64,000 nt of DNA from Bacteriovoracia bacterium. GTDB taxonomy: Bacteria; Bdellovibrionota; Bacteriovoracia; Bacteriovoracales; Bacteriovoracaceae. The notes under the pieces are model-generated. The model was not told the DNA's origin. It was given only the letters and a program-made list of their open reading frames with translations, and made no database searches. This document shows, one piece after another, positions 1 to 64,000 of this stretch; position 1 is the stretch's first letter, and every line of letters starts with the position of its first letter. The position numbers were made by a program, and so were the translations under genes. Where the stretch lies: positions 71,230-135,229 of the forward strand of contig JBKHVI010000001.1 in the NCBI GenBank assembly GCA_046570105.1. The letters run 5' to 3'.

Positions 1-832
1 GAATCCACTCATTCATATCGTAGTTCGAATCTTGGCCGTATTTCTTCTGATAAAGTGTGAGGGATTTATTCATCAACCCCCACTTCTGCTCACGATAGAG
101 ATTAATGGTTAACTGCATATGAGCTTCTTTAGGATCATCTAAGAGCTCACGATCTTTAATCTCATATAAAGAATCCGGAATCTTGCTCTCTAACAAAATA
201 TCACGCTCTAGGGCCGGCAAAAGAGCAGGATAGTCCCAGATAAAAGCAGCACCGTAGCGGAAGTCTCGATACTCAGGATTTAATTTTTTGGTAGCTGCTA
301 GTGGAACAGGCACAACTTCAATTAAAGAGTTCTTAGGTGATTTTAGAGCGAGTGGAATTGATTTCTTCGTAGCGACAGGCTTTTTTTCTTCAACCGGCAA
401 CGGAAGAGGCTTTTTAAATGATGCCGCTTTTGATGGAAGTGAGTCAGCGTTTACCCAAAAATCCATAATCCACTTACGGTCAACATCACGATAAAAACTA
501 AAAAGCTCAACTGAAGCATCTTTTAGTGTGACCACAACTCGTGCAGGTTTACTGGGAAAACCCTCTTGGCTGTAGGACACATTTTCAATATAGCCCTGAG
601 CTTTTTTCATTTTGACCATCTCGCCGGCCAATTGCTCAAACAAAGGAAGATTCAATGTCTCAAGAATGACTTGATTGTCATTCTTGGAAATACTGACCTG
701 CTCTTTCGAGACGATCAGATTCCAACGAAGATGAGTTTTGAATGTTTCTTGATTAAAAACGTCGGAATACGCCGTCGATGACCATGCGGTCAAAAGAAGA
801 ATAATCGTGAGCCATCTTGGCAGCGCGAACAT
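1..832 (-). CDS. hypothetical exported protein (partial; the C-terminal part lies left of the window)
   Basis: The reverse frame is open from nt 2 up to the ATG at 832-830; I checked it codon by codon and found no in-frame TTA/CTA/TCA on the + strand. The N-terminus MFALPRWLTIILLLTAWSSTAYS resembles a Sec signal peptide. It is missing from the ORF track only because it has no in-window stop. Confidence 0.55.
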   Translation of the reverse strand, partial: MFALPRWLTIILLLTAWSSTAYSDVFNQETFKTHLRWNLIVSKEQVSISKNDNQVILETLNLPLFEQLAGEMVKMKKAQGYIENVSYSQEGFPSKPARVVVTLKDASVELFSFYRDVDRKWIMDFWVNADSLPSKAASFKKPLPLPVEEKKPVATKKSIPLALKSPKNSLIEVVPVPLAATKKLNPEYRDFRYGAAFIWDYPALLPALERDILLESKIPDSLYEIKDRELLDDPKEAHMQLTINLYREQKWGLMNKSLTLYQKKYGQDSNYDMNEWI

Positions 833-1044
833 CTTAGTCATTAGTTCCTGTGGGGCGACCACCCATCCTAGGTGGAAACAACTCCCATGAGGCAATTTTA
901 TCCCATTTTTGATTTTGTGGTGGAAAAACTTACCTGCGGCAAAAATCTCCTGTCTAAAGATTGACATTGACCCCGTTCGCTTTCATTTACAAAGGTTTAT
1001 CACTCCTTTTAAATTGTAGTTTGAGTTGTGAGAAGGATTCCCGC

Positions 1045-1539
1045 ATGTGCCGGCATGGCCGACAATTTCTCTTTGTTTTTATTCTGCTTTTAGCAGGATG
1101 CTCTTCGCTTGTTCCCAAAAAAGCTCCACCGGTAAAAGACAAAAATCTTCACATCGTTTTTCCTAATGATGACTGGGGAATGATTGATGCTCGAACAAGC
1201 GATCATGCGTGGTCACACAAAAAACGTGGCGATGTCATCGTGCTAAATTCTTTTTGTGGCGAATTTCAATCGCTCCCCCTTGAGTCTTTGGCACTCAAAA
1301 CTTTTCAAACATACCCAGGCTTTCAACCACTCGGAAAAAGAACTATCGATTGGTTTGAGCGTGAAGCCTTTGAAATGGAAGCTGAAGCACTGGTGGATGG
1401 AGTCAAAGTCCTCATTTATATGCGCAATTATCGGCGTAATCACTGCTACTATGACTTCGTCCTTATTACTCCACGCCAACGTGACCCGCAGACCTACCAG
1501 GCCTTCCGCGAACTCTTAAATGGCGTAAGGTTTAAATGA
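1045..1539 (+). CDS. lipoprotein of unknown function, first gene of the mla operon
   Basis: Within ORF 961..1539, the internal ATG at 1045 gives MCRHGRQFLFVFILLLAGCSS, a signal peptide plus lipobox LLAGC. Its stop overlaps the mlaE start (ATGA). Confidence 0.6.
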   Translation: MCRHGRQFLFVFILLLAGCSSLVPKKAPPVKDKNLHIVFPNDDWGMIDARTSDHAWSHKKRGDVIVLNSFCGEFQSLPLESLALKTFQTYPGFQPLGKRTIDWFEREAFEMEAEALVDGVKVLIYMRNYRRNHCYYDFVLITPRQRDPQTYQAFRELLNGVRFK

Positions 1540-2297
1540 TCACCAAAGCTAAAGATAATTTAGAATTTGTCGGCGAGATGATTGAACTCATCTGGCAAAC
1601 GACCAAGGCCATCTTTAGCCGCCCCTTCTACTGGCATCGCCTGAACGAACAGATCATTGAACTGGGCTCTCGCTCACTTTCAATTACTCTCGTGATCGGC
1701 TTTGTGATGGGTCTGGTGATGACTCTGCAATTTGGATACGGACTCGCTAAGTTTGGCGGGACACTTTATGTGCCGGCGATTGTTTCTCTCTCACTTATCC
1801 GTGAGATGGCGCCAATTTTTACATCACTTCTTGTGGCAGGACGAATCGGTTCAGGTATTGCTGCTGAGATTGGTGCTATGAATGTGACTCAACAAATTGA
1901 TGCCATCCGCGCGCTGGGCACTTCACCTATTCGTGTTTTAGTCGTGCCAAGAGTGGTGGCAGGAATCGTGACTCTGCCTCTACTAGGAATCCTCGCCACT
2001 TTCATGGGAATCATCGGCGGCATGATTATCGCACGCACAGAATTTGATATGGCCTTTGGTTTTTATATCAACAAAGTTCTTGCGACGATTCGTCTCCACG
2101 ATGTCTTTAGCTGCTACATCAAGTGCGCCTTCTTCTCGGTAGTCATTACTCTGCTTGCTTGCTGGCGCGGTTTTCAAACCAAGGAAGGTACACGTGGCGT
2201 TGGTGAAGCGGCCACGTGGGTCGTGGTGCGTTCATCCATAGTGATTCTTATCTCTGACTTCTTTTTGAGCAAGGTACTTATCTTGCTCTTTGATTGA
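1536..2297 (+). CDS. mlaE: MlaE-family ABC transporter permease
   Basis: The 253-aa multi-TM protein has the typical MlaE/YrbE pattern (ITLVIGFVMGLVMTLQ, REMAPIFTSLLVAGRIGSGIAAEIG, IDAIRALGTSPI). It is followed by the matching ATPase and MCE genes. Confidence 0.85.
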   Translation: MITKAKDNLEFVGEMIELIWQTTKAIFSRPFYWHRLNEQIIELGSRSLSITLVIGFVMGLVMTLQFGYGLAKFGGTLYVPAIVSLSLIREMAPIFTSLLVAGRIGSGIAAEIGAMNVTQQIDAIRALGTSPIRVLVVPRVVAGIVTLPLLGILATFMGIIGGMIIARTEFDMAFGFYINKVLATIRLHDVFSCYIKCAFFSVVITLLACWRGFQTKEGTRGVGEAATWVVVRSSIVILISDFFLSKVLILLFD

Positions 2298-2305
2298 GGC
2301 CAGCC

Positions 2306-3034
2306 ATGCAACAAATTTTACAAGTCAAAGACCTCAAAAAAAGTTTTGGCAGCAAGTCTGTCCACAACGGAGTTAATTTCGTCCTTCACAAAGGTGAAAC
2401 AGTTGGGCTATTGGGCAACTCGGGCACAGGTAAAAGTGTTCTCTTGCGATGCTTGATCGGACTTGAAACGATGGATGATGGTGAAGTCTGGTTTGAAAAA
2501 AAGCGCATTGATCTTCTTAATGAGGCACAGATTCTTAAAATCAGAACACGCATATCCTATGCCTTTCAAAGTGGCGCTCTCTTTGACTCACTCAGTGTCT
2601 ATGACAATATCGCCTACCCTGTTCGTGAACATTTAAAAATGAATGAGACGGAAGAGTCTCATAAGGTACATGAAATGCTTCGGCTCGTGCGTCTTGATGA
2701 ATCAGCGAAACTTTTTCCGTCAGATCTCTCAGGTGGTATGCAAAAGCGCGCAGGCCTTGCCCGCGCCATGGTGCTTTCGCCTGATATTATTCTTTATGAT
2801 GAACCAACAGCGGGTCTTGATCCCGATAACGTAGAAAACGTACTAGAGATCATGCGCACTTTTAAAAGTCGCGGAGTCGCAGGCATTTTTGTGACTCATG
2901 ATATTCCAGCTGCCAAAAAAGTTTGTGATCGCTTGTTAATTATAGATCATGGGCAAATTGCCTTCAGTGGATCAATTACAGAATTTGAAAATAGCACTAA
3001 CCCATTTGTTAAACGCTTCCATACCACGGACTAA
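2306..3034 (+). CDS. mlaF: MlaF-type ABC transporter ATP-binding protein
   Basis: Walker A GNSGTGKS, signature LSGGMQKR and Walker B ILYDEPTAGLD are present. The ATG at 2306 has GAGG 6 nt upstream; the TTG at 2294 is the track start. Confidence 0.85.
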   Translation: MQQILQVKDLKKSFGSKSVHNGVNFVLHKGETVGLLGNSGTGKSVLLRCLIGLETMDDGEVWFEKKRIDLLNEAQILKIRTRISYAFQSGALFDSLSVYDNIAYPVREHLKMNETEESHKVHEMLRLVRLDESAKLFPSDLSGGMQKRAGLARAMVLSPDIILYDEPTAGLDPDNVENVLEIMRTFKSRGVAGIFVTHDIPAAKKVCDRLLIIDHGQIAFSGSITEFENSTNPFVKRFHTTD

Positions 3035-3043
3035 GAGGATTTT

Positions 3044-3838
3044 ATGCGCGCACAAGACAGATCAAATCTCGTTAAGGTCGGCATCTTTGTTACATCCTTA
3101 ACTATCGTGCTAGCGATCATGATTACCGCCATCGGGAAAGAGTCCTCGATGTTTAGTCCTAAGGCGATCATCAAAGCGCGCGTAATCAACGCAGAAAATC
3201 TCAAAGTCGGCTCTACCGTTGAGCTAAGAGGTCTTCGTATCGGCCATGTGGAAGAAATTAGAATTGTGGGCTACCAGTCTGTAGAAATTCTCATCAATAT
3301 CATCGCTGAAAACTTGCGCTGGATTCGTAAAGACAGCAAAGTCGCTATCAGCAATGCTGGTTTGGTGGGTGACAAGTATCTTGAGATTCAGGGAGGCACT
3401 GAGGAAGGCGGAGACTTTAACCCCGAGTCTGATGTACTGCTGTCAGAGCCTAGCCTCGACTTCAAAGCTATTGCCACTAAAGGTGGCAACATTGCAGACA
3501 AAGCAGATCGCGTCCTCGACAAATTAGAATTGATGTTAGTAGCGATAGATGCCAAGAAACTTGCCGTGACCGTCGATGGACTCGCTAAGACTGCCGACAA
3601 TCTTGGAAAAGCTACTGGCCCTTTAGTTGCAACTTCTAAAAAGCTCGAAAGTGCTTCAGAGCGCTTTGATGCTGTCATGACTCGTGTGCAGAAAGGCCCC
3701 GGCACCGCTCACTCGCTCGTTTATGACGATGGTCTTTACGAAGATCTGCGCAAACTGATGGGCGGTGCTGAACGCAACTCCATTATCAAGTACTTCATCC
3801 GCGAATCAATTAAGAAGGCCCCGCCCAAAGAAGACTAA
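3044..3838 (+). CDS. mlaD: MlaD/MCE-family substrate-binding protein
   Basis: It has an N-terminal TM anchor, then an MCE-like fold signature (VGSTVELRGLRIGHVEEI, AGLVGDKYLEI). It is the third gene of the mlaEFD arrangement. Confidence 0.8.
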   Translation: MRAQDRSNLVKVGIFVTSLTIVLAIMITAIGKESSMFSPKAIIKARVINAENLKVGSTVELRGLRIGHVEEIRIVGYQSVEILINIIAENLRWIRKDSKVAISNAGLVGDKYLEIQGGTEEGGDFNPESDVLLSEPSLDFKAIATKGGNIADKADRVLDKLELMLVAIDAKKLAVTVDGLAKTADNLGKATGPLVATSKKLESASERFDAVMTRVQKGPGTAHSLVYDDGLYEDLRKLMGGAERNSIIKYFIRESIKKAPPKED

Positions 3839-3860
3839 AAGGTGTCACTCACCTTTTGGC
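3837..3860. repeat. REP-like palindromic element, copy 1 (AAAAGGTG-TCACT-CACCTTTT GGC)
   Basis: This 24-nt string is identical to 54226-54249. It has an 8-bp stem and 5-nt loop and starts inside the mlaD stop codon. Confidence 0.55.
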
Positions 3861-3868
3861 GCAAGCAT

Positions 3869-4168
3869 CTACTTATCAAGAAGAAACTTCAAATATCCAA
3901 GTGATATCGACATCGAAGTGAGCGTCATGGTGAGCATCATGGCCCCTAGCTTGAGAGTTAGTCGAGTTTCGAGGTGATTCATTTTTTCATCGATTAATCG
4001 GACGTGCTGGTCAAAACGATCGTTCCATCTATCATCGAGAGATTTGAAATCGTCCTTAGTCGCCAAATTTTGAATTGAGTCGGACATAAGATTCACCGTC
4101 TCCTCAGCTTGCTTTCGAGTAAAACCCACCATCTCAAGTCTCTTAGTATACTTCAAATCACTGTACAT
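3869..4168 (-). CDS. small coiled-coil protein with C-terminal TM helix (DUF1640-like)
   Basis: The 99-aa protein has a TKDDFKSLDDR..HLETRL coiled-coil followed by a hydrophobic tail GAMMLTMTLTSMSISLGYL. The family assignment is by pattern recognition only. Confidence 0.5.
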   Translation of the reverse strand: MYSDLKYTKRLEMVGFTRKQAEETVNLMSDSIQNLATKDDFKSLDDRWNDRFDQHVRLIDEKMNHLETRLTLKLGAMMLTMTLTSMSISLGYLKFLLDK

Positions 4169-4294
4169 TTGTTACCTCCTGTTTTGGACAAGAGTGTGCA
4201 AGTGATTCGCCACTTTGCTTTTCATCTAACTTCGCAATTTAATTATTAGCTTCAGAGTATCGCGAGAAAAAAAGTCTCTCGTTAGAAGAAAAAA

Positions 4295-4975
4295 TTACTC
4301 GCCTCTTTCTTGTACTAACCCCGACGAACCGAGCCACTGAAAGAAGGCAGCAACGGCTTCTTGATCTTCGGGTGCATGTTCCAACGCAAGCCCGAGGCCA
4401 AAAGGTAGCGCCTTTAAAACATCTTCTTCCCAACGTGTGAGTCGACGAAAATGCAACCCCGACTCTTTCATCCAAAAAAGGATTCTTTGCGAAGCATGGT
4501 CACCAATTTCTTGTGTTTGATAAAGCTCCATCACTGGATATGAAAATTCCTGGATATCTAACGGGGCCAACACTAACTTCGTTTCTTCATCCATAGAAGG
4601 CAATGGCAGCACTTTGAGTCGTTCATGCGTCCAAGGATGAATCTCCATCGCCCATTCAAAGCGCGCGAGCTCGCACGTTGCCAAATCCTTTTCATTGCCC
4701 ATTATGAATTGCAAAAAAACTTCACCGAAAAAATCCAACGAGCGTGGTGAGTGAGGTTTAGATTCCCAGAAACTTGTCCATAAACTCTCCCACTTCTCCC
4801 CCATATGAATCTTGGTTTGGGGAAAAGTCTCTTCAATGGCTTCTCTAATTTTTGATTGGTGCTGATAGCGATAATGCTCAAGCGCAATCTGTGCACTGGC
4901 ACTCTTGGCCCCGATTAAATCAAGCGTTGGGTTCTCGCCTTTCATCCCGAGTTTAAATTGCTCAAACCAATTCAT
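4295..4975 (-). CDS. DUF2063-family RiPP maturase partner (BufC/HvfC/MbnC-like)
   Basis: The 226-aa protein has a DUF2063-like N-terminus (LEHYRYQHQSKIREAIEETFPQT, PRSLDFFGEVFLQF). Its ATG overlaps the stop of the upstream DUF692 gene (ATGA). Confidence 0.75.
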   Translation of the reverse strand: MNWFEQFKLGMKGENPTLDLIGAKSASAQIALEHYRYQHQSKIREAIEETFPQTKIHMGEKWESLWTSFWESKPHSPRSLDFFGEVFLQFIMGNEKDLATCELARFEWAMEIHPWTHERLKVLPLPSMDEETKLVLAPLDIQEFSYPVMELYQTQEIGDHASQRILFWMKESGLHFRRLTRWEEDVLKALPFGLGLALEHAPEDQEAVAAFFQWLGSSGLVQERGE

Positions 4976-5766
4976 ACCGACCTCTGCAGTTTCAGTGCTT
5001 GATCAAGAATGGGTTTGACTTCATCGAAGTTGGGAATATCCGCATCCCACTCAATCATAAAGGGAATATCGTTTCTGCGCTTACAAGCCTCAGACCACAA
5101 CTGCCAGGTTTTCTCATGAGGCGGCTTAGAATGGGTATCAATGACAAAATGCTCGCCTTCGCTGAAACCAGCTAAATGCACTTGGGCCACTTTAGTGAGA
5201 TTAAGATGATTAAGCTCTTGAATGGGATCAATACCAAAGTTAATGGCATTGACGATCATATTATTCACATCGAGTAGAATCTGGCAGTCAGTGCGCCGAC
5301 AGAGTTCTGCTAGAAATACATATTCAGTCATTTCATTTTTATTTGTTGTTATATAAGCGGAAAGATTCTCTAAGATAAGCGGACGCTTGAGTGTGTCCTG
5401 CCACTTGAGAACCTTCTTAGTAATTAATTTGAGATTTTCTTCTGTATAGGGAAACGGCAATAGGTCATGCCAATGATGACCGCCAAGAGAGGACCAGCAG
5501 AGATGATCCGAAATACGTTCTGGTTGAAATTCATCTGCAAAAACTTTGAGTTCTTGCAGATATTTTTTGTCATGTTCTTCAGGTGCTGCCAGTGAGAGCG
5601 AAACTCCGTGAAATGAGAGCTCGTAATTCTCGCGCAGCTTACGCAGTGTTTGGCGACGAGTGCCTTTATCCCAAAGATAATTTTCGGTGATAATCTCAAG
5701 CCACCCGATCTCCGCGTGGCCTTCAATTAAGGCATCAAAAAATGGGGCCCGGAAACCGAGCCCCAT
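4972..5766 (-). CDS. MNIO (multinuclear non-heme iron oxidative enzyme, DUF692/UPF0276; MbnB/BufB/HvfB-like)
   Basis: Characteristic DUF692 motifs are present: GLGFRAPF, FHGVSLSLA, ISDHLCW, LILENLSAY, LLDVNNMIVNAINFG, QVHLAGF, VIDTHSKP. I chose the start at ATG 5766, 7 nt after the precursor stop. The track N-terminal extension to 6000 overlaps the precursor gene in another frame. Confidence 0.85.
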   Translation of the reverse strand: MGLGFRAPFFDALIEGHAEIGWLEIITENYLWDKGTRRQTLRKLRENYELSFHGVSLSLAAPEEHDKKYLQELKVFADEFQPERISDHLCWSSLGGHHWHDLLPFPYTEENLKLITKKVLKWQDTLKRPLILENLSAYITTNKNEMTEYVFLAELCRRTDCQILLDVNNMIVNAINFGIDPIQELNHLNLTKVAQVHLAGFSEGEHFVIDTHSKPPHEKTWQLWSEACKRRNDIPFMIEWDADIPNFDEVKPILDQALKLQRSV

Positions 5767-5773
5767 GGTTTTA

Positions 5774-6034
5774 CTAGCCGCAGCCATTAGCGCCGCAACC
5801 GTTCTTTTCTTCTTTACCGTCTTTCTTCTTACCTTCAGCAGTTTTGCAAGCATTCTTGCCGTCTTTTGACTTGCACGAGTGCTTACCATCTTTTGATTTG
5901 CAAGAGTTCTTGCCTTGGCAACCAGCTTTCCCTTCTTCTGTTTTCTTTTCGTCATGGTTATGTGCCAAAGCACCCTGACTTCCCAAAAGCATTCCCGCAA
6001 CTGCCACTGACATTAACAACTTTGAATTTTTCAT
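5774..6034 (-). CDS. RiPP precursor peptide: Sec signal peptide plus Lys/Cys-rich core (bufferin/HvfA-like class)
   Basis: The 86-aa ORF has SD GGAGGGG 7 nt upstream and the signal MKNSKLLMSVAVAGMLLGSQGALA. The core HNHDEKK...GCGANGCG carries 6 Cys and an SCKSKDGK(H/N)xC tandem repeat. It lies immediately upstream of the MNIO gene. Confidence 0.75.
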   Translation of the reverse strand: MKNSKLLMSVAVAGMLLGSQGALAHNHDEKKTEEGKAGCQGKNSCKSKDGKHSCKSKDGKNACKTAEGKKKDGKEEKNGCGANGCG

Positions 6035-6053
6035 ATATATGCCCCTCCAGGCT

Positions 6054-6071
6054 TTGAGTCTTCTGACTCAA
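6054..6071. promoter_or_regulatory. perfect inverted repeat TTGAGTC-TTCT-GACTCAA in the divergent control region
   Basis: Seen directly. It lies 20 nt upstream of the precursor ATG and 39 nt upstream of the sigma-factor ATG. Confidence 0.4.
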
Positions 6072-6109
6072 TGGTTTTCAGTTGATGTTTCTCGTGCTCA
6101 AATTGTGAC

Positions 6110-6703
6110 ATGAAATTCATTGAAGACAGCACATTTCGCCAGGCCTTCCTCAACTCAGAGCCACAAGCAGTAAACGCCTTTGTTGAGCACTTTGTGACAG
6201 TCCTCAATAAAATAGGTTTCGCCCAGGGGCTAAGTCGTGAAGAAGCCGAGGATGCTGTACAAGAATGTTTCAGTGTGTTTTTTCGCAAGCTGCCAGAAAT
6301 ACACGACAACGTAAAACTCTCCACTTTCCTCTTTGGCATCCATCTCAATAGTGTACGTGAGGCCCGTCGTCGCAGAGGCAAAGTAGAGTCTCATGGTGAT
6401 CTCGCGGCCATTGAGCATCTCGTCTCTCAGCAATACGATGAAAAAGGACACTGGAAAACTGGAGTAGCACCTAAGCCTATTGATAAAGTGCTCGAAGACG
6501 AGGCCAATGCCAAACTGCAAGATTGTATCAAGGGACTTCCTGATAAGCACAAAGAAGCCATCTTTCTCACTTTAAGCGAAGACAGCGACGGCAAAGATCT
6601 CTGTCACATATTGGGTGTGAGTTACGCTAACTTTAGACAGCTCCTCACTCGCGCCCGACATGCTCTGCGCTTGTGCCTGGAAAATTATGTGGGAGAAGCG
6701 TAA
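6110..6703 (+). CDS. ECF-type RNA polymerase sigma-70 family factor
   Basis: The 197-aa protein has region-2-like (AEDAVQECFSVFFRKL) and region-4 HTH-like (ILGVSYANFRQLLTRARHALR) segments. It is followed by an overlapping anti-sigma gene. Confidence 0.8.
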   Translation: MKFIEDSTFRQAFLNSEPQAVNAFVEHFVTVLNKIGFAQGLSREEAEDAVQECFSVFFRKLPEIHDNVKLSTFLFGIHLNSVREARRRRGKVESHGDLAAIEHLVSQQYDEKGHWKTGVAPKPIDKVLEDEANAKLQDCIKGLPDKHKEAIFLTLSEDSDGKDLCHILGVSYANFRQLLTRARHALRLCLENYVGEA

Positions 6704-6933
6704 TGCTCACTTGCCGCCAAGTACCCGATGCGCTCGAGAAAGAACCTAAGACTCTCAAAGACAGAGTTCAATTACGTTTTCATTTATTCATCTGTGCGCG
6801 CTGCCGTGCCCTTGAAGCGCAATATAAGGCTCTCTCCAGTGGTCTTAAACGTCTCATCGACACCGCACCACCGGCCAATCCCGAATTGGTTAAAAAAGTG
6901 CTGGAAGATTTTAAAAATCAAAAGAAAGACTGA
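6703..6933 (+). CDS. zinc-binding anti-sigma factor (ZAS, HxxxCxxC), apparently soluble
   Basis: The ATG overlaps the sigma stop (TAATG). The sequence MLTCRQV...RFHLFICARCRALEAQ carries the H-x3-C-x2-C motif. No TM segment appears in the 76 aa. Confidence 0.6.
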   Translation: MLTCRQVPDALEKEPKTLKDRVQLRFHLFICARCRALEAQYKALSSGLKRLIDTAPPANPELVKKVLEDFKNQKKD

Positions 6934-6988
6934 TTTCAAGGCGTTGCGAATATTTCGATTAAACGCAACCCTGTGCTATAATCAATTC

Positions 6989-7360
6989 ATGTCAAAAAAG
7001 AAAAAATCCTCCAACTCCACATCCATTCCTCGCCAAGATCGTCTTGCATTGTTAGAAGCCCGCGTGAAAGCGATGACTAAAGAAATGCAAGCAATGCGGG
7101 AGAGAATGATGGAGATTGAACAACAGGCAAGTCTTGGTCACAACGTGATGCTGACCACCCAAGAAGCTGCTGAATATATCGGTAGCTCAAGACCTTATGT
7201 GATAAAGCTCATCGAGGAAGGCAAACTTCCTTGTGAAATGGTGGGCACGCATCGTCGCATAAGTATCGAGGCGCTTAATCGCTACAAAGAAGAGCGACGC
7301 GAACACAGGACAAAGGGTCTACTTGAATTACAAAAATTAGAGCAAGAACTCGGTATTTAG
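6989..7360 (+). CDS. excisionase-family helix-turn-helix DNA-binding protein (putative antitoxin)
   Basis: ATG 6989 lies just downstream of a perfect TATAAT (6977-6982). LTTQEAAEYIGSSRPYVIKLIEEGKLPCEMVGTHRRI matches the HTH_17/excisionase pattern. The stop is 1 nt before the PIN gene. Confidence 0.65.
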   Translation: MSKKKKSSNSTSIPRQDRLALLEARVKAMTKEMQAMRERMMEIEQQASLGHNVMLTTQEAAEYIGSSRPYVIKLIEEGKLPCEMVGTHRRISIEALNRYKEERREHRTKGLLELQKLEQELGI

Positions 7361-7361
7361 T

Positions 7362-7919
7362 ATGAATAATCTAAAAGCGGTTATTGATACCAACGTGCTC
7401 TATAGCTCGATGGCGCGAGACATTCTGCTGTGGCTAGCAACCTATGACTTATTTCAACCCGTATGGTCTGAAAAAATTCTGCAAGAGCTCTACTTTGCGC
7501 TCAAAAAACTACCTAAAACTGAGCGCGTAAAACTCATCACTCGTCTTAAAGAAGTTTTTCCAGATGCTTTGATCGAACAACTTCCAGAGACTGGCACAAT
7601 CCACCTCCCCGACGAAGATGATCTTCATATCGTGGCCTGCGCGCTTGCCAGTAATGCAGCTACTATTATCACTTTTAATCTCAAAGACTTTCCGGCGGAT
7701 GAACTGGCACCTATTAAAGCCATTTCTCCAGATGATTTTTGTCTCAATTTACTTGAACAGAATGACTTGATGGGCATCAAGGCGATAACTATCCACTGGA
7801 GAGGTTATCAAAATCCAAAAATTTCTTGGGAAGAATATACCGCGCGCTTGAATCGCGCGCGGTTACATAAACTTAGTCGTAAATTGAAAAAACTAGACCT
7901 CAGTTCCGCCGGTCTCTAG
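7362..7919 (+). CDS. PIN-domain protein (putative toxin ribonuclease)
   Basis: AVIDTNVLYS is an N-terminal acidic motif, and DEDDLHIVACALASNAATIITFNLKDF is PIN_3-like. It is tightly coupled to the upstream HTH gene. Confidence 0.65.
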   Translation: MNNLKAVIDTNVLYSSMARDILLWLATYDLFQPVWSEKILQELYFALKKLPKTERVKLITRLKEVFPDALIEQLPETGTIHLPDEDDLHIVACALASNAATIITFNLKDFPADELAPIKAISPDDFCLNLLEQNDLMGIKAITIHWRGYQNPKISWEEYTARLNRARLHKLSRKLKKLDLSSAGL

Positions 7920-9419
7920 GCCCTTCTTTTTCATCTTTTCAATCAACGTTGTGCGATTGAGAGAAAGAAGCTTCGAGGCCTGATTCTTGTTTCCACCAGT
8001 GCGAGAAAGCGCCTGAAGGATAAGAGAATCTTCGATATCAGAAAGAATCGTCTTGAGATCAACACCCTGCTGAGGAAGCTCAAAGATCGTTTTGTATTGG
8101 CTCGAGACCAATGGATTGGTGCGATAGATTTTTGATGGAAGATCCTCTGGAAGAATCTCATTCCCACCACGCAAGATCACCAAGCGCTCAATCACATTCT
8201 CAAGCTCACGAACGTTTCCTGGCCACTCATAGCTCATTAACAAATCCATCGCTTCATGGCTGAAGCTGATTTCATTTGAACGGTCAGCTGAAGTAAAGCG
8301 ATCGAGGAAGTAGCTAATTAAAAGTGGGATATCTTCACGGCGCTCTTTCAAGGCCGGAAGTTTCACTGGAATAACATTTAAGCGATAGAACAAGTCTTCG
8401 CGGAACTTACCATCTTTCACTTGAGCATCAAGATCACGGTGAGTGGCAGCTACTAAGCGCACATCCACATCAATGGCTTCACTTGAACCGACCGGCTCAA
8501 TCTGTCTGAGCTGCAATACACGCAAGAGTTTCACTTGTAAGAGCAAAGGCATGTCACCAATCTCATCTAAGAAAAGTGTTCCTTGATGAGCGAGTTCAAA
8601 GCGGCCTTTGCGATTTGAAATGGCTCCTGTGAATGAACCTTTGATGTGGCCGAAGAGCTCACTTTCTAAAAGTTCACCTGGAATCGCTCCACAGTTTACT
8701 GACACACGAGGAAACTCAGTGCGAGTCGAGAGCTTATGAATAGCGTTCGCCACCAACTCTTTGCCGGTTCCAGATGGGCCAGTGATCAAAACAGTTGAAT
8801 CAGACTTAGCGACTTTCTTAATGCGCTCAAAAACTTCTTTCATCGCTTGAGAGCGGCCAACCATGCCGTAGAACATATCTTCAGCGATAGGACGCTCAAG
8901 CGTGAGCTTTGGCATTAATGGACGGGCAGCGCGAGTTCCACGGTTAGGTGACTCATCGGCGACAGAATTAACTACGCCACCCAATTCAATCGAGAGACGT
9001 TCGCGAAATCCATTGAAGACGAGTTGTTTTAAAACATCGAGCTCGAAAGGTTTAGTGAGGTAATGGAAGGCTCCGCGCTTAGTCGCTGCGATAGCTGTCT
9101 CAATGCTGGCAAAGCCCGTCATGACCACTGAAGCGAAGGTAAAGCCCTTCTCTTTCAAGATATCAATCAAGAGCAGGCCATCCGAGCCTTGGCCTAATGA
9201 AATATCGGCCAAGAGAAAGAAGGGGGCCTTGGGATCATGATTCTTGGTGAACTCTACCAAGCAATCCTCTGATGAGGTGTAGAGCAAAACCTGGAGCCCA
9301 AAAGTTCTTTCCAGATACTTCTTAAGCGTCAGTCCCAAGAGGTTATCGTCTTCGACAATAACCAGTGGTGCTGATGAGGTTTGAGTGAAGGAACGCTGCA
9401 GGAAATTAAGATCGTCCAT
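7893..9419 (-). CDS. sigma-54-dependent response regulator (NtrC family)
   Basis: It has a receiver domain (LLADISL), an AAA+ domain (GPSGTGKE, GSFTGA, ESELFGH) and a C-terminal Fis-type HTH (GGNKNQASKLLSLNRTTL). ATG 9419 has AGGAGGA upstream; the track start at 9434 is TTG. Confidence 0.85.
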   Translation of the reverse strand: MDDLNFLQRSFTQTSSAPLVIVEDDNLLGLTLKKYLERTFGLQVLLYTSSEDCLVEFTKNHDPKAPFFLLADISLGQGSDGLLLIDILKEKGFTFASVVMTGFASIETAIAATKRGAFHYLTKPFELDVLKQLVFNGFRERLSIELGGVVNSVADESPNRGTRAARPLMPKLTLERPIAEDMFYGMVGRSQAMKEVFERIKKVAKSDSTVLITGPSGTGKELVANAIHKLSTRTEFPRVSVNCGAIPGELLESELFGHIKGSFTGAISNRKGRFELAHQGTLFLDEIGDMPLLLQVKLLRVLQLRQIEPVGSSEAIDVDVRLVAATHRDLDAQVKDGKFREDLFYRLNVIPVKLPALKERREDIPLLISYFLDRFTSADRSNEISFSHEAMDLLMSYEWPGNVRELENVIERLVILRGGNEILPEDLPSKIYRTNPLVSSQYKTIFELPQQGVDLKTILSDIEDSLILQALSRTGGNKNQASKLLSLNRTTLIEKMKKKGLETGGTEV

Positions 9420-9491
9420 AGATCCTCCTGCCAATATGCTAACGAATCCTGAGAGATTGTGTCAATTTTCAGACACCGCGCTAAGTACTTA

Positions 9492-9725
9492 TTATAATTC
9501 AACACTTCTTTGCCATTTCATGAACTTTCTTACCGCCTTGTCAGGCCCACCGGCGTAATAGTACCAGCCGAGCGCCAACATCGGCAGAATCATGATGATG
9601 AGGCAGGCGCGGGTCGATTTCTTCTTTTTTCTGAGCCAAAAAATATAAGCAAATTCACCCGCAATAATGATGAGGGGAATGGCCCAAAAAGGCGTATGGC
9701 GAATCATGAAATAAAATTCAGTCAT
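9492..9725 (-). CDS. small two-TM membrane protein, hypothetical
   Basis: The 77-aa protein has two hydrophobic helices separated by a KKKKS loop. The start abuts the metK terminator T-run, so expression is uncertain. Confidence 0.45.
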   Translation of the reverse strand: MTEFYFMIRHTPFWAIPLIIIAGEFAYIFWLRKKKKSTRACLIIMILPMLALGWYYYAGGPDKAVRKFMKWQRSVEL

Positions 9726-9751
9726 AAAAAAAAGGGGCCCAAAAGGGCCCC
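9726..9751 (-). terminator. rho-independent terminator of metK
   Basis: On the minus strand, GGGGCCC-TTTT-GGGCCCC is followed by T8. It lies 25 nt after the metK stop. Confidence 0.75.
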
Positions 9752-9776
9752 TCTCATAAGTGCTCTTACTTATATT

Positions 9777-10943
9777 CTAGAAGAAAGCTTTCAACTTCTC
9801 CACCATGTCGGTTTGTTCCCATGTGAACTCGCCTGGCTTACCGGTCCGGCCAAAGTGTCCGTAGGCCGCAGTAGAAGAGTAAATTGGGCGCATGAGATCG
9901 AGGCGCTGAATGAGGGCCTTCGGACGCATATCAAAGAGTTCGTTGATGGCAGCTTGAAGCTTCATCTCATCAACTTTTGCAGTCCCGAAAGTGTCGATCA
10001 ATAGGCTCATCGGTTTTGCTACACCGATAGCGTAAGCGACTTGAACCAAGGCTTTATCGGCCAATCCTGCAGCCACTACGTTCTTAGCAATGTGGCGAGC
10101 AGCATAAGCGGCTGAGCGGTCAACTTTAGAAGGATCTTTCCCTGAGAAAGCACCGCCGCCGTGAGCGCCGTGACCACCGTAGGTATCAACGATAATTTTG
10201 CGACCCGTGAGACCGCAATCTCCCATTGGTCCACCAATAACAAAGCGACCCGTTGGATTAATGAAATATTTTGTGTCTTTATCAACGAGGTGTTGAGGAA
10301 CAATCTTCTTGATGACTTCTTCCATCACGCCTTCTTGAACTTGTTTCAACGTCATGCCTTCAGCATGTTGAGTAGAAACAACGATCGCATCAAGACGCTT
10401 CAATTTGCCGTCGACATATTGAGCTGTCACTTGAGTTTTTCCGTCAGCACGAAGGTCTTTCAAAGTGCCATTCTTACGAACGTCAGTGAGACGCTTGGCA
10501 AGTTGGTGAGAAAGATCGATCGTCACTGGCATGAGGCTTGAAGTTTCATTAATAGCGTAACCAAACATAAGACCTTGGTCACCAGCACCTTGATCGAGGT
10601 ACGTGCCTTCGCCTTCGTTCACACCCATAGCAATATCTTGTGATTGTTTGCCAAGAGCTACAGTCACACCGCAGGTATTGCAGTCGAAACCTTTATCTGA
10701 GTGGTCGTAACCGATTTCTTTAATCTTGTTGCGAACAACATCTTGGATATTAATGTTGGCATTTGTTGTCACTTCACCGGCAACAACAACGAGGCCCGTT
10801 GTAATCAAGGTTTCACAAGCTACGCGTGATTTAGCATCTTGAGCTAACATGGCATCCAAAATAGCGTCCGAAATCTGATCGGCCATTTTGTCTGGGTGAC
10901 CTTCTGTGACTGACTCAGAAGTGAACATATAGTTTTTCAACAT
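9777..10943 (-). CDS. metK: S-adenosylmethionine synthetase
   Basis: The 388-aa protein has canonical MetK motifs: [44 protein letters not shown]. Confidence 0.95.
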
Positions 10944-11025
10944 ACGGGTGCTCCTCGCGCGGGTCTAAACAATTAATAGACTAGGGCGCGTTATACACCT
11001 GAATTCTGTGCTTTCGCAAAGGATT

Positions 11026-12726
11026 TTACTTCAGCGAAGTACTATTTCCGTTCAAACCGAAATAGGTAAAGTAGTGCGGGTTTCGCCAGGAATAAAATAA
11101 CCACTTCTCTTGGAAGAGACGGGCCACATATATTTTATTTTCCAGCTCAATGACTTGGTATTTCTCACCCACAGGATCTGTGAATTGATAAAGGTACTGC
11201 CCCGCGCCCTTACTCCAAAGACTTCTTAATTTGTCCTGGGATTCCGCCAAAAGCCCCGGACGCTCGGGCAGTGAATGGTAGTTATCCCATACGCTCGCCA
11301 TATTTATTCGGCCAGGCATAGAAGCTCGTGAGAAGTAGCGAAGGGCCTTAAACTCACTGCGAGGATTTCGCAAAAGCGCCAAGGCAATTTCTAAATTTTC
11401 GCGCTGAAGACGCAAACCCGTTTTGGAAAAATCAGGACAAAAAGCTTTCACCGCACCCGGCATATAATAATAAGTGAATGAAAACTCACCACGTCGATAA
11501 AGCACATTCAACCAATGTTCATTTTGGATAGCTTTCTCAGAGAGCTCTTTACGCAATAATGGAAACATCTCTTGGGCCGGGTCGAGTTGACGATAAAACG
11601 GAACACCATGACGATTGACTACCACTTGAGCGACATCTAAACGCTCCAACGCTTCATGCGAATCTACATCGCCCACTTCATTATAAAGAATGGTCTCAAT
11701 GCTATAGAGTGCTTTCATGGTGTCGTCCTGTTTCTTCCACCATAGCCAACTCAGCGTTTGTTTTGAAGCGACCCACTCTTTTAGAAGCAGAGTCGCCTGA
11801 TTTTTTTCACGAATATGAGCACGAGCTTTCTCTTTATTCTCTGGACGGACGAGATCTTGATAAAACTGTAAAGCGCGTGAGGTTCGTTCTTCCCATTCAC
11901 CTAAGCGCGCAATCAGAGCTGGTTTGCCGCGCTCGAGTTCTTTCTTGATACGAGCCAGCACGAACTGAAGATCGTATCGTAAGTCTTCGGCTAAAACCAA
12001 CATCGGACGATCCATTTCAAGCTGGACTGTATCGATGGTTGTTCTCAACCACGAGTCACTGGATGTTTGATCGGGATTATAAGCACCGTCTTCTAAGAGG
12101 CGACGATAGAAGAAAGCATAGTTGGCAATTTGCTGAGAAGTCGGCTCAGGTTGATCACGGAATTCATCATAGATCTTGCGATTTTTTAAATGATCAACAG
12201 GAAATGAGTAATTAGTCAGGAAGGGCGTGAGACGCACAAGCTTGGCCCACTCACCTTTTAACTTTTTTAGTTCGACGAGTGAATTCTCTCCGGCCTTCTT
12301 TCGATTCTTCTCACTACTATCTGTTTCCCAAGCTCTCTTATGTTGTAAGAGCACTTTCATTTTCTTTTCAATATTTTCAAGTGTAACGAAACCAGGTAAT
12401 TTCTTTTTTTGAATTAACCATTTTCGTTGTTCTTGAATCCACTTAAGTTTTTTTTCAATTTCAGGGATTAACTTTTCGACCGTGACAAAATCAACATCAC
12501 TCGAAAGCTCTGGAACCCAGTGACCTTGACCCCGGTAACGCTTAAGAAGCTTATTGAATTCTTCCTCAGTCCCATTAGGACAAATCTCTTTGGCATGCTC
12601 TCTATATAAAGCATGGTACTGAGCAAGTGTTTTCCCTTGTCGTGATGGCTCTAATGAAGAAGCACAAGACTGCAGTGAAAAACTTAACAGCGTTAAAAGA
12701 ATTAAACTATTTGAGAGCTTGAACAA
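11026..12726 (-). CDS. large lipoprotein, hypothetical (possible SleB/CwlJ-like cell-wall hydrolase-type segment)
   Basis: MFKLSNSLILLTLLSFSLQSCAS provides the lipobox. The segment ILYNEVGDVDSHEALERLDVAQVVVNR loosely resembles the cell-wall hydrolase family motif. The start overlaps the mpl 3' end by 20 nt. Confidence 0.55.
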   Translation of the reverse strand: MFKLSNSLILLTLLSFSLQSCASSLEPSRQGKTLAQYHALYREHAKEICPNGTEEEFNKLLKRYRGQGHWVPELSSDVDFVTVEKLIPEIEKKLKWIQEQRKWLIQKKKLPGFVTLENIEKKMKVLLQHKRAWETDSSEKNRKKAGENSLVELKKLKGEWAKLVRLTPFLTNYSFPVDHLKNRKIYDEFRDQPEPTSQQIANYAFFYRRLLEDGAYNPDQTSSDSWLRTTIDTVQLEMDRPMLVLAEDLRYDLQFVLARIKKELERGKPALIARLGEWEERTSRALQFYQDLVRPENKEKARAHIREKNQATLLLKEWVASKQTLSWLWWKKQDDTMKALYSIETILYNEVGDVDSHEALERLDVAQVVVNRHGVPFYRQLDPAQEMFPLLRKELSEKAIQNEHWLNVLYRRGEFSFTYYYMPGAVKAFCPDFSKTGLRLQRENLEIALALLRNPRSEFKALRYFSRASMPGRINMASVWDNYHSLPERPGLLAESQDKLRSLWSKGAGQYLYQFTDPVGEKYQVIELENKIYVARLFQEKWLFYSWRNPHYFTYFGLNGNSTSLK

Positions 12727-14158
12727 AATCAGACTCCCATAAGCCTAAACAAGTACGGTTAGATAAAATAACTAATACATCGCCGCTTTTTATGGTCGCA
12801 TCGATGGCTGCACGTAGTGGTGCCAACGTTGAAACACAAGAAGCAGGTTTATGATGAAGTGATGATATTTCACTGGCGAGCCTTACTCCATCGAGATCCT
12901 TACCACCCAAAGCCGTCGTAGCGATATCAGGTTTTGCGATAATCACTTCATCACTTGTAGCTAAACTGTCACGAAACTCATCTTGAAAAATCGCTGAGCG
13001 AGCTGTTGCTGAGACAGGTTCGAAAACTGTAATAATACGTCGATTTTTAAAACGCGCCCGAATTGCATCAAGAGTGACAGTGATGGCACGAGGATGATGG
13101 GCAAAATCATCGATCACAGTGGCACCCTTATAAGTCCCACGCACTTCTTGACGACGTTTCACCATGCCTAAGTTCAGAACTGCTTTTTGTAGTTCTGCAA
13201 TTTTAAATCCTTCCCCATGCAAGAACGCCAAACATGAAGTGATATTGAGAATATTATGTTGTCCGATTGCGGAAGTTTTAAACTTTGTTTTTTCACCATT
13301 GAGAATTAATGAAAACTCACTGCCATTCTCTTCCGTCACAATATCATAGGGGCCGATCGCAGCGCCCGGACCATAACTCGTCCAAGACTTCGCCAGTGTT
13401 TTGCCTTGATACTCGTTCCACAACTTTTGCGAAGAGGGATACTCCAAGTTCATTATCACTTGGCCAGGAAGTTTCGGTAGGACATCACGGAACTCATCTT
13501 CAATCTTTTCAACACTCGAAAATATATCAGCATGATCAAATTCAAGCGAAGTTAAAATCATGTGCTTGAGTTCGTACAAACGAAACTTTGAAATTTTATG
13601 AAAATATCCTGAGTCGTATTCATCCCCTTCGATGGGAAAATATTTGCCAGTTCCAAGTCTCGCTGGATCACGTCCATCAATAATTCCGCCGACGAGATAA
13701 CCGGGTTTCTGTCCAAGAGACTCTAACATCTGAGTTAGAAAAAAAGTCGTAGTCGTCTTACCGTGTGTTCCACAAATTCCAACGACCTGACGTTCTTTTA
13801 AAACGAGTGCACCAAGAGCAGCAGGAAAAGAAGTCAGAGGAACATCAAGTTGTTCAAGCATACGGGCCTGTTCTGATTTGCCCGACAAAGAATTTCCTAC
13901 GACAATCAAATCGAATTTTTTTAGAAATTCTGGATTTGCTGTTTCAATTTTATGGAGAGGAATTCCTGTGCTCTCAAGATATGTCGACATAGGAGGATAG
14001 AAAGCGCTATCAGCACCTTCCACATCTAGTCCTGCCTCTTTCATTAAAACTGCAGCAGGGCCCATGCCGGCCCCACATATACGATAAAAGAATATTTTTT
14101 TAAAATCACGACGACGCTGGATGAGCTCGTCTTGCTTAATTAAATTGCGTAAGTCCAT
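12707..14158 (-). CDS. mpl: UDP-N-acetylmuramate:L-alanyl-gamma-D-glutamyl-meso-DAP ligase (murein peptide ligase)
   Basis: It shows Mur-ligase architecture: N-terminal ICGAGMGPAAVLMKEAG, the P-loop GTHGKTTTT, and an Mpl-like length of 483 aa. Confidence 0.8.
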   Translation of the reverse strand: MDLRNLIKQDELIQRRRDFKKIFFYRICGAGMGPAAVLMKEAGLDVEGADSAFYPPMSTYLESTGIPLHKIETANPEFLKKFDLIVVGNSLSGKSEQARMLEQLDVPLTSFPAALGALVLKERQVVGICGTHGKTTTTFFLTQMLESLGQKPGYLVGGIIDGRDPARLGTGKYFPIEGDEYDSGYFHKISKFRLYELKHMILTSLEFDHADIFSSVEKIEDEFRDVLPKLPGQVIMNLEYPSSQKLWNEYQGKTLAKSWTSYGPGAAIGPYDIVTEENGSEFSLILNGEKTKFKTSAIGQHNILNITSCLAFLHGEGFKIAELQKAVLNLGMVKRRQEVRGTYKGATVIDDFAHHPRAITVTLDAIRARFKNRRIITVFEPVSATARSAIFQDEFRDSLATSDEVIIAKPDIATTALGGKDLDGVRLASEISSLHHKPASCVSTLAPLRAAIDATIKSGDVLVILSNRTCLGLWESDFVQALK

Positions 14159-14186
14159 GGTACAGATAACTCCTCAAAGTGAGGTT

Positions 14187-14972
14187 TTATTGTACCAGGC
14201 TCACTTGCAATAAGGCATCATTCTGCATTTCTGACAATCTTGCTCGGCAAATCATTTCAATACGAGCTTTGACAGCATAAGCACTCACAAACGGAGAACT
14301 CTCCGTTGGAAGCCGTGTTCCACTTAAGTCAGTTGGGCACCAAGCAAATTTTGGGAAAAGCTTATCTGCATCTCCCGCCACTACCAAACGAGCTGTATTG
14401 AGCATCGTCGAGTAACTCAAGCGTCTTTCTTGGTGCTCTTCGTTAACAATATCAAAAGTTGTTACGTAAGGAATTTGATCGAGTGGTATTTCACGCGCTT
14501 CCACCGGCCTGATATAGATACTCAAAACACGCCCTGGATACAGCTTTTGCAGCTCTTGAAACACTTCTGGATCCTGGCCGACATCATCTCCAACCAAAAC
14601 AACTTCTTCTTCTGGATAGCGATCCATAATCTGTGAAATGCTGCGAACTTTATACTTCAATTTCGATTCGAAAATATTGCGACGAAGAGTAAGAGTTTCG
14701 TAAGGCACTTCGTAATGCGCCAAAAGCTCTCTGATCTTTTTCTCTAATAAACTTGGTGAGGCAGTCACAAAATGGAGTGTGGCTCCATCTTTTGCCCAGG
14801 CCTTGTAAAGTTCCGGCATTGCGGGAAAGACATCCTTAGTGAAAAGCCCACGCCAGGCCCCTTGGAGGGCATCGCCTGAATTAGTGATTTTTATGGTGTC
14901 ATCCACATCACTTATTACCATATAGGCTTGCGCCGAAGTGGTTAAAAAGAGGGTAAATAGCAAGCTCAGCAT
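14187..14972 (-). CDS. App1-like (DUF2183) HAD-type phosphatase, secreted
   Basis: It has a signal peptide, the DxDxT motif ISDVDDTIK and LVGDDVGQDPEVF typical of the App1 family. Confidence 0.6.
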   Translation of the reverse strand: MLSLLFTLFLTTSAQAYMVISDVDDTIKITNSGDALQGAWRGLFTKDVFPAMPELYKAWAKDGATLHFVTASPSLLEKKIRELLAHYEVPYETLTLRRNIFESKLKYKVRSISQIMDRYPEEEVVLVGDDVGQDPEVFQELQKLYPGRVLSIYIRPVEAREIPLDQIPYVTTFDIVNEEHQERRLSYSTMLNTARLVVAGDADKLFPKFAWCPTDLSGTRLPTESSPFVSAYAVKARIEMICRARLSEMQNDALLQVSLVQ

Positions 14973-15092
14973 AAGAGACCTCTCATCCTTGAGGGTTTAA
15001 AGTGCTGTCATTTTTACATGTTGATGACGGTTTTTCTCCTCTCAAAACATGACGGCCATAGAATTTTATAAAATTCGCAATTCCGAGGTCAT

Positions 15093-15566
15093 ATGAAGGC
15101 TTTTACCCTAGTCGTTTTGTCGGTCATGTCTCTCAATTTGTGGGCATCACCTTGTCAGGTGAAACTGGTTTTGGAAGCCAGTGGTAAAAGCGTCATCAGC
15201 ATCAATGAACTAGATAATGACGGAAGAATCGCTCGTGAAATTCTCACTGAAAATATCGAAGCTCTCATTGAAGGCACACGTGAAGCAGGCCTTGAACTGA
15301 TTGAAGAAGATAATGAGCAGATTCTTCGTCTTAATTTAATTTCCAACCGCAAAAACGAAAAACTTAAGAGCACTGGCATCGAAGTAGAATTTAATTATGA
15401 AAATAAATGGGGAACACGCAACTCAATCAAGTTCTCTCGTGAATCCTCATTACCATTCTTGGCGCAAATTGGTGTGACATCCGCCACTGTGGCTCAAAAA
15501 AATGAACTCAAAAAGCGAGTTTTTGAAGCTCTCTCTGAATTAAAGAGCTTCCCAGGATGTCGTTAA
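15093..15566 (+). CDS. hypothetical exported protein
   Basis: The 157-aa ORF has the signal peptide MKAFTLVVLSVMSLNLWA. I recognised no family. Confidence 0.5.
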   Translation: MKAFTLVVLSVMSLNLWASPCQVKLVLEASGKSVISINELDNDGRIAREILTENIEALIEGTREAGLELIEEDNEQILRLNLISNRKNEKLKSTGIEVEFNYENKWGTRNSIKFSRESSLPFLAQIGVTSATVAQKNELKKRVFEALSELKSFPGCR

Positions 15567-17134
15567 AACTGCTGACTACTTATCTTATCCCAATCTTCAC
15601 GCCAGCGAAGAGGCGGAGTTGTTAGCCACTCCCCGTCTTTTGACCACGGAACTAAATGTTGCCAAGATTTGATTTCAAAATCGGAAATACGCCTTCTTAA
15701 ATGAGACGGATTTAAATCTCGATGAGAATGAAGGCCCATCGCTCCAATCATTTCTGCAACCGCTTTGAGTGTTTGTTCGTGGAAATTTTTGGCGCGTGAT
15801 CTTTTGTCGGCCACCACTAACCCTTTTGTAAGTCTAGGATCTTGCGTGGCGATTCCTGTTGGACACTCATTGGTATTACAGCGAAGCGCTTGAATACAAC
15901 CAAGTGAGAGTAAAAATGGACGAGCGGCATACATCACATCAACACCCAAACACATTAAACGAATAAGTCCGAATGCTGTCGTAAGTTTTCCAGAAGCAAA
16001 TACGCTGATTTTGTCCTTTAGGCCAAATCCCTTAAGCGCATTCACTACAAATACCACGGCATCTACTCCGGGCATCCCAACTGAATTCGAAAACTCTAAT
16101 GGCGCAGCCCCGGTTCCGCCCTCTCCACCATCCACTGATATATAATCAAGATAACTTTCTGTCTCGACCATCGCCTTACAAAGGGCCAGGAACTCTTCTT
16201 CTCGTCCGACACACAACTTGACTCCAACCGGCTTGCCGCCGGACAAATCTCTTAAGCGTTGGGCAAATGCCAAAAGCTCACGAGGTGTTGAGAAAGCAGA
16301 ATGACCCGGTGGTGAGATCACATCGGCACCAAGAGGAACGTTGCGGATTTTAGCAATTTCTGGATTTAGTTTTTCCTTAGGCAGAATCCCACCATGACCA
16401 GGCTTTGCCCCCTGACTCAACTTAATCTCGATCATTTTCACTCGGGTGTCAGTCGACTTTTCCGAGAAAAGTTTTTCATCAAACTGGCCTTTCTCATTTC
16501 GGCATCCAAAATAGCCTGTTCCAATTTGCCAAATGAGATCTCCCCCATTCTCTAGGTGCCAAGGAGAGAGACCACCCTCTCCGGTGTTGTGAGCGAAACC
16601 ACCATCTTTGGCACCACCATTCAATGCTTTTACGGCTTCTTTAGAAAGAGAGCCATAACTCATCGCTGAGATATTAAAAATGGATGCATTGTAAGGCTGC
16701 TTACAAAGTGGCCCACCGACATTCACACGAAGCTTCTTGGGATCCATATGGTGAGGCCGCATAGAGTGACCGACAAACTCATAACCCTCGCGGTAAACGT
16801 CTTGTTGTGTACCAAAAGGAATCGTATCGGTAACTTTTTTAGCTCGTTGATAAACGACGGAACGATTCTCGCGATTGATGGGTGTTCCATCGGTATTACT
16901 TTCAATGAAGTATTGATTTATTTCGGGACGGATCATCTCAAACAAGTAGCGAAAGTTCCCCAAGACAGGAAAGTTACGACGAATGGCCTGTCGAGTCTGC
17001 AAGAGATCCAGCATTCCCAAAATAAAAATCGGCATAATGATAAGCAATGACCAAAGACCACTAGGCCAATAAAAAGCAAAAACTAGATTTAATAGAAAAG
17101 CGACAGCAGACGCTAAGATAAATAGATGACGCAT
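15563..17134 (-). CDS. FMN-binding glutamate synthase family protein (GltB domain-2-like) with N-terminal TM helices
   Basis: The 523-aa protein carries GEGGLSP, KLSQGAKPGHGG, ISVDGGEGGTGAAP and CNTNECPTGIATQ, typical of the glutamate synthase-related family. Confidence 0.8.
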   Translation of the reverse strand: MRHLFILASAVAFLLNLVFAFYWPSGLWSLLIIMPIFILGMLDLLQTRQAIRRNFPVLGNFRYLFEMIRPEINQYFIESNTDGTPINRENRSVVYQRAKKVTDTIPFGTQQDVYREGYEFVGHSMRPHHMDPKKLRVNVGGPLCKQPYNASIFNISAMSYGSLSKEAVKALNGGAKDGGFAHNTGEGGLSPWHLENGGDLIWQIGTGYFGCRNEKGQFDEKLFSEKSTDTRVKMIEIKLSQGAKPGHGGILPKEKLNPEIAKIRNVPLGADVISPPGHSAFSTPRELLAFAQRLRDLSGGKPVGVKLCVGREEEFLALCKAMVETESYLDYISVDGGEGGTGAAPLEFSNSVGMPGVDAVVFVVNALKGFGLKDKISVFASGKLTTAFGLIRLMCLGVDVMYAARPFLLSLGCIQALRCNTNECPTGIATQDPRLTKGLVVADKRSRAKNFHEQTLKAVAEMIGAMGLHSHRDLNPSHLRRRISDFEIKSWQHLVPWSKDGEWLTTPPLRWREDWDKISSQQF

Positions 17135-17172
17135 AATATTCCTTGTTAGCTCTATTATAAACTAGCAATGAA

Positions 17173-18646
17173 TTATGTTGGGAACTTTAAATCAAACTTC
17201 ATGGTTGGCGATTGATCATCTAAGCGAAGGGCTGCACCAATATTTTTAGCGAGATTCTGAGAAACCGATAAACCTAATCCAGTTCCTTGCCCTGGAGGTT
17301 TCGTAGTAAAAAATGGCTGAAAAATTTTTGCCTGCAATGATGCTGCAATCATTGGCCCTGCATCAATCACAGAGTGTACGATCTGAACATTTTCTTTGAT
17401 TAATACAACTTCTACCCAACGATCAGTTATATCAAGCAGAGAATCTACTGAGTTATTTAAAAGATTGAGAAGAATCTGAGAAATGTGCACTGGGTTAGTT
17501 GTTATTCTATAGCCAGTACTAGGTAGCTTGATTCTAATCTCGTTCTTATTTAAACGTCCCTGACATAGATTAATTGTATCCTTTATCACTTCCAATAAAC
17601 TCGTTTCAGTCATCATCCGATTTGAAGATTCACGTGAAATATTTCGCATGCCTTGGACAATTGAAGCGATTCGATCGACCGTTAAACGAATCGAAGAAAC
17701 TGTTTCACTAATTTCTCTGTGATCAAGTTCCTTATCTTGTAATAACAACTCGAGTACTTGTGTTTTACCCGAAATAATTGTCAGCGGATTATTAATCTCA
17801 TGGGCGATCCCGGAAGCCATCTCACCTAGGGCCGTCATTTTAGCTGAAGGCTCTAGCGCGATGGCAGCTTCTGTTTGCTCTGTGATGTTCTCAGTGACCA
17901 ATGCCACCGTCAGACTTTCGCCAAGGACGGATAGACCATCGAAGCCAGATACGGCTGCCATCATCTCGTTCAAAAAGATCACGATCACTTGAAAGTTCTT
18001 CACCTCTTAGAGCTCGTTGATGAATATCTTTCCAGCGTTGAGGGATATCTGAAAAAATTTCATAATGAGATTTTCCGATAAACTCCTTATCTATGATTGA
18101 GAAATCTTTCAGCCATTTTTCACTCGCTGCTAAATATTTCATTTCTGTGTCGACCATCGCCGTAGCAGCTGGCATATCATTGATAAGGCGAAGAAGAAGT
18201 TTTTGGTCCTGCTCTGAAACGATACGGGCTTTCTCTGTTACATTTACATCTAAATGTGTCCCGGTAAAGCGCGTCGGTTTACCATTCTTATCTCGAGCAG
18301 AAATGGCACCGCGATCTAAAATATAAACCCAATCGCCATTGGTGTGCTTAAGGCGATGAATGTTTTCATAATTAGGTGTTTCACCCTCTAGATAGCGCCT
18401 GATATCCTCATAAGCGCGGGCCTTGTCGTCGGGATGTACAAGAGCGTCCCAGGTGCTTAAACGCATTTCTGTTTTATGTTGATCAAGCCCCAGCATCTCA
18501 CACCAACGACGGTCGAAGTGAACACTGTCTGTGGTAAGATCCCAATCCCAAATTCCAACACCAGCACCTTCAATGGCCAATTGAAGTCGCTCGGCAAGCT
18601 CCGTTGGATTAAGTTCATCAAGAAATGAGCTACGTTTTGAAGACAC
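17173..18646 (-). pseudogene. PAS-PAS sensor histidine kinase interrupted by a single frameshift near 17891-17905
   Basis: ORF 17891..18646 (two PAS domains, ends ..RKSDGGIGH*) and ORF 17173..18003 overlap in different frames. The second ORF reads ..ALVTENITEQTE, then HisKA GIAHEINNPL and HATPase GTGLGLS. Together they give one normal PAS-HK. Confidence 0.6.
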
Positions 18647-18699
18647 GGGTTATTTTAACCCGAACTGACTTATGGAACTTCTGATTTTTATCAGATTAT

Positions 18700-19548
18700 C
18701 TAACCTGACCAAACTAGTGAGCCGATCGCTCGACGAAGTTCATTAAGGCCATCCTTGCGATACCAGCCATCACGCGTAGCATTTGATAGTATGACGTGGC
18801 CCATCATTTTCTCAGCATCAATCCAAACAGAGGTTCCCGTGAAACCAAGATGGCCGAAAGTCTGAGTCGAACAACCGACGCCGGCCAGAGTCTCTTGAGG
18901 ATTTTCAACTCGATCCCAACCAAAAATAAACCGGTGCGGATGATTGGCCATACCTGTTTTAACGAGATTAATGAATTTTGATTCTTCTTCTAGCTTGAGA
19001 AGGGCTCGGCACACACCAGCAACAGTCCCGAAAAGACCTGCATGGCCACACCACTCTTTGATCACCCAGGCGTTAGGATCATGCACATCACCCTGAATGA
19101 CGTGATTGTTGCGCTCGCCGGTCGCAACACAAGCAGCATCACCGGGAAGATTGCGCCAGAAACACACTTCTTTATCCCAAATTTTTTTCAAAATTTCAGG
19201 CGTCGTCTTTTTGAATTTATTTTCAATTTCTAAATTGGCACGAATAGCAGAGTAATCAGAATAGAGAGTCGCAGCTTCTTTTGGGTGGTATGAATTTATA
19301 ATCTCTTTCCATCCGGGATTGGGAAGTAATCCCCAAGCAGGGAGTCCTGCACGATGCTCAATCAAGAGTCTCATCTCAGGAGAAAACTCTTTTGGATGAA
19401 GTGCATACACAGATGCCATTCCCAAAACTTTCGTCACTGAAGCTAGATCAAAATAAGTATCAGTGTGCCCGCAAGTCGTGAAACTTTGTTTCTTAAAGTC
19501 GATAACTCCCACCGCAAGTGCATCAAAGTGCACTTGTTGTGGGAGCAT
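18700..19548 (-). CDS. serine hydrolase, beta-lactamase/esterase family
   Basis: It has the SxxK motif (LASVTKV) and a beta-lactamase-fold-like C-terminus. The track start at 19641 overlaps ppdK by 64 nt, so I preferred the internal ATG at 19548; the start remains uncertain. Confidence 0.6.
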   Translation of the reverse strand: MLPQQVHFDALAVGVIDFKKQSFTTCGHTDTYFDLASVTKVLGMASVYALHPKEFSPEMRLLIEHRAGLPAWGLLPNPGWKEIINSYHPKEAATLYSDYSAIRANLEIENKFKKTTPEILKKIWDKEVCFWRNLPGDAACVATGERNNHVIQGDVHDPNAWVIKEWCGHAGLFGTVAGVCRALLKLEEESKFINLVKTGMANHPHRFIFGWDRVENPQETLAGVGCSTQTFGHLGFTGTSVWIDAEKMMGHVILSNATRDGWYRKDGLNELRRAIGSLVWSG

Positions 19549-19577
19549 CAGTTCAATCAAACGTTGAATTTCGGGCT

Positions 19578-22238
19578 TCAAGATTTCAGTGCTGCCTGAG
19601 CTGCTGCCAATCTTGCAATAGGAACTCGGAAAGGAGAGCAAGATACGTATTCAAGACCAATCTGATGACAGAATTCGACTGAGCTTGGTTCGCCACCATG
19701 CTCACCGCAAATTCCGGCATAAATGCTGCTGTTACCTTTTTTACCCTCTACTACGGCATGCTTCATAAGGAAGCCTACGCCATCGCGATCAATCGCCACA
19801 AATGGATCCTTTGGATAAATTCCACGGGCAGTATAGCTTGGCAAAAACTTACCAGCGTCATCGCGCGAAAGACCGAAGGTCGTTTGTGTGAGATCGTTCG
19901 TACCAAATGAGAAAAAGTCAGCCTCCGTCGCAATCTCACGGGCCATGATACAGGCGCGAGGAAGCTCTAGCATCGTTCCGACTTTGTACTTAACCTTGGT
20001 GCCTTTTTCTTTAAACACCAGTTCAATCTCGGCCATACATTCTTTCTTAATTGTAGCGTACTCACGCAATTCACTGGTGAGAGGAATCATGATCTCTGGA
20101 AGAGTTTTAATCCCTTGTTTCTCACACAAAATTGCAGCTTCAATGATCGCTCTCGCCTGCATCTGATAAATCTCAGGATAAGTGATCGCTAAACGACAGC
20201 CGCGATGACCGAGCATTGGATTGAATTCGTGAAGAGCGTTGTTGCGCTCATGAATGCGCTTCTCTGAAACACCTAAAACCTGCGCAAGCTCTCGCGCCTC
20301 ATGCTCCTGGTGAGGCAAGAACTCATGAAGAGGTGGATCAAGTAAACGAATATTGGCCGGCAATCCATTGAGTGCTTTAAAAATACCTAAGAAGTCTTCA
20401 CGCTGGAATGGCAGCAGCTTATCCAATGCTTTTTTTCTATCTTCTGTGGTTTCTGCAAAAATCATCTCACGAACTGCGAGAATGCGCTCAGGAGCAAAGA
20501 ACATGTGTTCAGTACGACAAAGACCAATGCCTTCGGCACCAAACTCGAGGGCCACTTTGGTATCGTGAGGAGTGTCGGCGTTAGTACGAATTTTGAGACG
20601 ACGAGTTTCATCGGCCCAGCCCATAAATTCAGCAAAGGCAGAAGAAATTTGTGCTTCGACTGTAGGGATCAATCCTTCAAACACTTCACCGGTCGCACCA
20701 TCAAACGTGATGAAATCACCCTCTTTAAAAGTTTTCCCTTTCACATTTAACGTTTTATTTTTTTCATCAATAACAAGAGGAGTACAACCCGCGACACAAG
20801 GCTTGCCCATTCCGCGCGCCACCACTGCTGCGTGCGAAGTCATACCACCACGTGCAGTTAGGATTCCTGTAGCTGCCGCCATTCCGCCGATATCTTCTGG
20901 TGAAGTTTCAGTACGAAGTAGCACTACTTTTTTCCCGCCTTTCGCCCACTCTTCTGCATCTTTAGAGTGAAATACGATATGGCCAGCTGCAGCTCCCGGA
21001 GATGCAGGCAATCCAGTTGCGAGCAACACCTTTGGAGCTTTAGGATCAAGGCGCGGATGCAAGAGCAAATTCAAATCATCAGGCGATACACGCAAAAGAG
21101 CATCTTTCTTAGTGATAAGCCCTTCATGAACTTGGTCAACTGCTACGCGCATTGCAGCCGCGACAGTGCGTTTGGCATTACGAGTTTGCAGAATATAGAA
21201 ACGGCCACCTTCGATGGTGAACTCGATATCTTGCATATCGCGATAATGCTTTTCTAGCATCTGATAAGTTTGCACGAGTTCTGCATAGGCCTTAGGCATC
21301 GCCGACTCGAGAGTCTTGAACTGCTTATTTTGATCGTTGGTTGAAACGAGATTGATAGGCCATGGTGTACGAATTCCTGCCACCACGTCTTCACCTTGAG
21401 CATTAATCAAATACTCACCAAAGAATTTCTTATCGCCGGTACTTGGATCACGAGTGAAGCAAACACCCGTGGCACAGTCTTCACCAAGATTTCCAAAGAC
21501 CATCGATTGAATATTGACCGCTGTTCCCCAGTCGTGAGGAATGTTGTTCATCTCGCGGTATTTCGTAGCACGATTATTGTTCCATGAATTGAAGACCGCT
21601 GAGACAGCTCCCCACAATTGCTCCATCGGATCTTGGGGGAACTTCACACCGTGTTCTGAAAGAAGAACATCTTTGTAAACTTGTACGAGTTCTTGTAAAT
21701 CGCCCGCTGTGAGCTTGGTGTCTTCATGAACACCGCGAGCTTCTTTTAAGTCTTCCAGTTGTGCTTCGAGTACACTTCCGCGAATACCCAGGACAACGTT
21801 TGAATACATTTGAATAAAGCGACGATAAGCATCCCAAGCAAAACGAGGATTGCCCGTCTTCTTTGCCATTCCCAAAACTGTTTTGTCGTTGGTTCCAAGA
21901 TTGAGAACAGTGTCCATCATCCCTGGCATAGAAGCGCGTGCGCCCGAACGAACTGAGAAGAGCAGAGGATTGGTTTCATCACCAAACTTCTTGCCAGTGA
22001 GACCTTCGACCCATTTGAGCGAGGCTTCGATTTGACCGCGAATTTCTGGTGAGATGGCCTTGTCGGTTTTGTAAAAATCAAGACATGCTTCTGTTGAAAC
22101 AGTAAAACCTGGAGGGACAGGAAGCTTCAGCGCACACATCTCGGCGAGGTTAGCCCCCTTACCGCCTAGGAGTGCCTTCATGTCTTTGTTGCCCTCGGTT
22201 AACTCGGCCGAAAACTTATAGACCCATTGGTGTGCCAT
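19578..22238 (-). CDS. ppdK: pyruvate, phosphate dikinase
   Basis: The 886-aa protein has the PEP-utilising phospho-His region GGMTSHAAVVARG and a PPDK N-terminal ATP-grasp (LLGGKGANLAEM). The C-terminal TIM-barrel motifs are FFSFGTNDLTQ and CGEHGGEP. Confidence 0.95.
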   Translation of the reverse strand: MAHQWVYKFSAELTEGNKDMKALLGGKGANLAEMCALKLPVPPGFTVSTEACLDFYKTDKAISPEIRGQIEASLKWVEGLTGKKFGDETNPLLFSVRSGARASMPGMMDTVLNLGTNDKTVLGMAKKTGNPRFAWDAYRRFIQMYSNVVLGIRGSVLEAQLEDLKEARGVHEDTKLTAGDLQELVQVYKDVLLSEHGVKFPQDPMEQLWGAVSAVFNSWNNNRATKYREMNNIPHDWGTAVNIQSMVFGNLGEDCATGVCFTRDPSTGDKKFFGEYLINAQGEDVVAGIRTPWPINLVSTNDQNKQFKTLESAMPKAYAELVQTYQMLEKHYRDMQDIEFTIEGGRFYILQTRNAKRTVAAAMRVAVDQVHEGLITKKDALLRVSPDDLNLLLHPRLDPKAPKVLLATGLPASPGAAAGHIVFHSKDAEEWAKGGKKVVLLRTETSPEDIGGMAAATGILTARGGMTSHAAVVARGMGKPCVAGCTPLVIDEKNKTLNVKGKTFKEGDFITFDGATGEVFEGLIPTVEAQISSAFAEFMGWADETRRLKIRTNADTPHDTKVALEFGAEGIGLCRTEHMFFAPERILAVREMIFAETTEDRKKALDKLLPFQREDFLGIFKALNGLPANIRLLDPPLHEFLPHQEHEARELAQVLGVSEKRIHERNNALHEFNPMLGHRGCRLAITYPEIYQMQARAIIEAAILCEKQGIKTLPEIMIPLTSELREYATIKKECMAEIELVFKEKGTKVKYKVGTMLELPRACIMAREIATEADFFSFGTNDLTQTTFGLSRDDAGKFLPSYTARGIYPKDPFVAIDRDGVGFLMKHAVVEGKKGNSSIYAGICGEHGGEPSSVEFCHQIGLEYVSCSPFRVPIARLAAAQAALKS

Positions 22239-22247
22239 GCTGACTCC

Positions 22248-23567
22248 TCAGAGATTAAATGTATCCTTCAAATATTTTTTTACTTGATCTAAAGCCACGC
22301 GCTCTTGCACCATCGTATCGCGATGACGAACTGTGACCGCTTGGTCAGTCAGCGTATCAAAATCAACGGTGATACAAGCTGGTGTGCCTGTCTCATCCTG
22401 GCGACGGTAACGCTTACCAATTGAGCCAGCCGTATCATAATCACACTTGAAATCTTTTTGTAATTCACGCAAGAGCTTCTCGCCTACTCCTTCGAGGTCT
22501 GGCTTCTTCATCAACGGCATAATCGCTGCTTTCACAGGTGCCAATGATGGCTTAAAGCGCATAACTGTTCTTTCTTTTTCAGCATCACCCTTGTTTTCCA
22601 AACGATAAGCATCAGAGAGAATTGCAAGTAAACAGCGATCTGCGCCGACAGAAGTTTCCAACACATAAGGAATAAACTTTTTGTTTCCGTCGAGCTGATC
22701 GACGTACATAAGATTTTTCTTTGAGTACTCCATGTGTTGTTTCAAATCGAAATCAGTACGAGAGTGAATGCCTTCCATCTCTCCCCAACCATGAGCAAAT
22801 TCATACTCAATATCAAAGGCAGCATCGGCGTAATGAGCAAGTTGTTCGTGTTTGTGGAAACGTAACTTGTCTTTTCTCAATCCCATTTCAAGATGCCAAT
22901 CCCAACGGATCTGCTTCCATTGCTCCATGGCTTCGGCTTGCGTACCAGGCTTGATGAAGTATTGCATTTCCATTTGTTCAAATTCACGCATCCGGAAAAT
23001 AAAGTTTCCAGGTGTAATTTCGTTACGGAAAGCCTTTCCAATTTGTGCGATACCGAAAGGAAGTTTACGGCGCATGGTTGATTGAACGTTTAAGAAATTA
23101 ACGAAAATACCTTGAGCCGTTTCAGGGCGAAGATAAATTTCTGCTGCAGATTCTTTCACTGCACCCATGTGAGTGGTAAACATCAAGTTAAAGTTACGTG
23201 GCTCAGTGAATGAGTTTTTTTCTTTGCAAGTAGGGCAAGGAGCCGAGAGATCAATTTGATCGGCACGAAAGCGACCTTTACAGGCTTTGCAATCGACTAA
23301 AGGGTCAGTGAAATTATCTACGTGACCAGAAGCTTTCCACACCATGGGATGCATGAGGATAGCGGCATCCACACCATCAACATCGTCACGGAAAGTCATC
23401 GAACGCCACCAAGCATTCTTGATATTATTTTTGAGTTCCACACCCAAAGGTCCCATATCCCAACAAGAGCCAAGACCACCGTAAATTTCCGAGCTCTGGA
23501 AAATGAAGCCGCGACTTTTACAAAGACTGACTAGTTCACTCATTGATTGGAGGTTTTCTTCTGACAC
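22248..23567 (-). CDS. glyQS: glycine--tRNA ligase (single-chain GlyQS type)
   Basis: It has the class II aaRS motifs SEIYGGL and [22 protein letters not shown] chose the start at GTG 23567 with AGGAGA 6 nt upstream. Alternatives are 23618 (track) and ATG 23543. Confidence 0.9.
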
Positions 23568-23635
23568 GTTGCTCTCCTGAAGGAATCTGTGAGGGTAATT
23601 TTGAGAAATTTTTACCATAATAGCGACCTTGGCGC

Positions 23636-25024
23636 ATGAGATTTCTCCAAGAGTTAATCTCGTCCCGAATAACCCGAGAAGTTAACACCATGAAAGACGA
23701 TAGGAACCCCGGCTGGCTCGAAAGCAGGTACTGGGATTTGTTTAATTTATTTGCTGCTCCAGGGCAAAAGCACCATCCGGTTCGTGCTTATAAACTGCAT
23801 TCCTTGCTGCTCACCTTTACGATTTCACAAATTTTCATGATCTTTTTTGCCGTCATCGGTGTTCGCTATATTGAATCTCCCGTGATGCTCTATGGTCCCT
23901 CTATCTGCGTAGCAGTATCTTGGTTTGGTTTGTTGGCCTATCGGCTATGGCACAACATGTTCTTCTCATCCAATCTCTTCTTGCTATCAGTCTCAAGCTA
24001 TATTTTTATCTTTTGTTGGTGCATTGATGGCTTCCGCCAAACAACTTTTGCATGGTTTGCCCTAATTCCCATCGCTGCAGGCATGTTAACGAATCGCATC
24101 TACACTTCGGCCTGGTCGCTAGTCGTAATTATATTAGCGGCGATTGGTTATTGGGCTAGCTCTGAGGGAATTGCTGTTAATTTGCTATCGCAGAAAGGTC
24201 ACATGGCATTGACCTTAATCCAGCAACTCGGATTTCTTTTTAGCATTGGTATTATTACTTTGTTTATTCTCAACCAACAAAAAGTTGTCTCTGATTATCT
24301 GCGTGAAAAAGTCGTCTCCAAGCAAAACCTACTGCGCATTCTGGTTCACGATATTTCAACTCCACTCACGATTATGCGTATGACGGGTCAAATGCTTGCT
24401 AACGGACAAAAAGTTGATCCGCGAATCGCTGGACTAAAAATCGACAAAAACGCAGAACAAATGACAAATATTATTAGTCTCATTCGGGATATGGAGAGCT
24501 GGGAAGCTCATCATAAAAGTTTACCCGCCACTCCGATTGAACTTGTCTCACTGCTCGATCAGGTTGTGGAACTTTACAATAATCGCCTTGTTACTAAAGG
24601 GATTCACGTCGCTAAATTTTACTCAAGCGAAGTTTATGTCTTAGGTCACGAAACGATGCTCGTGCATCAAATTTTTGGTAATTTACTGAGTAACGCCATT
24701 AAGTTTTCAAATCAACAAAGTCGCATTGAAATTGGTATCGAGCCACTCTCCGCCCATCAAGTTTCAGTCGTCATTCGTGACTATGGAATTGGGATTCCCT
24801 TACAAACACGTAAAGATCTCTTCGACCCTTTTGCTCTCACCATGCGCGCAGGAACTGCAGGAGAAAAAGGCACAGGCCTTGGACTTCCTATCACTAAAAA
24901 CTGTGTCGAACTTTTAGGTGGATTAATTGTGGTAACATCAAGAACAAAAGAAGAAAGTCCACAGGATCACGGTACAAGTATCACTGTTATCTTGAAGCGC
25001 GCGCCTCAGACTCAATCTCGCTGA
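23636..25024 (+). CDS. membrane sensor histidine kinase
   Basis: The N-terminal half is multi-TM. HisKA is [10 protein letters not shown] and HATPase_c is [10 protein letters not shown]. The alternative start is ATG 23690. Confidence 0.75.
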
Positions 25025-26724
25025 GAAAGCTCATAGAGTTTACGATACTCACCGGCAGTATTCATCAATTCTTCGTGAGAGCCCTCTTCAACTTTTTTGC
25101 CTTCTTTGAGTACGACAATACGATCGTAGTTTTTCAAAGTTGAAAGTCGATGAGCGACGGCCACCACTGTCTTGTGTCCTGCCACACGCGCTAGTGCAGC
25201 TTGCACCGTTTTTTCAGACTCATTATCAAGCGCACTCGTCGCCTCATCAAACAACATGATGTCGCGATTCTTTAAGAATGCACGTGCAATAGTTAAACGT
25301 TGAGCCTGGCCTCCTGAGAGACGTAAGCCTCTATCACCAATAACGGTTTGAAGCTGCTCTGGTAACTCCAACACAAAGTCTTTTGCATATGAAACTTCCA
25401 ACGCATGAATAATTTCTTCGTCACTCGCTTCTTCGCCAGTTGTTAAATTTTCTCTTACTGTGTCGTTGAAAAGAAAAATATCCTGACTCACGAGTGAAAA
25501 CAGCTTACGCAAATCAGCTAATTTCCAATCGTTAATATTGACCCCATCAACTAGTATCTCTCCGCTACTAACTGGATAAAGTCGCAGTAATAAACTGACT
25601 AACGTCGACTTACCTGAACCGGAAAGACCTACTAGGCCAATCTTCTCACCCTTCTTAATTACCAGATTGAAGTTCTTTAAAACCTCACGATCGCCGTAAC
25701 TGAAAGATAAATTCTTGAACTCAATTTTTTCTTTAAAGCCAGCTTGGTGATGGCGACCTGTATCTGGCTCGATGGGAGTATCAAGTAGACTCAAGATACG
25801 TGTCGAAGCTGCTCGTGCTTGATTAAGCTTAGCACTGGCTTTACTAAATTTACGAATAGGATCCATAAACATAGCAAGGGCCGCCACAAAACTAATAAAT
25901 CCACCTGTGGTCAACTCTCCCGAGGCAATTCGGTGTTGAGCAAAGACAATAACACCGGCAAAAGCCACAGAACCGACGAGTTCAACTGCTGGATGGGAGT
26001 GCTCTTCTGCTGAGTTTGACCGCGAACGATTACCTAAGAAACGCTCTTGAACTTTTTCGAAACGCCCGGCGAGATAAGGCTGGAGCCCAAAAGCTTTGGC
26101 AATTCTTTGTCCTGTTAACGCCTCACTTACTGAGTGAGTCATGTCAGCAACATCTTTTTGCGCTTGCCCAATATACTTACGAATCCTTCTGCCAAGTCGA
26201 CCGAAGATGAGAGCAAAAATGGGTGAAGCCACTAAAATGATTAAGGCCAATTGCCAGTCGTGATAAAACGCAACGCTGACCAACGCGATAGCTGTAATAG
26301 GTTCGCGAATAATTTCTAGGGCGTTCTTGAAGGAGTCAGCGAACATATTCGTGTCACTCAAAAAAGTGGACACCAAATTGCCTTGCTTGGCCTGGGCGAA
26401 ATAGGAGGAAGGCATGGCCTGAAATTTGTTGAACAGCTGAGATCGAATGCTACAAGCGCATCGATCAACAATCATGCGCAGTCCGTAGTAATGAAAAAAG
26501 CGCAAAGGATAGTTAAGAATTCCTAATCCTACCAAGATAGCTGCTAGTTTAAATGCTTCGTCACTGGTTGAACCAGCCGAAAAACCTTTGTCAAAAATAT
26601 CCTTAACCAAATAAGCTTCGTAGGCTTTGATAGCCGACAAAGGCAACGCCAAAAGTGCAGCCGTTAACGCCTGCTTCCAAAATGGACGAAGGTATGGGAA
26701 CATAAGTTTAAGAACTTCTAGCAT
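25012..26724 (-). CDS. ABC exporter, fused permease/ATPase (MsbA-like lipid exporter family)
   Basis: It has a six-TM domain plus an NBD (GLSGSGKST, LSGGQAQR, MLFDEATSALD). The start at ATG 26724 avoids overlap with the divergent gmhB. Confidence 0.8.
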   Translation of the reverse strand: MLEVLKLMFPYLRPFWKQALTAALLALPLSAIKAYEAYLVKDIFDKGFSAGSTSDEAFKLAAILVGLGILNYPLRFFHYYGLRMIVDRCACSIRSQLFNKFQAMPSSYFAQAKQGNLVSTFLSDTNMFADSFKNALEIIREPITAIALVSVAFYHDWQLALIILVASPIFALIFGRLGRRIRKYIGQAQKDVADMTHSVSEALTGQRIAKAFGLQPYLAGRFEKVQERFLGNRSRSNSAEEHSHPAVELVGSVAFAGVIVFAQHRIASGELTTGGFISFVAALAMFMDPIRKFSKASAKLNQARAASTRILSLLDTPIEPDTGRHHQAGFKEKIEFKNLSFSYGDREVLKNFNLVIKKGEKIGLVGLSGSGKSTLVSLLLRLYPVSSGEILVDGVNINDWKLADLRKLFSLVSQDIFLFNDTVRENLTTGEEASDEEIIHALEVSYAKDFVLELPEQLQTVIGDRGLRLSGGQAQRLTIARAFLKNRDIMLFDEATSALDNESEKTVQAALARVAGHKTVVAVAHRLSTLKNYDRIVVLKEGKKVEEGSHEELMNTAGEYRKLYELSQRD

Positions 26725-26753
26725 GAGGTTGATCTTAAACCGCGGGGGCAGGC

Positions 26754-27272
26754 ATGACAAACAAAACCCCAAAAGCCATCTTTCTTGATCGAGACGGAAC
26801 TTTGATCCGTGACAAGAATTATCTATCCCGCGTTGAAGATATTGAATATTTCCCGGATACGTTTAAGGCCTTAAGCTTACTTCGCTCAAAAGGCTATCGA
26901 CTCTACGTGATTACCAATCAATCAGGTGTGGGTCGCGGCTTCTTTACTATGAAAGAGGTCAACGTTATCCACCGTGTCATGGACGCTGATCTAAAAGCCC
27001 AAGGTTTAAAAGTCTATGATGGTTGGGGCGTCTGCCCCCATGCTCCTCACGAAGCTTGCTCATGTCGAAAACCCCACCCGACCCTAATCCAAGATATCCT
27101 CACCAAAGAAAAATTGGTGGCCGATGATTGTTGGATGTTGGGCGATAAAGATATTGATGCTCAGTGCGGCCTGAACGCTGGAATCAATGGCGCCATCGTC
27201 AGAGCGAAGCCCAGCGAAGGTGACTACACCTTCTTCTCAACTCTTCTGGAATTCGCAGAAAGCCTAGACTAA
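26754..27272 (+). CDS. gmhB: D-glycero-beta-D-manno-heptose-1,7-bisphosphate 7-phosphatase (HAD-IIIA)
   Basis: FLDRDGTLI, VITNQSGVGRG and the zinc-finger-like CPHAPHEACSCRKP are all characteristic of GmhB. Confidence 0.8.
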   Translation: MTNKTPKAIFLDRDGTLIRDKNYLSRVEDIEYFPDTFKALSLLRSKGYRLYVITNQSGVGRGFFTMKEVNVIHRVMDADLKAQGLKVYDGWGVCPHAPHEACSCRKPHPTLIQDILTKEKLVADDCWMLGDKDIDAQCGLNAGINGAIVRAKPSEGDYTFFSTLLEFAESLD

Positions 27273-28060
27273 AAAAGCATTTTATAAGAAGTCACATCCG
27301 GAAGCTTTACCTGAAAGTGGTAGCACCAAAATTGAATCAAATGAGTATTCACAGCTTGAGGTGCACCCTGAATAGCTGTCCAATCTTGAAAACGAGTTCG
27401 AATGGCCAGCGATAACAACGCTCGAACCGGTAGATCTGTGCTCACTTCGGAGCCCGACTCTTTCACACAATTCATACAAGAGTAGCCACCTTGATCAACA
27501 ATCAATGGACTCATCACTTCTTCTTCAAGTTGACAGCCGCAATAAACACATTCCGATTCATCTGGCAAAATTCCCAGGTGTAATAAAAATTTGCTCAAGA
27601 AAAGCAGCAAATGATTTTCCCACTGAAAGTTTTTTTGCTGAAGTGCCTGATCAAGATGAAACAATCCATTGGAGACGACGTTAAATAGTCCCCCATGCTC
27701 TTGAGCGGCAAAGGTATTGTCGGATGTATGCGGGAGAGCTGTTTTAAGCACCATCTCTAAATACAAACAGGCCAAGGCAAAAGCTTGTGGATGATGACGA
27801 ATCTCTTGTGACTGCCACAAAAGAGTTTGCTCGCTCGCCATTTGCAAAGTTTCTAATGAAGTATGGCCGGAGCGCGCCTCACGTAACTGAACACGCAATA
27901 AATTGCCTGGTTCATAAACGCGTGGCTTAGAGTTTTTTCCGCCTCCCATACCACCATAAACATAAACACTCGTGATCGTCCCTTCACGCAACAGCATACG
28001 TGCAATGAGATCACGTTCTTTTTGCGGAATAATCTGAATGACAATCCCTTCCAGGGTCAT
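27269..28060 (-). CDS. recO: DNA repair protein RecO
   Basis: The N-terminal OB-fold pattern is GIVIQIIPQKERDLIARMLLREGTITSVYVYG. A C-terminal Cys cluster (CVYCG...CMNC) is typical of RecO. Confidence 0.7.
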   Translation of the reverse strand: MTLEGIVIQIIPQKERDLIARMLLREGTITSVYVYGGMGGGKNSKPRVYEPGNLLRVQLREARSGHTSLETLQMASEQTLLWQSQEIRHHPQAFALACLYLEMVLKTALPHTSDNTFAAQEHGGLFNVVSNGLFHLDQALQQKNFQWENHLLLFLSKFLLHLGILPDESECVYCGCQLEEEVMSPLIVDQGGYSCMNCVKESGSEVSTDLPVRALLSLAIRTRFQDWTAIQGAPQAVNTHLIQFWCYHFQVKLPDVTSYKMLF

Positions 28061-28982
28061 ACCAATTGGCCTTGATGATAAGCTTCAATCGAAGCATCAT
28101 AACTCTTATTAGTAGACGCAGGAAAGCCACAAGTCTGTCTCTTTTTGAGAGTCCAGATAACTTCCAACTCATCCAAACTTCAAACGCATCACCGCGTCGC
28201 CCCGCTCTCGTACGCATCTGATGAACCATCCAATGAGGTGCACTTTGATCGAGTAAAATAACTCGGGCCAAATTTGGTAAATTAATTCCGTGAGACAAGC
28301 ATGATGTGGCGACAATCACTTGGGGTAATTCTTCCCGATGCAATCGCTCTTGAAACTGTGCGGTTTCTCCTCCTTTGCATCCCCAAACCGCTAAACCCAT
28401 CTGACGAATACTTTTTACCCAATCATCAACGGCATTACGATGTTGGCAAAAAATCAAACTCATCCCATTCAACTCATCTGTAATGAGTTCAGTAATCAAT
28501 GAGGCAGGCCCAGCTAACGTCACACTAGGTAAATGTTTAAATTGAAAATTACCGGCATCACCTGAAATAAGATGAGAAAAGTTTTGCCCAAGAGTTTCTT
28601 TCAAAAAACTGAGTGTCTCTGGTATTAATGTCGCGGTAAAACCAACTCCTGCCAAACCTGAGAGGCAGTAGCCATACCAGGCTTCTAAGAAAGCATGGCG
28701 AAAACTTTCACCCCACAACTGCACCAGATGAATTTCATCCCAAATAACCACCAAGTTCGGTTTTGCTTTTTGCAGCCCTTCCCAATCAAGCTGGAGCAAC
28801 TCTTCGGGCAAAACAACCCATACTTTTTCATTTTGTCTTTTGACTTCTTCGGCTAGGGCCCTTAAGGGAGATATATAAAGGAATTCACACCCAGATTCTT
28901 TGACCCATAAGTGAAACAACTGTGTTTTCCCCCATGCGGGAGGTGCGATCAGAAGTTGAAATGTTGCGGCGGGAAAGTACAT
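28011..28982 (-). CDS. compact SF2 (DEAD/DEAH-like) helicase core protein
   Basis: Motif I is APPAWGKT, Ia is ISPLRALA, II is WDEIHLV and III is FTATL. Motif V-like is ATSCLSHGINL and VI is QMRTRAGRRG. The 323-aa protein overlaps the recO start by 50 nt. Confidence 0.65.
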   Translation of the reverse strand: MYFPAATFQLLIAPPAWGKTQLFHLWVKESGCEFLYISPLRALAEEVKRQNEKVWVVLPEELLQLDWEGLQKAKPNLVVIWDEIHLVQLWGESFRHAFLEAWYGYCLSGLAGVGFTATLIPETLSFLKETLGQNFSHLISGDAGNFQFKHLPSVTLAGPASLITELITDELNGMSLIFCQHRNAVDDWVKSIRQMGLAVWGCKGGETAQFQERLHREELPQVIVATSCLSHGINLPNLARVILLDQSAPHWMVHQMRTRAGRRGDAFEVWMSWKLSGLSKRDRLVAFLRLLIRVMMLRLKLIIKANWYDPGRDCHSDYSAKRT

Positions 28983-29084
28983 TTCCTCTTCTTAAGCCTG
29001 TCGCAAGGCGCATGTCGCGTTTATTTCAGTTAATTGTAAGACAAATTCTTATTTGAATCAGTGTTTTCATTCTATAATCAGCCC

Positions 29085-30182
29085 ATGATAAATTCAGTAG
29101 TTCATCCTATCGCTCTCAAGCTCATCGAACTGTCGGGTGATCTCTTCATTGCAATGACTCCGGAAGGATTTATTATTGCTCTCAGTAAAGAGTGGGAACC
29201 ACTCTTAGGAAGAAGCATTCAAGACATTCGTGCTTATCAATATGAACACCTCGTTTACCCCAAAGATATGCCGGTAACACGTGCAGCATTTGAGGCGGTA
29301 AAGAATGGATCAGACATCAGCCAACTCCGTTTGCGCTTCATAAAAGCTGATGGAGAACCCGTTTGGCTGCAATGGAGAGCGACTAAAGACCAGGAAACTG
29401 GGCTGATATACTCTGCAGCAACAGTCATTGCTCCGCTGGATATGAAGCAAGAAGAGATTGAACACGAGCGTCAAAAAAATATCCACACCGCGAAGCTCGC
29501 ATCATTAGGGGAAATAGCCGCGGGTGTGGCCCATGAACTCAACAATCCTCTTTCAATTGTGATGGGCTATTTAAAAATGCTTGAGCTTGAATATGAGCAA
29601 GGGACACTGACTCCTCCTGAATTTAAAAAAATTATGGGTGGGACTCTGGCTGCCACCGATAGAGCGACAAAAATTATTCAAAATCTAAAAAATTTGGCAC
29701 GAGATGGGGCACAAGATCCTCTCGAGAGAGTTTTACTGGATGAAATTATTGAGAGCACTTTAGATTTTGTGAGAGAAAAATTTCGTCGCTATAATGTTAA
29801 ACTCGAAGTCAATTACCAACCCCATGTATGGGTGATGTGTCGTCAAGTCGAACTCTCTCAAGTCATTCTTAATCTACTAACGAATGCCTTTGATGCGTGT
29901 GAGGGTCACACTGAACCATGGATAAAGTTAACTGTTGAAACCATTGATAAGAACGCTCTCATTCAGGTTTCAAATTCAGGGCCTTTGATTTCAAGTGAAA
30001 TACAGCAGCGAATTTTTACTCCATTTTTCACTACTAAAAAATATGGCCGCGGCACTGGTCTAGGTCTCTCGATCGCTGCCAGCATTATGCATCGTCACAA
30101 CGGAGAGCTTTATCTAAAGTCTCGCTCTGAATTCACCACTTTTGTGGCCCGTATTCCCACTTCTCCAGAAGGCAAAATATGA
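29085..30182 (+). CDS. PAS-domain sensor histidine kinase (cytoplasmic)
   Basis: It has a PAS region, HisKA GVAHELNNPL and HATPase GTGLGLSIA. ATG 29085 is preferred over GTG 29061. Confidence 0.8.
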   Translation: MINSVVHPIALKLIELSGDLFIAMTPEGFIIALSKEWEPLLGRSIQDIRAYQYEHLVYPKDMPVTRAAFEAVKNGSDISQLRLRFIKADGEPVWLQWRATKDQETGLIYSAATVIAPLDMKQEEIEHERQKNIHTAKLASLGEIAAGVAHELNNPLSIVMGYLKMLELEYEQGTLTPPEFKKIMGGTLAATDRATKIIQNLKNLARDGAQDPLERVLLDEIIESTLDFVREKFRRYNVKLEVNYQPHVWVMCRQVELSQVILNLLTNAFDACEGHTEPWIKLTVETIDKNALIQVSNSGPLISSEIQQRIFTPFFTTKKYGRGTGLGLSIAASIMHRHNGELYLKSRSEFTTFVARIPTSPEGKI

Positions 30183-30532
30183 AAGTCTGGGTCGTAGATG
30201 ATGAAGCAGAAATTTGTCATATTCTCGAGTATCTCCTCAAGCGTGATGGTCACGAATGCATGACATTTGAAAATCCTCTACAAGCTCTCAAGAGCCTGCA
30301 AACGACACCACCCGAAGTCATCATTTGCGATTTTAAAATGCCGCAAATGAACGGATTAGATTTTTTTCTAAAAATCAAAGATCAGTGGAAGGGTGAATTT
30401 ATCATGCTCACTGGTGAGCCAAGTGCAGATCCAAAAGAATTACAATCGATCGGCATTAAAGAAGTGTTGTTTAAACCTAGAGATCTCACTCGTATCCTCA
30501 CGGTTCTTAAAGATTTAGCGCAAAATAAATAA
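30179..30532 (+). CDS. single-domain response regulator (CheY-like receiver)
   Basis: The 117-aa protein has DDE near the N-terminus, the phospho-acceptor context VIICDFKMP and a conserved K in LFKP. Its start overlaps the kinase stop (ATGA). Confidence 0.8.
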   Translation: MKVWVVDDEAEICHILEYLLKRDGHECMTFENPLQALKSLQTTPPEVIICDFKMPQMNGLDFFLKIKDQWKGEFIMLTGEPSADPKELQSIGIKEVLFKPRDLTRILTVLKDLAQNK

Positions 30533-30619
30533 AATCTTTTTTTCAACATAATTGCTGGCTCCCCTAGTCAAAGTCATTTCTTGATGCTGAAATGTTTATA
30601 TCTGACTGAGGTGATTTTT

Positions 30620-31120
30620 ATGCGCCAATGGATTTTGAGTGCCTGCAGCATTTTTGCCATCGTCTTTTTGGCACTGTACTCGGCCCAAACAAAAGTTCAC
30701 GACTACTCAAGTCTCACTGACTTGCGAGTAGGATTAAATGCAAACCAACTGAGTTTTCTGGGTCAGCCCGTATCTGCGAGTGAAAGAGAACGAGTTTACT
30801 TGCTACCTGACCAATCTACTCTTGTTGTTATGATCCAAGATCAAAAAGTATCCGCCGCCTGGATGGAATTACGTCAACCACTCAAGGTTGAGGATCCTCA
30901 ATTTAAACGTCTCCGTTTTGTGCAAATGGGTGTGGATGCTGCTTTAAGTCCAACTTGGTTTTATGCCGCTGCTGCCGACCAGGGCCGCATTTTCAAAATT
31001 TCTCAGCAAGGGTTGATTGAAAGTATCACTTGGGTCAAGCCATTTGAAGCTCAAGGCCGTACTGTTCAGCTACAAGCGTTGGTTCAAGAATTTACCGGTC
31101 AGCGCGCATTTTCTTTGTGA
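30620..31120 (+). CDS. hypothetical membrane-anchored protein
   Basis: ATG 30620 has GAGGTG upstream. MRQWILSACSIFAIVFLALYSA looks like a signal anchor. Confidence 0.5.
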   Translation: MRQWILSACSIFAIVFLALYSAQTKVHDYSSLTDLRVGLNANQLSFLGQPVSASERERVYLLPDQSTLVVMIQDQKVSAAWMELRQPLKVEDPQFKRLRFVQMGVDAALSPTWFYAAAADQGRIFKISQQGLIESITWVKPFEAQGRTVQLQALVQEFTGQRAFSL

Positions 31121-31126
31121 GACCCT

Positions 31127-31384
31127 ATGCTCGCACATGTTGAAAAACTTTTTGATGAACAAGTTCGTCCCGCTCTTGCCCAGCATGGTGGGAATATCGA
31201 GATTATCGATTTAGATAATCAAAAACTCTTCGTTAAATTTAGTGGGGGCTGTCACGGCTGTTCTAGTTCTCAAGCGACACTTAAAGGTGGCGTCGAAACT
31301 CTCGTTAAACAAACTTTTCCCGATATTCTAGAGGTCGTTGATCTCACCGATCACACGACCGGCGAGAATCCTTACGCGACCTAG
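31127..31384 (+). CDS. NifU-like Fe-S cluster domain protein (Nfu C-terminal domain)
   Basis: The 85-aa protein carries VRPALAQHGGNIEI...GGCHGCSSS, the CxxC motif of the NifU C-terminal domain. Confidence 0.75.
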   Translation: MLAHVEKLFDEQVRPALAQHGGNIEIIDLDNQKLFVKFSGGCHGCSSSQATLKGGVETLVKQTFPDILEVVDLTDHTTGENPYAT

Positions 31385-32193
31385 AGCCAGTGTGGCTTGG
31401 TTGGATTTCTAATCACATCTAATCTTTCACGAACCTGCTTTAAGCGATCTTTATCAAAGGTCGCTGTAATCATTTTTTCGCCCTCTTCAGCGTCCGCCAA
31501 CACTTCACCCCAAGGGTCTACGATCAAAGAATGACCATAGGTTTTAATACGCTCATTATGATTGCCCCACTGTCCGGCCGCCACGACATAACATTGATTT
31601 TCTATCGCACGCGCTCTGAGCAGGGTGTGCCAATGCGCTTTCCCGGTAGGAACAGTGAAAGCAGAAGAAATAGTTAGAGCGGTCGCACCTTGCGAACTGT
31701 ACCAACGAAACAATTCAGGAAAGCGCAAATCAAAACAAATTGCGACACCAAACTTCCACCCCTCTACATCAAGGAGCAGTGGTTTCGCTCCTGCCGTATA
31801 GATTTTTCCTTCGTCAATGACTTGAGCAGAAGGATGCTTAGAGAGATCACAGGCAAACAAGTGAGTCTTATCGTAGCGACCCATCTCAGTTCCATCAGGC
31901 GCAAAATTATAGCTTCGATTTAAAATTTTTCCATCGACCAACGTCGCAACTGATCCACCTAAAAGATAAGTGCTAAATTCAGTCGCAAGCTTTTGAATTT
32001 CTCTCCAATGTTCATTCCCATCTTCAACCAAATAAGGAGTGGCAGTGAGGCCGTTTGAAATCGAGTAAAAAACTTCCGGCAAGAATACAGCTCGAACCCC
32101 TTCTTCTCGTGCTTGTTTCATAAATCGACGTATCGACGCCAAATTTACACTGGGCTCAAGCTTTGATTCCAATTGGATAATAGCAACTTTCAT
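31381..32193 (-). CDS. carbon-nitrogen hydrolase family protein (nitrilase/omega-amidase-like)
   Basis: The catalytic triad context is FLPEVF, YDKTHLF and AICFDLRFPE. I chose the start at ATG 32193 (MKVAIIQL). Confidence 0.8.
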   Translation of the reverse strand: MKVAIIQLESKLEPSVNLASIRRFMKQAREEGVRAVFLPEVFYSISNGLTATPYLVEDGNEHWREIQKLATEFSTYLLGGSVATLVDGKILNRSYNFAPDGTEMGRYDKTHLFACDLSKHPSAQVIDEGKIYTAGAKPLLLDVEGWKFGVAICFDLRFPELFRWYSSQGATALTISSAFTVPTGKAHWHTLLRARAIENQCYVVAAGQWGNHNERIKTYGHSLIVDPWGEVLADAEEGEKMITATFDKDRLKQVRERLDVIRNPTKPHWL

Positions 32194-32244
32194 AGTAATC
32201 CCTTTGTCATTTACGGATAACACCCTCACGGGCGATGATCAACC

Positions 32245-33204
32245 ATGCTTAAAAAAGTTCTCATTAATATTATTAAGGCGGGGCTGGCCTTGGGCCTCTT
32301 GGGCTGGCTGGTTCAATCAGGGAAGCTCAACTGGAGTCTTTTAGCCGAGATGCAGCGCTACCCATTGCGTCTATTGATGGTGTTTGGCTTTTGCTTTTTG
32401 AATCTTCTGCTCGTCACTTGGCGCTGGCGCTACCTTCTAAGTGCGCGCTCTCGCCACTCTATTCCCTTGGCCGGCCTTGGAATGGTGAATTGGATAGGAT
32501 TATTTTTTGGCTCTGTTCTCCCTGGTAGCATCACCGGTGATGTCGTTAAGATCTTTTATGTAAAAAAAAGTGATGCCAGCCTTTCGACCCCCTTTCTCTT
32601 ATTCTCCAGCTTTCTTGATCGAGTGATGGGTCTGACTGGTCTGATTCTATTGATGGGCGGCTTTTCTGTTTTTAATTACTCAACTCTCTCGGCACTCTCA
32701 CCGAAGTTAGTGCCGATGTTACACTTTAATTTTTTCTTACTCGCCAGTGTTATAACCGCACTGATCGTTTTCTTTCTCGCCCCCCATTTAATCGAACAAC
32801 TCTTAACGATTCTCAAGAGCTTTGTACCTCAAAGTAAGTGGCCTGGGCGCTTGCAGGACTTGTGGAAAGATCTCATTACTGCCAGAAAACAGATGGGCCT
32901 GGCGATTCTCATAAGTATCGTGGTTCAGTTTTTGGGCGTGGTCATTTTTCATTTACTCGTAAGCCCACAGTATCAAACTGCACTCTCACTCGAGCTGGTA
33001 CTCAGTTTCATTCCACTGGGTTTTATGGCGCTCGCTATACCCATTGCTCCGGGTGGCCTAGGCGTTGGCCATGCTGCTTTTCAAACGTTATTTGGATTTG
33101 CGGGCGAGATGAATGGCGCGAACTTTTTCAACATGTACTTCGTCGTCACCATGGTCTTCAACATTCTGGGATTTATTCCCTGGTTGATCAGTAAGCGGCG
33201 CTAG
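32245..33204 (+). CDS. flippase-like/LPG-synthase-TM family membrane protein (UPF0104)
   Basis: The 319-aa polytopic membrane protein has the pattern GSITGDVVKIFY and a C-terminal PGGLGVGHAAF, typical of this family. Confidence 0.6.
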   Translation: MLKKVLINIIKAGLALGLLGWLVQSGKLNWSLLAEMQRYPLRLLMVFGFCFLNLLLVTWRWRYLLSARSRHSIPLAGLGMVNWIGLFFGSVLPGSITGDVVKIFYVKKSDASLSTPFLLFSSFLDRVMGLTGLILLMGGFSVFNYSTLSALSPKLVPMLHFNFFLLASVITALIVFFLAPHLIEQLLTILKSFVPQSKWPGRLQDLWKDLITARKQMGLAILISIVVQFLGVVIFHLLVSPQYQTALSLELVLSFIPLGFMALAIPIAPGGLGVGHAAFQTLFGFAGEMNGANFFNMYFVVTMVFNILGFIPWLISKRR

Positions 33205-33369
33205 GTTTTCATGCAAATTCACCCGTAAGTCCGAACTTGAGTCTCTTTTAATTCATAGAATTACTTGAGGACGCTTCATGCAATCTCATAGAAACCATAG
33301 TTCATCCTGGCATAAATTAATGCTATTAAATAGGTCGTTGCGCCAGGATGAGACGGGTGAATTTGCCGC
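33203..33369. mobile_element. MITE-like insertion with 14-bp inverted repeats, flanked by a 15-bp direct duplication
   Basis: The IRs are GCAAATTCACCCGT (33213-33226) and ACGGGTGAATTTGC (33353-33366). An inner IR pairs CATCCTGGC with GCCAGGATG. The flanking direct repeats TCAGTAAGCG(G/A)CGCT lie at 33188-33202 and 33370-33384. Confidence 0.45.
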
Positions 33370-33386
33370 TCAGTAAGCGACGCTGA

Positions 33387-34010
33387 TCAGGTAAATACAA
33401 ATATTTTCGTAGGTTCAATATGCTGATAGTGCATCGACTTAGTCTTGAGTGATTCAAGATTAAGCAAAAAGCGCAACTCTTCTTCAAAAGAGTTCATCTT
33501 ACGAATTTTCTTTGACTGTTTTTTGAGAATTGAACGTGTTGTTTGCGGAAGTGTGCAAACACCGTGAAGCATAAAGCTCTCAGTCTTGTAACGAATTACG
33601 CGACCGATGAAAAGATCGTCTTCCACAAGGCCAATGTTCTTATGACCTTTAGCGAGAGTCACTTTTTCGTCATGAAGAATGTCTTTGAGTACTATCTGGC
33701 GACGGAAATTCACTTTGCTGAATTCTAGTAGCGTGTGGTTTACATTCAAAAAAGCCTGCGACAAATCTTCATCAAGTTGTTCGCGACGAATGTAGTCTTC
33801 GACTAATTTTTTTCCTGAATCATCTTTCCACTGAAACAAGTACCACTCATTAAAACAGTGCATGCGACTTTCAAACTCATCTTTGTCTTCATCAAGTTTG
33901 CCGGTAAGACCAATGTAAGTCTCTTTCGCTTGTTTTAAGCGTTCGAAATATTCGCCCTGGGTATAAAGGGTGAGCATCTTTTCAATATGAGAATCTATGA
34001 GTTCAAGCAT
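33387..34010 (-). CDS. hypothetical protein
   Basis: A 207-aa ORF with coding-like composition. I recognised no family. Confidence 0.5.
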   Translation of the reverse strand: MLELIDSHIEKMLTLYTQGEYFERLKQAKETYIGLTGKLDEDKDEFESRMHCFNEWYLFQWKDDSGKKLVEDYIRREQLDEDLSQAFLNVNHTLLEFSKVNFRRQIVLKDILHDEKVTLAKGHKNIGLVEDDLFIGRVIRYKTESFMLHGVCTLPQTTRSILKKQSKKIRKMNSFEEELRFLLNLESLKTKSMHYQHIEPTKIFVFT

Positions 34011-34020
34011 GGAGTCTATT

Positions 34021-35829
34021 CTACTCGTCGACCTTCAATACTGCCAAGAAAGCTTCTTGAGGAATCTCTACGTTCCCGACCATTTTCATCCGCTTTTTAC
34101 CCTCTTTTTGCTTTTCGAGGAGTTTGCGTTTACGGCTAATATCACCGCCGTAACACTTGGCCAAAACGTTCTTTCGGAGAGCTTTTACCGTCTCGCGGGC
34201 GATGATTTTTGCTCCAATTGCAGCTTGAACGGCAATATCAAATTGCTGGCGATCAATCAGTTTCATGAGCTTGTGAGTCAAATCCCGACCGCGGTTAAAT
34301 GAATTATCACGGTGAGTAATAATTGAGAGTGCGTCGACCTTATCGCCATTGAGAAGTACATCCAACTTCACTAGGTCGGCTTCTAAGTATTCATGGAGAT
34401 CATAATCCATGGAAGCATATCCCTTAGAGAGAGACTTCAGTTGATCATAGAAATCATACATCATCTCAGAAAGAGGCAAGATATAGATGAGCTGCACGCG
34501 CTCTTCAGTGATGTAATTAATCGCCTGTTGTTGCCCGCGGCGATCTTCGCAGAGCTTAATAATTTTTCCGACATAATCATTAGGAAGATGAATAGAAAGT
34601 TTTACTGTCGGCTCTTTAATACATTCAATGAAAGTGACATCTGGAAGCTTGGATGGGTTTTCAATAATAACGACTTCACCTTTAGTCGTATGCACCTCAT
34701 AGGCACACGAAGGGGCGGTCGAGATGAGAGCAAGATTGAACTCACGCTCTAAGCGCTCTTGAATAATATCCATGTGGAGGAGACCCAAAAAGCCACAACG
34801 GAAACCAAAGCCCAGGGCCTGAGAAGACTCTGGTTCGTAAGTAAATGAACTATCATTCAAAGCAAGCTTTTCAAGCGCGTCTTTTAAGACTTCATACTCC
34901 TCAGAGACAACTGGGAAAACTCCACAGAAAACCATCGGTTTTACTTCTTTGTAGCCTTTCAAGTAGGGTGTGGTTTCTTTCTGGGAAGTATGAACAATCG
35001 TATCGCCCACCTTCACATCGCGAATCGTTTTGATGCCACAAATGATCATGCCAACTTCACCGGCCCCGAGCTCTTCGACTTCTTGGTAGAAGGGTGTGCT
35101 AACGGCAAGCTTAAGAACTTCGTGATCCATATGACTGTTCTTAAAATGAATCTTGTCTTTAAGTTTAATCGCGCCTTCCATCACACGGGCAAGAACTACG
35201 ACACCACGATAAGAGTCAAACCAAGAATCAAAAATCAAAGCTTGTAATGGATTTGCACTGAGGCCTTTCGGCGGTGGTACACGCTTTACAATTTCTTCAA
35301 GAAGAACATCGACACCCAAACCAGATTTACCAGACACACGAGGAGCGTCTTCAGCAAGAATGCCGATGACATCTTCGATCTCTTTCATGACTTTTTCTGG
35401 ATCAGCGTGAGGCAGATCAATCTTGTTGATCACCGGAATAATTTCGAGATTGTTTTCTAGCGCCATATAAACGTTGGCGAGCGTTTGAGCTTCAATCCCT
35501 TGAGAGGCATCAACCACCAAAAGAGCGGCTTCACAGGAGGCCAATGAGCGCGAGACTTCGTAGGTAAAATCCACATGTCCCGGCGTGTCAATTAGGTTAA
35601 ACCAATAATCTTTTCCATCTTGGGCACGGTAACGCAGACGAACGGTTTGAGCCTTAATCGTAATGCCCCGCTCCTTCTCCAAATCCATATTATCAAGCAA
35701 TCGATCAGACTTTTCCCGCTGGGTAATAGAGTTCGTCATCTCAATGAGACGGTCAGCGAGCGTCGACTTACCATGGTCAATGTGAGCGATAATGGAGAAA
35801 TTGCGAATGAACTGGGGATCTAAAGCCAT
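34021..35829 (-). CDS. lepA: elongation factor 4
   Basis: The 602-aa protein has [26 protein letters not shown] and NKIDL, plus the LepA-specific C-terminus. Confidence 0.95.
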
Positions 35830-35883
35830 ATGTGTCCTGGGAGCCGTTTTAAGTACGGCGCCCAGAATAGCGCAAGAGTGACG

Positions 35884-37053
35884 TTAGTTAAACACCTCTT
35901 GCGAGATGATCATCATGTAGTAATCCGAGTTATTATCCTTAGCACGGATCGGGATTACGTTAGCATAGCCGTGATAAGGCTCGTCGAGGTCTTGGTAAAC
36001 GTACTCATTAGTCTCAGGATCGAGCACTTTTTTGCGGCGAGGAACGGTAATTTCAGCGTTTTCAATTTTGGAGCGACGCTTAATTGCTACATCGAATGTT
36101 TCAACGATTGAATCTGGAAAGTTAACGTCCAAAAACTCTTTGTTAATAACGTCATCTGACTGCAAATCAAGCAGGCTATACATACTGTTGTTCATGTAAA
36201 CAAGTGCACCTTTGGCGTTGGCCACCAAAACGTTCTTCTTTACCATATTGGCCAATAGATCGAACTTACGATGCTCAACATTGATTCGGTCAGCACGTAA
36301 CTCTTCAAAGCGCTTGATTGAAGCAATCATTTTATTAATCTCGCGCGCCAACTCACCAATCTCATCGTTTTGATTATAGTAAATACTTACGTCGAAATTA
36401 CCTTCGCGTAGCTCTCTGACAGCGTCACGGATCTTCTTGAAAGGCATGGCAATCTTGCCTGGGATAACCAACGAAAGAAGAATCGTACCCAAAAACGTAA
36501 TGATTAAAGTGATCAGCATATTACGGCGAGTTTCACCAATAATGGACTTCACTTGTTTGTCGCGCTGTTCATTCTGATAATATTGGATGTCTTGGAAATC
36601 GGAGAAGGCTTCGAGAATTTTATCAGTCAGTTCCGAAATGGTCGCAAGGCCCGCGTTGTCTCGATAAAAAAGAGCGGACTTACGAATAATCGTTTGCAGA
36701 GATTCTACGTAGCCTAACATTTTTGAAATAATCTTTTTTGCTTCAACTTCAGAATAATAACTGTCTAGACGTTGGAGTTGGGTTGAGAAACCTTCGCACA
36801 GTACTTGCAAGCGACGAAGATCTTCCTCATTCGATTTAGTCGTAAGGATTTTCTTTTGAAGCTTGAGAATTGAAACGGTACTCATGCGCACTTCATCTGA
36901 CAAAAGACTGATCTTGTTGGTGTTGTCAGTGATGGAGCTAATTTGAGTATTGAGAGAATCAAGGAAGAAGAAAACGGTAAAGCCCATAATCAGAACCACC
37001 AGGTTCGCAATAATGAAGCTTGCAGCGACTCGACCTTTTAGTGAGAGATTCAT
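35884..37053 (-). CDS. HAMP-domain membrane protein without recognisable output domain
   Basis: It has an N-terminal TM, a ~150-aa periplasmic or helical sensor, a second TM and HAMP (PFKKIRDAVRELREGNFDV...DEIGELAREINKM). A ~150-aa PAS-like tail follows. Confidence 0.6.
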   Translation of the reverse strand: MNLSLKGRVAASFIIANLVVLIMGFTVFFFLDSLNTQISSITDNTNKISLLSDEVRMSTVSILKLQKKILTTKSNEEDLRRLQVLCEGFSTQLQRLDSYYSEVEAKKIISKMLGYVESLQTIIRKSALFYRDNAGLATISELTDKILEAFSDFQDIQYYQNEQRDKQVKSIIGETRRNMLITLIITFLGTILLSLVIPGKIAMPFKKIRDAVRELREGNFDVSIYYNQNDEIGELAREINKMIASIKRFEELRADRINVEHRKFDLLANMVKKNVLVANAKGALVYMNNSMYSLLDLQSDDVINKEFLDVNFPDSIVETFDVAIKRRSKIENAEITVPRRKKVLDPETNEYVYQDLDEPYHGYANVIPIRAKDNNSDYYMMIISQEVFN

Positions 37054-37065
37054 ATTCTATAATCC

Positions 37066-37761
37066 TTAATTCTCTTCCAGATCATGGAAAAGTTTATCTA
37101 AGTTTTTGTCATTACCTACGATGACCACGATATCGTCTTCTTCGATAATATCCATCGGCAATGGACTATCGTTAATCACCACTTTAAATGCTGCCTTACC
37201 ATCTTCGTTAACCGTCGGGACACGTATCTGGAGAGCTACGATGTTCAATGAGTATTGCTGACGAATCTGACTCTCCACCAGTGTCTTACCGTGAAAACGT
37301 TTACCTAACTTCAATTCTACAATTGAGTATCCAGCCGAGAAGTTAAAGCGCTGAAGGACATAGGGAGCAGCAATTTTGGAAGCAATAATCTCTCCCATTT
37401 CTTCTTCAACCTTAACGATCTCAGAAGCACCAACCTCTTTAAGAACGTGTTCATGAAGTGGATTGGTGGCACGAGCAATAATACGACCGACACCTAGCTT
37501 TCTAAGCGAAGCTACCGCAAGAATAGACATCTGCACGTTATCACCAATAGCGACAACTGCAGTATCTACGTCAGTAATATTAAGCGCACGCATCGATTTC
37601 TCTTGAGTTACATCAATACAAACTGCGTGGGTCGCTCGATCTTTAATTTTTTCTACTAATTCAGGATTACTATCAATTGCGAGTACCTCTGCACCCTTTT
37701 CATAGAGACGTGTGGCCGTCTTCGCACCGAATGTTCCTAAACCAATGACTGCAATAAACAT
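37066..37761 (-). CDS. trkA: TrkA/KtrA-type K+ transport regulatory (RCK) protein
   Basis: The Rossmann motif VIGLGTFGAKTA is present with TrkA-N and TrkA-C architecture. It lies immediately downstream of the TrkH-type permease. Confidence 0.8.
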   Translation of the reverse strand: MFIAVIGLGTFGAKTATRLYEKGAEVLAIDSNPELVEKIKDRATHAVCIDVTQEKSMRALNITDVDTAVVAIGDNVQMSILAVASLRKLGVGRIIARATNPLHEHVLKEVGASEIVKVEEEMGEIIASKIAAPYVLQRFNFSAGYSIVELKLGKRFHGKTLVESQIRQQYSLNIVALQIRVPTVNEDGKAAFKVVINDSPLPMDIIEEDDIVVIVGNDKNLDKLFHDLEEN

Positions 37762-37773
37762 ACAAGGCCTACC

Positions 37774-39510
37774 TTATCCAATGAGAATTTTACTTTCAGG
37801 GTAACGAATACGTGAGCCAGTGCCTGCTGCATTTTGGCCAACGGCCAAAAGCAAGGTCAATGGTCCCACTCGACCAATAAACATAACAAGAACCAGCATC
37901 AACTTTCCTAACGTCGATAGTTGCGCAGTAATACCAAGACTTAAACCAACTGTGCCGAATGCCGACATTGTTTCAAACATGAGTGCCAAGAATTCTTTAC
38001 CCGTCTCAAGACGCATCATAATCAAAAGCGCCACGCTCACAGTTATGAGGGAAATAATAACGATAGCAATTGAGCGTACGACGAGTACATTGGGCAGGGT
38101 ACGCTCGAACATTTCAACACGCTTATTGTTAGTAAGCGTCGCTTTTACGGATTGAATCAAAATAGCAAAGGTCGTCGTTTTGATACCGCCACCAGTTGAG
38201 CCGGGCGAAGCACCGACAAACATTAACAAGATAATCATGTAGATCGAATGCGGATGAAGCTCCGTTATAGGGATCGTATTAAAGCCTGCCGTTCTGGTTG
38301 TGACACTTTGGAAGAATGCAAGTTGCACTTTTTCCCACAGAGAGTATTCCACAAATGCATGGAGGAACTCTCCAAAAAACAAATAGGTCATACCAAAGGC
38401 CAATAACAAAATGTTGGTTACGATCACAATCTTGCTATGCAGAGTAAAATCAATCAATTTTTTCTTTGTCTTAAAGGCTTGTTGAATCTCCTGAATAACC
38501 AAGAAACCCAGACCTCCCGAGATAACAAGCACAGCAATTGTTCCATGTATCAGAGGACTGAACCTAAAATCTTCAAGACTATTATTGAATAAAGCGACAC
38601 CGGCATTACAGAAAGCAGAGATAGCGTGATAAAAGCCAAAATAAAGTGACTGCCCGATTTCATAATCTTCCAGATAAAAACCAATCGTGAGAACTATCGC
38701 ACCAGCAAACTCGATCAACATCGTGAACTTCACAATATCAATAATCAAACCCAAGAGCTCTTCTGAGCTTGATGAGTCAAGTACGTCTTGCATCATGACT
38801 TGTTCACGAACACCTAGTGAGCGCCCCATAAAGAGGGCGACAGAAGATGAAAGAGTCATGATTCCTAATCCGCCAATCTGAATCAATGTCAAAATGACAA
38901 GCTGACCAAAAAGCGAAAAATCATCTGCGACAGAATTTGTTGCCAACCCCGTCACGCATGTCGCCGAAGTAGACATAAACAGAGCATCTACAAATGAAAC
39001 TGTTTTTCCAGTCTGAGCAGAAATTGGCAAAACAAGGAGCAAGGCTCCTACTAAAATAATTAATCCAAACGACAAGATCACTAACTGGGCTGGAGATAGT
39101 TTTTTGTCGTAAATCCAACTTAGGCCCTGGACGGTAGGAGCTCTACTCGACTGAGAGGACCCTCGCTCATTTAGAGAAATGATCGTGGAGAATAAATGAA
39201 CTACCGTTAACCAGTAGGTAAACTCACCATCTCCAAAAGTGAGCAACATGGGGATAAAAATAATTAAACTAAAAACATACTTACGAACAAAATCTTCAAG
39301 ACCATCACTTCGTCGATAATGCGCCAAAATCGTAAAGGCTACCAAGATAGGTGCCAACCAAACTGCCCACTGACTTAGATATTCAGCAGGTATACCTTCA
39401 AAAAACTTTGGAAGCTTGTTGGATTTTGTAAGCGTAAATAATGCAACGAACGCTCCGTTGCCTACTAGCTCCAAAATATAAGGGGCCCGCGCCCATAATT
39501 GCTTCATCAC
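37774..39510 (-). CDS. trkH: TrkH/KtrB-family K+ uptake permease
   Basis: The 578-aa polytopic protein has repeated selectivity-filter-like motifs (ATCVTGL, NAGVALF, RTAGFN, GSTGGGIKT). Confidence 0.8.
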   Translation of the reverse strand: MMKQLWARAPYILELVGNGAFVALFTLTKSNKLPKFFEGIPAEYLSQWAVWLAPILVAFTILAHYRRSDGLEDFVRKYVFSLIIFIPMLLTFGDGEFTYWLTVVHLFSTIISLNERGSSQSSRAPTVQGLSWIYDKKLSPAQLVILSFGLIILVGALLLVLPISAQTGKTVSFVDALFMSTSATCVTGLATNSVADDFSLFGQLVILTLIQIGGLGIMTLSSSVALFMGRSLGVREQVMMQDVLDSSSSEELLGLIIDIVKFTMLIEFAGAIVLTIGFYLEDYEIGQSLYFGFYHAISAFCNAGVALFNNSLEDFRFSPLIHGTIAVLVISGGLGFLVIQEIQQAFKTKKKLIDFTLHSKIVIVTNILLLAFGMTYLFFGEFLHAFVEYSLWEKVQLAFFQSVTTRTAGFNTIPITELHPHSIYMIILLMFVGASPGSTGGGIKTTTFAILIQSVKATLTNNKRVEMFERTLPNVLVVRSIAIVIISLITVSVALLIMMRLETGKEFLALMFETMSAFGTVGLSLGITAQLSTLGKLMLVLVMFIGRVGPLTLLLAVGQNAAGTGSRIRYPESKILIG

Positions 39511-39697
39511 TCTATTCTAACGCTCGAAGGCCAGCTTTCCCACAGGAAGAACACTCCTATCTCTGAGTAGATTGATCAGCTAGGCTTTCGTGATGACTGC
39601 CCCTATGGTGAGTTAAGAATTAAATAGCTTTGCTAAAAAGGGTGCGCATTGACTAGAATTTAGTTGTTTCGAACACCTGTGTCATAGAGAGGAAAAC

Positions 39698-40513
39698 ATG
39701 AGAGCCCACCTACATTTTTTGGCTTTTGTTTTGTTAGCAGTTTCTTGTGCGAGTAAGCCCGACATGAGCAAGAAACAAGCTGATATTCTTTACAATCACG
39801 GCACCGAAGAGTTGCTTAGCAAAAACTACACTCAAGCGATCGGTCACTTGATGAACGCGGCTAAACTTGAGCCTACCAATCCTTTGATCCATAACAACCT
39901 GGGAATGGCGTACTATTTTAAAAATGAAAAAGAACTCGCTCTCCAGCACGTCAGAAGATCTTTAGAACTTGATCCGAAAAACACAGATGCTAGAGTTAAT
40001 GTTGCTTCCTTGCTCTTTGAGCAAGGAGATTTCATTGGCGCTGAGAAGAACTACCTCGCTGCACTTAAAGATCTCAGCTACGAAAAACATGCACGGACCT
40101 ACTTCAATCTTGCTTTAATTGAACTGAGAAAAAAGCAAATCACAAAAGCCGTCGGTTATTTGAATGCATCCACCAAAGAAGACAACAACTATTGTCCTGC
40201 TTGGTATCAACTGGGACAAATTGAATTCCAAAGCAGACGCTTCAAGGCAGCCAGCAAACATTTTCACCAGGCCCGCATGGGATCTTGTGTAGCCGACCCT
40301 GCCCCACTCTACTGGCAGGCGATGACTGATATTGAAATGGGTGAATACTTAAACGCTCGAATCAAGCTTGATGAACTCATGGAGAAACACTCTGGCTCAT
40401 CTTATGTTCCACTAGCCCAACAAAAAATGAGTGAAATTCATTTGCGCGAGAACTCTGCAATGAATCAACATTCGGGTTCACAATCAAACATTGCTGAACC
40501 ACCTAAATTTTAA
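39698..40513 (+). CDS. TPR-repeat lipoprotein (PilW/PilF-like)
   Basis: The lipobox is LLAVSCAS, and multiple TPR units are present (NLGMAYYFKNEKELALQHVRRSLELDPKN and others). Confidence 0.6.
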   Translation: MRAHLHFLAFVLLAVSCASKPDMSKKQADILYNHGTEELLSKNYTQAIGHLMNAAKLEPTNPLIHNNLGMAYYFKNEKELALQHVRRSLELDPKNTDARVNVASLLFEQGDFIGAEKNYLAALKDLSYEKHARTYFNLALIELRKKQITKAVGYLNASTKEDNNYCPAWYQLGQIEFQSRRFKAASKHFHQARMGSCVADPAPLYWQAMTDIEMGEYLNARIKLDELMEKHSGSSYVPLAQQKMSEIHLRENSAMNQHSGSQSNIAEPPKF

Positions 40514-40522
40514 GGTTGTAGT

Positions 40523-41710
40523 ATGGTAAACGAAACGACTCCTCATTCTCCCAACGTCATGCACATTGGTGACTATCTCAAAGCGAAGAGAGAAGAAACG
40601 AAGCTCTCTCTAGAAAAAGTCTCTCAAAAGACCAAAATTAATTTAAATATTTTGCGCTCTCTTGAAGCCAATGACTTTCAAGCTCTTCCAAGTCCTGCCT
40701 ACGTAAAGGGATTTGTTATGAGTTACGCGCGAGTGGTTGGTCTGAACTCAGATGAAGTGATTCACAAACTTGAATACTCATATCTAACAATTATCGGGAA
40801 ACCTTTTCCTGCCCTCAATCACACTCGTAATCTTCGACCAACTCAAGACACGACTGAAGTTGCGACTAAATCAGAAAAAAAAGATACCTCACCAGAAGAT
40901 ATCTTGAATCATGAAGAAGCTATCGAGAAAAGAAAGAAGGTCGTTGTTCCTTCGCTAGTTTTTGCCGGTGTAATTATTATCTTTGTTGGTCTTTACCAGA
41001 TTGTAACTAAAACAGTCGAAGGTGAAGCGAATCGAAAAGAAGAAAAGCCTTACGGTGCAACCTTTGCACCGAGTTCTGAATTAGCTGATATCAACAAACC
41101 AGTTGTTGCTAAGAACGAAGATACTGAAAAAGCAAAAGAAGTTGAGAAGGTAGCTGAAGCCCCTAAAGAAGCTGTTAAAGAGAAAGAAAGTAAAGAACCC
41201 CCAGAAACGACACCAGAGCCTACTAAATCAGTTAGAAGAAATTTTCCTAAAAAAGATTTTAGAAAAATCTCTACTCGTCTTTTTGTTGTCATGAATGAAG
41301 CACCAGAGAATCAAGATGAAAAAGTTCTCCCATCTCGAATTAAGAGTGCTTTCAATCGGGATATGGAAAATATCTATATCGTAGCGACTGAGGGTAACAC
41401 TTGGCTCAGCTATCAGGTTGATGGCTCTCCAATTGAGAGCGTCATCCTTGAGAAAGGCAAAGATCTTTTCCTGCAAGGAAAAGAAGTTTTGATGTTTTTA
41501 GGAAATGTAAAAGTGACCAAAATCTTTTATCAAAACCGTATGATCGATGCTCCAACTCCCACAGGTTTTAAAAGTCTTATTTTTCCTGAGTCACAAAATA
41601 GTAAACACGTTCTACCGCTCTTCCCTAAGGCGGCTGACGATATCCTCTATACCGCTGAAGAATATCAAAAACGTATGAAGCTGGAAGAATCGGAGCTAGG
41701 TCAACCCTAG
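40523..41710 (+). CDS. rodZ: RodZ-like cytoskeleton protein (HTH, TM, DUF4115-like C-terminus)
   Basis: The N-terminal HTH is LSLEKVSQKTKINLNILRSLEANDF followed by AYVKGFVMSYARVVGL. It then has a single TM, a Lys/Glu/Pro-rich linker and a conserved C-terminal beta domain. Confidence 0.6.
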   Translation: MVNETTPHSPNVMHIGDYLKAKREETKLSLEKVSQKTKINLNILRSLEANDFQALPSPAYVKGFVMSYARVVGLNSDEVIHKLEYSYLTIIGKPFPALNHTRNLRPTQDTTEVATKSEKKDTSPEDILNHEEAIEKRKKVVVPSLVFAGVIIIFVGLYQIVTKTVEGEANRKEEKPYGATFAPSSELADINKPVVAKNEDTEKAKEVEKVAEAPKEAVKEKESKEPPETTPEPTKSVRRNFPKKDFRKISTRLFVVMNEAPENQDEKVLPSRIKSAFNRDMENIYIVATEGNTWLSYQVDGSPIESVILEKGKDLFLQGKEVLMFLGNVKVTKIFYQNRMIDAPTPTGFKSLIFPESQNSKHVLPLFPKAADDILYTAEEYQKRMKLEESELGQP

Positions 41711-42837
41711 CTCTGCCAGTCGAGCTTGCGATAAAGATGTATTCCTAGAATGAGCAGGAAAGCGTCTGGAACAAACATCGCAATCGGCATTGGAATTTGC
41801 CCTTTACGGGCCATCGCCACCAAACTGAAAAATAATGTGTAGAAAAGTATGAGGCTTCCCAAGGCCCACAGTGAGGAATTTCTTCCTTTACCTCGACTCT
41901 CTTTAATCCCCAAACCAAAACCTAAGAAGCAAAGCAGCAAACAAACGATCGGTGTATTGCGACGGTTCCAATACTCGTAAACCGAATTGAATAAGTCTTT
42001 CTGACTAAATTTATATTTTAACTTAGCTTCTTCAACAGACATCTTTGTCACAGCAGTTAATTCATCACCGGCTAACATCGTCTCCTTGGGATTAATACGA
42101 TCAGAAAACTTATTTTGCGAGATTGGAAGTGAGTAAGTTTGAAAGAGAATTTTTTCGATGTCAGTTCCCTTCTTCTTGATTCCAGTAATACTTCCGTCAA
42201 ACAAGTTGAGCGTAAGCTTCTCTACTAGCGTTGTTGTATCGCGCTCATAAATCAATTCACCTTTGCGGGCCATAATCACACGCTCGCCGTCATCCTCTGT
42301 CGCATGAAGAAAAACTCCACCCAAATCACGACCATCTGTCGAAACAGTCGTTGGAAAGAGAGTGATTTTTGGAATGGCTGTAAAAAATTGTCCTGCCTTA
42401 ATTGAAGCAATCAAGCCACTGGAAGTGAGAAAGTTTACCTGACGACGAAAGGCTCGATTGGTGTGAGGAATAACTTCTTGACCCAAATAATAGACACTGG
42501 TGGAAAGAATAACTGCCACAATTAGGAACGGAGCAAAAAGCCGCCCCTTGGTAAGACCGGCTGCACGCATCGCAATATATTCTGAGTCTGTGCTCAACTT
42601 ATTCAAACAGAAGATCACAGAGAAGAAAGTCGATAAGGGGAGGGCCAGTGGAATAAACGTCAACGCGAGGTTTCCCATCAAACTAGTGAGAAAAGTGACT
42701 GAAATATCACGACTCATTAACAACGCTGTAAGCCGGAATAACTCAAATGTGAGGAGGAAGCAGACAAAGAATAGCAAACTCACCACCAAAGGGAGGATGA
42801 AGTTGGCCGCTAGATACCGTTGCAATAATAGTCTCAT
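41707..42837 (-). CDS. LptF/LptG-family LPS export permease
   Basis: The 376-aa protein starts with LLQRYLAANFILPLVVSLLFFVCFLLTFELFRL and has a periplasmic beta-jellyroll segment between TM3 and TM4. Confidence 0.75.
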   Translation of the reverse strand: MRLLLQRYLAANFILPLVVSLLFFVCFLLTFELFRLTALLMSRDISVTFLTSLMGNLALTFIPLALPLSTFFSVIFCLNKLSTDSEYIAMRAAGLTKGRLFAPFLIVAVILSTSVYYLGQEVIPHTNRAFRRQVNFLTSSGLIASIKAGQFFTAIPKITLFPTTVSTDGRDLGGVFLHATEDDGERVIMARKGELIYERDTTTLVEKLTLNLFDGSITGIKKKGTDIEKILFQTYSLPISQNKFSDRINPKETMLAGDELTAVTKMSVEEAKLKYKFSQKDLFNSVYEYWNRRNTPIVCLLLCFLGFGLGIKESRGKGRNSSLWALGSLILFYTLFFSLVAMARKGQIPMPIAMFVPDAFLLILGIHLYRKLDWQS

Positions 42838-42924
42838 GACTAGAAAAGGTTACCCGTGAAGCGTGTTCTAGGCAACCAACCGGCCCCATGCTACCCTCTT
42901 GAAGTTTAAAATTTAGGAGGATCT

Positions 42925-44460
42925 ATGCAGTTAACACTTGATCAAAGCGGAAAAAATACTCTTGGAGCTGATGTCAAAATCCTCAGCGCATTTCAAAAGA
43001 CTAAAACTAGCAAAGTAAAAGGTAAGGAATCAACCGAGACGATCGTCAGCGTTGATCACTGGACTGACAAAAATCTGGTTGAAGAGTTTCAACAATTGCG
43101 CGCCCAGGCCACCTACAAGGCCGGTAAAGATGAAGTACTTACTTTCACCGGAACAATGGGTGAAATGGTTAAAGTCGTGGGCCTTGGCGATCGTGCCAAG
43201 ATCAAAGCCGAAGATCTTCGTAAATCAATTGCAAAAATCTTTAAGACTGTAAAAGCCGAGAAGCATGCTGTAATCAGCATCGATCTCCATTCTTTCGACG
43301 TCCTGAAAGATACCGCGCGCGCCGCAGGTCTAATCGCTGAATCAATTGGTATGTCGAATTATTCATTCGATAAATACCTCAGCAAAAAATCACCGGCCAA
43401 CCTAGAAGAAATTCTAATTACTGGATTTGATAAAAAGAAAGAAGTCGCCATTAAGAAAGCCATTCTTGATGCCCAACTCCTCACGGACTCCATCAATGTA
43501 GGCCGTGATTACGTAAATGAAGTTCCTAACGTCTTGCGCTCAACTGAGTATGCTAAGCTCGTCGAAGCCGATGTTAAGAAAAATCTTAAAGGTGTGAAAA
43601 TTAAGATTCTTAACAAAGCACAATTGAAAGCCGAAGGCATGGAGATGTTCCTCTCTGTTAACGCAGGTTCAGCCTTTGAAGCACGCTTGGTTCACTTAAC
43701 TTATGAGCCAACTAAAAAAACAGCGAAGACAAAACACATTGCTCTCGTTGGTAAAGGCCTCGTGTTTGATACTGGCGGCTACTCTTTGAAGCCAGGTGCA
43801 AACATGATGAGCATGAAACACGACATGGCGGGCTCTGCAACTGTGTATGCAGCTTTCCGTGCTGCTGTTTTGATGAAGGCTCCAGTAAAAATCAGCTGCT
43901 TACTTGGTATTACTGATAATGCCGTTAACTCACTTGCGACAATGCCTGACTCGATCGTGAAGGCGCGCAATGGTAAGACAGTTGAAATTCTCAATACAGA
44001 CGCTGAAGGTCGTCTCGTTTTGGGTGACGTGCTTGATTACGCCTGTGATCTTAAGCCTGATGGCATCATCGATGCAGCGACACTCACGGGCGCATGTCTC
44101 GTGGCCCTTGGAAGCCAAGTGACAGCAGCGCTAGGTAACAACCAGAAATGGATTGATACTGTTCTTAAGGCGGCTCAAGACAGTGATGAGTACATGTGGC
44201 AATTGCCGATCATTCCTGAGTGGACTGCCGATATGAAATCGAAGATCGCTGATCTCAAAAATATCGGCTCACCGATGAAAGCTGGAACTGCGACAGCGGC
44301 GGCTTTTCTCCAAGAGTTCATCAAGAACGATATTCCTTGGTGTCACCTCGATATCGCTGGAACAGCGGATGGCGCAAGTCACCTTCCCTACTGTCCACCA
44401 CACGGTGCTTCGGGCCTGACTGTCCGCTCACTTGTTCACTTGTTGATGACTACAAAGTAA
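42925..44460 (+). CDS. pepA: leucyl aminopeptidase (M17)
   Basis: VGKGLVFDTGGYSLKP, MKHDMAGSA and NTDAEGRLVLGD are all present. Confidence 0.9.
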   Translation: MQLTLDQSGKNTLGADVKILSAFQKTKTSKVKGKESTETIVSVDHWTDKNLVEEFQQLRAQATYKAGKDEVLTFTGTMGEMVKVVGLGDRAKIKAEDLRKSIAKIFKTVKAEKHAVISIDLHSFDVLKDTARAAGLIAESIGMSNYSFDKYLSKKSPANLEEILITGFDKKKEVAIKKAILDAQLLTDSINVGRDYVNEVPNVLRSTEYAKLVEADVKKNLKGVKIKILNKAQLKAEGMEMFLSVNAGSAFEARLVHLTYEPTKKTAKTKHIALVGKGLVFDTGGYSLKPGANMMSMKHDMAGSATVYAAFRAAVLMKAPVKISCLLGITDNAVNSLATMPDSIVKARNGKTVEILNTDAEGRLVLGDVLDYACDLKPDGIIDAATLTGACLVALGSQVTAALGNNQKWIDTVLKAAQDSDEYMWQLPIIPEWTADMKSKIADLKNIGSPMKAGTATAAAFLQEFIKNDIPWCHLDIAGTADGASHLPYCPPHGASGLTVRSLVHLLMTTK

Positions 44461-44931
44461 ATGTCCGATCCTTTTTTCCGAATTGTTCTGCATGCGCCTG
44501 AGATTCCCGGTAATACCGGGAGTATCGGGCGCACTTGCGTTGCACTTAATGCTGAACTCATCCTCATTAAGCCTTATGGTTTTGACATCAGCGAAAAAGC
44601 CGTTCGAAGAGCTGGCTTAGATTACTGGAAGCACGTCAAAATCAAAGAGTACGACAATTGGGAACATTTTTTAGCCAGTGAAAAACCACCGCGAGACCAA
44701 ATCATGTTGTTTGAAAAAGGCGAAGGCAAAGCCTGGCACTCAGCCCCCTACAAAAAAGGATCCTACTTAGTTTTTGGTGGTGAAACGCGAGGTATCCCCG
44801 ATCGAATTCTGCAAGACATGCCAGATAACTTTTATAGTTTTCCCCAGTACTCCCCGCACATTCGCTCGTTGAATTTGGCCAACATCGCAACGGCTGCGGC
44901 CTACGAATGTTTGCGACAAATTAATCATTAG
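44461..44931 (+). CDS. trmL: tRNA (cytidine/uridine-2'-O-)-methyltransferase TrmL (SpoU family)
   Basis: The 156-aa protein has HAPEIPGNTGSIGRTC, VFGGETRGIP and SLNLANIATAAAYE. Confidence 0.85.
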   Translation: MSDPFFRIVLHAPEIPGNTGSIGRTCVALNAELILIKPYGFDISEKAVRRAGLDYWKHVKIKEYDNWEHFLASEKPPRDQIMLFEKGEGKAWHSAPYKKGSYLVFGGETRGIPDRILQDMPDNFYSFPQYSPHIRSLNLANIATAAAYECLRQINH

Positions 44932-44935
44932 AATT

Positions 44936-44961
44936 GGAGAAGGAGCGCATCCTCCTTCTCC
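44936..44961. terminator. 10-bp GC-rich hairpin between convergent trmL and the lipoprotein gene
   Basis: The hairpin is GGAGAAGGAG-CGCATC-CTCCTTCTCC. There is no canonical downstream T-run in either direction, so the terminator role is tentative. Confidence 0.45.
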
Positions 44962-44973
44962 AAAAATATAAAT

Positions 44974-46137
44974 TTACTCTTCTTCAGCGATGGCAGATCC
45001 AGTAACACTGTATTTACATGAAATACTTTCAGTACCATTTACGATATAGGGATCTTGTTCCGTACCTTGCTGGTCATAAGTTGTCACAAAATCTCTATAT
45101 GCAGCGGTGTACGTTCCTGACAATTCCCCGTCTTCATAATTTAGCACTAGATCTTGTGATTCACGATAAGTGACGTCAGTTGAAGAAAGATACCATTCAC
45201 CAGTCCAAGCCTCAGTAGCGACTCCGGCGGGAAGTTCAATAGACTCTTGGTCAGTAATTCTTAGTGTGTTGCTAGAAATCAAACGAGGCAACATATCTAG
45301 AGTGCCAGTTCCACAATTTTCATACTGCATGTCGCAGTCTACAAAGGTTCCATCCATATTCAAGGTTGGTCTTGCTGCGATTTCATCAAACTCTGCGTAA
45401 TTTGTAAGATCAATAAAGTATGTATCAGCTGAACCTGGCTTAGTAATCTCTCCTGAAGCTGCTATATATTGGTAGCAATAATCGGTAGAACCTGATGTTA
45501 AAGTACCGAATATTTTGATTCGGTTCTCACCTGTTTGTACATTAGCGTTCGTAGCAATTGTATTAAGAACTGTTTTAAGCTCATTAGAAAGAGAACTATT
45601 TAAAGTGATGAAGCGATTAATATGAGCTTCTGCATCTAACGCTGAAACAACTGTTAATTTATCCAACTTTGTAGGATCTGCTATAATTGCATCAAAAGTT
45701 TCTGCCGACAGATCATCTGTAAATGAACTTATATCCAAAACTGCATCATCGTCGAGATCAGCCGGATCTCCAGCTTCTGGCAACGCAATAGTTAAGAGGA
45801 TACGCGAGACTTTAACTTTATCAGCTGGAGAAATGTCTAACTCGCTTAGAAATACTTTATCTCCACAAGACGCAGAGCCTATGGTCAGACCATTGATCAA
45901 AAACTCAATTGCTTCACCACGAACGCAGCTAAACTTACCACCGTTTGCTGTCGTATCAGTTGAACCATCCGCATATTTAACTGTGAGTCCATTCACTGGA
46001 GCATCAATAAACTGCGCAGAGATTGAACTAAAAACACTTCCATCACTGCTACCACCACCGCCACTTGAACCACCACCGCCTCCGCAAGCAACTGCTAACA
46101 TGAGTGAAGGCAAAACTGCATAATTAAGAAATCTCAT
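44974..46137 (-). CDS. lipoprotein with Gly/Ser-rich tether, hypothetical
   Basis: The lipobox is LAVACGGGGGSSGGGGSSDGS. The acidic 387-aa body has no recognised family. Confidence 0.55.
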   Translation of the reverse strand: MRFLNYAVLPSLMLAVACGGGGGSSGGGGSSDGSVFSSISAQFIDAPVNGLTVKYADGSTDTTANGGKFSCVRGEAIEFLINGLTIGSASCGDKVFLSELDISPADKVKVSRILLTIALPEAGDPADLDDDAVLDISSFTDDLSAETFDAIIADPTKLDKLTVVSALDAEAHINRFITLNSSLSNELKTVLNTIATNANVQTGENRIKIFGTLTSGSTDYCYQYIAASGEITKPGSADTYFIDLTNYAEFDEIAARPTLNMDGTFVDCDMQYENCGTGTLDMLPRLISSNTLRITDQESIELPAGVATEAWTGEWYLSSTDVTYRESQDLVLNYEDGELSGTYTAAYRDFVTTYDQQGTEQDPYIVNGTESISCKYSVTGSAIAEEE

Positions 46138-46401
46138 CCATTCTCCTTGGTTTTACTTGCTATAAGTATATGTGAATCCATTTTAATCTCAAGTTAAGAA
46201 TTTCATCGATATAGGAAGAGTTTGATTTTTAAACAAATTCAGAGACTTAATTTTTGTGAATTTGAATTTCGAATTTGTTCTGGCCATAGTTTTAAATTTT
46301 CAATCCCTGACTGTTTTAGTTTGAACTTCAAAAAATAGCTTGGATTGCTTCCAATAACGTTTCTTGATGACTTCACTTTTTGTATTTCCTAGTATTTTCC
46401 G

Positions 46402-46878
46402 ATGAGATTTCTTTGTATTTTATTTTTGATTTTCGCATCAAAAAGTTTCGCCAACATCATCGCTGCCACCGGCGTCTCCGCTGTCACTGAAGGACGTGTG
46501 ATTCCGATTCTCTACGTGGGATACGATGCGCCTGATTTTGCGGCCACCATCAGCTCGGTGGGCGTAGCAAACGATGTGTACTACCAATCGGCTTATCAGT
46601 TAGGAATTTTTCGTCAAACTGATTTAGAGAATTTTTTGTGGGGCAAAACTCGAGCAGGCATGGGCCTCGGTGTCCATTACGCTGAGAGAGGGCTTGAGCA
46701 ATACGATAAAACCGAAAAGGTCACTGATTTCTCCATGGGCCCCAGCATTCGCGTGACCTGGGAAGTTCTGCCTTATGTCGTTCTTGGAGTTGAATCATTC
46801 GTTGGGATTGGAAGCGCCGACATCATCATTCTCTCTACTCAGCAAATCAGTACTCTGTTTTTGGGAGTGAGATTTTGA
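46402..46878 (+). CDS. small predicted outer-membrane beta-barrel protein
   Basis: It has the signal peptide MRFLCILFLIFASKSFA, alternating hydrophobic beta-strand pattern and a C-terminal F (LGVRF). Confidence 0.5.
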   Translation: MRFLCILFLIFASKSFANIIAATGVSAVTEGRVIPILYVGYDAPDFAATISSVGVANDVYYQSAYQLGIFRQTDLENFLWGKTRAGMGLGVHYAERGLEQYDKTEKVTDFSMGPSIRVTWEVLPYVVLGVESFVGIGSADIIILSTQQISTLFLGVRF

Positions 46879-47258
46879 AAAAAATTATCTTCACCATTCT
46901 AGTCATCCTATTTTTCACAAAACCTTCATACTCTGCAGTCGATGAGAAGATTGGTCACCTCTACGTCGCTGGGGGACCGGGCCTCATCAGCCTTGGCAGT
47001 TTACGAGTCGGAGTGCGGAGCTGGGAGTTCGGTCTCCTTAATCGAAATGGTATCGGCCTCGCGAAGCTGTTTTACAAAGGCAATGTCTACGCAGGTTTTG
47101 GTCCAGCCTACGTGAATGGCCTAGGATTTTACGGCGCCATGGGCTTCGAATGGCCCTTCTGGGCGATCTTTTCATTTCGCTCAGAAATTAATACCGTACA
47201 GAGTTTTAATAATTATTCGGAAGGCGGCATCTTGGCCGGCTTCACGATCTATCTCTAG
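46875..47258 (+). CDS. small predicted outer-membrane/exported Gly-aromatic-rich protein
   Basis: The TTG start overlaps the upstream stop (TTGA) and GGGAG lies upstream. It has a signal peptide and a Gly/aromatic beta-strand pattern. Confidence 0.5.
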   Translation: MKKIIFTILVILFFTKPSYSAVDEKIGHLYVAGGPGLISLGSLRVGVRSWEFGLLNRNGIGLAKLFYKGNVYAGFGPAYVNGLGFYGAMGFEWPFWAIFSFRSEINTVQSFNNYSEGGILAGFTIYL

Positions 47259-47267
47259 GAGATTTTG

Positions 47268-47951
47268 ATGTATCGAATAATTCTCATCATTTTCTTTCTT
47301 CTTATGATGTCTGGCTTTCGCCTCCTATCTTCAGACAAATGGAACAATAAAGAATCCTCACCTACCCTATGGGTAAAAGTATGCGACGACATGATTGATG
47401 CTGAAATCGATGATAATGATTTATCAACTAATGATGCTCTCTACGGACGTAATCTCGACGTAAGAGCGGTCGTTCAAAGTATTATCCGTGATATAAATAA
47501 AGTTGATAAATCTTGGATTCGCTTAGCTCTCTACCCAGCTGACCCACAAAACCCTGGAGCTCCTGCAACGGGAGACGACACATTCACTATCGCATTAGCA
47601 GAGAATCGTACCATTGAGATTTGTGAGAACTCGCCAACAAATCCTTTCCAAGGTGGAGAAGCAAGGCCTGAAGTTGAAGGAAGTGAGGTCATTGGCTGCA
47701 AAATTCAAATGAATCGCAAATCCAGAAAAAAAGCACGCGGTTTTACTGGAACCTTGACCCATGAAATAGGTCATTGTCTGGGTCTGGATCATCCACAAGA
47801 AACTCGTCACGCAATTATGTCTTACTTTCACTCTGAGAAACAGTATCGCTTAATGATTGATGACAAGATGGGATTGATTCATCTTTACCCAGAAGATGGA
47901 ATCTCATTAAAAGAAAAACCAAACCTAGGGCTTAAGTGCTCTAAGGACTAG
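47268..47951 (+). CDS. metzincin zinc metalloprotease (matrixin/M10-like)
   Basis: HEIGHCLGLDH is the HExxHxxGxxH motif, followed by the Met-turn AIMSY. An N-terminal signal anchor is present, and AGGAG lies 6 nt upstream of the ATG. Confidence 0.7.
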   Translation: MYRIILIIFFLLMMSGFRLLSSDKWNNKESSPTLWVKVCDDMIDAEIDDNDLSTNDALYGRNLDVRAVVQSIIRDINKVDKSWIRLALYPADPQNPGAPATGDDTFTIALAENRTIEICENSPTNPFQGGEARPEVEGSEVIGCKIQMNRKSRKKARGFTGTLTHEIGHCLGLDHPQETRHAIMSYFHSEKQYRLMIDDKMGLIHLYPEDGISLKEKPNLGLKCSKD

Positions 47952-47955
47952 GGTA

Positions 47956-48618
47956 TTAGGACGCCTCGACTAACTCTACTACTCCGTCTCGTAAAACTTG
48001 AATACGAACTCCTGCGCTCGCAAGTTTTGCGCGAAGATTTGAAAGATGACTATTGAGAGTTTTATCCGACACGTTTATTTCGCCCCAGATTTTTTGAAAG
48101 ATAGTGCTCTTGTGGGTTTTATTTTGAGAACATCGCAAAAGGTGCGCCAAAATTTTAAGTTCCTTCAGAGTAACATCAATCAATTCATCCCCCGAACGAA
48201 CTTCCATCATTTGCAAATCGACTAACAAATTACCGAGACGCAATTTCGTTTTTTTGAAATTCTGGATACAGTTCTCAACTCGTAACTTAAATTCTGCAGG
48301 CCCCATAGATTTAGAAACAAATTCGGCCCCCGTCTCCACCATGGCTTCTTTTAGCGTTTCTGGTGACACATCAAAAGAAACAAAAATGACGGGTACATCT
48401 TTGGTATTTTCAGCATTCATTAATTCTTTTGAAACACTGAAACCGCAGGATTCAACTAAATGAATATCAATCAAATAGGCATCGAGTTTTTTAGATTTAC
48501 AACAATCTATAAACTCTTCTTTAACCGTATAAGTCTCAAGATTGAAATTTGCACCTAACTTAAAAGCTACGACAGCAAAATTTGATTCCTGATCATCGAG
48601 ATATGCAACGTGATACAT
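47956..48618 (-). CDS. OmpR/PhoB-family response regulator
   Basis: The receiver has LDDQE, LIDIHL and a conserved K. The C-terminal winged helix (LKELKILAHLL...VSDKTLNSHLSNLRAKL) is present. Confidence 0.7.
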   Translation of the reverse strand: MYHVAYLDDQESNFAVVAFKLGANFNLETYTVKEEFIDCCKSKKLDAYLIDIHLVESCGFSVSKELMNAENTKDVPVIFVSFDVSPETLKEAMVETGAEFVSKSMGPAEFKLRVENCIQNFKKTKLRLGNLLVDLQMMEVRSGDELIDVTLKELKILAHLLRCSQNKTHKSTIFQKIWGEINVSDKTLNSHLSNLRAKLASAGVRIQVLRDGVVELVEAS

Positions 48619-48648
48619 TAAAGAAAATTCCTAATGAAATAAGCTATC

Positions 48649-48678
48649 TAGGATTTTAACCAAAAATTTTAGGATTTT
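48649..48678. promoter_or_regulatory. two TAGGATTTT direct repeats 21 bp apart, upstream of the OmpR-type regulator gene
   Basis: Seen directly at 48649-48657 and 48670-48678. The direct-repeat geometry fits winged-helix regulator sites. Confidence 0.35.
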
Positions 48679-48714
48679 GAGACAAGATTTCTGGGCAGAG
48701 ACGCCAGGCAGCAA

Positions 48715-49491
48715 TCACTTCTCCCAGAAGAATTGCTCCGTGACCCACAACTTACGCTGCTCCTCAGTAATTATTCGCCCCCAGCGCATCTTTAGAAGAA
48801 CTGCCTTGATTCGAGAACGAGCAAAGCGGGTCAATTTCCTTTTCTGAAACGACACATAATAGCGCTTGGGTGACGGCAGCAACATGGCCAAAAACGCAGC
48901 CTCTCTTGGATTAAGTGCAGAAGGATGTTTTTTGAAATAGTGATAACTGGCATTTCGAATTCCATAAATTTTTGGACCAAATTCAACAATGTTAAAATAC
49001 GTTTCTAAGATTTTTTTCTTAGGAACAGTCTTCTCCATTTTTTGAGTCAAAATCATTTCATGAATTTTTCGAATAATACTTCGACTTGAAGAAAGAAAAA
49101 CATTTTTCACAACTTGTTGAGAAATTGTGCTGGCGCCTCTTACAAGTCGACGTTCCTTCACACTCTCATTAATCGCTTTTTTTAGTTCGTCGTAATCGAC
49201 TCCCTGATGGTCGTAGAATCCCCAATCCTCAGATAATATGATGGCCCATTTTCCGTAAGAGGAAATTTGATCTAGCCTTACCCAGTATGCAGGGGCCTTA
49301 GGCCGAAATTCATACTCAACTTTCTCATCAATATTTTTTGGAATGATCACATGAGGCCACTCGCTATTCATGCGAGAAACATCGTCAGAAAAATACATAT
49401 AAACAGGCATAACCAAGGCAACAAATAGGAAGAGCCCCAAAGCAATGGGGAGTCTTCTTAACCAAGGTTTTTTACGCTTTTTTCGTGCCAT
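48715..49491 (-). CDS. mtgA: monofunctional biosynthetic peptidoglycan transglycosylase (GT51)
   Basis: It has an N-terminal TM and the motifs ILSEDWGFYDHQGVD, GASTISQQVVKN and RKIHEMILTQKME. Confidence 0.85.
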   Translation of the reverse strand: MARKKRKKPWLRRLPIALGLFLFVALVMPVYMYFSDDVSRMNSEWPHVIIPKNIDEKVEYEFRPKAPAYWVRLDQISSYGKWAIILSEDWGFYDHQGVDYDELKKAINESVKERRLVRGASTISQQVVKNVFLSSSRSIIRKIHEMILTQKMEKTVPKKKILETYFNIVEFGPKIYGIRNASYHYFKKHPSALNPREAAFLAMLLPSPKRYYVSFQKRKLTRFARSRIKAVLLKMRWGRIITEEQRKLWVTEQFFWEK

Positions 49492-49568
49492 AAGGCCTTA
49501 ATTTACAACATTTTAGCCACTTAGGGGAGCACTCAAGACAAATATTCGAAATTCCGAAAAGTTAGGCT

Positions 49569-49988
49569 GTGAAACCTTATGTCGGGCTCCTCTGCGCCCT
49601 AATAGCAGGCTGTCATCAAACTCACCCATTGAAGGGGATAAAGGACATTCGTCCCGGCAGCACTTCTTTGCAGGAAGCCTTATTAATACTCGAAGATCCA
49701 GAGCGGGTGATGAATAACGAAACTCAACCCGGAACACAGATCTTTCATTGGGAAGAGTTCTCTCTACAAATTGACCATAAAATTGTTGAAGCGATCTTTC
49801 GAAATCCAACGGCCAATGAAACCTCATTTCTCTATTGGCGACATGCTTACCGACAAAACCACACTCAATTAAAAAAAATCAAAAATACAAGTCATTGGCA
49901 ATTCACAGTCCCTCAAGCTGGTCTTGCTGTCATCTATGATGAAGAACTTGATCTTGTGACAAAGGTTGTACGTTATGAAGCACCCTAA
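49569..49988 (+). CDS. small lipoprotein, hypothetical
   Basis: It has a GTG start and the lipobox LLCALIAGCH. It overlaps the start of the next ORF. Confidence 0.5.
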   Translation: MKPYVGLLCALIAGCHQTHPLKGIKDIRPGSTSLQEALLILEDPERVMNNETQPGTQIFHWEEFSLQIDHKIVEAIFRNPTANETSFLYWRHAYRQNHTQLKKIKNTSHWQFTVPQAGLAVIYDEELDLVTKVVRYEAP

Positions 49989-52338
49989 TCAGTGGCTGAG
50001 ACTCGCAACCGTTTTATGGAAGTTTAATTGGAGAAAAAATCCAAACTTAAAATTCATAACTTTCTTTGCTGCTGCCATATTGTTGTTCAGTGCTCTCAAG
50101 CATTTTGATCACCCATCTTCCAAAAAAACGTCGTGGCATACCACTTATTGGCAATTACCACATATAGATTCTGCTCGAATGCCTGCTTCAGGAGAAGAGT
50201 GTTCACCAAATACTCCCAAGCTAGATGATCTTCAAAGAGAAAATAAAAAGCTAAATCATCTTAAGAGCCATTCTATAAAAGGTTTTTGGCTGCATTTTAA
50301 TTTAGCAAAATTAAGTTTTGCTGAGGCACGCTTTCTTTCATTTTTCCCTGCTGCTCCTCTCCTTCCAGTAGCGCAACAACTCAAGACTTGCGTCGACATC
50401 CCTTGTCTCTTTAATCAGCTATCGCAAGATCAAAGTGGTGAATACGGAGAGCTGGCATGGAACTTCTATCTTAAAACAGGCATCGCACTTCAATGGAAAG
50501 ACGGCGAAAACTCATTTAATAAAAATGAACTGCAACTTCTGTGGCAACTAGCTTCGCAACTACCCACTTCATTCTTGCATCAAACAAAATTAAGACAGCT
50601 GAGTAAGTCTCCGCTGCGCGAAGGGGTTTGCTTCAATACGCACAACTCTGTGGTCGAATTATCGACTCAGTGTTTAACTCTTGAATCAACGGCAGTAGAG
50701 ACAAAGAAGATTATTGTCGCTGGCATGGCCGATGCTCTTTATTCTCAACTAAAAATGCCTGAACAATCTCAGTTCTCTTGGCAAAAGAATACTTGGAAAG
50801 AATTGACTCAAGATCGAAAGGCTTTTGCTCAACAAGTAGCTCAGTATATCGTTCAATTTGAAGCCGCTCCGGAATTGCATTCCTACTTTAAAGAAACACT
50901 TTTTAAACGTGATTGGTCTCTCGCCGGAGAGATGCATCGAATGTTCAAAAAAGATCAGTGGCTTTGGCGAGACATAAAAAATCGTCATCTTAACGACTGC
51001 CTAGATTTACACAAGTCCGCTCTGTTTGAAAAAAAATCACCAAGAGGCATTGCCTCATTATCAGAGCCACATCCAATAGCTGTTTGCTTGAGAGAAACTG
51101 CGCAACAAGATTTTTTAAAAAACAGACGCCAATGGTTAAGCCAAGAGAATCCACGTCACTGTGAGTGGCTAAGTTCTTTGCCTTCGGGAGCTGTACCAGT
51201 CGATGAATACATCCATCATTGGGAAAAATTACTGACGAGAGATATAGATCAACTTGAATGGCGCTTGAGAGCAGAAGGGCCTTCGTGGCTGGCACAGCAT
51301 ATCAAAAAAGAAGTTGTACTCGCAAAAATGGATCCCACTTGGGTTTATTTTCAATGTCATGCTTCACAAAATCCCAAGGGATGTTACGAGCAAGGACTCA
51401 CTAATCTTGTGCGAGAGCAGGAGCGTGGCCCTGCTTCAGAAAAAGAAGAATGGCTTAACGACTATCCATTTGAATCACTCGAAGAAAGAGTGAACGAGGA
51501 TGTAGGTATAAAGCGTCAGTGGTTTTTAAGTCACATTGAAGAGGACGCAGAAAAGGCTTGGAGTCATTGTTGGCGGCAAGGGCCAAATGAGATGGTACTT
51601 TTAAAATCATCTCCACAATGGATTAGCTCAGGCGCTGAATATGTCGATGGGAAATTCGCTACTTGCTTGGAAAATGCTTCCGCAAGACTTGTGAGTCAGA
51701 TTATTAAAGATAATTCACCCGAGTCGCTATTTTGGCTAAAAGAGCTCAAATCACCACTAAAAGACTGGTGGAAAAAGAAAATTCAAACCGAAGCAAATAA
51801 AGAACGCTCATGGCTTCTGCAGCAATCTGAACTAATTAAATCTAATCTTTCACAAGACTTGCTAAGTCAGTTGAAAGGTCACCAGAATTTTAGCGTCAAC
51901 GCTCAATGCTTAAATCGCTTATCTTATCATTATCCTACTCGCATGTACTTCCACGAGCGTCGACAACTCAATCAAAATTTTGGTGTGCGACTTTGTAAAG
52001 AAGTACTCGCAACGGTTTCTATGAAGAAAGCGGTTGGCTCTTATAAAAAAATGCGATGGAACAACTTCGGAAGCGAATTAACCACACAGTTGCTTACTCG
52101 CTGGGAAGATCGTACGCGACGTTTTTGTTTTGGTCGAATTCCTGCACAAGAGATAAGAGATCTCATCGAGACGGAAAAGATGAAAGGATGCATGAGAGAG
52201 CAATTCGATCTCTCTAGGCCGGAAGCCTCAACAGAAGTCACACAAAAGTTTTCGCTACCAGAGGACAGTCTTGATGAATTCAAAGACGAAGTCATCACCA
52301 TAGCTGAAGCCTCACTTTTAGACCAATTACAGAAATGA
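49975..52338 (+). CDS. large hypothetical protein (about 787 aa) with N-terminal TM anchor
   Basis: The long ORF has coding-like composition, and FITFFAAAILLFSAL looks like a TM segment. I recognised no family. Its stop overlaps the rlmC-like start. Confidence 0.55.
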   Translation: MKHPNQWLRLATVLWKFNWRKNPNLKFITFFAAAILLFSALKHFDHPSSKKTSWHTTYWQLPHIDSARMPASGEECSPNTPKLDDLQRENKKLNHLKSHSIKGFWLHFNLAKLSFAEARFLSFFPAAPLLPVAQQLKTCVDIPCLFNQLSQDQSGEYGELAWNFYLKTGIALQWKDGENSFNKNELQLLWQLASQLPTSFLHQTKLRQLSKSPLREGVCFNTHNSVVELSTQCLTLESTAVETKKIIVAGMADALYSQLKMPEQSQFSWQKNTWKELTQDRKAFAQQVAQYIVQFEAAPELHSYFKETLFKRDWSLAGEMHRMFKKDQWLWRDIKNRHLNDCLDLHKSALFEKKSPRGIASLSEPHPIAVCLRETAQQDFLKNRRQWLSQENPRHCEWLSSLPSGAVPVDEYIHHWEKLLTRDIDQLEWRLRAEGPSWLAQHIKKEVVLAKMDPTWVYFQCHASQNPKGCYEQGLTNLVREQERGPASEKEEWLNDYPFESLEERVNEDVGIKRQWFLSHIEEDAEKAWSHCWRQGPNEMVLLKSSPQWISSGAEYVDGKFATCLENASARLVSQIIKDNSPESLFWLKELKSPLKDWWKKKIQTEANKERSWLLQQSELIKSNLSQDLLSQLKGHQNFSVNAQCLNRLSYHYPTRMYFHERRQLNQNFGVRLCKEVLATVSMKKAVGSYKKMRWNNFGSELTTQLLTRWEDRTRRFCFGRIPAQEIRDLIETEKMKGCMREQFDLSRPEASTEVTQKFSLPEDSLDEFKDEVITIAEASLLDQLQK

Positions 52339-53444
52339 GTGGCTGCACCTATTTTGATAAAAACTTATGCCGCTCATGCTCTGAAATGGATAAAGATCCA
52401 ACAGAGTTGCTTACTCAAAAAAATATCCTGCTCCAGAATATTTTCAATATCGAGCCTGAAATTTCATCACAAGGTTCTCTTTGGGGATTTCGTGACAAAA
52501 TCAAGCTCAATGTTGGGGGAACACTTGAGGCTCCCCTTATTGGACTTCTTTCAGTTGATCTAAAAAATGTAGCAGAACTTCCTCTTTGCCCTGTTCAAGC
52601 AACAACCTTGAATGAATCAATCGCTCCATTAAAAGATTTCATTACACGCTGGAAACTCACACCTTACGATATCAATTCACGCAAGGGCGAACTCAAAGGA
52701 TTAATCCTTAGCTGGTCCCCCACGACAAAACAGAAAATGATTCGCTTTGTATTACGCTCGAAAGAAGCGCTCGATCGAATTCGACTCGGACTTTCGGAGT
52801 TAGGTGAGTTCAATGTCGTTTCAGTTAACATTCAACCCATTCCTCATGCTCTCCTTGAGGGTGAAGAAGAAATTGTGCTCTCAACGGCTCAAACTCTTAT
52901 TCATCAGAGTGGCGACATTCGTTTATCTTTTTCTCCGCAAAGTTTTATGCAAACTAATTCTGCTGTCGCCACACAACTTTATCAAACTGCCACAGAATGG
53001 CTTTCACCGTGGAAGAACAATCCCGTGCTTGATTTGTTCTGTGGAGCTGGTGGCTTTGCTCTACATCTCGCGAGCAAGGGACATCATGTTTTAGGTATTG
53101 AAATTAATGCTTCGGCGATCAAAGAGGCTCAACGCATGGCCCATGAACTGAAACTATCAGCGCAATTTAAAGCGGCCGCAGTTGCAAGAATTGAGCACGA
53201 ATGGACCACATTTGTTCCTCAAGTTGTCCTCGTGAATCCGCCCCGTCGCGGCTTGGGAGAGGCCCTTGACCTCGTTATGCGCCAACGGCCGGCCATTCTC
53301 CTCTACTCCAGTTGTTCATATGAGAGCCTGGCTGCAGATTTTTCGATATTAAAAACTCATTATGACGCAATTCGCACAAAAATCTTCGACATGTTCCCTT
53401 TCACTAATCATTTTGAGAGCTTAACCCTGCTGGTCCGACGATAG
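52335..53444 (+). CDS. rlmC: 23S rRNA (uracil-5-)-methyltransferase, RlmC/RumB-like (TrmA family)
   Basis: The N-terminal Cys cluster is CTYFDKNLCRSC. GFRDKIKLNV, the SAM motif DLFCGAGGFALHLA and a C-terminal catalytic Cys region (YSSCS) are present. Confidence 0.7.
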   Translation: MSGCTYFDKNLCRSCSEMDKDPTELLTQKNILLQNIFNIEPEISSQGSLWGFRDKIKLNVGGTLEAPLIGLLSVDLKNVAELPLCPVQATTLNESIAPLKDFITRWKLTPYDINSRKGELKGLILSWSPTTKQKMIRFVLRSKEALDRIRLGLSELGEFNVVSVNIQPIPHALLEGEEEIVLSTAQTLIHQSGDIRLSFSPQSFMQTNSAVATQLYQTATEWLSPWKNNPVLDLFCGAGGFALHLASKGHHVLGIEINASAIKEAQRMAHELKLSAQFKAAAVARIEHEWTTFVPQVVLVNPPRRGLGEALDLVMRQRPAILLYSSCSYESLAADFSILKTHYDAIRTKIFDMFPFTNHFESLTLLVRR

Positions 53445-53506
53445 GGACTACATAGGGGCGCAAATACCATAAATTTTATTTTGAGTGGTCCGATGAGATT
53501 TATCAT

Positions 53507-53530
53507 TATTGTTTGATATATCAAACAATA
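53507..53530. promoter_or_regulatory. 24-bp perfect palindrome TATTGTTTGATATATCAAACAATA (candidate operator)
   Basis: I verified it base by base. It lies just downstream of TTGAGT (53481)...CATTAT (53504) promoter-like hexamers and 30 nt upstream of the small-ORF ATG. Confidence 0.5.
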
Positions 53531-53560
53531 GTATCATATCATCAACACAGGAGGGCTTTC

Positions 53561-53749
53561 ATGATGATCCACCATTCAATCCAACTTCTCAGAGAACTCC
53601 ATGAACTCGAAAACGAGATCAAACTTTGGGAGGATCTTACTCGTCGAATGGGTCTTGAGATTGACTCAAGGGCCATTTTGCACCTCTTACTCTCCAATAA
53701 AATGAAAAATAATCACACGACTTTGACGGACACTAAGATAGTTTCCTAG
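53561..53749 (+). CDS. 62-aa hypothetical small protein
   Basis: The ATGATG start has AGGAGG 7 nt upstream. The protein is helical and charged (LRELHELENEIKLWEDLTRRMG). The palindrome lies upstream. Confidence 0.4.
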   Translation: MMIHHSIQLLRELHELENEIKLWEDLTRRMGLEIDSRAILHLLLSNKMKNNHTTLTDTKIVS

Positions 53750-53784
53750 GATGCCATGTGTATCTATCAATTATGGAGGACTTC

Positions 53785-54192
53785 ATGAAAGCACTTCTCG
53801 CTTCTTTGCTCCTTGTTGCTGTTGCCCTACCGGCCATGGCCCAAGTAGTGATTCGTCGCCCGATTCCAATCCCACCACACTATCCATACCCAGGTGACCC
53901 TTGGCGTGATCCTTGGCGCCAACCTATGCCACCACAAGACTTCTGCTACGGTGATCGTTTTGATCGCGTTTCCGAACTCACTCGTGAAGCAGCTATCGTT
54001 CGTCTAGACCGCTTTGAAGTAGAAAAAGCTGTTGAGTGCTCACTCACTTCTTCTGGCCTTGATACTGCTTCTGGCAAATGTTACGAAGCTAACGGCGACT
54101 TGTTCGCTCGCTTGAACATGTCATTTGTTGTGAACTGCAATACACGCAGTGGTTCTTCAAGACTCCGCAAAACAACGATTAAGTACTACTAG
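53785..54192 (+). CDS. secreted Pro/Trp-rich, four-Cys small protein, hypothetical
   Basis: GGAGGA lies upstream of ATG 53785. The signal peptide is MKALLASLLLVAVALPAMA. The mature N-terminus is RRPIPIPPHYPYPGDPWRDPWRQPMPP. Confidence 0.55.
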   Translation: MKALLASLLLVAVALPAMAQVVIRRPIPIPPHYPYPGDPWRDPWRQPMPPQDFCYGDRFDRVSELTREAAIVRLDRFEVEKAVECSLTSSGLDTASGKCYEANGDLFARLNMSFVVNCNTRSGSSRLRKTTIKYY

Positions 54193-54221
54193 TACAAGTC
54201 TTAATTGTTGCTCCTTGTTTC

Positions 54222-54255
54222 GGCCAAAAGGTGTCACTCACCTTTTGGCCTTTTT
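54222..54255 (+). terminator. rho-independent terminator, also REP-like element copy 2
   Basis: GGCCAAAAGGTG-TCACT-CACCTTTTGGCC (12-bp stem) is followed by T5. The core is identical to 3837-3860. Confidence 0.7.
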
Positions 54256-54860
54256 AATGTCTCGAACAGTTTAATTTTCTTTTTATTAATATCAAACTGC
54301 CAACGTCTCAGCCCCTTGCGAATAATCGCTTCACCTTCATTTTCAATTCTCTCATTCAGCCACAGCAACTCGGCTGCCTCTCCACCTAACTCCATATTCA
54401 CTCGACTATGTAATGGAAACGGCACTCGCGAAGTGAGTGTTGAATAAGGATAGAATTCCACTCTTTCAACCATCCGCGCACGTAATGGATTTTGGTAAAT
54501 ATAGCGATAGACTTGATAATAATAAGCCTGATTCTCAATCAAGCTCCATTTATAGCGTCCTCCCCACAAATGATTTGTTCCATCAGCCTTTCTCATAATT
54601 TTCACGGCCGTATTTCGCATCAATAGATGCATCACCTGATCTAGATTACATCGCGGCGTTTGAACCAACAGATGGAAGTGATTATCCATCAAGACAAATG
54701 CATGAATACAAATCCCAAAGCGCTCTTGAACATTTTTAAGTTCATCGACAAAAATTTTCCAAACCTCGTTCATCTCAATCGGATAGAACTGCTTGTCATT
54801 CGTTCGAGCTGTTACGTGGTAGGTATGAATATCACTGCGAATCAAAGCATTTCTCGGCAT
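54234..54860 (-). CDS. Y1 HUH transposase-like protein (IS200-like/REP-associated tyrosine transposase family)
   Basis: The HUH motif is DNHFHLLVQT and the catalytic Tyr context is YRYIYQNPLRARMV. The 208-aa gene has no tnpB partner, and its last codons lie inside the REP-like hairpin. Confidence 0.8.
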   Translation of the reverse strand: MPRNALIRSDIHTYHVTARTNDKQFYPIEMNEVWKIFVDELKNVQERFGICIHAFVLMDNHFHLLVQTPRCNLDQVMHLLMRNTAVKIMRKADGTNHLWGGRYKWSLIENQAYYYQVYRYIYQNPLRARMVERVEFYPYSTLTSRVPFPLHSRVNMELGGEAAELLWLNERIENEGEAIIRKGLRRWQFDINKKKIKLFETLKRPKGE

Positions 54861-54928
54861 AATTACTCCTTGTAACCCGTTACCTCTTGGCGCTTTTTTG
54901 CAGCACCAAGCGGTGTTAAAATTAAAAC

Positions 54929-55129
54929 GGGAAGGAGTAAGCCTGAGGGATTCCCCCCAGACCTAGGTGCTTGTGACACCAAGAGGTTCACAGAGAACGT
55001 GGAACTGACAAAACATGGAGCGTGAGCATGCCCCTTCCCGCCTCTCTTGTTGCAAAAAGACGGGAAATTTTCCGAACACTAACTATTGAATTTTCAACAG
55101 GAGTCGTCTCACTGCGTGAGAGATTTTTT
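54929..55129 (+). ncRNA. candidate structured sRNA, copy A (~201 nt)
   Basis: The extended -10-like TGTTAAAAT (54914-54922) lies 6 nt upstream of GGGAAGG. The closing stem pairs GGGAAGGAG with CCCCTTCCC (55031-55039). The terminator-like TCTCAC-TGC-GTGAGA is followed by T6 ending at 55129. Confidence 0.4.
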
Positions 55130-55205
55130 CCACTCACATGTCCGTTTTTTACCCGCGACTTGTTGGAGATGGATGAGACTTACTTCGAGTGATAAAATTA
55201 AAAAA

Positions 55206-55406
55206 GGGAAGAGGTAAGCCTTGAGAGATTCCTCTCAAGACCCAGGTGTGAGCACACCAAGAGGTTTAAAAAGAACATTGAACTGGCAGAGCGGTGAACT
55301 TGAGCTACCTCTTCCCGCCTCTCTTGGTGCAAAGAGACGGGAAAATTTCTACGACTCAACTATTCAAAAAAATTCATCCATCACTTCACTGCGTGAGAGA
55401 TTTTTT
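55206..55406 (+). ncRNA. candidate structured sRNA, copy B (~201 nt)
   Basis: TGATAAAAT (55190-55198) lies upstream. An 11-bp closing stem pairs GGGAAGAGGTA (55206-55216) with TACCTCTTCCC (55306-55316). The perfect hairpin CTTGAGAG-ATTC-CTCTCAAG is present. The T6 run is at 55401-55406. Confidence 0.4.
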
Positions 55407-55480
55407 CCAATCACTTGTCCGATTTTTACCCGCGACTTGTTGGCGATAGATGAGAGTTCAATCAAGTGATAAAATAAAAA

Positions 55481-55681
55481 GGGAAGGAGTGGGCCTGAAT
55501 TATTTAATTCAACCCCAGGGTGCTGTCACACCCAAGGGGTTCACCTGAACTTGGAGCTGGATGAACGTGGAGCGTGGACCTGCCCCTTCCCGCCTCTCTT
55601 GGTGCAAAGAGACGGGAAAATTTCTACGACTCAACTATTCAAAAAAATTCATCCATCACTTCACTGCGTGAGAGATTTTTT
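55481..55681 (+). ncRNA. candidate structured sRNA, copy C (~201 nt)
   Basis: TGATAAAAT (55467-55475) lies upstream. The closing stem pairs GGGAAGGAG with CCCCTTCCC (55583-55591). The hairpins are TGAATTA..TAATTCA and GGGTG-CTGTCA-CACCC. The T6 run is at 55676-55681. Confidence 0.4.
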
Positions 55682-55800
55682 CCACTCACATGTCCGATTT
55701 TTACCCGCGACCTGTTGGAGATTGATGAGAGCTGGAAGAAAATAATTGGCACTAATTCAATAAAGAACTTTCTCGTATCTCACACACATAAAAACTAAAA

Positions 55801-55997
55801 AGCCGAACGTAATTGATGTAACTACGTCCGGCTCTTCTATGACGTCCAATGAAGGACGCCTTTACCAAAAGGAAATTCATGGAAGAGTTAGCGCGGGTTC
55901 TGATCCTCGTTATCTTGACGATACAGCTTGCTGTATTGCTCAAGATAATTTGATCGGATTTAGAGGGAGGGGAAAGCAGCCTCTCCCTCACCGTTTT
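55801..55997 (+). ncRNA. candidate highly structured RNA unrelated to the three repeats (~200 nt)
   Basis: The first hairpin pairs AGCCGAACGTA with TACGTCCGGCT. A long-range stem pairs CTCTTCTATG (55832-41) with CATGGAAGAG (55878-87). A 9-bp stem pairs TTATCTTGA (55910-18) with TCAAGATAA (55940-48). The 10-bp terminator-like stem GAGGGAGGGG/CCTCTCCCTC (55963-55989) precedes TTTT. Confidence 0.3.
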
Positions 55998-56051
55998 AAC
56001 TTCCAATCCTCAAATTCAGCATAGCTCTATTTGAATAAGCGAATCAAACTT

Positions 56052-56084
56052 AAAAAAAAGGCCCGGGTTAAACCCAGGCCTTTT
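56052..56084. terminator. bidirectional rho-independent terminator (serves the minus-strand porin gene)
   Basis: The order is A8, GGCCCGGG-TTAAA-CCCAGGCC (7 of 8 bp paired), then T4. Confidence 0.65.
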
Positions 56085-56102
56085 CTACCTAAAAGTGTAC
56101 CT

Positions 56103-56122
56103 AAAAGTGCATGACACCTTTT
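56103..56122. repeat. degenerate third copy of the REP-like hairpin (AAAAGTG-CATGA-CACCTTTT)
   Basis: Seen directly, just downstream of the porin stop. A tandem ACCTAAAAGTG duplication precedes it. Confidence 0.3.
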
Positions 56123-56129
56123 GGAAATT

Positions 56130-57365
56130 TTAGAACTTGTAAGTCATAGCGACGCGAGCGAGTAGACGGTTTGAATTCAAGATTCCGTTACTTGGTGCTG
56201 TGTTATTGGTCGCAGTAGCAGCCGAAGTCATCAGCAATCCGTCGATAGCGAAATCACCAAACTTCAAAGTAGCACCTGAACGGACAGATGTTGTATTCGC
56301 TTTGGTACGCTTCTTGTCTGGGTTCTGAGCGACAACGTTTGTGTTAACCAATGGCAATAGGTCTTCATCGTAGTCGTTGTCTTGCTCATTGATTATACTC
56401 TGAGAGATTGAACCACGAAGAGTCAGCCATGAAGCAGCGTCCACTTCTAAACCAACTACGACTGGAACAGCGTAATCATCAATCGTTGCTTTGCCGTCAT
56501 CTTTGGTATCAAGCTCACGCTTGTTCAACACATAAGATACTTTATAGAACAAAGTCGCTTTGTCGTTAAGCTTAGTCTCGCGACCGTAACCCACGATAAA
56601 ACGATCAGTTTGCGCATCAGCTTCACCTGTATAAGCAGGAGCTGCAGCTGTCGTTGCAACTTGAGAGACAGAACTCTCTTGTTCCCAAGCAGCGTGGCGC
56701 CAGAAAGCAAATACGCTTGCCTGATTGTCGATACGGTATGTTCCACCTAATTCGTAACCAAGCTTACCCTTGAATTCTTCTTTATCCCCTGCACCTGCAT
56801 CAAGATCGCCCTCGAAAGAGTTGATCAATGAAACGTTAGCAAAAGCTTCAAACTTGCCAGCGATAACACCTAGACGAGCTGATAACGTCTGGCTCTCAAG
56901 ATCTTCGAATGTGCCATCTGTATCATCTTTGTTTTGTGAATAAGTAAGGTTTGCTCCCCACTTAACTGAAGACTCTCCAGCTAAGAAAAGATCAAGCTGG
57001 TTATCTTGATGAATCACTCGGCGGTTTGTGACCAAGTAGCCGCGTGCTTCGTTTACAGAAGCAGATTCGCCACCGAAGTAAGCACCAGCGACCATGTTGT
57101 TCCAGCCGTAAAGAACACCACCCTCAGCCTGTGGATTATTATTGGCGTCAGCTTTAGTTCCCGCGGCGCCATCACCACCCAATTCAAAGATCGCAGTATC
57201 TTTGTAATTGTTAGCATGAGCTGAGTTGAGGAAAATATTACGATTATCGTTAATGTACTGTGAGCCACCGATATCTTCGCCTAAAGCGACGAGACGTGCT
57301 TTGGTTGCGAACGCCGGAGTCGCGAGGACTGCCAAGGCTGCTCCAAGAACAAGATGCTTTTTCAT
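56130..57365 (-). CDS. outer-membrane beta-barrel porin-like protein (paralog 1)
   Basis: The signal peptide is MKKHLVLGAALAVLATPAFA. It has an alternating beta-strand pattern and a C-terminal MTYKF. It is a paralog of the next gene. Confidence 0.7.
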   Translation of the reverse strand: MKKHLVLGAALAVLATPAFATKARLVALGEDIGGSQYINDNRNIFLNSAHANNYKDTAIFELGGDGAAGTKADANNNPQAEGGVLYGWNNMVAGAYFGGESASVNEARGYLVTNRRVIHQDNQLDLFLAGESSVKWGANLTYSQNKDDTDGTFEDLESQTLSARLGVIAGKFEAFANVSLINSFEGDLDAGAGDKEEFKGKLGYELGGTYRIDNQASVFAFWRHAAWEQESSVSQVATTAAAPAYTGEADAQTDRFIVGYGRETKLNDKATLFYKVSYVLNKRELDTKDDGKATIDDYAVPVVVGLEVDAASWLTLRGSISQSIINEQDNDYDEDLLPLVNTNVVAQNPDKKRTKANTTSVRSGATLKFGDFAIDGLLMTSAATATNNTAPSNGILNSNRLLARVAMTYKF

Positions 57366-57399
57366 GTTTCACTCCATTTAAGTGCAGGAAGAGTTTTCA

Positions 57400-57432
57400 A
57401 AAAAAAAGGGCCAGCAAGCTGGCCCTTTTTTT
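57400..57432. terminator. bidirectional rho-independent terminator between the two porin genes
   Basis: An A-run precedes GGGCCAGC-AA-GCTGGCCC, which is followed by T7. Confidence 0.8.
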
Positions 57433-57441
57433 AACTTTCGT

Positions 57442-58581
57442 TTAGAAACGGTAAGTCATTGATACGCGAGTCATCAAGTTAGATGAATCGATTTCACCAG
57501 CTGTACCGCTTGCAGTGTTACCGATCATACCGTCGACAGCCATATCGCCGAACTTCAAAGAAGCACCAGCAGCTACTACAGTTGTGTTAGCTTCTGTGTT
57601 CTTGTTTGAGTCAGAGTTAGCAACTGCTGCTTTAGTTTCAACTTCGTTGATCAAGATTTCTTGAGAAACTGAACCACGAAGAGTCAACCAAGAAGCTGCG
57701 TCGAACTCAAGACCGATAGTCGCAGACAAATCGCTTTCGTTATTTTCGCCATCTTCTCCAGCATCCTTAACATCGCTAGTTGTATTTGTGTATGCAACTT
57801 TTGTGAAAAGAACTGCTTTGTCATTCAACTTGTCTTGGCGAGCAACACCCAAAGACATTTCGTTTGATTCAACGTTATTATCGCCGTCAACTTCAAACTC
57901 ATTCATTCCGTAATAACCGAAAGCAGTGTAGCCGTTCCAGCTGTAAGAACCACCAATTTCAGTATCACCTTTGCGCTCTACTTCTACGTCTTGATCTTTA
58001 TGATCTGTCTTACCTGTGATGCCGTACTTCAAGTAAGCAGCCCATGGGCCCTGGCTAAGACCAACTGCAAGATCCATAACATCTGTCTTAGCTTCTGTGT
58101 TTGTAGCAAGACCAGCACCGCCGTCACCAGCATTGAAGTCATCATTCTTCTGTGATGAGTAAGTCAACTGAACGCCCCACTTGATACCAGCGTCGCCGCC
58201 GATGAAAAGATCAAGTGCGTTTGTTGCTTGATAAACGAATAGGTCACCAGCATCAACATCACCATCATCGTTAGCGTCTGTTGCAAAAGAATCAGTACCT
58301 TCGTTGTAAGAAAGATTGCGGCCCATGTGTGCGCCCCAAACCAAGTTACCAGCGTTACGGATGAATCCACCTTCGCCGTTTCCGCCGTCATTTTCTAATT
58401 CGTAAGTAACGAAATCTTTTTGGTTATTAACTTCAGACGCGTTAAGGAAGATGTTACGGTTATCTTGGATGTAGAATGAACCGTTAGTATCTTCACCCAA
58501 AGCTGCCAAACGAGCTTTAGATGCGAATGCAGGAGCAGCTAGTACAGCCAATCCAGCGGCGAGAGCGAGTTGCTTTTTCAT
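57442..58581 (-). CDS. outer-membrane beta-barrel porin-like protein (paralog 2)
   Basis: ATG 58581 has GGAGAT upstream. The signal peptide is MKKQLALAAGLAVLAAPAFA. It shares KARLxALGED...DNRNIFLN and WLTLRGS motifs with paralog 1 and ends in MTYRF. Confidence 0.7.
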   Translation of the reverse strand: MKKQLALAAGLAVLAAPAFASKARLAALGEDTNGSFYIQDNRNIFLNASEVNNQKDFVTYELENDGGNGEGGFIRNAGNLVWGAHMGRNLSYNEGTDSFATDANDDGDVDAGDLFVYQATNALDLFIGGDAGIKWGVQLTYSSQKNDDFNAGDGGAGLATNTEAKTDVMDLAVGLSQGPWAAYLKYGITGKTDHKDQDVEVERKGDTEIGGSYSWNGYTAFGYYGMNEFEVDGDNNVESNEMSLGVARQDKLNDKAVLFTKVAYTNTTSDVKDAGEDGENNESDLSATIGLEFDAASWLTLRGSVSQEILINEVETKAAVANSDSNKNTEANTTVVAAGASLKFGDMAVDGMIGNTASGTAGEIDSSNLMTRVSMTYRF

Positions 58582-58732
58582 GAAATCTCCTTGTTTCAAA
58601 ATGACGTTGGTCATTCCTAAATTAAGCAAACAAATAACTTTATACGTTAAGTGTGTAAGTGTTCTTTCTTTTTGGCAATACTGTTTTTGTTGGTTGCATT
58701 TTGCATAGGGGCAAACTCATTGGTCCTATCAA

Positions 58733-59332
58733 TTAAAACAACACATCAAACTTCAAAAAATTAATCTTAAGTTCTGTGCCACTGGTGTAGTACTCATCAC
58801 GAATACCACCGCCGTAGCGACGGAAAATGAATTCAAACGTTGGTGCGTAAGAAATATTGGCCATCGCGTAATTGCCCATGTCCCAGCGCTTCCCAGCCTC
58901 AGCATTGAAAACGATATTTAAACCGTTCTCATCATTCTGGCCCTGAGCATCGATGGTTTCCCACTCTCCACCAATCAACACACCAGCAAACATTGAGTTC
59001 TTAATATCCGAAGCATCATGATTAACCACGACACCTGCACTCAATGCATAAACTGAGTTCGTGGTATCTCCACCTTGATCAAGATGATTACGCTCAACAC
59101 GTGCCACACCTTTGAACATCAAATTAGGATACTCATTAATAGTCTGAGCGAAGTTAGCGTTGATCTTAAATTGATTCTGATCACGATCTTTTGTATCGCC
59201 TTTACCACTGTCTTTTTTGAACATCAGTCCACCTGAGTAACCCAGCTGAAAAGCATCAACAGAAACGATACGATTTTGTGCGCGAGCGGCTGCGACGCAA
59301 AGTAGAGCAGCGAAGAGAACGAGAATCTTCAC
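58733..59332 (-). CDS. small outer-membrane beta-barrel protein
   Basis: The signal peptide is MKILVLFAALLCVAAARA. The 199-aa protein has a beta-strand pattern and a terminal F (FDVLF). Confidence 0.6.
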   Translation of the reverse strand: MKILVLFAALLCVAAARAQNRIVSVDAFQLGYSGGLMFKKDSGKGDTKDRDQNQFKINANFAQTINEYPNLMFKGVARVERNHLDQGGDTTNSVYALSAGVVVNHDASDIKNSMFAGVLIGGEWETIDAQGQNDENGLNIVFNAEAGKRWDMGNYAMANISYAPTFEFIFRRYGGGIRDEYYTSGTELKINFLKFDVLF

Positions 59333-59452
59333 GAGTAGTCCTTGGTTGATGGTCTTAAGATAGAGTTTAGGAAGAGGCGCTGAGCGAAATCAAGCATGAC
59401 TCTTTGAGTTAGCCTAATCTGATGCATTTACGTCAAGTTTCTGACGCAAAGT

Positions 59453-60562
59453 TTAGCAAAGATCGCCTAGAAATGACGACCAGTTAAGAACTTCAATCTG
59501 TGAGGGTGTTGAGTATTCTTTTTTTCCAATAGCGTGCAACTGAATACAGCGACAATTAGGAAATTTATTTTTGAAGTATTTTAAGCTTGGTGAAACTTCT
59601 GCATCAGACCACTTCACTTCAATAGCAAGGATGGGATTCTTACCGTCCACAATAACAAAATCGACTTCTCTTTGTTCGCGATCTCGAAAGTACCTTAGCT
59701 CCCAATTCAGTCCCTCTGTGTCCTGCTGAAAATGTACCCATTTCAATAAGTGTATCGCCACTAAGTTTTCAAAGCGTAAAGATTCCTCAGGCACCAGCGC
59801 CCAATCATAGTGATAGTGCTTTTGTTCTTTTTTGACGGCACGAATCTTAGGAGACCCAAAAGGAGATAAACGAACTATCCCGTAAAGCCTTTCAAGAATA
59901 TCAACCCATTTGCCGATTGAACGTGGAGTGGCCTGCAGATCTTCCTGGAGTGAATTAATGGAAAGTGGGCTGCCAACTAAATTAGGAAGATGATGAAGCA
60001 TCAACTCCATTTTCTGAAGTTCTTGCGTTTGCTCCATGGAGGTCACATCTTCATATATAAGACGTTGGCGATAATCTCTCGTCCAGCGCCGAGCAAAAGT
60101 TTCTGAACCTTTTAAAAATGGTTCTGGAAAACCACCTAGTGTCAGAAGGTCTAAAAAATCTTTCTGAGATTTTAATTTAAGTTCTGCCACAGAAAGAGGA
60201 TGCATTCTGAGGTAAAAATAGCGGCCTTGCAGAGAATCTCCACCGAAACGATAAAGGTCTAAGCGAGCACTCCCCGTAACAAGAATCTTTTTTTGATCTT
60301 TATGGAGATCGTAGAAGCCTTTTAAATAATTTCGCCATTGCCGGTATTTGTGAATCTCATCAAATACAATAAAAGATTCACGTGGATATTCTTTCTTGAG
60401 AATACTCTCCCTATCAATAGGAACATCCCAATTCAAATATCTCCCAGTTTTTGGCATAAGCGTACGCGACAGCGTTGTCTTACCAACCTGACGAGGCCCT
60501 CCAAGGAAGACCATTTTTTCAGCTAGATCTGATTTTATCTGTTTTATTAGGTATCGGTTCAC
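59453..60562 (-). CDS. AAA-family ATPase with DUF4143-type C-terminal domain
   Basis: It has a GTG start, Walker A GGPRQVGKTT and Walker B IVFDEIH. The C-terminal PD-(D/E)xK-like region is REVDFVIVDG...AIEVKW. Confidence 0.75.
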   Translation of the reverse strand: MNRYLIKQIKSDLAEKMVFLGGPRQVGKTTLSRTLMPKTGRYLNWDVPIDRESILKKEYPRESFIVFDEIHKYRQWRNYLKGFYDLHKDQKKILVTGSARLDLYRFGGDSLQGRYFYLRMHPLSVAELKLKSQKDFLDLLTLGGFPEPFLKGSETFARRWTRDYRQRLIYEDVTSMEQTQELQKMELMLHHLPNLVGSPLSINSLQEDLQATPRSIGKWVDILERLYGIVRLSPFGSPKIRAVKKEQKHYHYDWALVPEESLRFENLVAIHLLKWVHFQQDTEGLNWELRYFRDREQREVDFVIVDGKNPILAIEVKWSDAEVSPSLKYFKNKFPNCRCIQLHAIGKKEYSTPSQIEVLNWSSFLGDLC

Positions 60563-60572
60563 ACCCCCATTA

Positions 60573-60618
60573 TATACAGGTGTATAAAAAAGTCACTTCC
60601 ATTTTATACATGTGTATC
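60573..60618. promoter_or_regulatory. two related palindromes, TATACA-GG-TGTATA and TATACA-TG-TGTAT, 32 bp apart in the ATPase promoter region
   Basis: Seen directly. The first overlaps a minus-strand TATAAT (60574-60569) located just upstream of the GTG start. Confidence 0.35.
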
Positions 60619-60642
60619 AAACGGGGGACACCTCTCAAAGTT

Positions 60643-61746
60643 TTAGGTACTTAAAAGAGAGCGTGCTAAGAAACGAGCCTCTGAAGTAGAGGCTGCAATC
60701 TGCCCTATTACATGCAACCTAGGCACTGAAACGAGAAGCGCCTCAGCAAGCTTAGGCTCGGTCGGCCATTCAAGAAAATCTTCTGAAGCAAGTATGTGTT
60801 CTTTACGAATGCTTTTTTCAAAATCATTCAGCACACGCTCAAGTACACGCTTAGCTAATTTAATCTTATCTGCCATGCCTTCACTGGTGGGCTCTTCATC
60901 TTGTAAAAGAATAAGAGCATTGACTGGATAACACTTACGAGTTTCATCCCAAGATTGAATATCAAGAATGAAGTGTCCCCACTCGTGAGTCATACTCTGA
61001 GGTATAAAGAGCGTGCGAGGCTCAGGATGCATTTCTTTAGTGCACTCCCATGAGAGCGCAATACCGGCCTGACGTTGAATAGAAGCAAACCACGCACCTG
61101 CTTCAGCTGGCAAAGTTTGTCCCTGCTCTGTGGCCTTTAGTATTTGCTTTGCCGGCAATGAAGTCCAAAGCTCAGTACAAGTCACTTCACCCAAATCATG
61201 GAACAGCATCCACCACTCATCTTGATGAGCGAGGTCAGTCGGAGCTTGTTTCTCTAATTTTTCAAGAACTCGAACACCTTGATAGCTTTTAAGAATCTCG
61301 TCTAGATTATCCCAATCACTTTTTGAAAACAGTGAGGCGAGTGAAATTTCTTGGCGCTCTGGAAGAAAATAAGACTCTCCCGGCATGCATTCCATGGGCT
61401 TCGCGCGACTACCAAACTTATGCCACTGCCCTTCTTTAGCGAACATTGTTTCGTGTTCGAAGCGGGCACTTTGACAGTTGGGAAACTTAGCGGCAATCGC
61501 TAATGTTTCTTCGTTATTTCTTAGCTGAGAGGTGCCTGCGTGGAATGTTTCAATAAGTGTCTGCTTAGTGAGAAAGCGCGGAGTGAGAAGGCGCAAAGCC
61601 TCAGGGCCATGTGTATTCTTTAACTCAACAAGCTTCAGTACGGCAGCTAGATCATGCCCCAAAATCACATGCGTGATATGCAGGCGTGTCGCCGTAGATT
61701 TAGTGTCGTCTTTTTGTCTTTTGAATGCTTTTAATCCGAAACTCAT
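60643..61746 (-). CDS. hypothetical protein (367 aa)
   Basis: A long ORF with coding-like composition. I recognised no family. Confidence 0.5.
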   Translation of the reverse strand: MSFGLKAFKRQKDDTKSTATRLHITHVILGHDLAAVLKLVELKNTHGPEALRLLTPRFLTKQTLIETFHAGTSQLRNNEETLAIAAKFPNCQSARFEHETMFAKEGQWHKFGSRAKPMECMPGESYFLPERQEISLASLFSKSDWDNLDEILKSYQGVRVLEKLEKQAPTDLAHQDEWWMLFHDLGEVTCTELWTSLPAKQILKATEQGQTLPAEAGAWFASIQRQAGIALSWECTKEMHPEPRTLFIPQSMTHEWGHFILDIQSWDETRKCYPVNALILLQDEEPTSEGMADKIKLAKRVLERVLNDFEKSIRKEHILASEDFLEWPTEPKLAEALLVSVPRLHVIGQIAASTSEARFLARSLLST

Positions 61747-61785
61747 GCCTGCGAGTATGTCACAGGCATGATGGATTAGAAAAGA

Positions 61786-63282
61786 TTACTTAATAGCGAG
61801 CTTGTCACCTGGTAGCAATTGACGACGACGCAGATGATTATTGGAACGCACAATGACGTCCATCGACACACCTGTTTTGCGAGAAATTTCCCACAAAGTG
61901 TCACCCTTTTTAACTACATAGAACTTACTAGGCTGGCGAATGCGTGGGCCATTTTCGCTCACACTACTAATAGCACGGTAGTAAGAACGGCGTGCTTTAC
62001 GGAAGCGACGTGGAACTTCGTAAAGATCAGCGTACATTCTATCACGCGCACTTTGATCGGCACGGAATGGAAGACGAATCTCAGTTCCTTTGTCCAGGCG
62101 CTTACCAACGGCTTCAGGATTAAGCGCAGTCAGGACTGGCAGCGGAATGCGATGTTGATTAGAAGCTTCTTGGAGTGTGAAAGGTTTTTTACCTGTCCAC
62201 GTTTGATACTTCGTGGCAGTCAAAACAGTTTTGTCTTCGAGTGCAGTCCACTTCTCTTTGGTGCCCACTGGAACACGTAGAGTGTAAGTTTCTACCAACG
62301 GTGGAGTTTGCCAACGCAACAACTCTGGGTTGTAGCGATGCAATTCTTCGAATGGAATTCCAATTGTGTTAGCAATTTCCATCAAGTCGGTATTACCTGG
62401 AACATCGAGCTGTTCATAATCAAGTGGGTGATGGAAAGCCAGCTGGTTAAAACCAAAGGCTTCGAGGTTTTTTCCGATAATCGCAAGCGCCATGATCTTA
62501 GGAACGTAATTTTTTGTTTCTGGCTTAAGATAACGACCTTTCGTCAGCTTCCAAAAATCACGAGTCCCATAGCGCTTGATGGCGCGAGCAATCTTACCTT
62601 CACCGGCGTTGTAACCAGCTGTTGCCAGTTCCCATGAACCGAAGAGGTCATGCAAATCTTTTAAGTAACCAGCAGCGGCTACTGAAGCTTTCAAAGGATC
62701 ACGACGCTCATCCATCCACCAGTCTTGATTAAGACCGTATTTGCGACCAGTGAAACTCATGAACTGCCAAGGGCCCATGGCACTCGCGTGAGACTTAGCA
62801 ATATTTTGAAAACCTGATTCTGCCATCGCGAGATAAATCAAATCGCGTGGAAGACCGTTGTCATTGAGAATTTTTGATAGGACTGGAGCGTAGCGACCAC
62901 CGCGTTCAGCATAGCGAGCGAACCACTCACGGCCGCGACCAGTGAAGTAGTTAACCCATTTTGCGACAGCTGGGTTCCATGTGACAGGAATATCAAAATG
63001 GGTGTTTTTGAGATTGAGATGTTCGGCACCTTTGAGTTCATATACTCGCAAAGGTGAAGTGAATGTTCCGTGATGAGAACTTCCTAGGATGCAGCCTTCG
63101 CAAGCAGCTAAATCACGCTCAACCAATTGCTGTTGAACGCGCCCTCCAGGAGTGTAAGTCGCTTCTTCTCCAAAACTCTTCCAACCGCTGTCAGCAGTCT
63201 TAGTTTGCTTAGGTGATGAGGTGGCGCAAGCACCGACGAGGATCGAGAGCGACAGCAAAGATACGGTGCTAAATTTCATCAT
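61786..63282 (-). CDS. membrane-bound lytic murein transglycosylase with LysM domains (MltD-like)
   Basis: The lipobox is SILVGACAT and the SLT motif is AESGFQNIAKSHASAMGPWQFM. The C-terminal LysM is YVVKKGDTLWEISRKTGVSMDVIV. Confidence 0.8.
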   Translation of the reverse strand: MMKFSTVSLLSLSILVGACATSSPKQTKTADSGWKSFGEEATYTPGGRVQQQLVERDLAACEGCILGSSHHGTFTSPLRVYELKGAEHLNLKNTHFDIPVTWNPAVAKWVNYFTGRGREWFARYAERGGRYAPVLSKILNDNGLPRDLIYLAMAESGFQNIAKSHASAMGPWQFMSFTGRKYGLNQDWWMDERRDPLKASVAAAGYLKDLHDLFGSWELATAGYNAGEGKIARAIKRYGTRDFWKLTKGRYLKPETKNYVPKIMALAIIGKNLEAFGFNQLAFHHPLDYEQLDVPGNTDLMEIANTIGIPFEELHRYNPELLRWQTPPLVETYTLRVPVGTKEKWTALEDKTVLTATKYQTWTGKKPFTLQEASNQHRIPLPVLTALNPEAVGKRLDKGTEIRLPFRADQSARDRMYADLYEVPRRFRKARRSYYRAISSVSENGPRIRQPSKFYVVKKGDTLWEISRKTGVSMDVIVRSNNHLRRRQLLPGDKLAIK

Positions 63283-63540
63283 TTTGGATCATCCTTTCCA
63301 ACCAAAGATCGTTTTTACTCCAGCCTGGAGCAACAAGCCTAATTCTACCTTAGGCTTGACGGCACATTCTTCAGTAAAGTTTAGCTCGAACAATAACTCT
63401 CATGATGACCGTAAATCCAAAGGTTTGTCGACTCAATATCCTGCACCTCGCCGAACTATTTTTCCCCATCGGGGCACTTGGTGGTTCGATATCTTCTGAC
63501 TATTTTTCTCTGGCTTTTCTTTTGTGCTAATCTTTAATGC

Positions 63541-64000
63541 ATGAAATTAAGTTCTCTCATTCTCGTAATTTTTTGTTTTTGCGCGCATGCCAAGGTTGAT
63601 CCAAAAAACTACGACTTCAGCACCGATACCCTCGCTGAATTTTTTCCAGGAAAAGAACTAAGTAGTATCGAATCGAAGTATGGCAAAGCAGACATTATGC
63701 GCGAGCGTGGTGAACGAAAAATGCTACGTTTTTGGGTAACACAAATTCGCTACAAATTTCCTGTCATCGTCCAAGTCGAAAATGGCAAAGTTCTCGATAT
63801 GTTCGCCAAACTTCCTTCCTATTTTTTACATGATATTTTTCACCATTCACTGATTAAGCGATGGGGCCAACAAAAAATTTATAACCGAGTGGATGAAGAG
63901 GCTTATTATCGATGGGAGGATGACGAAAAAATCATGCATTATTCTGCTTCTTGCACGATTACTTGTTTTCCGATTTATTTCACTGTCTCTCCCGCCAAAA
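63541..64000 (+). CDS. hypothetical exported protein (partial; runs off the right edge)
   Basis: From ATG 63541 the frame is open to the window end; I translated 153 codons with no stop. The signal peptide is MKLSSLILVIFCFCAHA. Confidence 0.55.
   Translation, partial: MKLSSLILVIFCFCAHAKVDPKNYDFSTDTLAEFFPGKELSSIESKYGKADIMRERGERKMLRFWVTQIRYKFPVIVQVENGKVLDMFAKLPSYFLHDIFHHSLIKRWGQQKIYNRVDEEAYYRWEDDEKIMHYSASCTITCFPIYFTVSPAK

Follow-up and report, generated by a model that had tools for sequence, protein, structure and literature searches.

A divergent bufABC-like operon, probably of the bufferin/captophorin class, in a predatory Bacteriovoracia bacterium

Background

More than 20,000 bufferin/captophorin clusters have already been reported, which puts this class among the largest of the RiPPs, and the bufABC gene order is strictly conserved. 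In bufferin 2 of Caulobacter vibrioides (BufA2-BufB2-BufC2) a Sec-exported precursor is followed by an MNIO (DUF692) enzyme and a DUF2063 partner. BufA2 is made of two near-perfect 18-residue units (DKHACKGQNACKGQGGCKT) with cysteines spaced x5/x6 throughout. Four of its cysteines are each lighter by 4 Da and there is one disulfide (PMC11626156). Bufferins are induced by copper and protect against it, the buf2 operon has no DoxX gene, and DoxX is dispensable for bufferin 1 (PMC11626156), the BufABCD system whose precursor BufA1 carries a DUF2282 domain with four cysteines. All the characterised products of MNIO-PME1 pairs contain 5-thiooxazoles, and the oxazolone/thioamide originally described for HvfA (oxazolin) has since been reassigned to that group (PMC13097082). 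The captophorins include a Lys-Cys type, with EGKCG repeats, and a Cys-Lys group, defined by multiple Cys-Lys motifs in the precursor and by an MNIO in which the second Arg is lost and no Phe follows the catalytic Asp (PMC13097082; Gadgil et al. 2026). Methanobactin (MbnABC) is a secreted chalkophore with oxazolone/thioamide groups, released from a cleaved leader in MbnA.

The window analysed here is a 64-kb stretch of DNA from a predatory Bacteriovoracia bacterium. A first-pass annotation had proposed that it holds a RiPP operon whose MNIO and DUF2063 protein act on a Cys-rich peptide exported by Sec, of the kind seen in copper metallophores, and that the peptide might represent a new precursor subclass. 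The first proposal was supported; the second gave way to a different placement. The operon is best explained as a new, divergent representative of the known bufferin/captophorin class, not as a system of a new kind, and it most likely yields an exported, Cys-modified, copper-binding peptide.

Results and Discussion

Operon structure and conservation

The three minus-strand genes are as tightly coupled as the first-pass annotation had described, and their order matches that of bufABC (Table 1). The precursor gene starts at the ATG at 6034, behind a strong Shine-Dalgarno sequence (GGAGG, 6044-6048), and stops with TAG at 5776-5774. A 7-nt gap, TAAAACC, separates it from the MNIO start codon, and the sequence ATGA at 4975-4972 combines the MNIO stop with the ATG of the partner.

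Table 1. Coordinates of the operon and associated features in the window.
Feature	Position	Strand	Evidence
bufA-like precursor gene, 86 aa	5774..6034	-	ORF, Shine-Dalgarno, homologues, synteny, BufA2 profile comparison
Signal peptide, residues 1-24	5963..6034	-	inspection, hydropathy
Precursor core, 62 aa	5777..5962	-	
27-nt (9-codon) imperfect tandem repeat encoding SCKSKDGK(H/N)	5844..5914	-	TRF: 2.6 copies, 77% matches
MNIO (DUF692) maturase, BufB-like, 264 aa	4972..5766	-	Pfam, NCBIfam, PDB match, motifs
Terminator-like hairpin: 11-bp stem (8 G-C pairs), 3-nt loop, then UUUUUU	5742..5766	-	scan, fold, conservation
DUF2063/PME1-type partner (BufC-like), 226 aa, translationally coupled to MNIO	4295..4975	-	Pfam, AF2, Foldseek
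Candidate ECF-type operon promoter: TGTCACA, 16 nt, CATCAA	6082..6110	-	motif conservation
Divergent ECF-type sigma-70 factor, 197 aa	6110..6703	+	NCBIfam TIGR02937, Pfam
Small soluble zinc-binding (ZAS-type) anti-sigma, 76 aa	6703..6933	+	NCBIfam, Pfam, invariant ligands

Conservation of the small ORF beside the MNIO was borne out in relatives. In each of the 13 related loci examined (L001-L013) the gene next upstream of the MNIO encodes a homologous peptide; the named relatives are all MAGs of Bacteriovoracia/Bdellovibrionota. The precursor-MNIO-partner order extends to L014 and L019. Within the 13 the order holds even where a 47%-identical peptide sits in an unrelated neighbourhood. The precursor has 12 homologue clusters in a database of 5.8 billion proteins. 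The small ORF might be spurious, or an unrelated secreted peptide, with the MNIO acting on something else. The NCBI label 'hypothetical protein ACLGG0_00435' is all that speaks for this, the substrate role being assigned by analogy. The strong Shine-Dalgarno sequence, the position 7 nt from the MNIO, the strictly conserved gene order, and the conservation at the protein level of more than 20 homologues, with in-frame repeat indels and always immediately upstream of an MNIO, make it extremely unlikely.

In agreement with the first-pass annotation no DoxX gene adjoins the operon, and tblastn of the 64 kb was negative, a weak test as a single DoxX sequence was the query. Its absence had been taken as a mark of novelty. 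It is not unusual, because the buf2 operon of Caulobacter and the fon cluster also do without DoxX. The BGCs of the CxxxxC precursor family often include Lactamase_B_2 and DoxX (Antoine et al. 2025); neither was seen as a neighbour. A second copy of the MNIO, partner or precursor was not found in the 64 kb, and an Rfam scan of the window gave no family at gathering score.

The MNIO and its partner

The enzyme, labelled by NCBI only as 'DUF692 domain-containing protein', is an MNIO, as first annotated: it matched Pfam PF05114 with E 2e-91, and assignment to a subfamily gave BufB, marginally (NCBIfam MNIO_BufB, NF050167, 313.1 bits against a cutoff of 310). The second-best NCBIfam model was HvfB (217 against 360); MbnB scored 61.5 against 325, and ApyH and ChrH also failed. 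The motifs sfHG, sDH, lEN, lDvNN, vHlAG, iDtHs and iEWD align with MbnB and the DUF692 structures, and alignment to MbnB and 3BWW shows that the iron-ligand motifs are kept. The best PDB match was 3BWW (E 5e-32), an H. somni protein treated as a genuine RiPP enzyme of the MNIO-PME1 type (PMC13097082).

Arg-Arg and Asp-Phe are determinants of the Lys-Cys enzymes, of which Cys-Lys MNIOs are reported to keep neither the second Arg nor the Phe (PMC13097082). The window MNIO has GLGFR-A and EWD-A-D, the MNIO of locus L019 has GVGLR-A and EWDAE, and 3BWW has R-R and ERD-F; the comparison is of these three enzymes. Locus L019, a DoxX-BufA2-MNIO-DUF2063 cluster with NrsF and an ECF sigma factor, encodes peptide P0060 and served as the reference for a BufA2-linked MNIO, because the canonical BufA2 peptides P0168 and P0125 come from stand-alone or DoxX-linked genes with no MNIO. 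The window MNIO shares with bufferin 2 both a pass on the BufB model and Cys-Lys-type neighbours of the active site. That it is only 38% identical to the L019 enzyme, and barely over the BufB cutoff, counts against a bufABC-type assignment.

The DUF2063 annotation of the partner was likewise upheld, by Pfam PF09836 (27.9 against a cutoff of 27.2). Its sole NCBIfam match was HvfC, at 27.7 against 142. A sequence search of the partner against the PDB gave no matches, and therefore its structure was predicted and searched with Foldseek. The AF2 model (pLDDT 89.1, pTM 0.83) had as its top PDB matches 3DEE (NGO1945; E 3e-6, TM 0.60/0.66) and TglI (8HI7_A; E 5e-5), while MbnC (7TCR_C) was matched with E 2.0. 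On this model the partner is of the PME1 type, with a predicted DUF2063 N-domain and an RRE-like C-domain.

The oxazolin (HvfABC), fontiphorin (FonABC) and gonophorin systems have the same enzyme-partner pair, whose folds match 3BWW and 3DEE, and likewise a Sec-exported, repeat-containing precursor rich in Lys, Gly and Cys; the minimal set of three genes is that of fon. HvfB and HvfC are the runner-up and the only NCBIfam match of the two proteins, and the strings EEGKAGC and DGKxxC in the core loosely recall EGKCG. We nevertheless regard an HvfA-type (Lys-Cys, EGKCG) system as very unlikely. As the first-pass annotation had stated, EGKCG is missing, and the core has no Lys-Cys dyad; Lys follows Cys instead of preceding it. 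The MNIO has neither Arg-Arg nor Asp-Phe, both model scores are far under their cutoffs, and FonBC is reported in the literature not to have processed substrates such as NACKG, in which Cys precedes a charged residue. The reading thus effectively failed on the motif, on HvfB and on HvfC.

The relation to methanobactin is more general. There too an MNIO-family enzyme turns Cys of a ribosomal peptide into a copper ligand, as is supposed here by analogy, but the window partner is DUF2063/PME1 and not MbnC, a Sec signal peptide takes the place of the cleaved leader, and the product would be a periplasmic buffer with 5-thiooxazoles rather than a secreted chalkophore. The first-pass annotation had quoted oxazolone/thioamide for HvfABC as well, which the reassignment has superseded.

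The precursor peptide

The Sec-type signal peptide proposed in the first pass was evident by inspection and from hydropathy. It comprises a charged n-region (MKNSK), a hydrophobic core (LLMSVAVAGMLLG, 9-residue Kyte-Doolittle mean up to 2.3) and SQGALA with an A-x-A site, followed by HNH. This layout and the ALA-H site are conserved across the family. In some relatives the signal peptide contains 'LVSC', and a lipoprotein reading of it was rejected; the Cys comes only some 10 residues into the sequence, ahead of the hydrophobic core. The predicted mature N-terminus, H-N-H, is of the X-X-His kind, a classic site for Cu(II)/Ni(II).

The core has 16 Lys, 11 Gly and 6 Cys, and all six Cys contexts recorded in the first-pass annotation were confirmed. 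The cysteines are at residues 39, 45, 54, 63, 80 and 85 (spacings x5, x8, x8, x16 and x4), and C45, C54 and C63 form Cys-Lys dyads. The imperfect tandem repeat noted earlier is real at the DNA level, and its nine codons make up the 'spacer + Cys' module by which the core varies. Homologues have 4-7 Cys, of which only four positions are invariant or nearly so. The first and last motifs do not vary, and the number of Cys modules between them does. The window core ends C-GANG-C where most relatives have C-SGANG-C (x5). An AlphaFold prediction from a 13-sequence alignment was uninformative (pLDDT 46, no confident fold). BufA2 is reported as predicted to fold, and this difference counts against the bufABC-type reading.

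Relationship to BufA2

No curated precursor HMM was passed (Pfam to E <= 10, NCBIfam to E <= 1). There was no match to HvfA, nor to DUF2282 even at E <= 10, which bears out the earlier impression that the core is not of that type, and the other matches were collagen-like low-complexity noise. The NCBIfam BufA2 model (NF050166) gave the window peptide 10.7 bits (E 0.47) against a cutoff of 60, so that it fails that model as well. This shortfall and the want of a Pfam match weigh against the preferred assignment, and so do a family range of 4-7 Cys in place of a strict 6/12 and spacings that differ from those of BufA2.

Profile comparison nevertheless relates the two. Members of the window peptide family scored 10-29 bits on the BufA2 model, P0096 scored 55 and P0060 passed with 68, and a profile of the family itself retrieved peptides at or above the cutoff, P0060 among them. 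When the core, stripped of its signal peptide, was aligned with canonical BufA2 by hhalign, the probability was 94.3% (E 1.1e-7, score 39) and the six window cysteines paired one-to-one with Cys I-VI. The reversed control gave E 0.35, and 60 column shuffles scored 11.1±3.1 with a maximum of 20.6. These comparisons indicate that the precursor is a distant relative of BufA2. The Cys-Lys group of captophorins (PMC13097082) accommodates both peptide and enzyme, because the core has three Cys-Lys dyads and the MNIO lacks Arg-Arg and Asp-Phe and shares EWDA(D/E) with the BufA2-linked MNIO of L019.

The window peptide resembles bufferin 2 in its Sec signal peptide, in motifs of the x-N-x-C-K-G type and in a core of about 61-62 aa, whose six Cys align with Cys I-VI in the profile comparison. 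It differs in that its units are spread by Lys/Asp/Glu-rich spacers containing the 9-residue repeat. Further differences are the variable number of Cys in the family, the lack of a confidently predicted fold and the X-X-His mature N-terminus. With bufferin 1 it shares the MNIO and DUF2063 partner, Sec export, contexts of the G-x-N-x-C type around the modified Cys and, frequently, ECF sigma/anti-sigma genes nearby; the DUF2282 match, DoxX and the four-Cys folded domain are missing, and the anti-sigma is of the ZAS type rather than NrsF.

The claim of a new subclass can be set against these results. It implies a precursor class unrelated by descent to BufA2, with Lys, Gly and Cys composition reached by convergence, on which the MNIO may install a different pattern or type of modification. 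MNIOs are chemically versatile, so that another modification is conceivable under the bufABC-type reading too, a point against it. Failure on every curated precursor HMM, the variable Cys count with long Lys-rich spacers, the low-confidence structure prediction and the modest identity to a Buf2-type MNIO are all compatible with it, and the landscape paper concedes hundreds of unclassified signal-peptide Cys peptides beside mega-cluster MNIOs. Convergence is, however, an unlikely explanation for a BufA2 profile match well above the reversed and shuffled controls with six Cys in register, for intermediate sequences whose BufA2-model scores rise step by step, and for an MNIO that passes the BufB equivalog cutoff and carries Cys-Lys-type determinants. 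The peptide also fits the published operational Cys-Lys definition. The new subclass is therefore set aside in favour of divergent BufA2 ancestry.

Hairpin and putative regulatory genes

The terminator-like hairpin spans the MNIO start codon and the first 8 codons. It folds at -26 kcal/mol (z -4.8), and 11 loci of the family share the GGGGCUCGG/CCGGGCCCC stem. The codons it imposes are rare in the host genome (GGG 10%, CGG 4%, CTC 20%, GCC 23%; joint 1.8e-4). Covariation was not above that of shuffles, as the one compensatory cell was equalled in 125 of 500, and the case for the hairpin accordingly consists of its sequence conservation and the use of rare codons. It may act as an attenuator or occlude translation, and would thereby set the ratio of precursor to enzyme.

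The sigma factor scored 51.2 against 42.9 on NCBIfam TIGR02937 (sigma70-ECF), with weak matches to Pfam Sigma70_r2 and r4_2. Its gene adjoins the operon in L001-L003, L006 and L012, and a 30%-identical homologue occurs at the distant L014. The anti-sigma gene overlaps the sigma stop codon by 1 nt. Its product matched NCBIfam NF052368 with E 5e-9 (35.9 bits against 50) and Pfam zf-HC2 weakly; C4, H27, C31 and C34 (C-x22-H-x3-C-x2-C) are invariant in five homologues, including that of L014. Inspection of the 76 residues showed no long hydrophobic stretch and no apparent transmembrane segment. RsrA, the archetype of the soluble ZAS anti-sigmas, senses disulfide stress. In Caulobacter, bufferin 2 is controlled by a distant SigF/NrsF pair, whereas here regulation is apparently by the adjacent genes.

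The -35-like element of the putative promoter abuts the start codon of the sigma gene. Among the sigma-linked loci, L001, L006 and L012 all carry the conserved motif TGTCACAATTTGA-N11-CGTTAACTG ahead of the precursor gene, and in L006 this conservation is independent of the GAATTT block, because a 25-column insertion separates the two. Relatives carry CGTTAA at the -10-like site and the window's CATCAA departs from it at two of six positions; this degeneracy in the host genome is a point against the proposed regulation. A strict search for further TGTCACA-N15-19-CGTT sites found one in the window, inside the sigma ORF, and 16% of shuffles had at least one match; no regulon could be defined.

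Proposed function

Taken together, the data make it probable that this is a bufABC-type operon of the 'Cys-Lys' or BufA2-like group, operating as follows. The precursor would be made in excess, given its strong Shine-Dalgarno sequence and a hairpin and U-tract at the MNIO start that would limit downstream expression. In the cytoplasm the DUF2063/RRE-type partner would bind the precursor and present it to the multi-iron MNIO, which, with O2, would convert some of the six Cys to 5-thiooxazoles by four-electron oxidations (-4 Da each). The likeliest targets are the Cys-Lys/Cys-Gln sites at 39, 45, 54 and 63; on the BufA2 pattern they would be the central four Cys, with a disulfide between Cys I and VI. 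The peptide would then be exported by Sec and cut by signal peptidase I after Ala24, and the Lys-rich mature peptide would buffer periplasmic Cu(I)/Cu(II) through thiooxazole S/N donors, possibly with an additional, ATCUN-like Cu(II) site at the H-N-H terminus. The divergent ECF sigma factor probably switches expression on once thiol-reactive, oxidative or copper stress has disabled the RsrA-like zinc anti-sigma.

The same chemistry could serve another role, such as defence against oxidative or thiol stress, handling of another soft metal, or a predatory function in the prey periplasm. The anti-sigma resembles soluble RsrA and not the membrane NrsF of Caulobacter and L019, and the literature ties MNIO-PME1 clusters to oxidative stress and, through MerC fusions, to mercury. 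Neither DoxX nor cop/cus genes were identified beside the operon and the 64-kb window holds no direct tie to copper, which also counts against the copper-buffer assignment. All characterised members bind copper, though, and those tested protect against it; with the predicted X-X-His terminus, this leaves another role rather unlikely. We would give similarly modest weight to a more elaborate proposal, in which these peptides form a functionally distinct captophorin subclass of intrinsically disordered, polycationic 'beads-on-a-string' metallophores. Gain and loss of the 9-residue repeat would tune the number of thiooxazoles, an N-terminal ATCUN site for Cu(II) would complement thiooxazoles for Cu(I), an RsrA-like ZAS/ECF redox switch and the attenuator hairpin would control expression, and the predator might use the product in the prey periplasm as well as to protect itself.

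Under the bufABC-type reading, the overall picture of what bufferin/captophorin clusters do is unchanged. With this locus the class reaches into predatory Bacteriovoracia, and it becomes clear that divergent relatives rich in Lys escape the curated precursor models NCBIfam BufA2 and Pfam DUF2282. Three features open to experiment add to the design known so far: the junction hairpin, the X-X-His N-terminus and the ZAS/ECF pair. Because Cys modules vary (4-7 Cys) around invariant first and last motifs, the family could also serve as a natural series for the choice of Cys by MNIO/PME1 pairs. The supplements of the landscape and captophorin papers, which give taxon counts only, contain no sequence match to GANGC or KNSCKGK. 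Nine captophorin BGCs are already counted in Bacteriovoracales in the supplement of the captophorin paper (PMC13097082), and for Bdellovibrio the supplements list an MNIO and a DUF2063 protein, with no precursor recognised.

The precursor peptide and its conservation

The three genes of the operon are packed closely on the minus strand (see table), and layout and translation bear out the first-pass annotation, which had described three coupled genes headed by a Sec-type peptide. The N-terminus of the precursor is of the Sec type, judged by inspection of its sequence and composition: MKNSK, the hydrophobic stretch LLMSVAVAGMLLG and SQGALA, followed by H. The core of 62 amino acids contains 16 Lys, 11 Gly and 6 Cys, and its average mass when unmodified is 6495.1 Da. 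The contexts of the six Cys are exactly those listed at first reading, and the imperfect SCKSKDGK(H/N) repeat noticed then is present in the DNA as a 27-nt tandem repeat (2.6 copies, 77% matches). At NCBI the window lies on a 179-kb contig of a Bacteriovoracia MAG, where the five genes MFP5489933-37 are labelled 'hypothetical protein', 'DUF692 domain-containing protein', 'putative DNA-binding domain-containing protein', 'RNA polymerase sigma factor' and 'hypothetical protein'.

Features of the operon and its surroundings, with positions in the window
Feature	Position	Strand	Remarks
Mla genes MlaE, MlaF, MlaD	1536-3838		
99-aa coiled-coil protein	3869-4168	-	C-terminal hydrophobic segment
Three-gene operon	4295-6034	-	closely packed genes
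Partner (DUF2063/PME1) gene, 226 aa	4295-4975	-	its ATG overlaps the MNIO stop as ATGA
MNIO (DUF692) gene, 264 aa	4972-5766	-	ATG at 5766, 7 nt after the precursor stop
Terminator-like hairpin	5742-5766	-	11-bp stem with 8 G-C pairs, then UUUUUU; U-tract to about 5736
Precursor ORF, 86 aa	5774-6034	-	ATG with upstream GGAGG at 6044-6048; stop TAG at 5776-5774
Predicted mature N-terminus, HNH	5954-5962	-	residues 25-27
Inverted repeat	6054-6071		TTGAGTC-AGAA-GACTCAA
Candidate promoter	6082-6110	-	TGTCACAATTTGA-N11-CGTTAACTG; in sigma-linked loci, 45-75 nt upstream of the precursor ATG
ECF sigma gene	6110-6703	+	divergent from the operon
Second TGTCACA-N16-CGTT match	6173-6199	-	antisense, inside the sigma ORF
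Putative anti-sigma gene, 76 aa	6703-6933	+	1-nt overlap with sigma; C4, H27, C31 and C34 invariant (C-x22-H-x3-C-x2-C)
HTH_17-type small gene, then PIN/VapC-like gene	6728-7919	+	PIN/VapC-like gene at 7362-7919

Given cleavage at the aligned A-x-A site, which is an assumed signal-peptidase site, the predicted mature N-terminus is X-X-His in 18 of the 24 family members: HNH in the window and DHH in most of the others. A-DHHE also occurs in many of the peptides recovered by a wider profile search. Such an N-terminus would constitute an ATCUN-type motif, which binds Cu(II) or Ni(II) and is known from the DAHK of serum albumin.

Twelve homologue clusters of the small ORF were found in a database of 5.8 billion proteins, and the order peptide, MNIO, partner was present in every recovered context. 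The order is the same at locus L004, where the peptide is just 47% identical and the neighbourhood is wholly different. A genome scan with the MNIO gave seven species-level relatives, all of them Bacteriovoracaceae, Bacteriovoracales or Bdellovibrionota MAGs, and each has a signal-peptide Lys/Cys homologue directly upstream of the MNIO. The small ORF is a conserved partner of the MNIO, a point that the first-pass annotation had marked for checking and that held in all recovered contexts. In the family alignment an N-terminal G-K-x-x-C-x-G-K and a C-terminal C-(S)-G-A-N-G-C-(G/D) are invariant; between them K-x-S-C-K modules vary in number, giving a total of 4-7 Cys.

Relationship to BufA2

The peptide has no match in Pfam, DUF2282 and DUF7640 included, in agreement with the earlier impression that it is not a DUF2282 protein. 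Against the NCBIfam BufA2 model it scores 10.7 bits (E 0.47), below the cutoff of 60. The same model is matched by 5 of 13 family members, with a best E of 1e-6. A search of 1.84 billion representatives with the family profile retrieved 95 clusters whose members are short, bear a signal peptide and show (D/E)KNSCKGK(D/N)GC-type motifs, and among these the BufA2 scores are graded: 21, 23, 24, 29, 38, 44, 46, 55 and 68 bits. The last of these, cluster P0060, is above the cutoff, and its locus has the genes DoxX-BufA2-MNIO-DUF2063 together with NrsF and an ECF sigma factor. For canonical BufA2, which is built of two copies of DKHACKGQNACKGQGGCKT, the relatives number more than 3,600.

With signal peptides removed, the Bacteriovoracia core profile was aligned by hhalign to a core profile of 67 BufA2 sequences. 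The match has a probability of 94.3% (E 1.1e-7, score 39.0). The window's six Cys pair in order with BufA2 Cys I-VI, and the extra Lys-rich stretches appear as insertions. The similarity goes beyond composition, because the controls score far lower: with the BufA2 alignment reversed, E was 0.35, and 60 column-shuffled versions scored 11.1 ± 3.1 with a maximum of 20.6.

The peptide also has three Cys-Lys dyads and zero Lys-Cys dyads. Gadgil et al. 2026 (PMC13097082) sort the precursors of more than 24,000 MNIO-PME1 loci ('captophorins') into three groups: DUF2282, Lys-Cys (EGKCG) and Cys-Lys (BufA2-like). In their account an Arg-Arg close to the N-terminus and a Phe following the catalytic Asp are conserved in the MNIOs of Lys-Cys systems and lost from those of Cys-Lys systems. 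The window MNIO reads GLGFR-A and EWD-A-D at these places, the BufA2-linked MNIO of L019, the locus of P0060, reads GVGLR-A and EWDAE, and the H. somni enzyme of PDB 3BWW reads GLGYR-R and ERD-F. By these dyads and residues the system falls within the operational definition of a Cys-Lys captophorin. Because of the scores of other family members, the graded series leading to P0060, the core alignment and the Cys-Lys traits, we assign the peptide, on sequence evidence, as a divergent bufferin precursor of the BufA2 (Cys-Lys) type, too distant for the curated models to detect. The new precursor subclass that had been thought possible gives way, by the core alignment and the score series, to a relative of BufA2.

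The maturase and the proposed pathway

The enzyme matches Pfam PF05114 with E 2e-91. MNIO_BufB is the sole NCBIfam equivalog that it passes, and narrowly (313.1 bits, cutoff 310); it is below the cutoffs for HvfB (217 vs 360), ApyH (77 vs 400), MbnB (61.5 vs 325) and ChrH (55.5 vs 600). Its closest solved relative is 3BWW (E 5e-32), and alignments to 3BWW, TglH and MbnB show the metal-ligand motifs to be complete (sfHG, sDH, lEN, lDvNN, vHlAG, iDtHs and iEWD). The partner is marginal by sequence (PF09836 27.9 vs 27.2; HvfC 27.7 vs 142), with no match to the PDB. Its AlphaFold model, from a 24-sequence alignment (pLDDT 89.1, pTM 0.83), has as best structural match NGO1945/3DEE, the founding DUF2063/PME1 structure (E 3e-6, TM 0.60/0.66), and TglI of the TglHI holoenzyme is also among the best. 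The family matches and motifs of the MNIO, together with the match of the partner fold to 3DEE and TglI, identify the pair as a bona fide MNIO-PME1 maturase.

Homology with BufB1/B2, HvfB and FonB suggests that the partner binds the precursor and that the multi-iron MNIO then oxidises selected Cys to 5-thiooxazoles, each with a loss of 4 Da. The peptide would be exported by Sec, cleaved after Ala24, and would chelate copper in the periplasm. The BufA2 alignment predicts modification of the central four Cys and a disulfide between Cys I and VI; the Cys-Lys rule predicts modification of C45, C54, C63 and possibly C39. For this peptide we infer thiooxazole modification and metal binding by homology, the models for chemistry and function being bufferin (PMC11626156) and captophorin (PMC13097082). 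For HvfA, a virulence factor of nontypeable Haemophilus influenzae, copper-binding oxazolone/thioamide pairs installed by a multi-iron enzyme were reported (PMC11252979); the modification has since been reassigned to 5-thiooxazole (PMC13097082).

No DoxX gene adjoins the operon in the window or in close relatives, and tblastn with the single DoxX query of the distant locus L014 found none in the 64-kb window. The absence noted at first reading is not distinctive: in Caulobacter, buf2 consists of bufA2B2C2 and has no DoxX gene, Buf1 matures and functions without DoxX (PMC11626156), and the fon cluster has three genes only (PMC13097082). The distant relative P0019 (8 Cys; L014) has a divergent DoxX and a sigma/anti-sigma pair homologous to that of the window.

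Regulators and upstream elements

The 76-aa protein encoded after the sigma factor looks like a soluble, RsrA-like ZAS anti-sigma factor, with no long hydrophobic stretch seen by inspection, and unlike the membrane NrsF of L019 and other bufferin clusters. Sigma/anti-sigma (NrsF) genes have been reported in Buf1 clusters, not Buf2 (PMC12452194). Both genes are retained next to the operon in one sub-lineage, L001-3, L006 and L012, and also in L014.

The candidate promoter motif is conserved upstream of the precursor in L001, L006 and L012, and in L006 independently, because a 25-column insertion separates it there from a conserved GAATTT block. Its first element abuts the sigma gene ATG and its second element is CATCAA in the window. 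The geometry (7-mer, 16 nt, CGTTAA) fits an ECF promoter. The second TGTCACA-N16-CGTT match is also conserved in relatives, under coding constraint within the sigma ORF; it may be a second promoter or a coincidence, as one or more matches arise in 16% of shuffles. The small inverted repeat, located between the putative promoter and the precursor Shine-Dalgarno, is a possible operator or 5'-UTR stem-loop; L001, L006 and L012 have a hairpin at the same site with other sequence (GGGC..GCCC, TCCCT..AGGGA and GACTC..GAGTC). Loci L008-L010 and L013, without the sigma pair, share another upstream region, containing TATAAT about 30-60 nt from the precursor, which suggests that regulation of the operon differs between sub-lineages.

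The hairpin at the precursor-MNIO junction overlaps the MNIO start codon and first eight codons and folds at -26 kcal/mol (z -4.8). Its stem, GGGGCUCGG/CCGGGCCCC, recurs in 11 loci of the family, with MNIOs 64-96% identical, and is absent from the distant loci L014 and L015. Covariation was not significant. The codons used (Gly-GGG, Leu-CTC, Arg-CGG and Ala-GCC) are rare in the genome, with a joint expectation of 1.8e-4 from window codon usage. A well-known means of keeping a RiPP precursor in excess is to place a partial terminator, or a stem that occludes translation, between its gene and that of the maturase; this hairpin may be such an attenuator or occlusion element.

Comparison with known systems and neighbouring genes

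The system would work like bufferin 2. The peptide does not reach the strict cutoff of curated BufA2, and the system differs from bufferin 2 in repeat architecture, Cys number, predicted disorder of the peptide (pLDDT 46) and regulators. Bufferins are ribosomal peptide metallophores, a widespread family serving adaptation to metal stress (Leprevost et al. 2024, PMC11626156); descriptions of the class date from 2024, and more than 20,000 clusters are on record. Nine clusters in Bacteriovoracales were already counted in the SI of the captophorin paper (PMC13097082), and hundreds of unclassified signal-peptide Cys peptides lie upstream of mega-cluster MNIOs (PMC12452194). No discussion of these systems in Bdellovibrionota was found in the literature searched. 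The value of the locus lies mainly in the annotation gap that it exposes and in the natural series of precursors with variable Cys modules that it offers.

Canonical BufA2 genes of clusters P0168 and P0125 (L016-L018) are stand-alone or DoxX-adjacent only, with no nearby MNIO, which agrees with a published note that bufferin precursor genes in many cases have no linked MNIO gene. Between the operon and the Mla genes lies the gene for the 99-aa protein, which has weak DUF2730 and CCDC90-like matches only; it is missing from this place in L001 and L006, and MlaD there comes straight after the partner gene. The HTH_17-type and PIN/VapC-like genes look like a toxin-antitoxin pair and are syntenic in L001-L003.

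Follow-up and report, generated by a model that had tools for sequence, protein, structure and literature searches.

The tandem array at positions 54913–55730 of the window (the whole 64 kb stretch of DNA that was analysed) is, on balance, best explained as three paralogous genes for a previously undescribed family of structured small RNAs belonging to a RAYT/REP module of the Bacteriovoracaceae. The units are quite probably independently transcribed structured RNA genes. That the RNA would work with or on the RAYT is a tentative suggestion, and a somewhat doubtful one. The recurring pairing of the RNA with a RAYT-like gene in related predatory bacteria hints that this transposase family may have an RNA partner.

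Tandem Repeats Finder reported the array with a period of 275, 3.0 copies and 80 % matches. It lies in the gap at 54861–56129 (1269 bp), which in the ORF list is the longest part of the 64 kb window that contains no ORF of 110 aa or more, in agreement with the original prediction of three tandem units in the largest non-coding gap. The array also abuts, as predicted, a Y1 transposase-like gene, here a 208 aa Y1_Tnp at 54234–54860 on the minus strand and divergent from the array. The order within a unit is a REP-arm remnant, an extended −10-like box 24 nt downstream, GGGAAG, the 111 nt domain, the hairpin H5, an A/U-rich linker and a hairpin with a T run, and the unit cores begin at 54929 (A), 55206 (B) and 55481 (C). 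Unit A (54914–55129, plus strand), defined by sequence, fold, a covariance-model score of 109 bits and a terminator scan, consists of the extended −10 TGTTAAAAT (54914–54922), the 5′ domain with helices P1–P4 (54929–55039), H5 (55035–55066), a terminator-like stem (55107–55121) and T6 (55124–55129). A REP-arm remnant (CCGTTACCTCTTGGCGC) that matches the REP 3′ arm CACCTTTTGG is found on the plus strand before its promoter-like box, at 54876–54893. Units B and C were defined by sequence, pattern counts, fold and covariance-model scores of 92.5 and 103.9 bits, respectively. Unit B (55151–55406, plus strand) contains the REP-arm-like ACCCGCGACTTGTTGGAG (55151–55168), the −10 box TGATAAAAT (55190–55198), the 5′ domain (55206–55316), H5 (55312–55343) and a weak stem followed by T6 (55401–55406). 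The same parts are found in unit C (55428–55681, plus strand), namely a REP-arm-like element (55428–55445), the −10 box TGATAAAAT (55467–55475), the 5′ domain (55481–55591), H5 (55587–55618) and a weak stem followed by T6 (55676–55681). A fourth REP-arm-like element (ACCCGCGACCTGTTGGAG) together with the repeat end (sequence and repeat finder) occupies 55703–55730 on the plus strand, and the array ends just short of where a fourth −10 box would stand. Pattern searches and the covariance model found three copies of the element in the 64 kb window, all at the array.

The 111 nt domain is closed by a stem of 9–11 bp and its internal hairpins vary in sequence yet stay paired. In the closing stem GGGAAGGAG pairs with CCCCTTCCC, with one A–C mismatch in units A and C, while in unit B both strands have changed relative to unit A (GGGAAGAGGTA / TACCTCTTCCC) and 11/11 bp are paired, as had been claimed. 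The first internal hairpin is CTGAGGG-ATTC-CCCCCAG in unit A, with one mismatch, CTTGAGAG-ATTC-CTCTCAAG in unit B, with 8/8 paired, and TGAATT-ATTT-AATTCA in unit C. The second pairs GGTG/CACC (A), GGTGT/ACACC (B) and GGGTG/CACCC (C), and the two predicted hairpins that remain complementary despite sequence change were therefore present in all three units. The helices of the domain are the closing stem P1/P1b, a P2 hairpin of free sequence and a P3 hairpin of the form CCY-AGGUG...CACC-AAG-RGG, and the paralogs differ chiefly in paired regions. H5 has 5 nt in common with the 3′ strand of P1. In the conserved 40 nt segment after P3 only a weak P4 of 3–7 bp (UCAC/GUGA, UUAA/UUGA or CGUGUA/UACAUG) was found, enclosing the conserved single-stranded motifs GARCUG and GAGCGUGAGC, and this helix is tentative.

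Covariation was examined in a set of 12 unique sequences from seven lineages. Both-sided changes were found in 13 of the 19 pairs called by RNAalifold. With a manual structure of 24 pairs, 88.4 % of cells were paired, compared to 73.4 % in shuffles and 45–58 % in slid controls, and both-sided changes were seen in 14 pairs, a number reached by 0/500 shuffles. Covariation across these sequences backs the predicted fold, and the compensatory changes first noted between the three units are also seen in the homologs from other genomes. The two strands gave equally good minimum free energies and z-scores, and the approximately 12 plus-strand G–U pairs were matched in number by A–C mismatches, which are G–U on the minus strand. 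Hence, structure alone cannot prove a plus-strand RNA over a minus-strand RNA or single-stranded DNA, and the strand was assigned from the signals for promoter and terminator only.

The boxes TGTTAAAAT (unit A) and TGATAAAAT (units B and C) end 6, 7 and 5 nt before GGG, consistent with the TGnTAAAAT box that had been placed 5–7 nt before GGGAAG in each unit. A TAnnnT hexamer ending 5–8 nt before P1 was found in 12/12 unique copies, with TGn ahead of it in 5/5 copies of the window's own clade. The retention of a −10-like box at the right distance in every one of these copies supports independent plus-strand transcription as the probable arrangement. A −35 element was not found, and a strict sigma-70 scan gave no promoter. 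A sigma-54 reading of TGGCAC-N5-TTGG in Peredibacter was rejected because of an incorrect spacing and because the window lacks the motif.

The 3′ half was predicted to contain a hairpin, a linker and a T6 run ending about 201 nt after GGG. These parts were all found, with three occurrences of the hairpin CCCGCCTCTCTTGGTGCAAAGAGACGGG versus none in shuffles and three exact occurrences of TCACTGCGTGAGAGATTTTTTCCA, but the T6 hairpin was called terminator-like by the scanner only in unit A (55107–55129), the stems of units B and C being weaker. L004 has a strong terminator, made up of a GC-rich stem and then U6, directly after P1 at about 150 nt, and a clear terminator was not found in the Peredibacter copies. 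From these signals we infer that the plus strand would be transcribed into separate RNAs of about 150–200 nt. The original prediction had also read selection into the near-invariance of the 3′ domain, and this did not hold, as the domain is constant only inside an array (77–88 % identity) and shares about 50 % identity between lineages. The part conserved between genera is the 5′ domain (66–83 % identity). The 3′ hairpin of GCCTCTCTTGNTGCAAANAGACGG turned out to be lineage-specific.

The product of the adjacent gene matched Pfam Y1_Tnp (E 1e-9) and scored 77.2 bits against the NCBIfam model for REP-associated tyrosine transposases (NF047646, cut-off 80) and 24.6 bits against the IS200 model. 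Its best solved structure was TnpArep of Escherichia coli (4ER8), to which its HUH (hfhllv) and tyrosine (YIYxNP) motifs align, and the named ones among its 228 relatives were from Bacteriovoracaceae or Peredibacter. The protein has the features of a RAYT, namely an HUH fold and catalytic Tyr closer to TnpArep than to the TnpA of IS200, together with REP flanks, and the gene is present once per locus and per complete genome examined. A REP-type palindrome, GGCCAAAAGGTG-TCACT-CACCTTTTGGCC, with 12 nt arms that were 100 % complementary in an inverted-repeat search, overlaps the 3′ end of the Y1 gene at 54222–54250, and a second copy is found at 3833–3860. The same REP family (AAAAGGTR-N5-YACCTTTT) is also found around the Y1 orthologs in L005, L008, L017, L058 and L059. 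On the far side, the block formed by the Y1 gene and the array is closed by an imperfect REP-type palindrome, CCTAAAAGTGCATGACACCTTTTGG, at 56098–56125, which adjoins the terminator of a porin gene (56054–56086), and in L005 a perfect REP is found at the equivalent position. The TTGG of the REP arm stands 24 nt before the −10 box in unit A and the spacing is 24–26 nt in all homologs, with the upstream arm forming a full palindrome in L017 and in unit 2 of L008.

The true REP of the lineage is a separate palindrome of 25–29 nt that is dispersed, whereas the 111 nt element was found at one locus in the 64 kb window and at one in a 500 kb P. starrii-like contig. The 111 nt element itself was not identified as a REP or REPIN because it has a multi-branched fold (P1, P2, P3 and a weak P4) rather than a short palindrome. 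It does share with REPs the trait of an adjoining RAYT-like gene, being directly upstream of it in seven lineages. The possibility that P3 mimics the REP of the lineage was also rejected, as P3 keeps AGGUG/CACC, the REP stem is mostly AGGTA/TACCT, and the two do not co-vary.

Six other lineages of the Bacteriovoracaceae have the same 111 nt domain, in 1–3 tandem copies, on the upstream side of their orthologous Y1 gene and in divergent orientation to it. One copy was found in each of L004, L005, L017/L018 and L060/L061, two in Peredibacter sp. HCB2-198 (L009) and three in Peredibacter starrii (L010/L024), and all homologs scored 80–113 bits with the covariance model (R1). In the P. starrii genome (CP139487.1) the array occupies about 747.4–748.3 kb, corresponding to 5137–5941 of L010. 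Co-occurrence with the Y1 gene, which the original prediction had proposed as a check, was thus found in seven lineages, though every homolog was reached by starting from the Y1 gene and the association is therefore biased by the search design. The other flanking genes vary. A tRNA methyltransferase and a porin flank the block in the window and L005, an acyl-CoA dehydrogenase and a UDP-glucose dehydrogenase in Peredibacter, a histidine kinase in L017, and ORF6N, BrnA and a cyclase in L060, so that only the Y1 gene is constant among the flanks of the RNA-bearing lineages. Some Y1 orthologs were found without the element. Those in L003 and L058 had none at their loci, and a filters-off covariance search of L003, L008, L058 and L059 found no full copy, only a P1 stub in L059. 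In L008, a different structured element is found at the place equivalent to the array. Hence, the RAYT does not strictly need the RNA.

In the identity comparison, unit A was closer to the single L004 copy than to units B and C. This comparison places the predicted paralogs before the species splits, with the spacers and 3′ halves evolving in concert within an array. A search of a metagenome collection with the conserved P3/J core pattern, which matches 3/7 RNA-bearing lineages and, in the window, unit A only, returned 39 loci, of which 38 were chance matches in GC-rich coding sequence. The sole real locus (L024) was the array itself, within a 500 kb P. starrii-like contig. The 22-base 3′-hairpin pattern GCCTCTCTTGNTGCAAANAGACGG gave only a chance match in Yoonia in the genome collection.

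No match to Rfam 15 was found in the whole window at gathering thresholds, and when 54700–56100 was searched with E up to 10 the sole match inside the array was a 17-bit chance match to a microRNA, consistent with the earlier statement that this is not any familiar Rfam family. There was no tRNA or tmRNA in the window, no match to the element in plasmids and phages using blastn in distant mode, and nothing in the viral collection when two DNA patterns and the Y1 protein were used. No description of the element was found in literature searches. The array showed no guide-like complementarity to the rest of the 64 kb window beyond chance, with 28 shared 11-mers versus about 27 expected by our own estimate from sequence length and 4^11. 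A riboswitch or plus-strand leader was rejected, as no plus-strand gene follows in the window and L005, where the next gene is convergent, and the co-directional follower is inconsistent elsewhere (a 253 aa unknown, an acyl-CoA dehydrogenase or a cyclase). An omega-RNA or bridge RNA was likewise rejected; the adjacent genes encode Y1_Tnp, PopA-family porins, a tRNA methyltransferase and unknowns, and the variable segments are paired.

If the units are genes of a small RNA family of the RAYT/REP module, transcription would start at or just before GGGAAG, and the conserved 111 nt domain may be a protein-binding scaffold. The likeliest partner would be the RAYT, a hairpin-recognising enzyme encoded by the only gene to which the element is constantly linked, and the RNA might modulate its activity or expression by serving, for instance, as a cofactor or a hairpin decoy. 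Duplication of REP-bounded units may have given rise to the tandem copies. The strongest form of the proposal, in which the 111 nt RNA is a dedicated RAYT partner and the first RNA cofactor, decoy or regulator for a Y1/HUH enzyme, with paralogs that give different specificities or set activity on REPs, seems unlikely to us.

The units could instead be ordinary trans-acting sRNAs that act by base-pairing or are bound by another protein, with the linkage to the RAYT being historical, in that both genes share a REP-flanked cassette that is passed on or moved as one piece. The layout of promoter and terminator would be the same, the Y1 orthologs without the RNA and the failure of P3 to follow the lineage's REP fit this, and the A/U-rich 3′ part is typical of chaperone-bound sRNAs. 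Tandem multi-copy sRNA genes are also common in bacteria (PrrF1/2, LhrC1-4 and Qrr). However, the element stays with Y1 in four or more gene neighbourhoods that differ from one another, conservation falls on a large folded domain and not on an exposed seed, and complementarity within the 64 kb window is at chance level, and we consider this explanation fairly improbable.

The structure could also act at the level of single-stranded DNA, with the neighbouring HUH/Y1 enzyme using a composite element derived from REPs as its substrate or recognition site, in the manner of REPIN/BIME clusters or attC sites, and with the copies being products of the RAYT. Y1/HUH enzymes act on single-stranded DNA hairpins, as is the case for TnpA of IS608 and E. 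coli TnpArep (4ER8). The block has REP palindromes on both sides and each unit is preceded by a REP arm, the REP stem of the window looks similar to the P3 core AGGTG...CACC, and the equal stability and symmetric wobble counts of the two strands are also as expected. This explanation appears improbable given that the element is found at one locus in 64 kb and one in the 500 kb contig, whereas the true REP is dispersed, and that known REP/REPIN hairpins do not resemble a long-range stem that closes a 92 nt multi-helix core in which unpaired motifs are conserved. The −10-like hexamer at transcription-start distance in all copies and the T-runs after hairpins on the same strand also argue against it.

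Alternatively, the minus strand may be the functional one, with the element forming a cis-acting structured leader, attenuator or autoregulatory site in the 5′ UTR of the RAYT mRNA. The element is always upstream of Y1 (in L060, of an ORF6N-Y1 operon), 60–70 nt from the start codon, and minus-strand folds are as stable as plus-strand folds. P1 is uninterrupted on that strand in units A and C, L004 and L005 because the A–C mismatch becomes G–U, and in the window a U-rich run follows P1. However, L004, L005 and L017 lack this run. In these lineages the A/T element before P1 does not form a U-tract on the minus strand, and its bases can still be read as a −10 box on the plus strand. The promoter scan found no upstream promoter-like site on the minus strand, a strong minus-strand terminator stands just before the array (55797–55837), and the T6 and U6 terminators are on the plus strand. 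A leader of 600–900 nt made up of three repeated units would also be unusual, and this explanation is very improbable.

A recent functionless tandem duplication, or a small-protein gene using the ORF of about 55 codons that is open through the 3′ half of all three units in one common frame (55022–55192, 55221–55469 and 55574–55798), is highly implausible, as the differences between units A and B show no preference for a codon position (14/12/11) and affect 3 codons synonymously versus 20 non-synonymously, neither a start codon nor a ribosome-binding site is conserved, stops interrupt the frame in L005, L017, L060 and the Peredibacter units, the 5′ domain carries compensatory changes across genera and the paralogs are older than the species splits. 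The flat codon-position spread and broken frame bear out the earlier view that this is not coding sequence and support the element as a probable structure-constrained, non-coding one.

RAYTs, which are related to IS200 transposases, are widespread and are inherited vertically as single-copy genes, and their role and persistence are debated (PMC3116915; bioRxiv 10.1101/2021.07.10.451892). A conserved structured RNA travelling with a RAYT gene through varied neighbourhoods, in some species as 2–3 distinct paralogs, was found neither in Rfam nor in the literature searched. The transposase families with RNA partners so far are TnpB, IscB and IS110. If it is true that the RNA works with the enzyme, the RNA-partnered families would extend to the HUH/Y1 class, and RAYT, RNA and REP would make up a three-part system giving an experimental handle on the long retention of RAYTs. 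Should the RNA have nothing to do with the RAYT, it would still be a new RNA class of the predatory Bacteriovoracaceae with covariation support, and one with an unusual evolutionary pattern of old, distinct 5′ domains inside spacers evolving in concert. The proposal is directly testable in P. starrii, which can be cultivated and whose genome is complete.

A REP is an imperfect palindrome of approximately 20–40 nt, and a REPIN is two inverted REPs that form one long hairpin; both are dispersed in many copies. The system described here resembles RAYT/REP/REPIN systems in its RAYT-like neighbouring gene, the REP family in the flanks and the REP arm before each unit. It differs in that the 111 nt element comprises several helices with conserved unpaired motifs, is accompanied by promoter and terminator signals and, in the 64 kb window and the 500 kb contig, was found at the RAYT locus only. 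The omega-RNAs of TnpB/IscB (IS200/IS605, HEARO) and the bridge or seek RNAs of IS110/IS1111 are likewise structured, 100–200 nt long, found beside a transposase-family gene and conserved with it, and consist of a conserved scaffold and variable segments. However, no TnpB, IscB or IS110 gene is adjacent here and the partner would be a Y1/HUH enzyme, for which we know of no RNA partner. The element is also divergent from the gene with its own putative promoter, rather than derived from a transposon end or gene UTR. Its variable segment, P2, is base-paired and therefore not an obvious guide, and there is no Rfam match to these families.

Small RNAs are also encoded on the opposite strand at the 5′ end of transposase genes, as in IS10 (RNA-OUT), IS200 (art200) and ISPpu9 (Asr9) (PMC8450116). 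The position and strand are similar here, but the RNA predicted here has its start 68 nt ahead of the Y1 start codon and extends away from the gene, and so does not overlap the ribosome-binding site or ORF, and its structure appears to be under selection independent of antisense pairing. Integron attC sites share the arrangement in arrays of diverging sequence with a retained folded single-strand structure, but here there is no integrase, no gene cassettes are found between the units, and the units carry promoter and terminator signals. Tandem sRNA genes such as PrrF1/PrrF2, LhrC1-4 and Qrr are also head-to-tail paralogs with their own promoter and terminator, as is predicted here, and a copy number that varies between species; those RNAs are short with conserved single-stranded seeds, whereas in the element described here it is a large folded domain that is conserved.

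Tandem Repeats Finder reported a single array in the window, at 54913-55730 (period 275, 3.0 copies, 80% matches), in agreement with the three tandem units of the original prediction (A, B and C, with cores from 54929, 55206 and 55481). The array lies in the 1269 bp gap at 54861-56129, a length over which no other part of the window is free of ORFs of 110 aa or more, and adjoins, as predicted, a Y1 transposase-like gene, a 208-aa ORF with a Y1_Tnp domain match at 54234-54860 on the minus strand. Each repeat unit consists, in order, of a REP arm and putative promoter, a 111 nt domain, a hairpin (H5), an A/U-rich linker and, before a T run, a further hairpin. The -10-like box TGnTAAAAT was found where it had been placed, ending 5-7 nt ahead of GGGAAG in all three units, and each unit has a 111 nt segment, GGGAAG...CTTCCC, whose two ends pair. 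The closing stem of unit B (GGGAAGAGGTA/TACCTCTTCCC) is paired at 11/11 positions with both strands changed relative to unit A, and the first internal hairpin differs in sequence in A, B and C while its pairing is kept in all three, so both of these predicted features held. The hairpin CCCGCCTCTCTTGGTGCAAAGAGACGGG has three occurrences in the window against none in shuffles, and TCACTGCGTGAGAGATTTTTTCCA is present in three exact copies. H5 and the 3' strand of the closing helix P1 have UUCCC in common in the window and in L004 and L005, two loci with orthologs of the Y1 gene. The 3' arm of a REP palindrome is found approximately 24 nt 5' of each -10 box (ACCTCTTGGCGC and ACTTGTTGGAG in the window, CACCTTTTGGAC in Peredibacter), and a fourth arm terminates the array, immediately ahead of the expected position of a fourth -10 box. 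At the ortholog locus L017 and in unit 2 of L008, the upstream REP element is a complete palindrome rather than a single arm.

The best NCBIfam match of the Y1 protein was NF047646, "REP-associated tyrosine transposase" (77.2 bits against a cut-off of 80; IS200, 24.6 bits), and its best solved relative was Escherichia coli TnpArep (4ER8), to which its HUH and YIYxNP motifs align. A database search returned 228 relatives with 50-95% identity, the named ones from Bacteriovoracaceae or Peredibacter. A REP-type palindrome (GGCCAAAAGGTG-TCACT-CACCTTTTGGCC) flanks the gene at 54222-54250 and recurs at 3833-3860 and, imperfectly, at 56098-56125. The same family (AAAAGGTR-N5-YACCTTTT) surrounds Y1 orthologs in L059 (five copies), L058 (three), L005, L008 and L017. 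These matches and palindromes identify the gene and its flanking repeats as a RAYT/REP system. The REP family is most abundant in L059 and L058, the two loci without the RNA, and the full palindrome is absent from the Peredibacter loci, which have two or three RNA copies.

In an alignment of 12 unique sequences, which are few, related and fitted to the model, three helices were common to all: P1 (7 bp, with an extension P1b), P2 (a hairpin of 6-8 bp, free in sequence, whose loop is U-rich) and P3 (CCY-AGGUG...CACC-AAG-RGG). RNAalifold gave 19 pairs, 13 of them changed on both sides, and the compensatory changes originally seen between the copies in the window thus extend beyond it. The strands of P1, for example, are GGGAAGGAG/CCCCUUCCC in the window, GGGGGAGGG/CCCUCCCCC in L017 and AGGAAGGG/CCCUUCCU in Peredibacter. 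In a 24-pair structure, 88.4% of cells were paired, compared with 73.4% after column shuffling and 45-58% for partners slid by 1-3 columns; two-sided changes at 14 of these pairs were matched by 0 of 500 shuffles. The 40 nt 3' of P3 contain the sequence-conserved motifs GARCUG and GAGCGUGAGC, and the helix there is weak (3-7 bp), making P4 a tentative assignment.

Homologous contigs were obtained through Y1 orthologs, and the 111 nt domain was always upstream of the Y1 gene on the opposite strand. Single copies were found in L004, L005, L017/L018 and L060/L061, the last with an ORF6N gene between the RNA and the Y1 gene, while Peredibacter sp. HCB2-198 has two tandem copies and Peredibacter starrii three. 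A covariance model made from 11 copies scored all of these homologs at 80-113 bits and found no others in approximately 200 kb of loci. At L060 (4508-5627) the ORF6N-domain gene abuts the RAYT ortholog, immediately ahead of it, and the block sits among BrnT/BrnA and Phd-type toxin-antitoxin genes. The proposed co-occurrence with Y1 was borne out in part: several lineages carry the domain beside Y1, but L003 and L058 have no copy and L059 only a P1-like stub (4912-4938). A GC-rich hairpin in the window (GAGGGAGGGG...CCTCTCCCTC, 55962-55991) resembles P1 alone (weak model match, E 0.27) and is similar to this stub; it may be a decayed copy. In L008, the same position is taken by two tandem units of another structured element, approximately 105 nt long (5565-5947, minus strand), divergent from the RAYT ortholog and with a REP and -10 box upstream (fold z -4.2 and -4.6). 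The loop of its first hairpin is AAUUC, and in this hairpin the units differ by compensatory changes. The RAYT-adjacent locus may host several RNA types. Many Y1-ortholog contigs end approximately 300 bp upstream of the gene, as expected if repeats are located there. A scan of a genome collection with the 3'-hairpin pattern gave a chance match only. A metagenome scan with a conserved-core pattern, independent of Y1, gave a P. starrii-like array as the sole true match, at one locus in a 500 kb contig; the element is therefore apparently not dispersed within the sequence examined.

Between lineages, the 5' domains are 66-83% identical and the 3' halves approximately 50%, effectively unrelated, whereas within an array the order is reversed (66-78% and 77-88%, respectively). 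The constant 3' domain of the original prediction is thus an effect internal to the array, and the conserved functional part appears to be the 5' domain. The 5' domain of unit A is 83% identical to the single L004 copy versus 75% to B and 71% to C, and P. starrii units a and b match their counterparts in the other Peredibacter at 81% and 89%. The cross-lineage matches and reversed identities indicate old paralogs that have been kept distinct, with spacers and 3' halves evolving in concert.

The neighbourhood of the Y1-RNA pair varies by lineage: the window and L005 have a tRNA methyltransferase and a porin, Peredibacter has acyl-CoA and UDP-glucose dehydrogenases, L017 has a histidine kinase, and L060 has a cyclase and toxin-antitoxin genes. 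The Y1 gene alone recurs throughout, in a search itself anchored on Y1, which points to possible functional coupling or co-mobility. In the window, the next gene beyond the array (56130-57365, minus strand) encodes a PopA-family porin-like outer-membrane protein, a family typical of Bdellovibrio-like organisms; a similar ORF without a Pfam match follows in tandem (57442-58629, minus strand), with a strong terminator after each. A 790-aa ORF at 49966-52338 (plus strand), also without a Pfam match, directly precedes, and runs into the start of, the tRNA (uracil-5-)-methyltransferase-like gene. Inverted repeats are present at 60564-60627 (26-nt arms, 81% complementary) and 44493-44533 (20-nt arms, 85%).

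With its repetition, covarying fold, conserved -10 box and REP arm, linkage and absence of coding potential, the array most likely represents three paralogous genes of a new structured small-RNA family that is part of the RAYT/REP module. The plus strand of the units would be transcribed and the folded domain would bind a protein, most likely the hairpin-recognising RAYT, which the RNA would modulate as decoy, cofactor or regulator. That the RNA is a partner of the Y1/HUH enzyme is nevertheless doubtful. Some RAYT orthologs lack the RNA, and P3 and the REP of the lineage do not co-vary, both of which speak against strict RAYT dependence. An unrelated trans-acting sRNA that only shares the RAYT cassette is unlikely too.

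Folding energy was equally good on both strands (z -1.2 to -4.6 on each), and plus-strand G-U pairs are balanced by A-C mismatches, which are G-U pairs if the minus strand is read. Structure alone therefore does not decide the strand, or between RNA and DNA, which leaves room for an ssDNA substrate of the RAYT; this is improbable, as a conserved -10-like hexamer and plus-strand terminators favour plus-strand transcription. The hexamer, TAnnnT (TAAAAT, TAAACT, TAAGAT, TAGAAT or TATATA), ends 5-8 nt ahead of P1 in 12/12 copies and is preceded by TGn in the five copies of the window's clade. No -35 element was found upstream of the units, and a strict promoter scan gave 0 promoters. Unit A has a terminator-like hairpin followed by T6 and L004 a GC-rich stem followed by U6 immediately 3' of P1; those of units B and C and of the Peredibacter copies are weak. 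A leader in the RAYT mRNA, on the minus strand, would fold equally well but is more improbable still, because a strong minus-strand terminator (55797-55837) directly ahead of the array argues against read-through toward the Y1 gene and the hexamer bases, read on that strand, give no U-tract in L004, L005 and L017. On these grounds the element is probably a plus-strand RNA. The region 55797-55858 (minus strand) forms an 18-bp hairpin with a U-run after it (fold z -6.7), and a 7-bp hairpin ahead of it is kept in L003 with a compensatory change (GACGTCC/GGACGCC versus GACGCCC/GGGCGCC). Situated between the array and the porin terminator, this region may mark the 3' terminus of another small transcript from the minus strand.

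That the repeat has no function or encodes a protein is very improbable: although an ORF of approximately 55 codons is open across the 3' half in 3/3 units, A-B differences are spread evenly over codon positions (14/12/11), only 3/23 changed codons are synonymous and stops interrupt the frame in most homologs, so the coding reading was rejected, as the original prediction had anticipated. Its further expectation, that the element belongs to no familiar Rfam family, was upheld by the suggested scan, with 0 matches to Rfam 15 at gathering thresholds in the whole window and no meaningful match in the array at E up to 10. ARAGORN found no tRNA or tmRNA in the window, blastn against plasmids and phages gave no match, and literature searches covering RAYT/tyrosine transposases with ncRNA, and Bdellovibrio/Bacteriovoracaceae RNAs, brought up nothing relevant. 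The element falls outside Rfam families, REP/REPIN, riboswitches and small ORFs as these are defined. It also falls outside omega-RNA and bridge RNA, the transposase-linked structured ncRNAs that it would most resemble in working, and the layout of the array is similar to that of the tandem PrrF1/2 sRNA paralogs.
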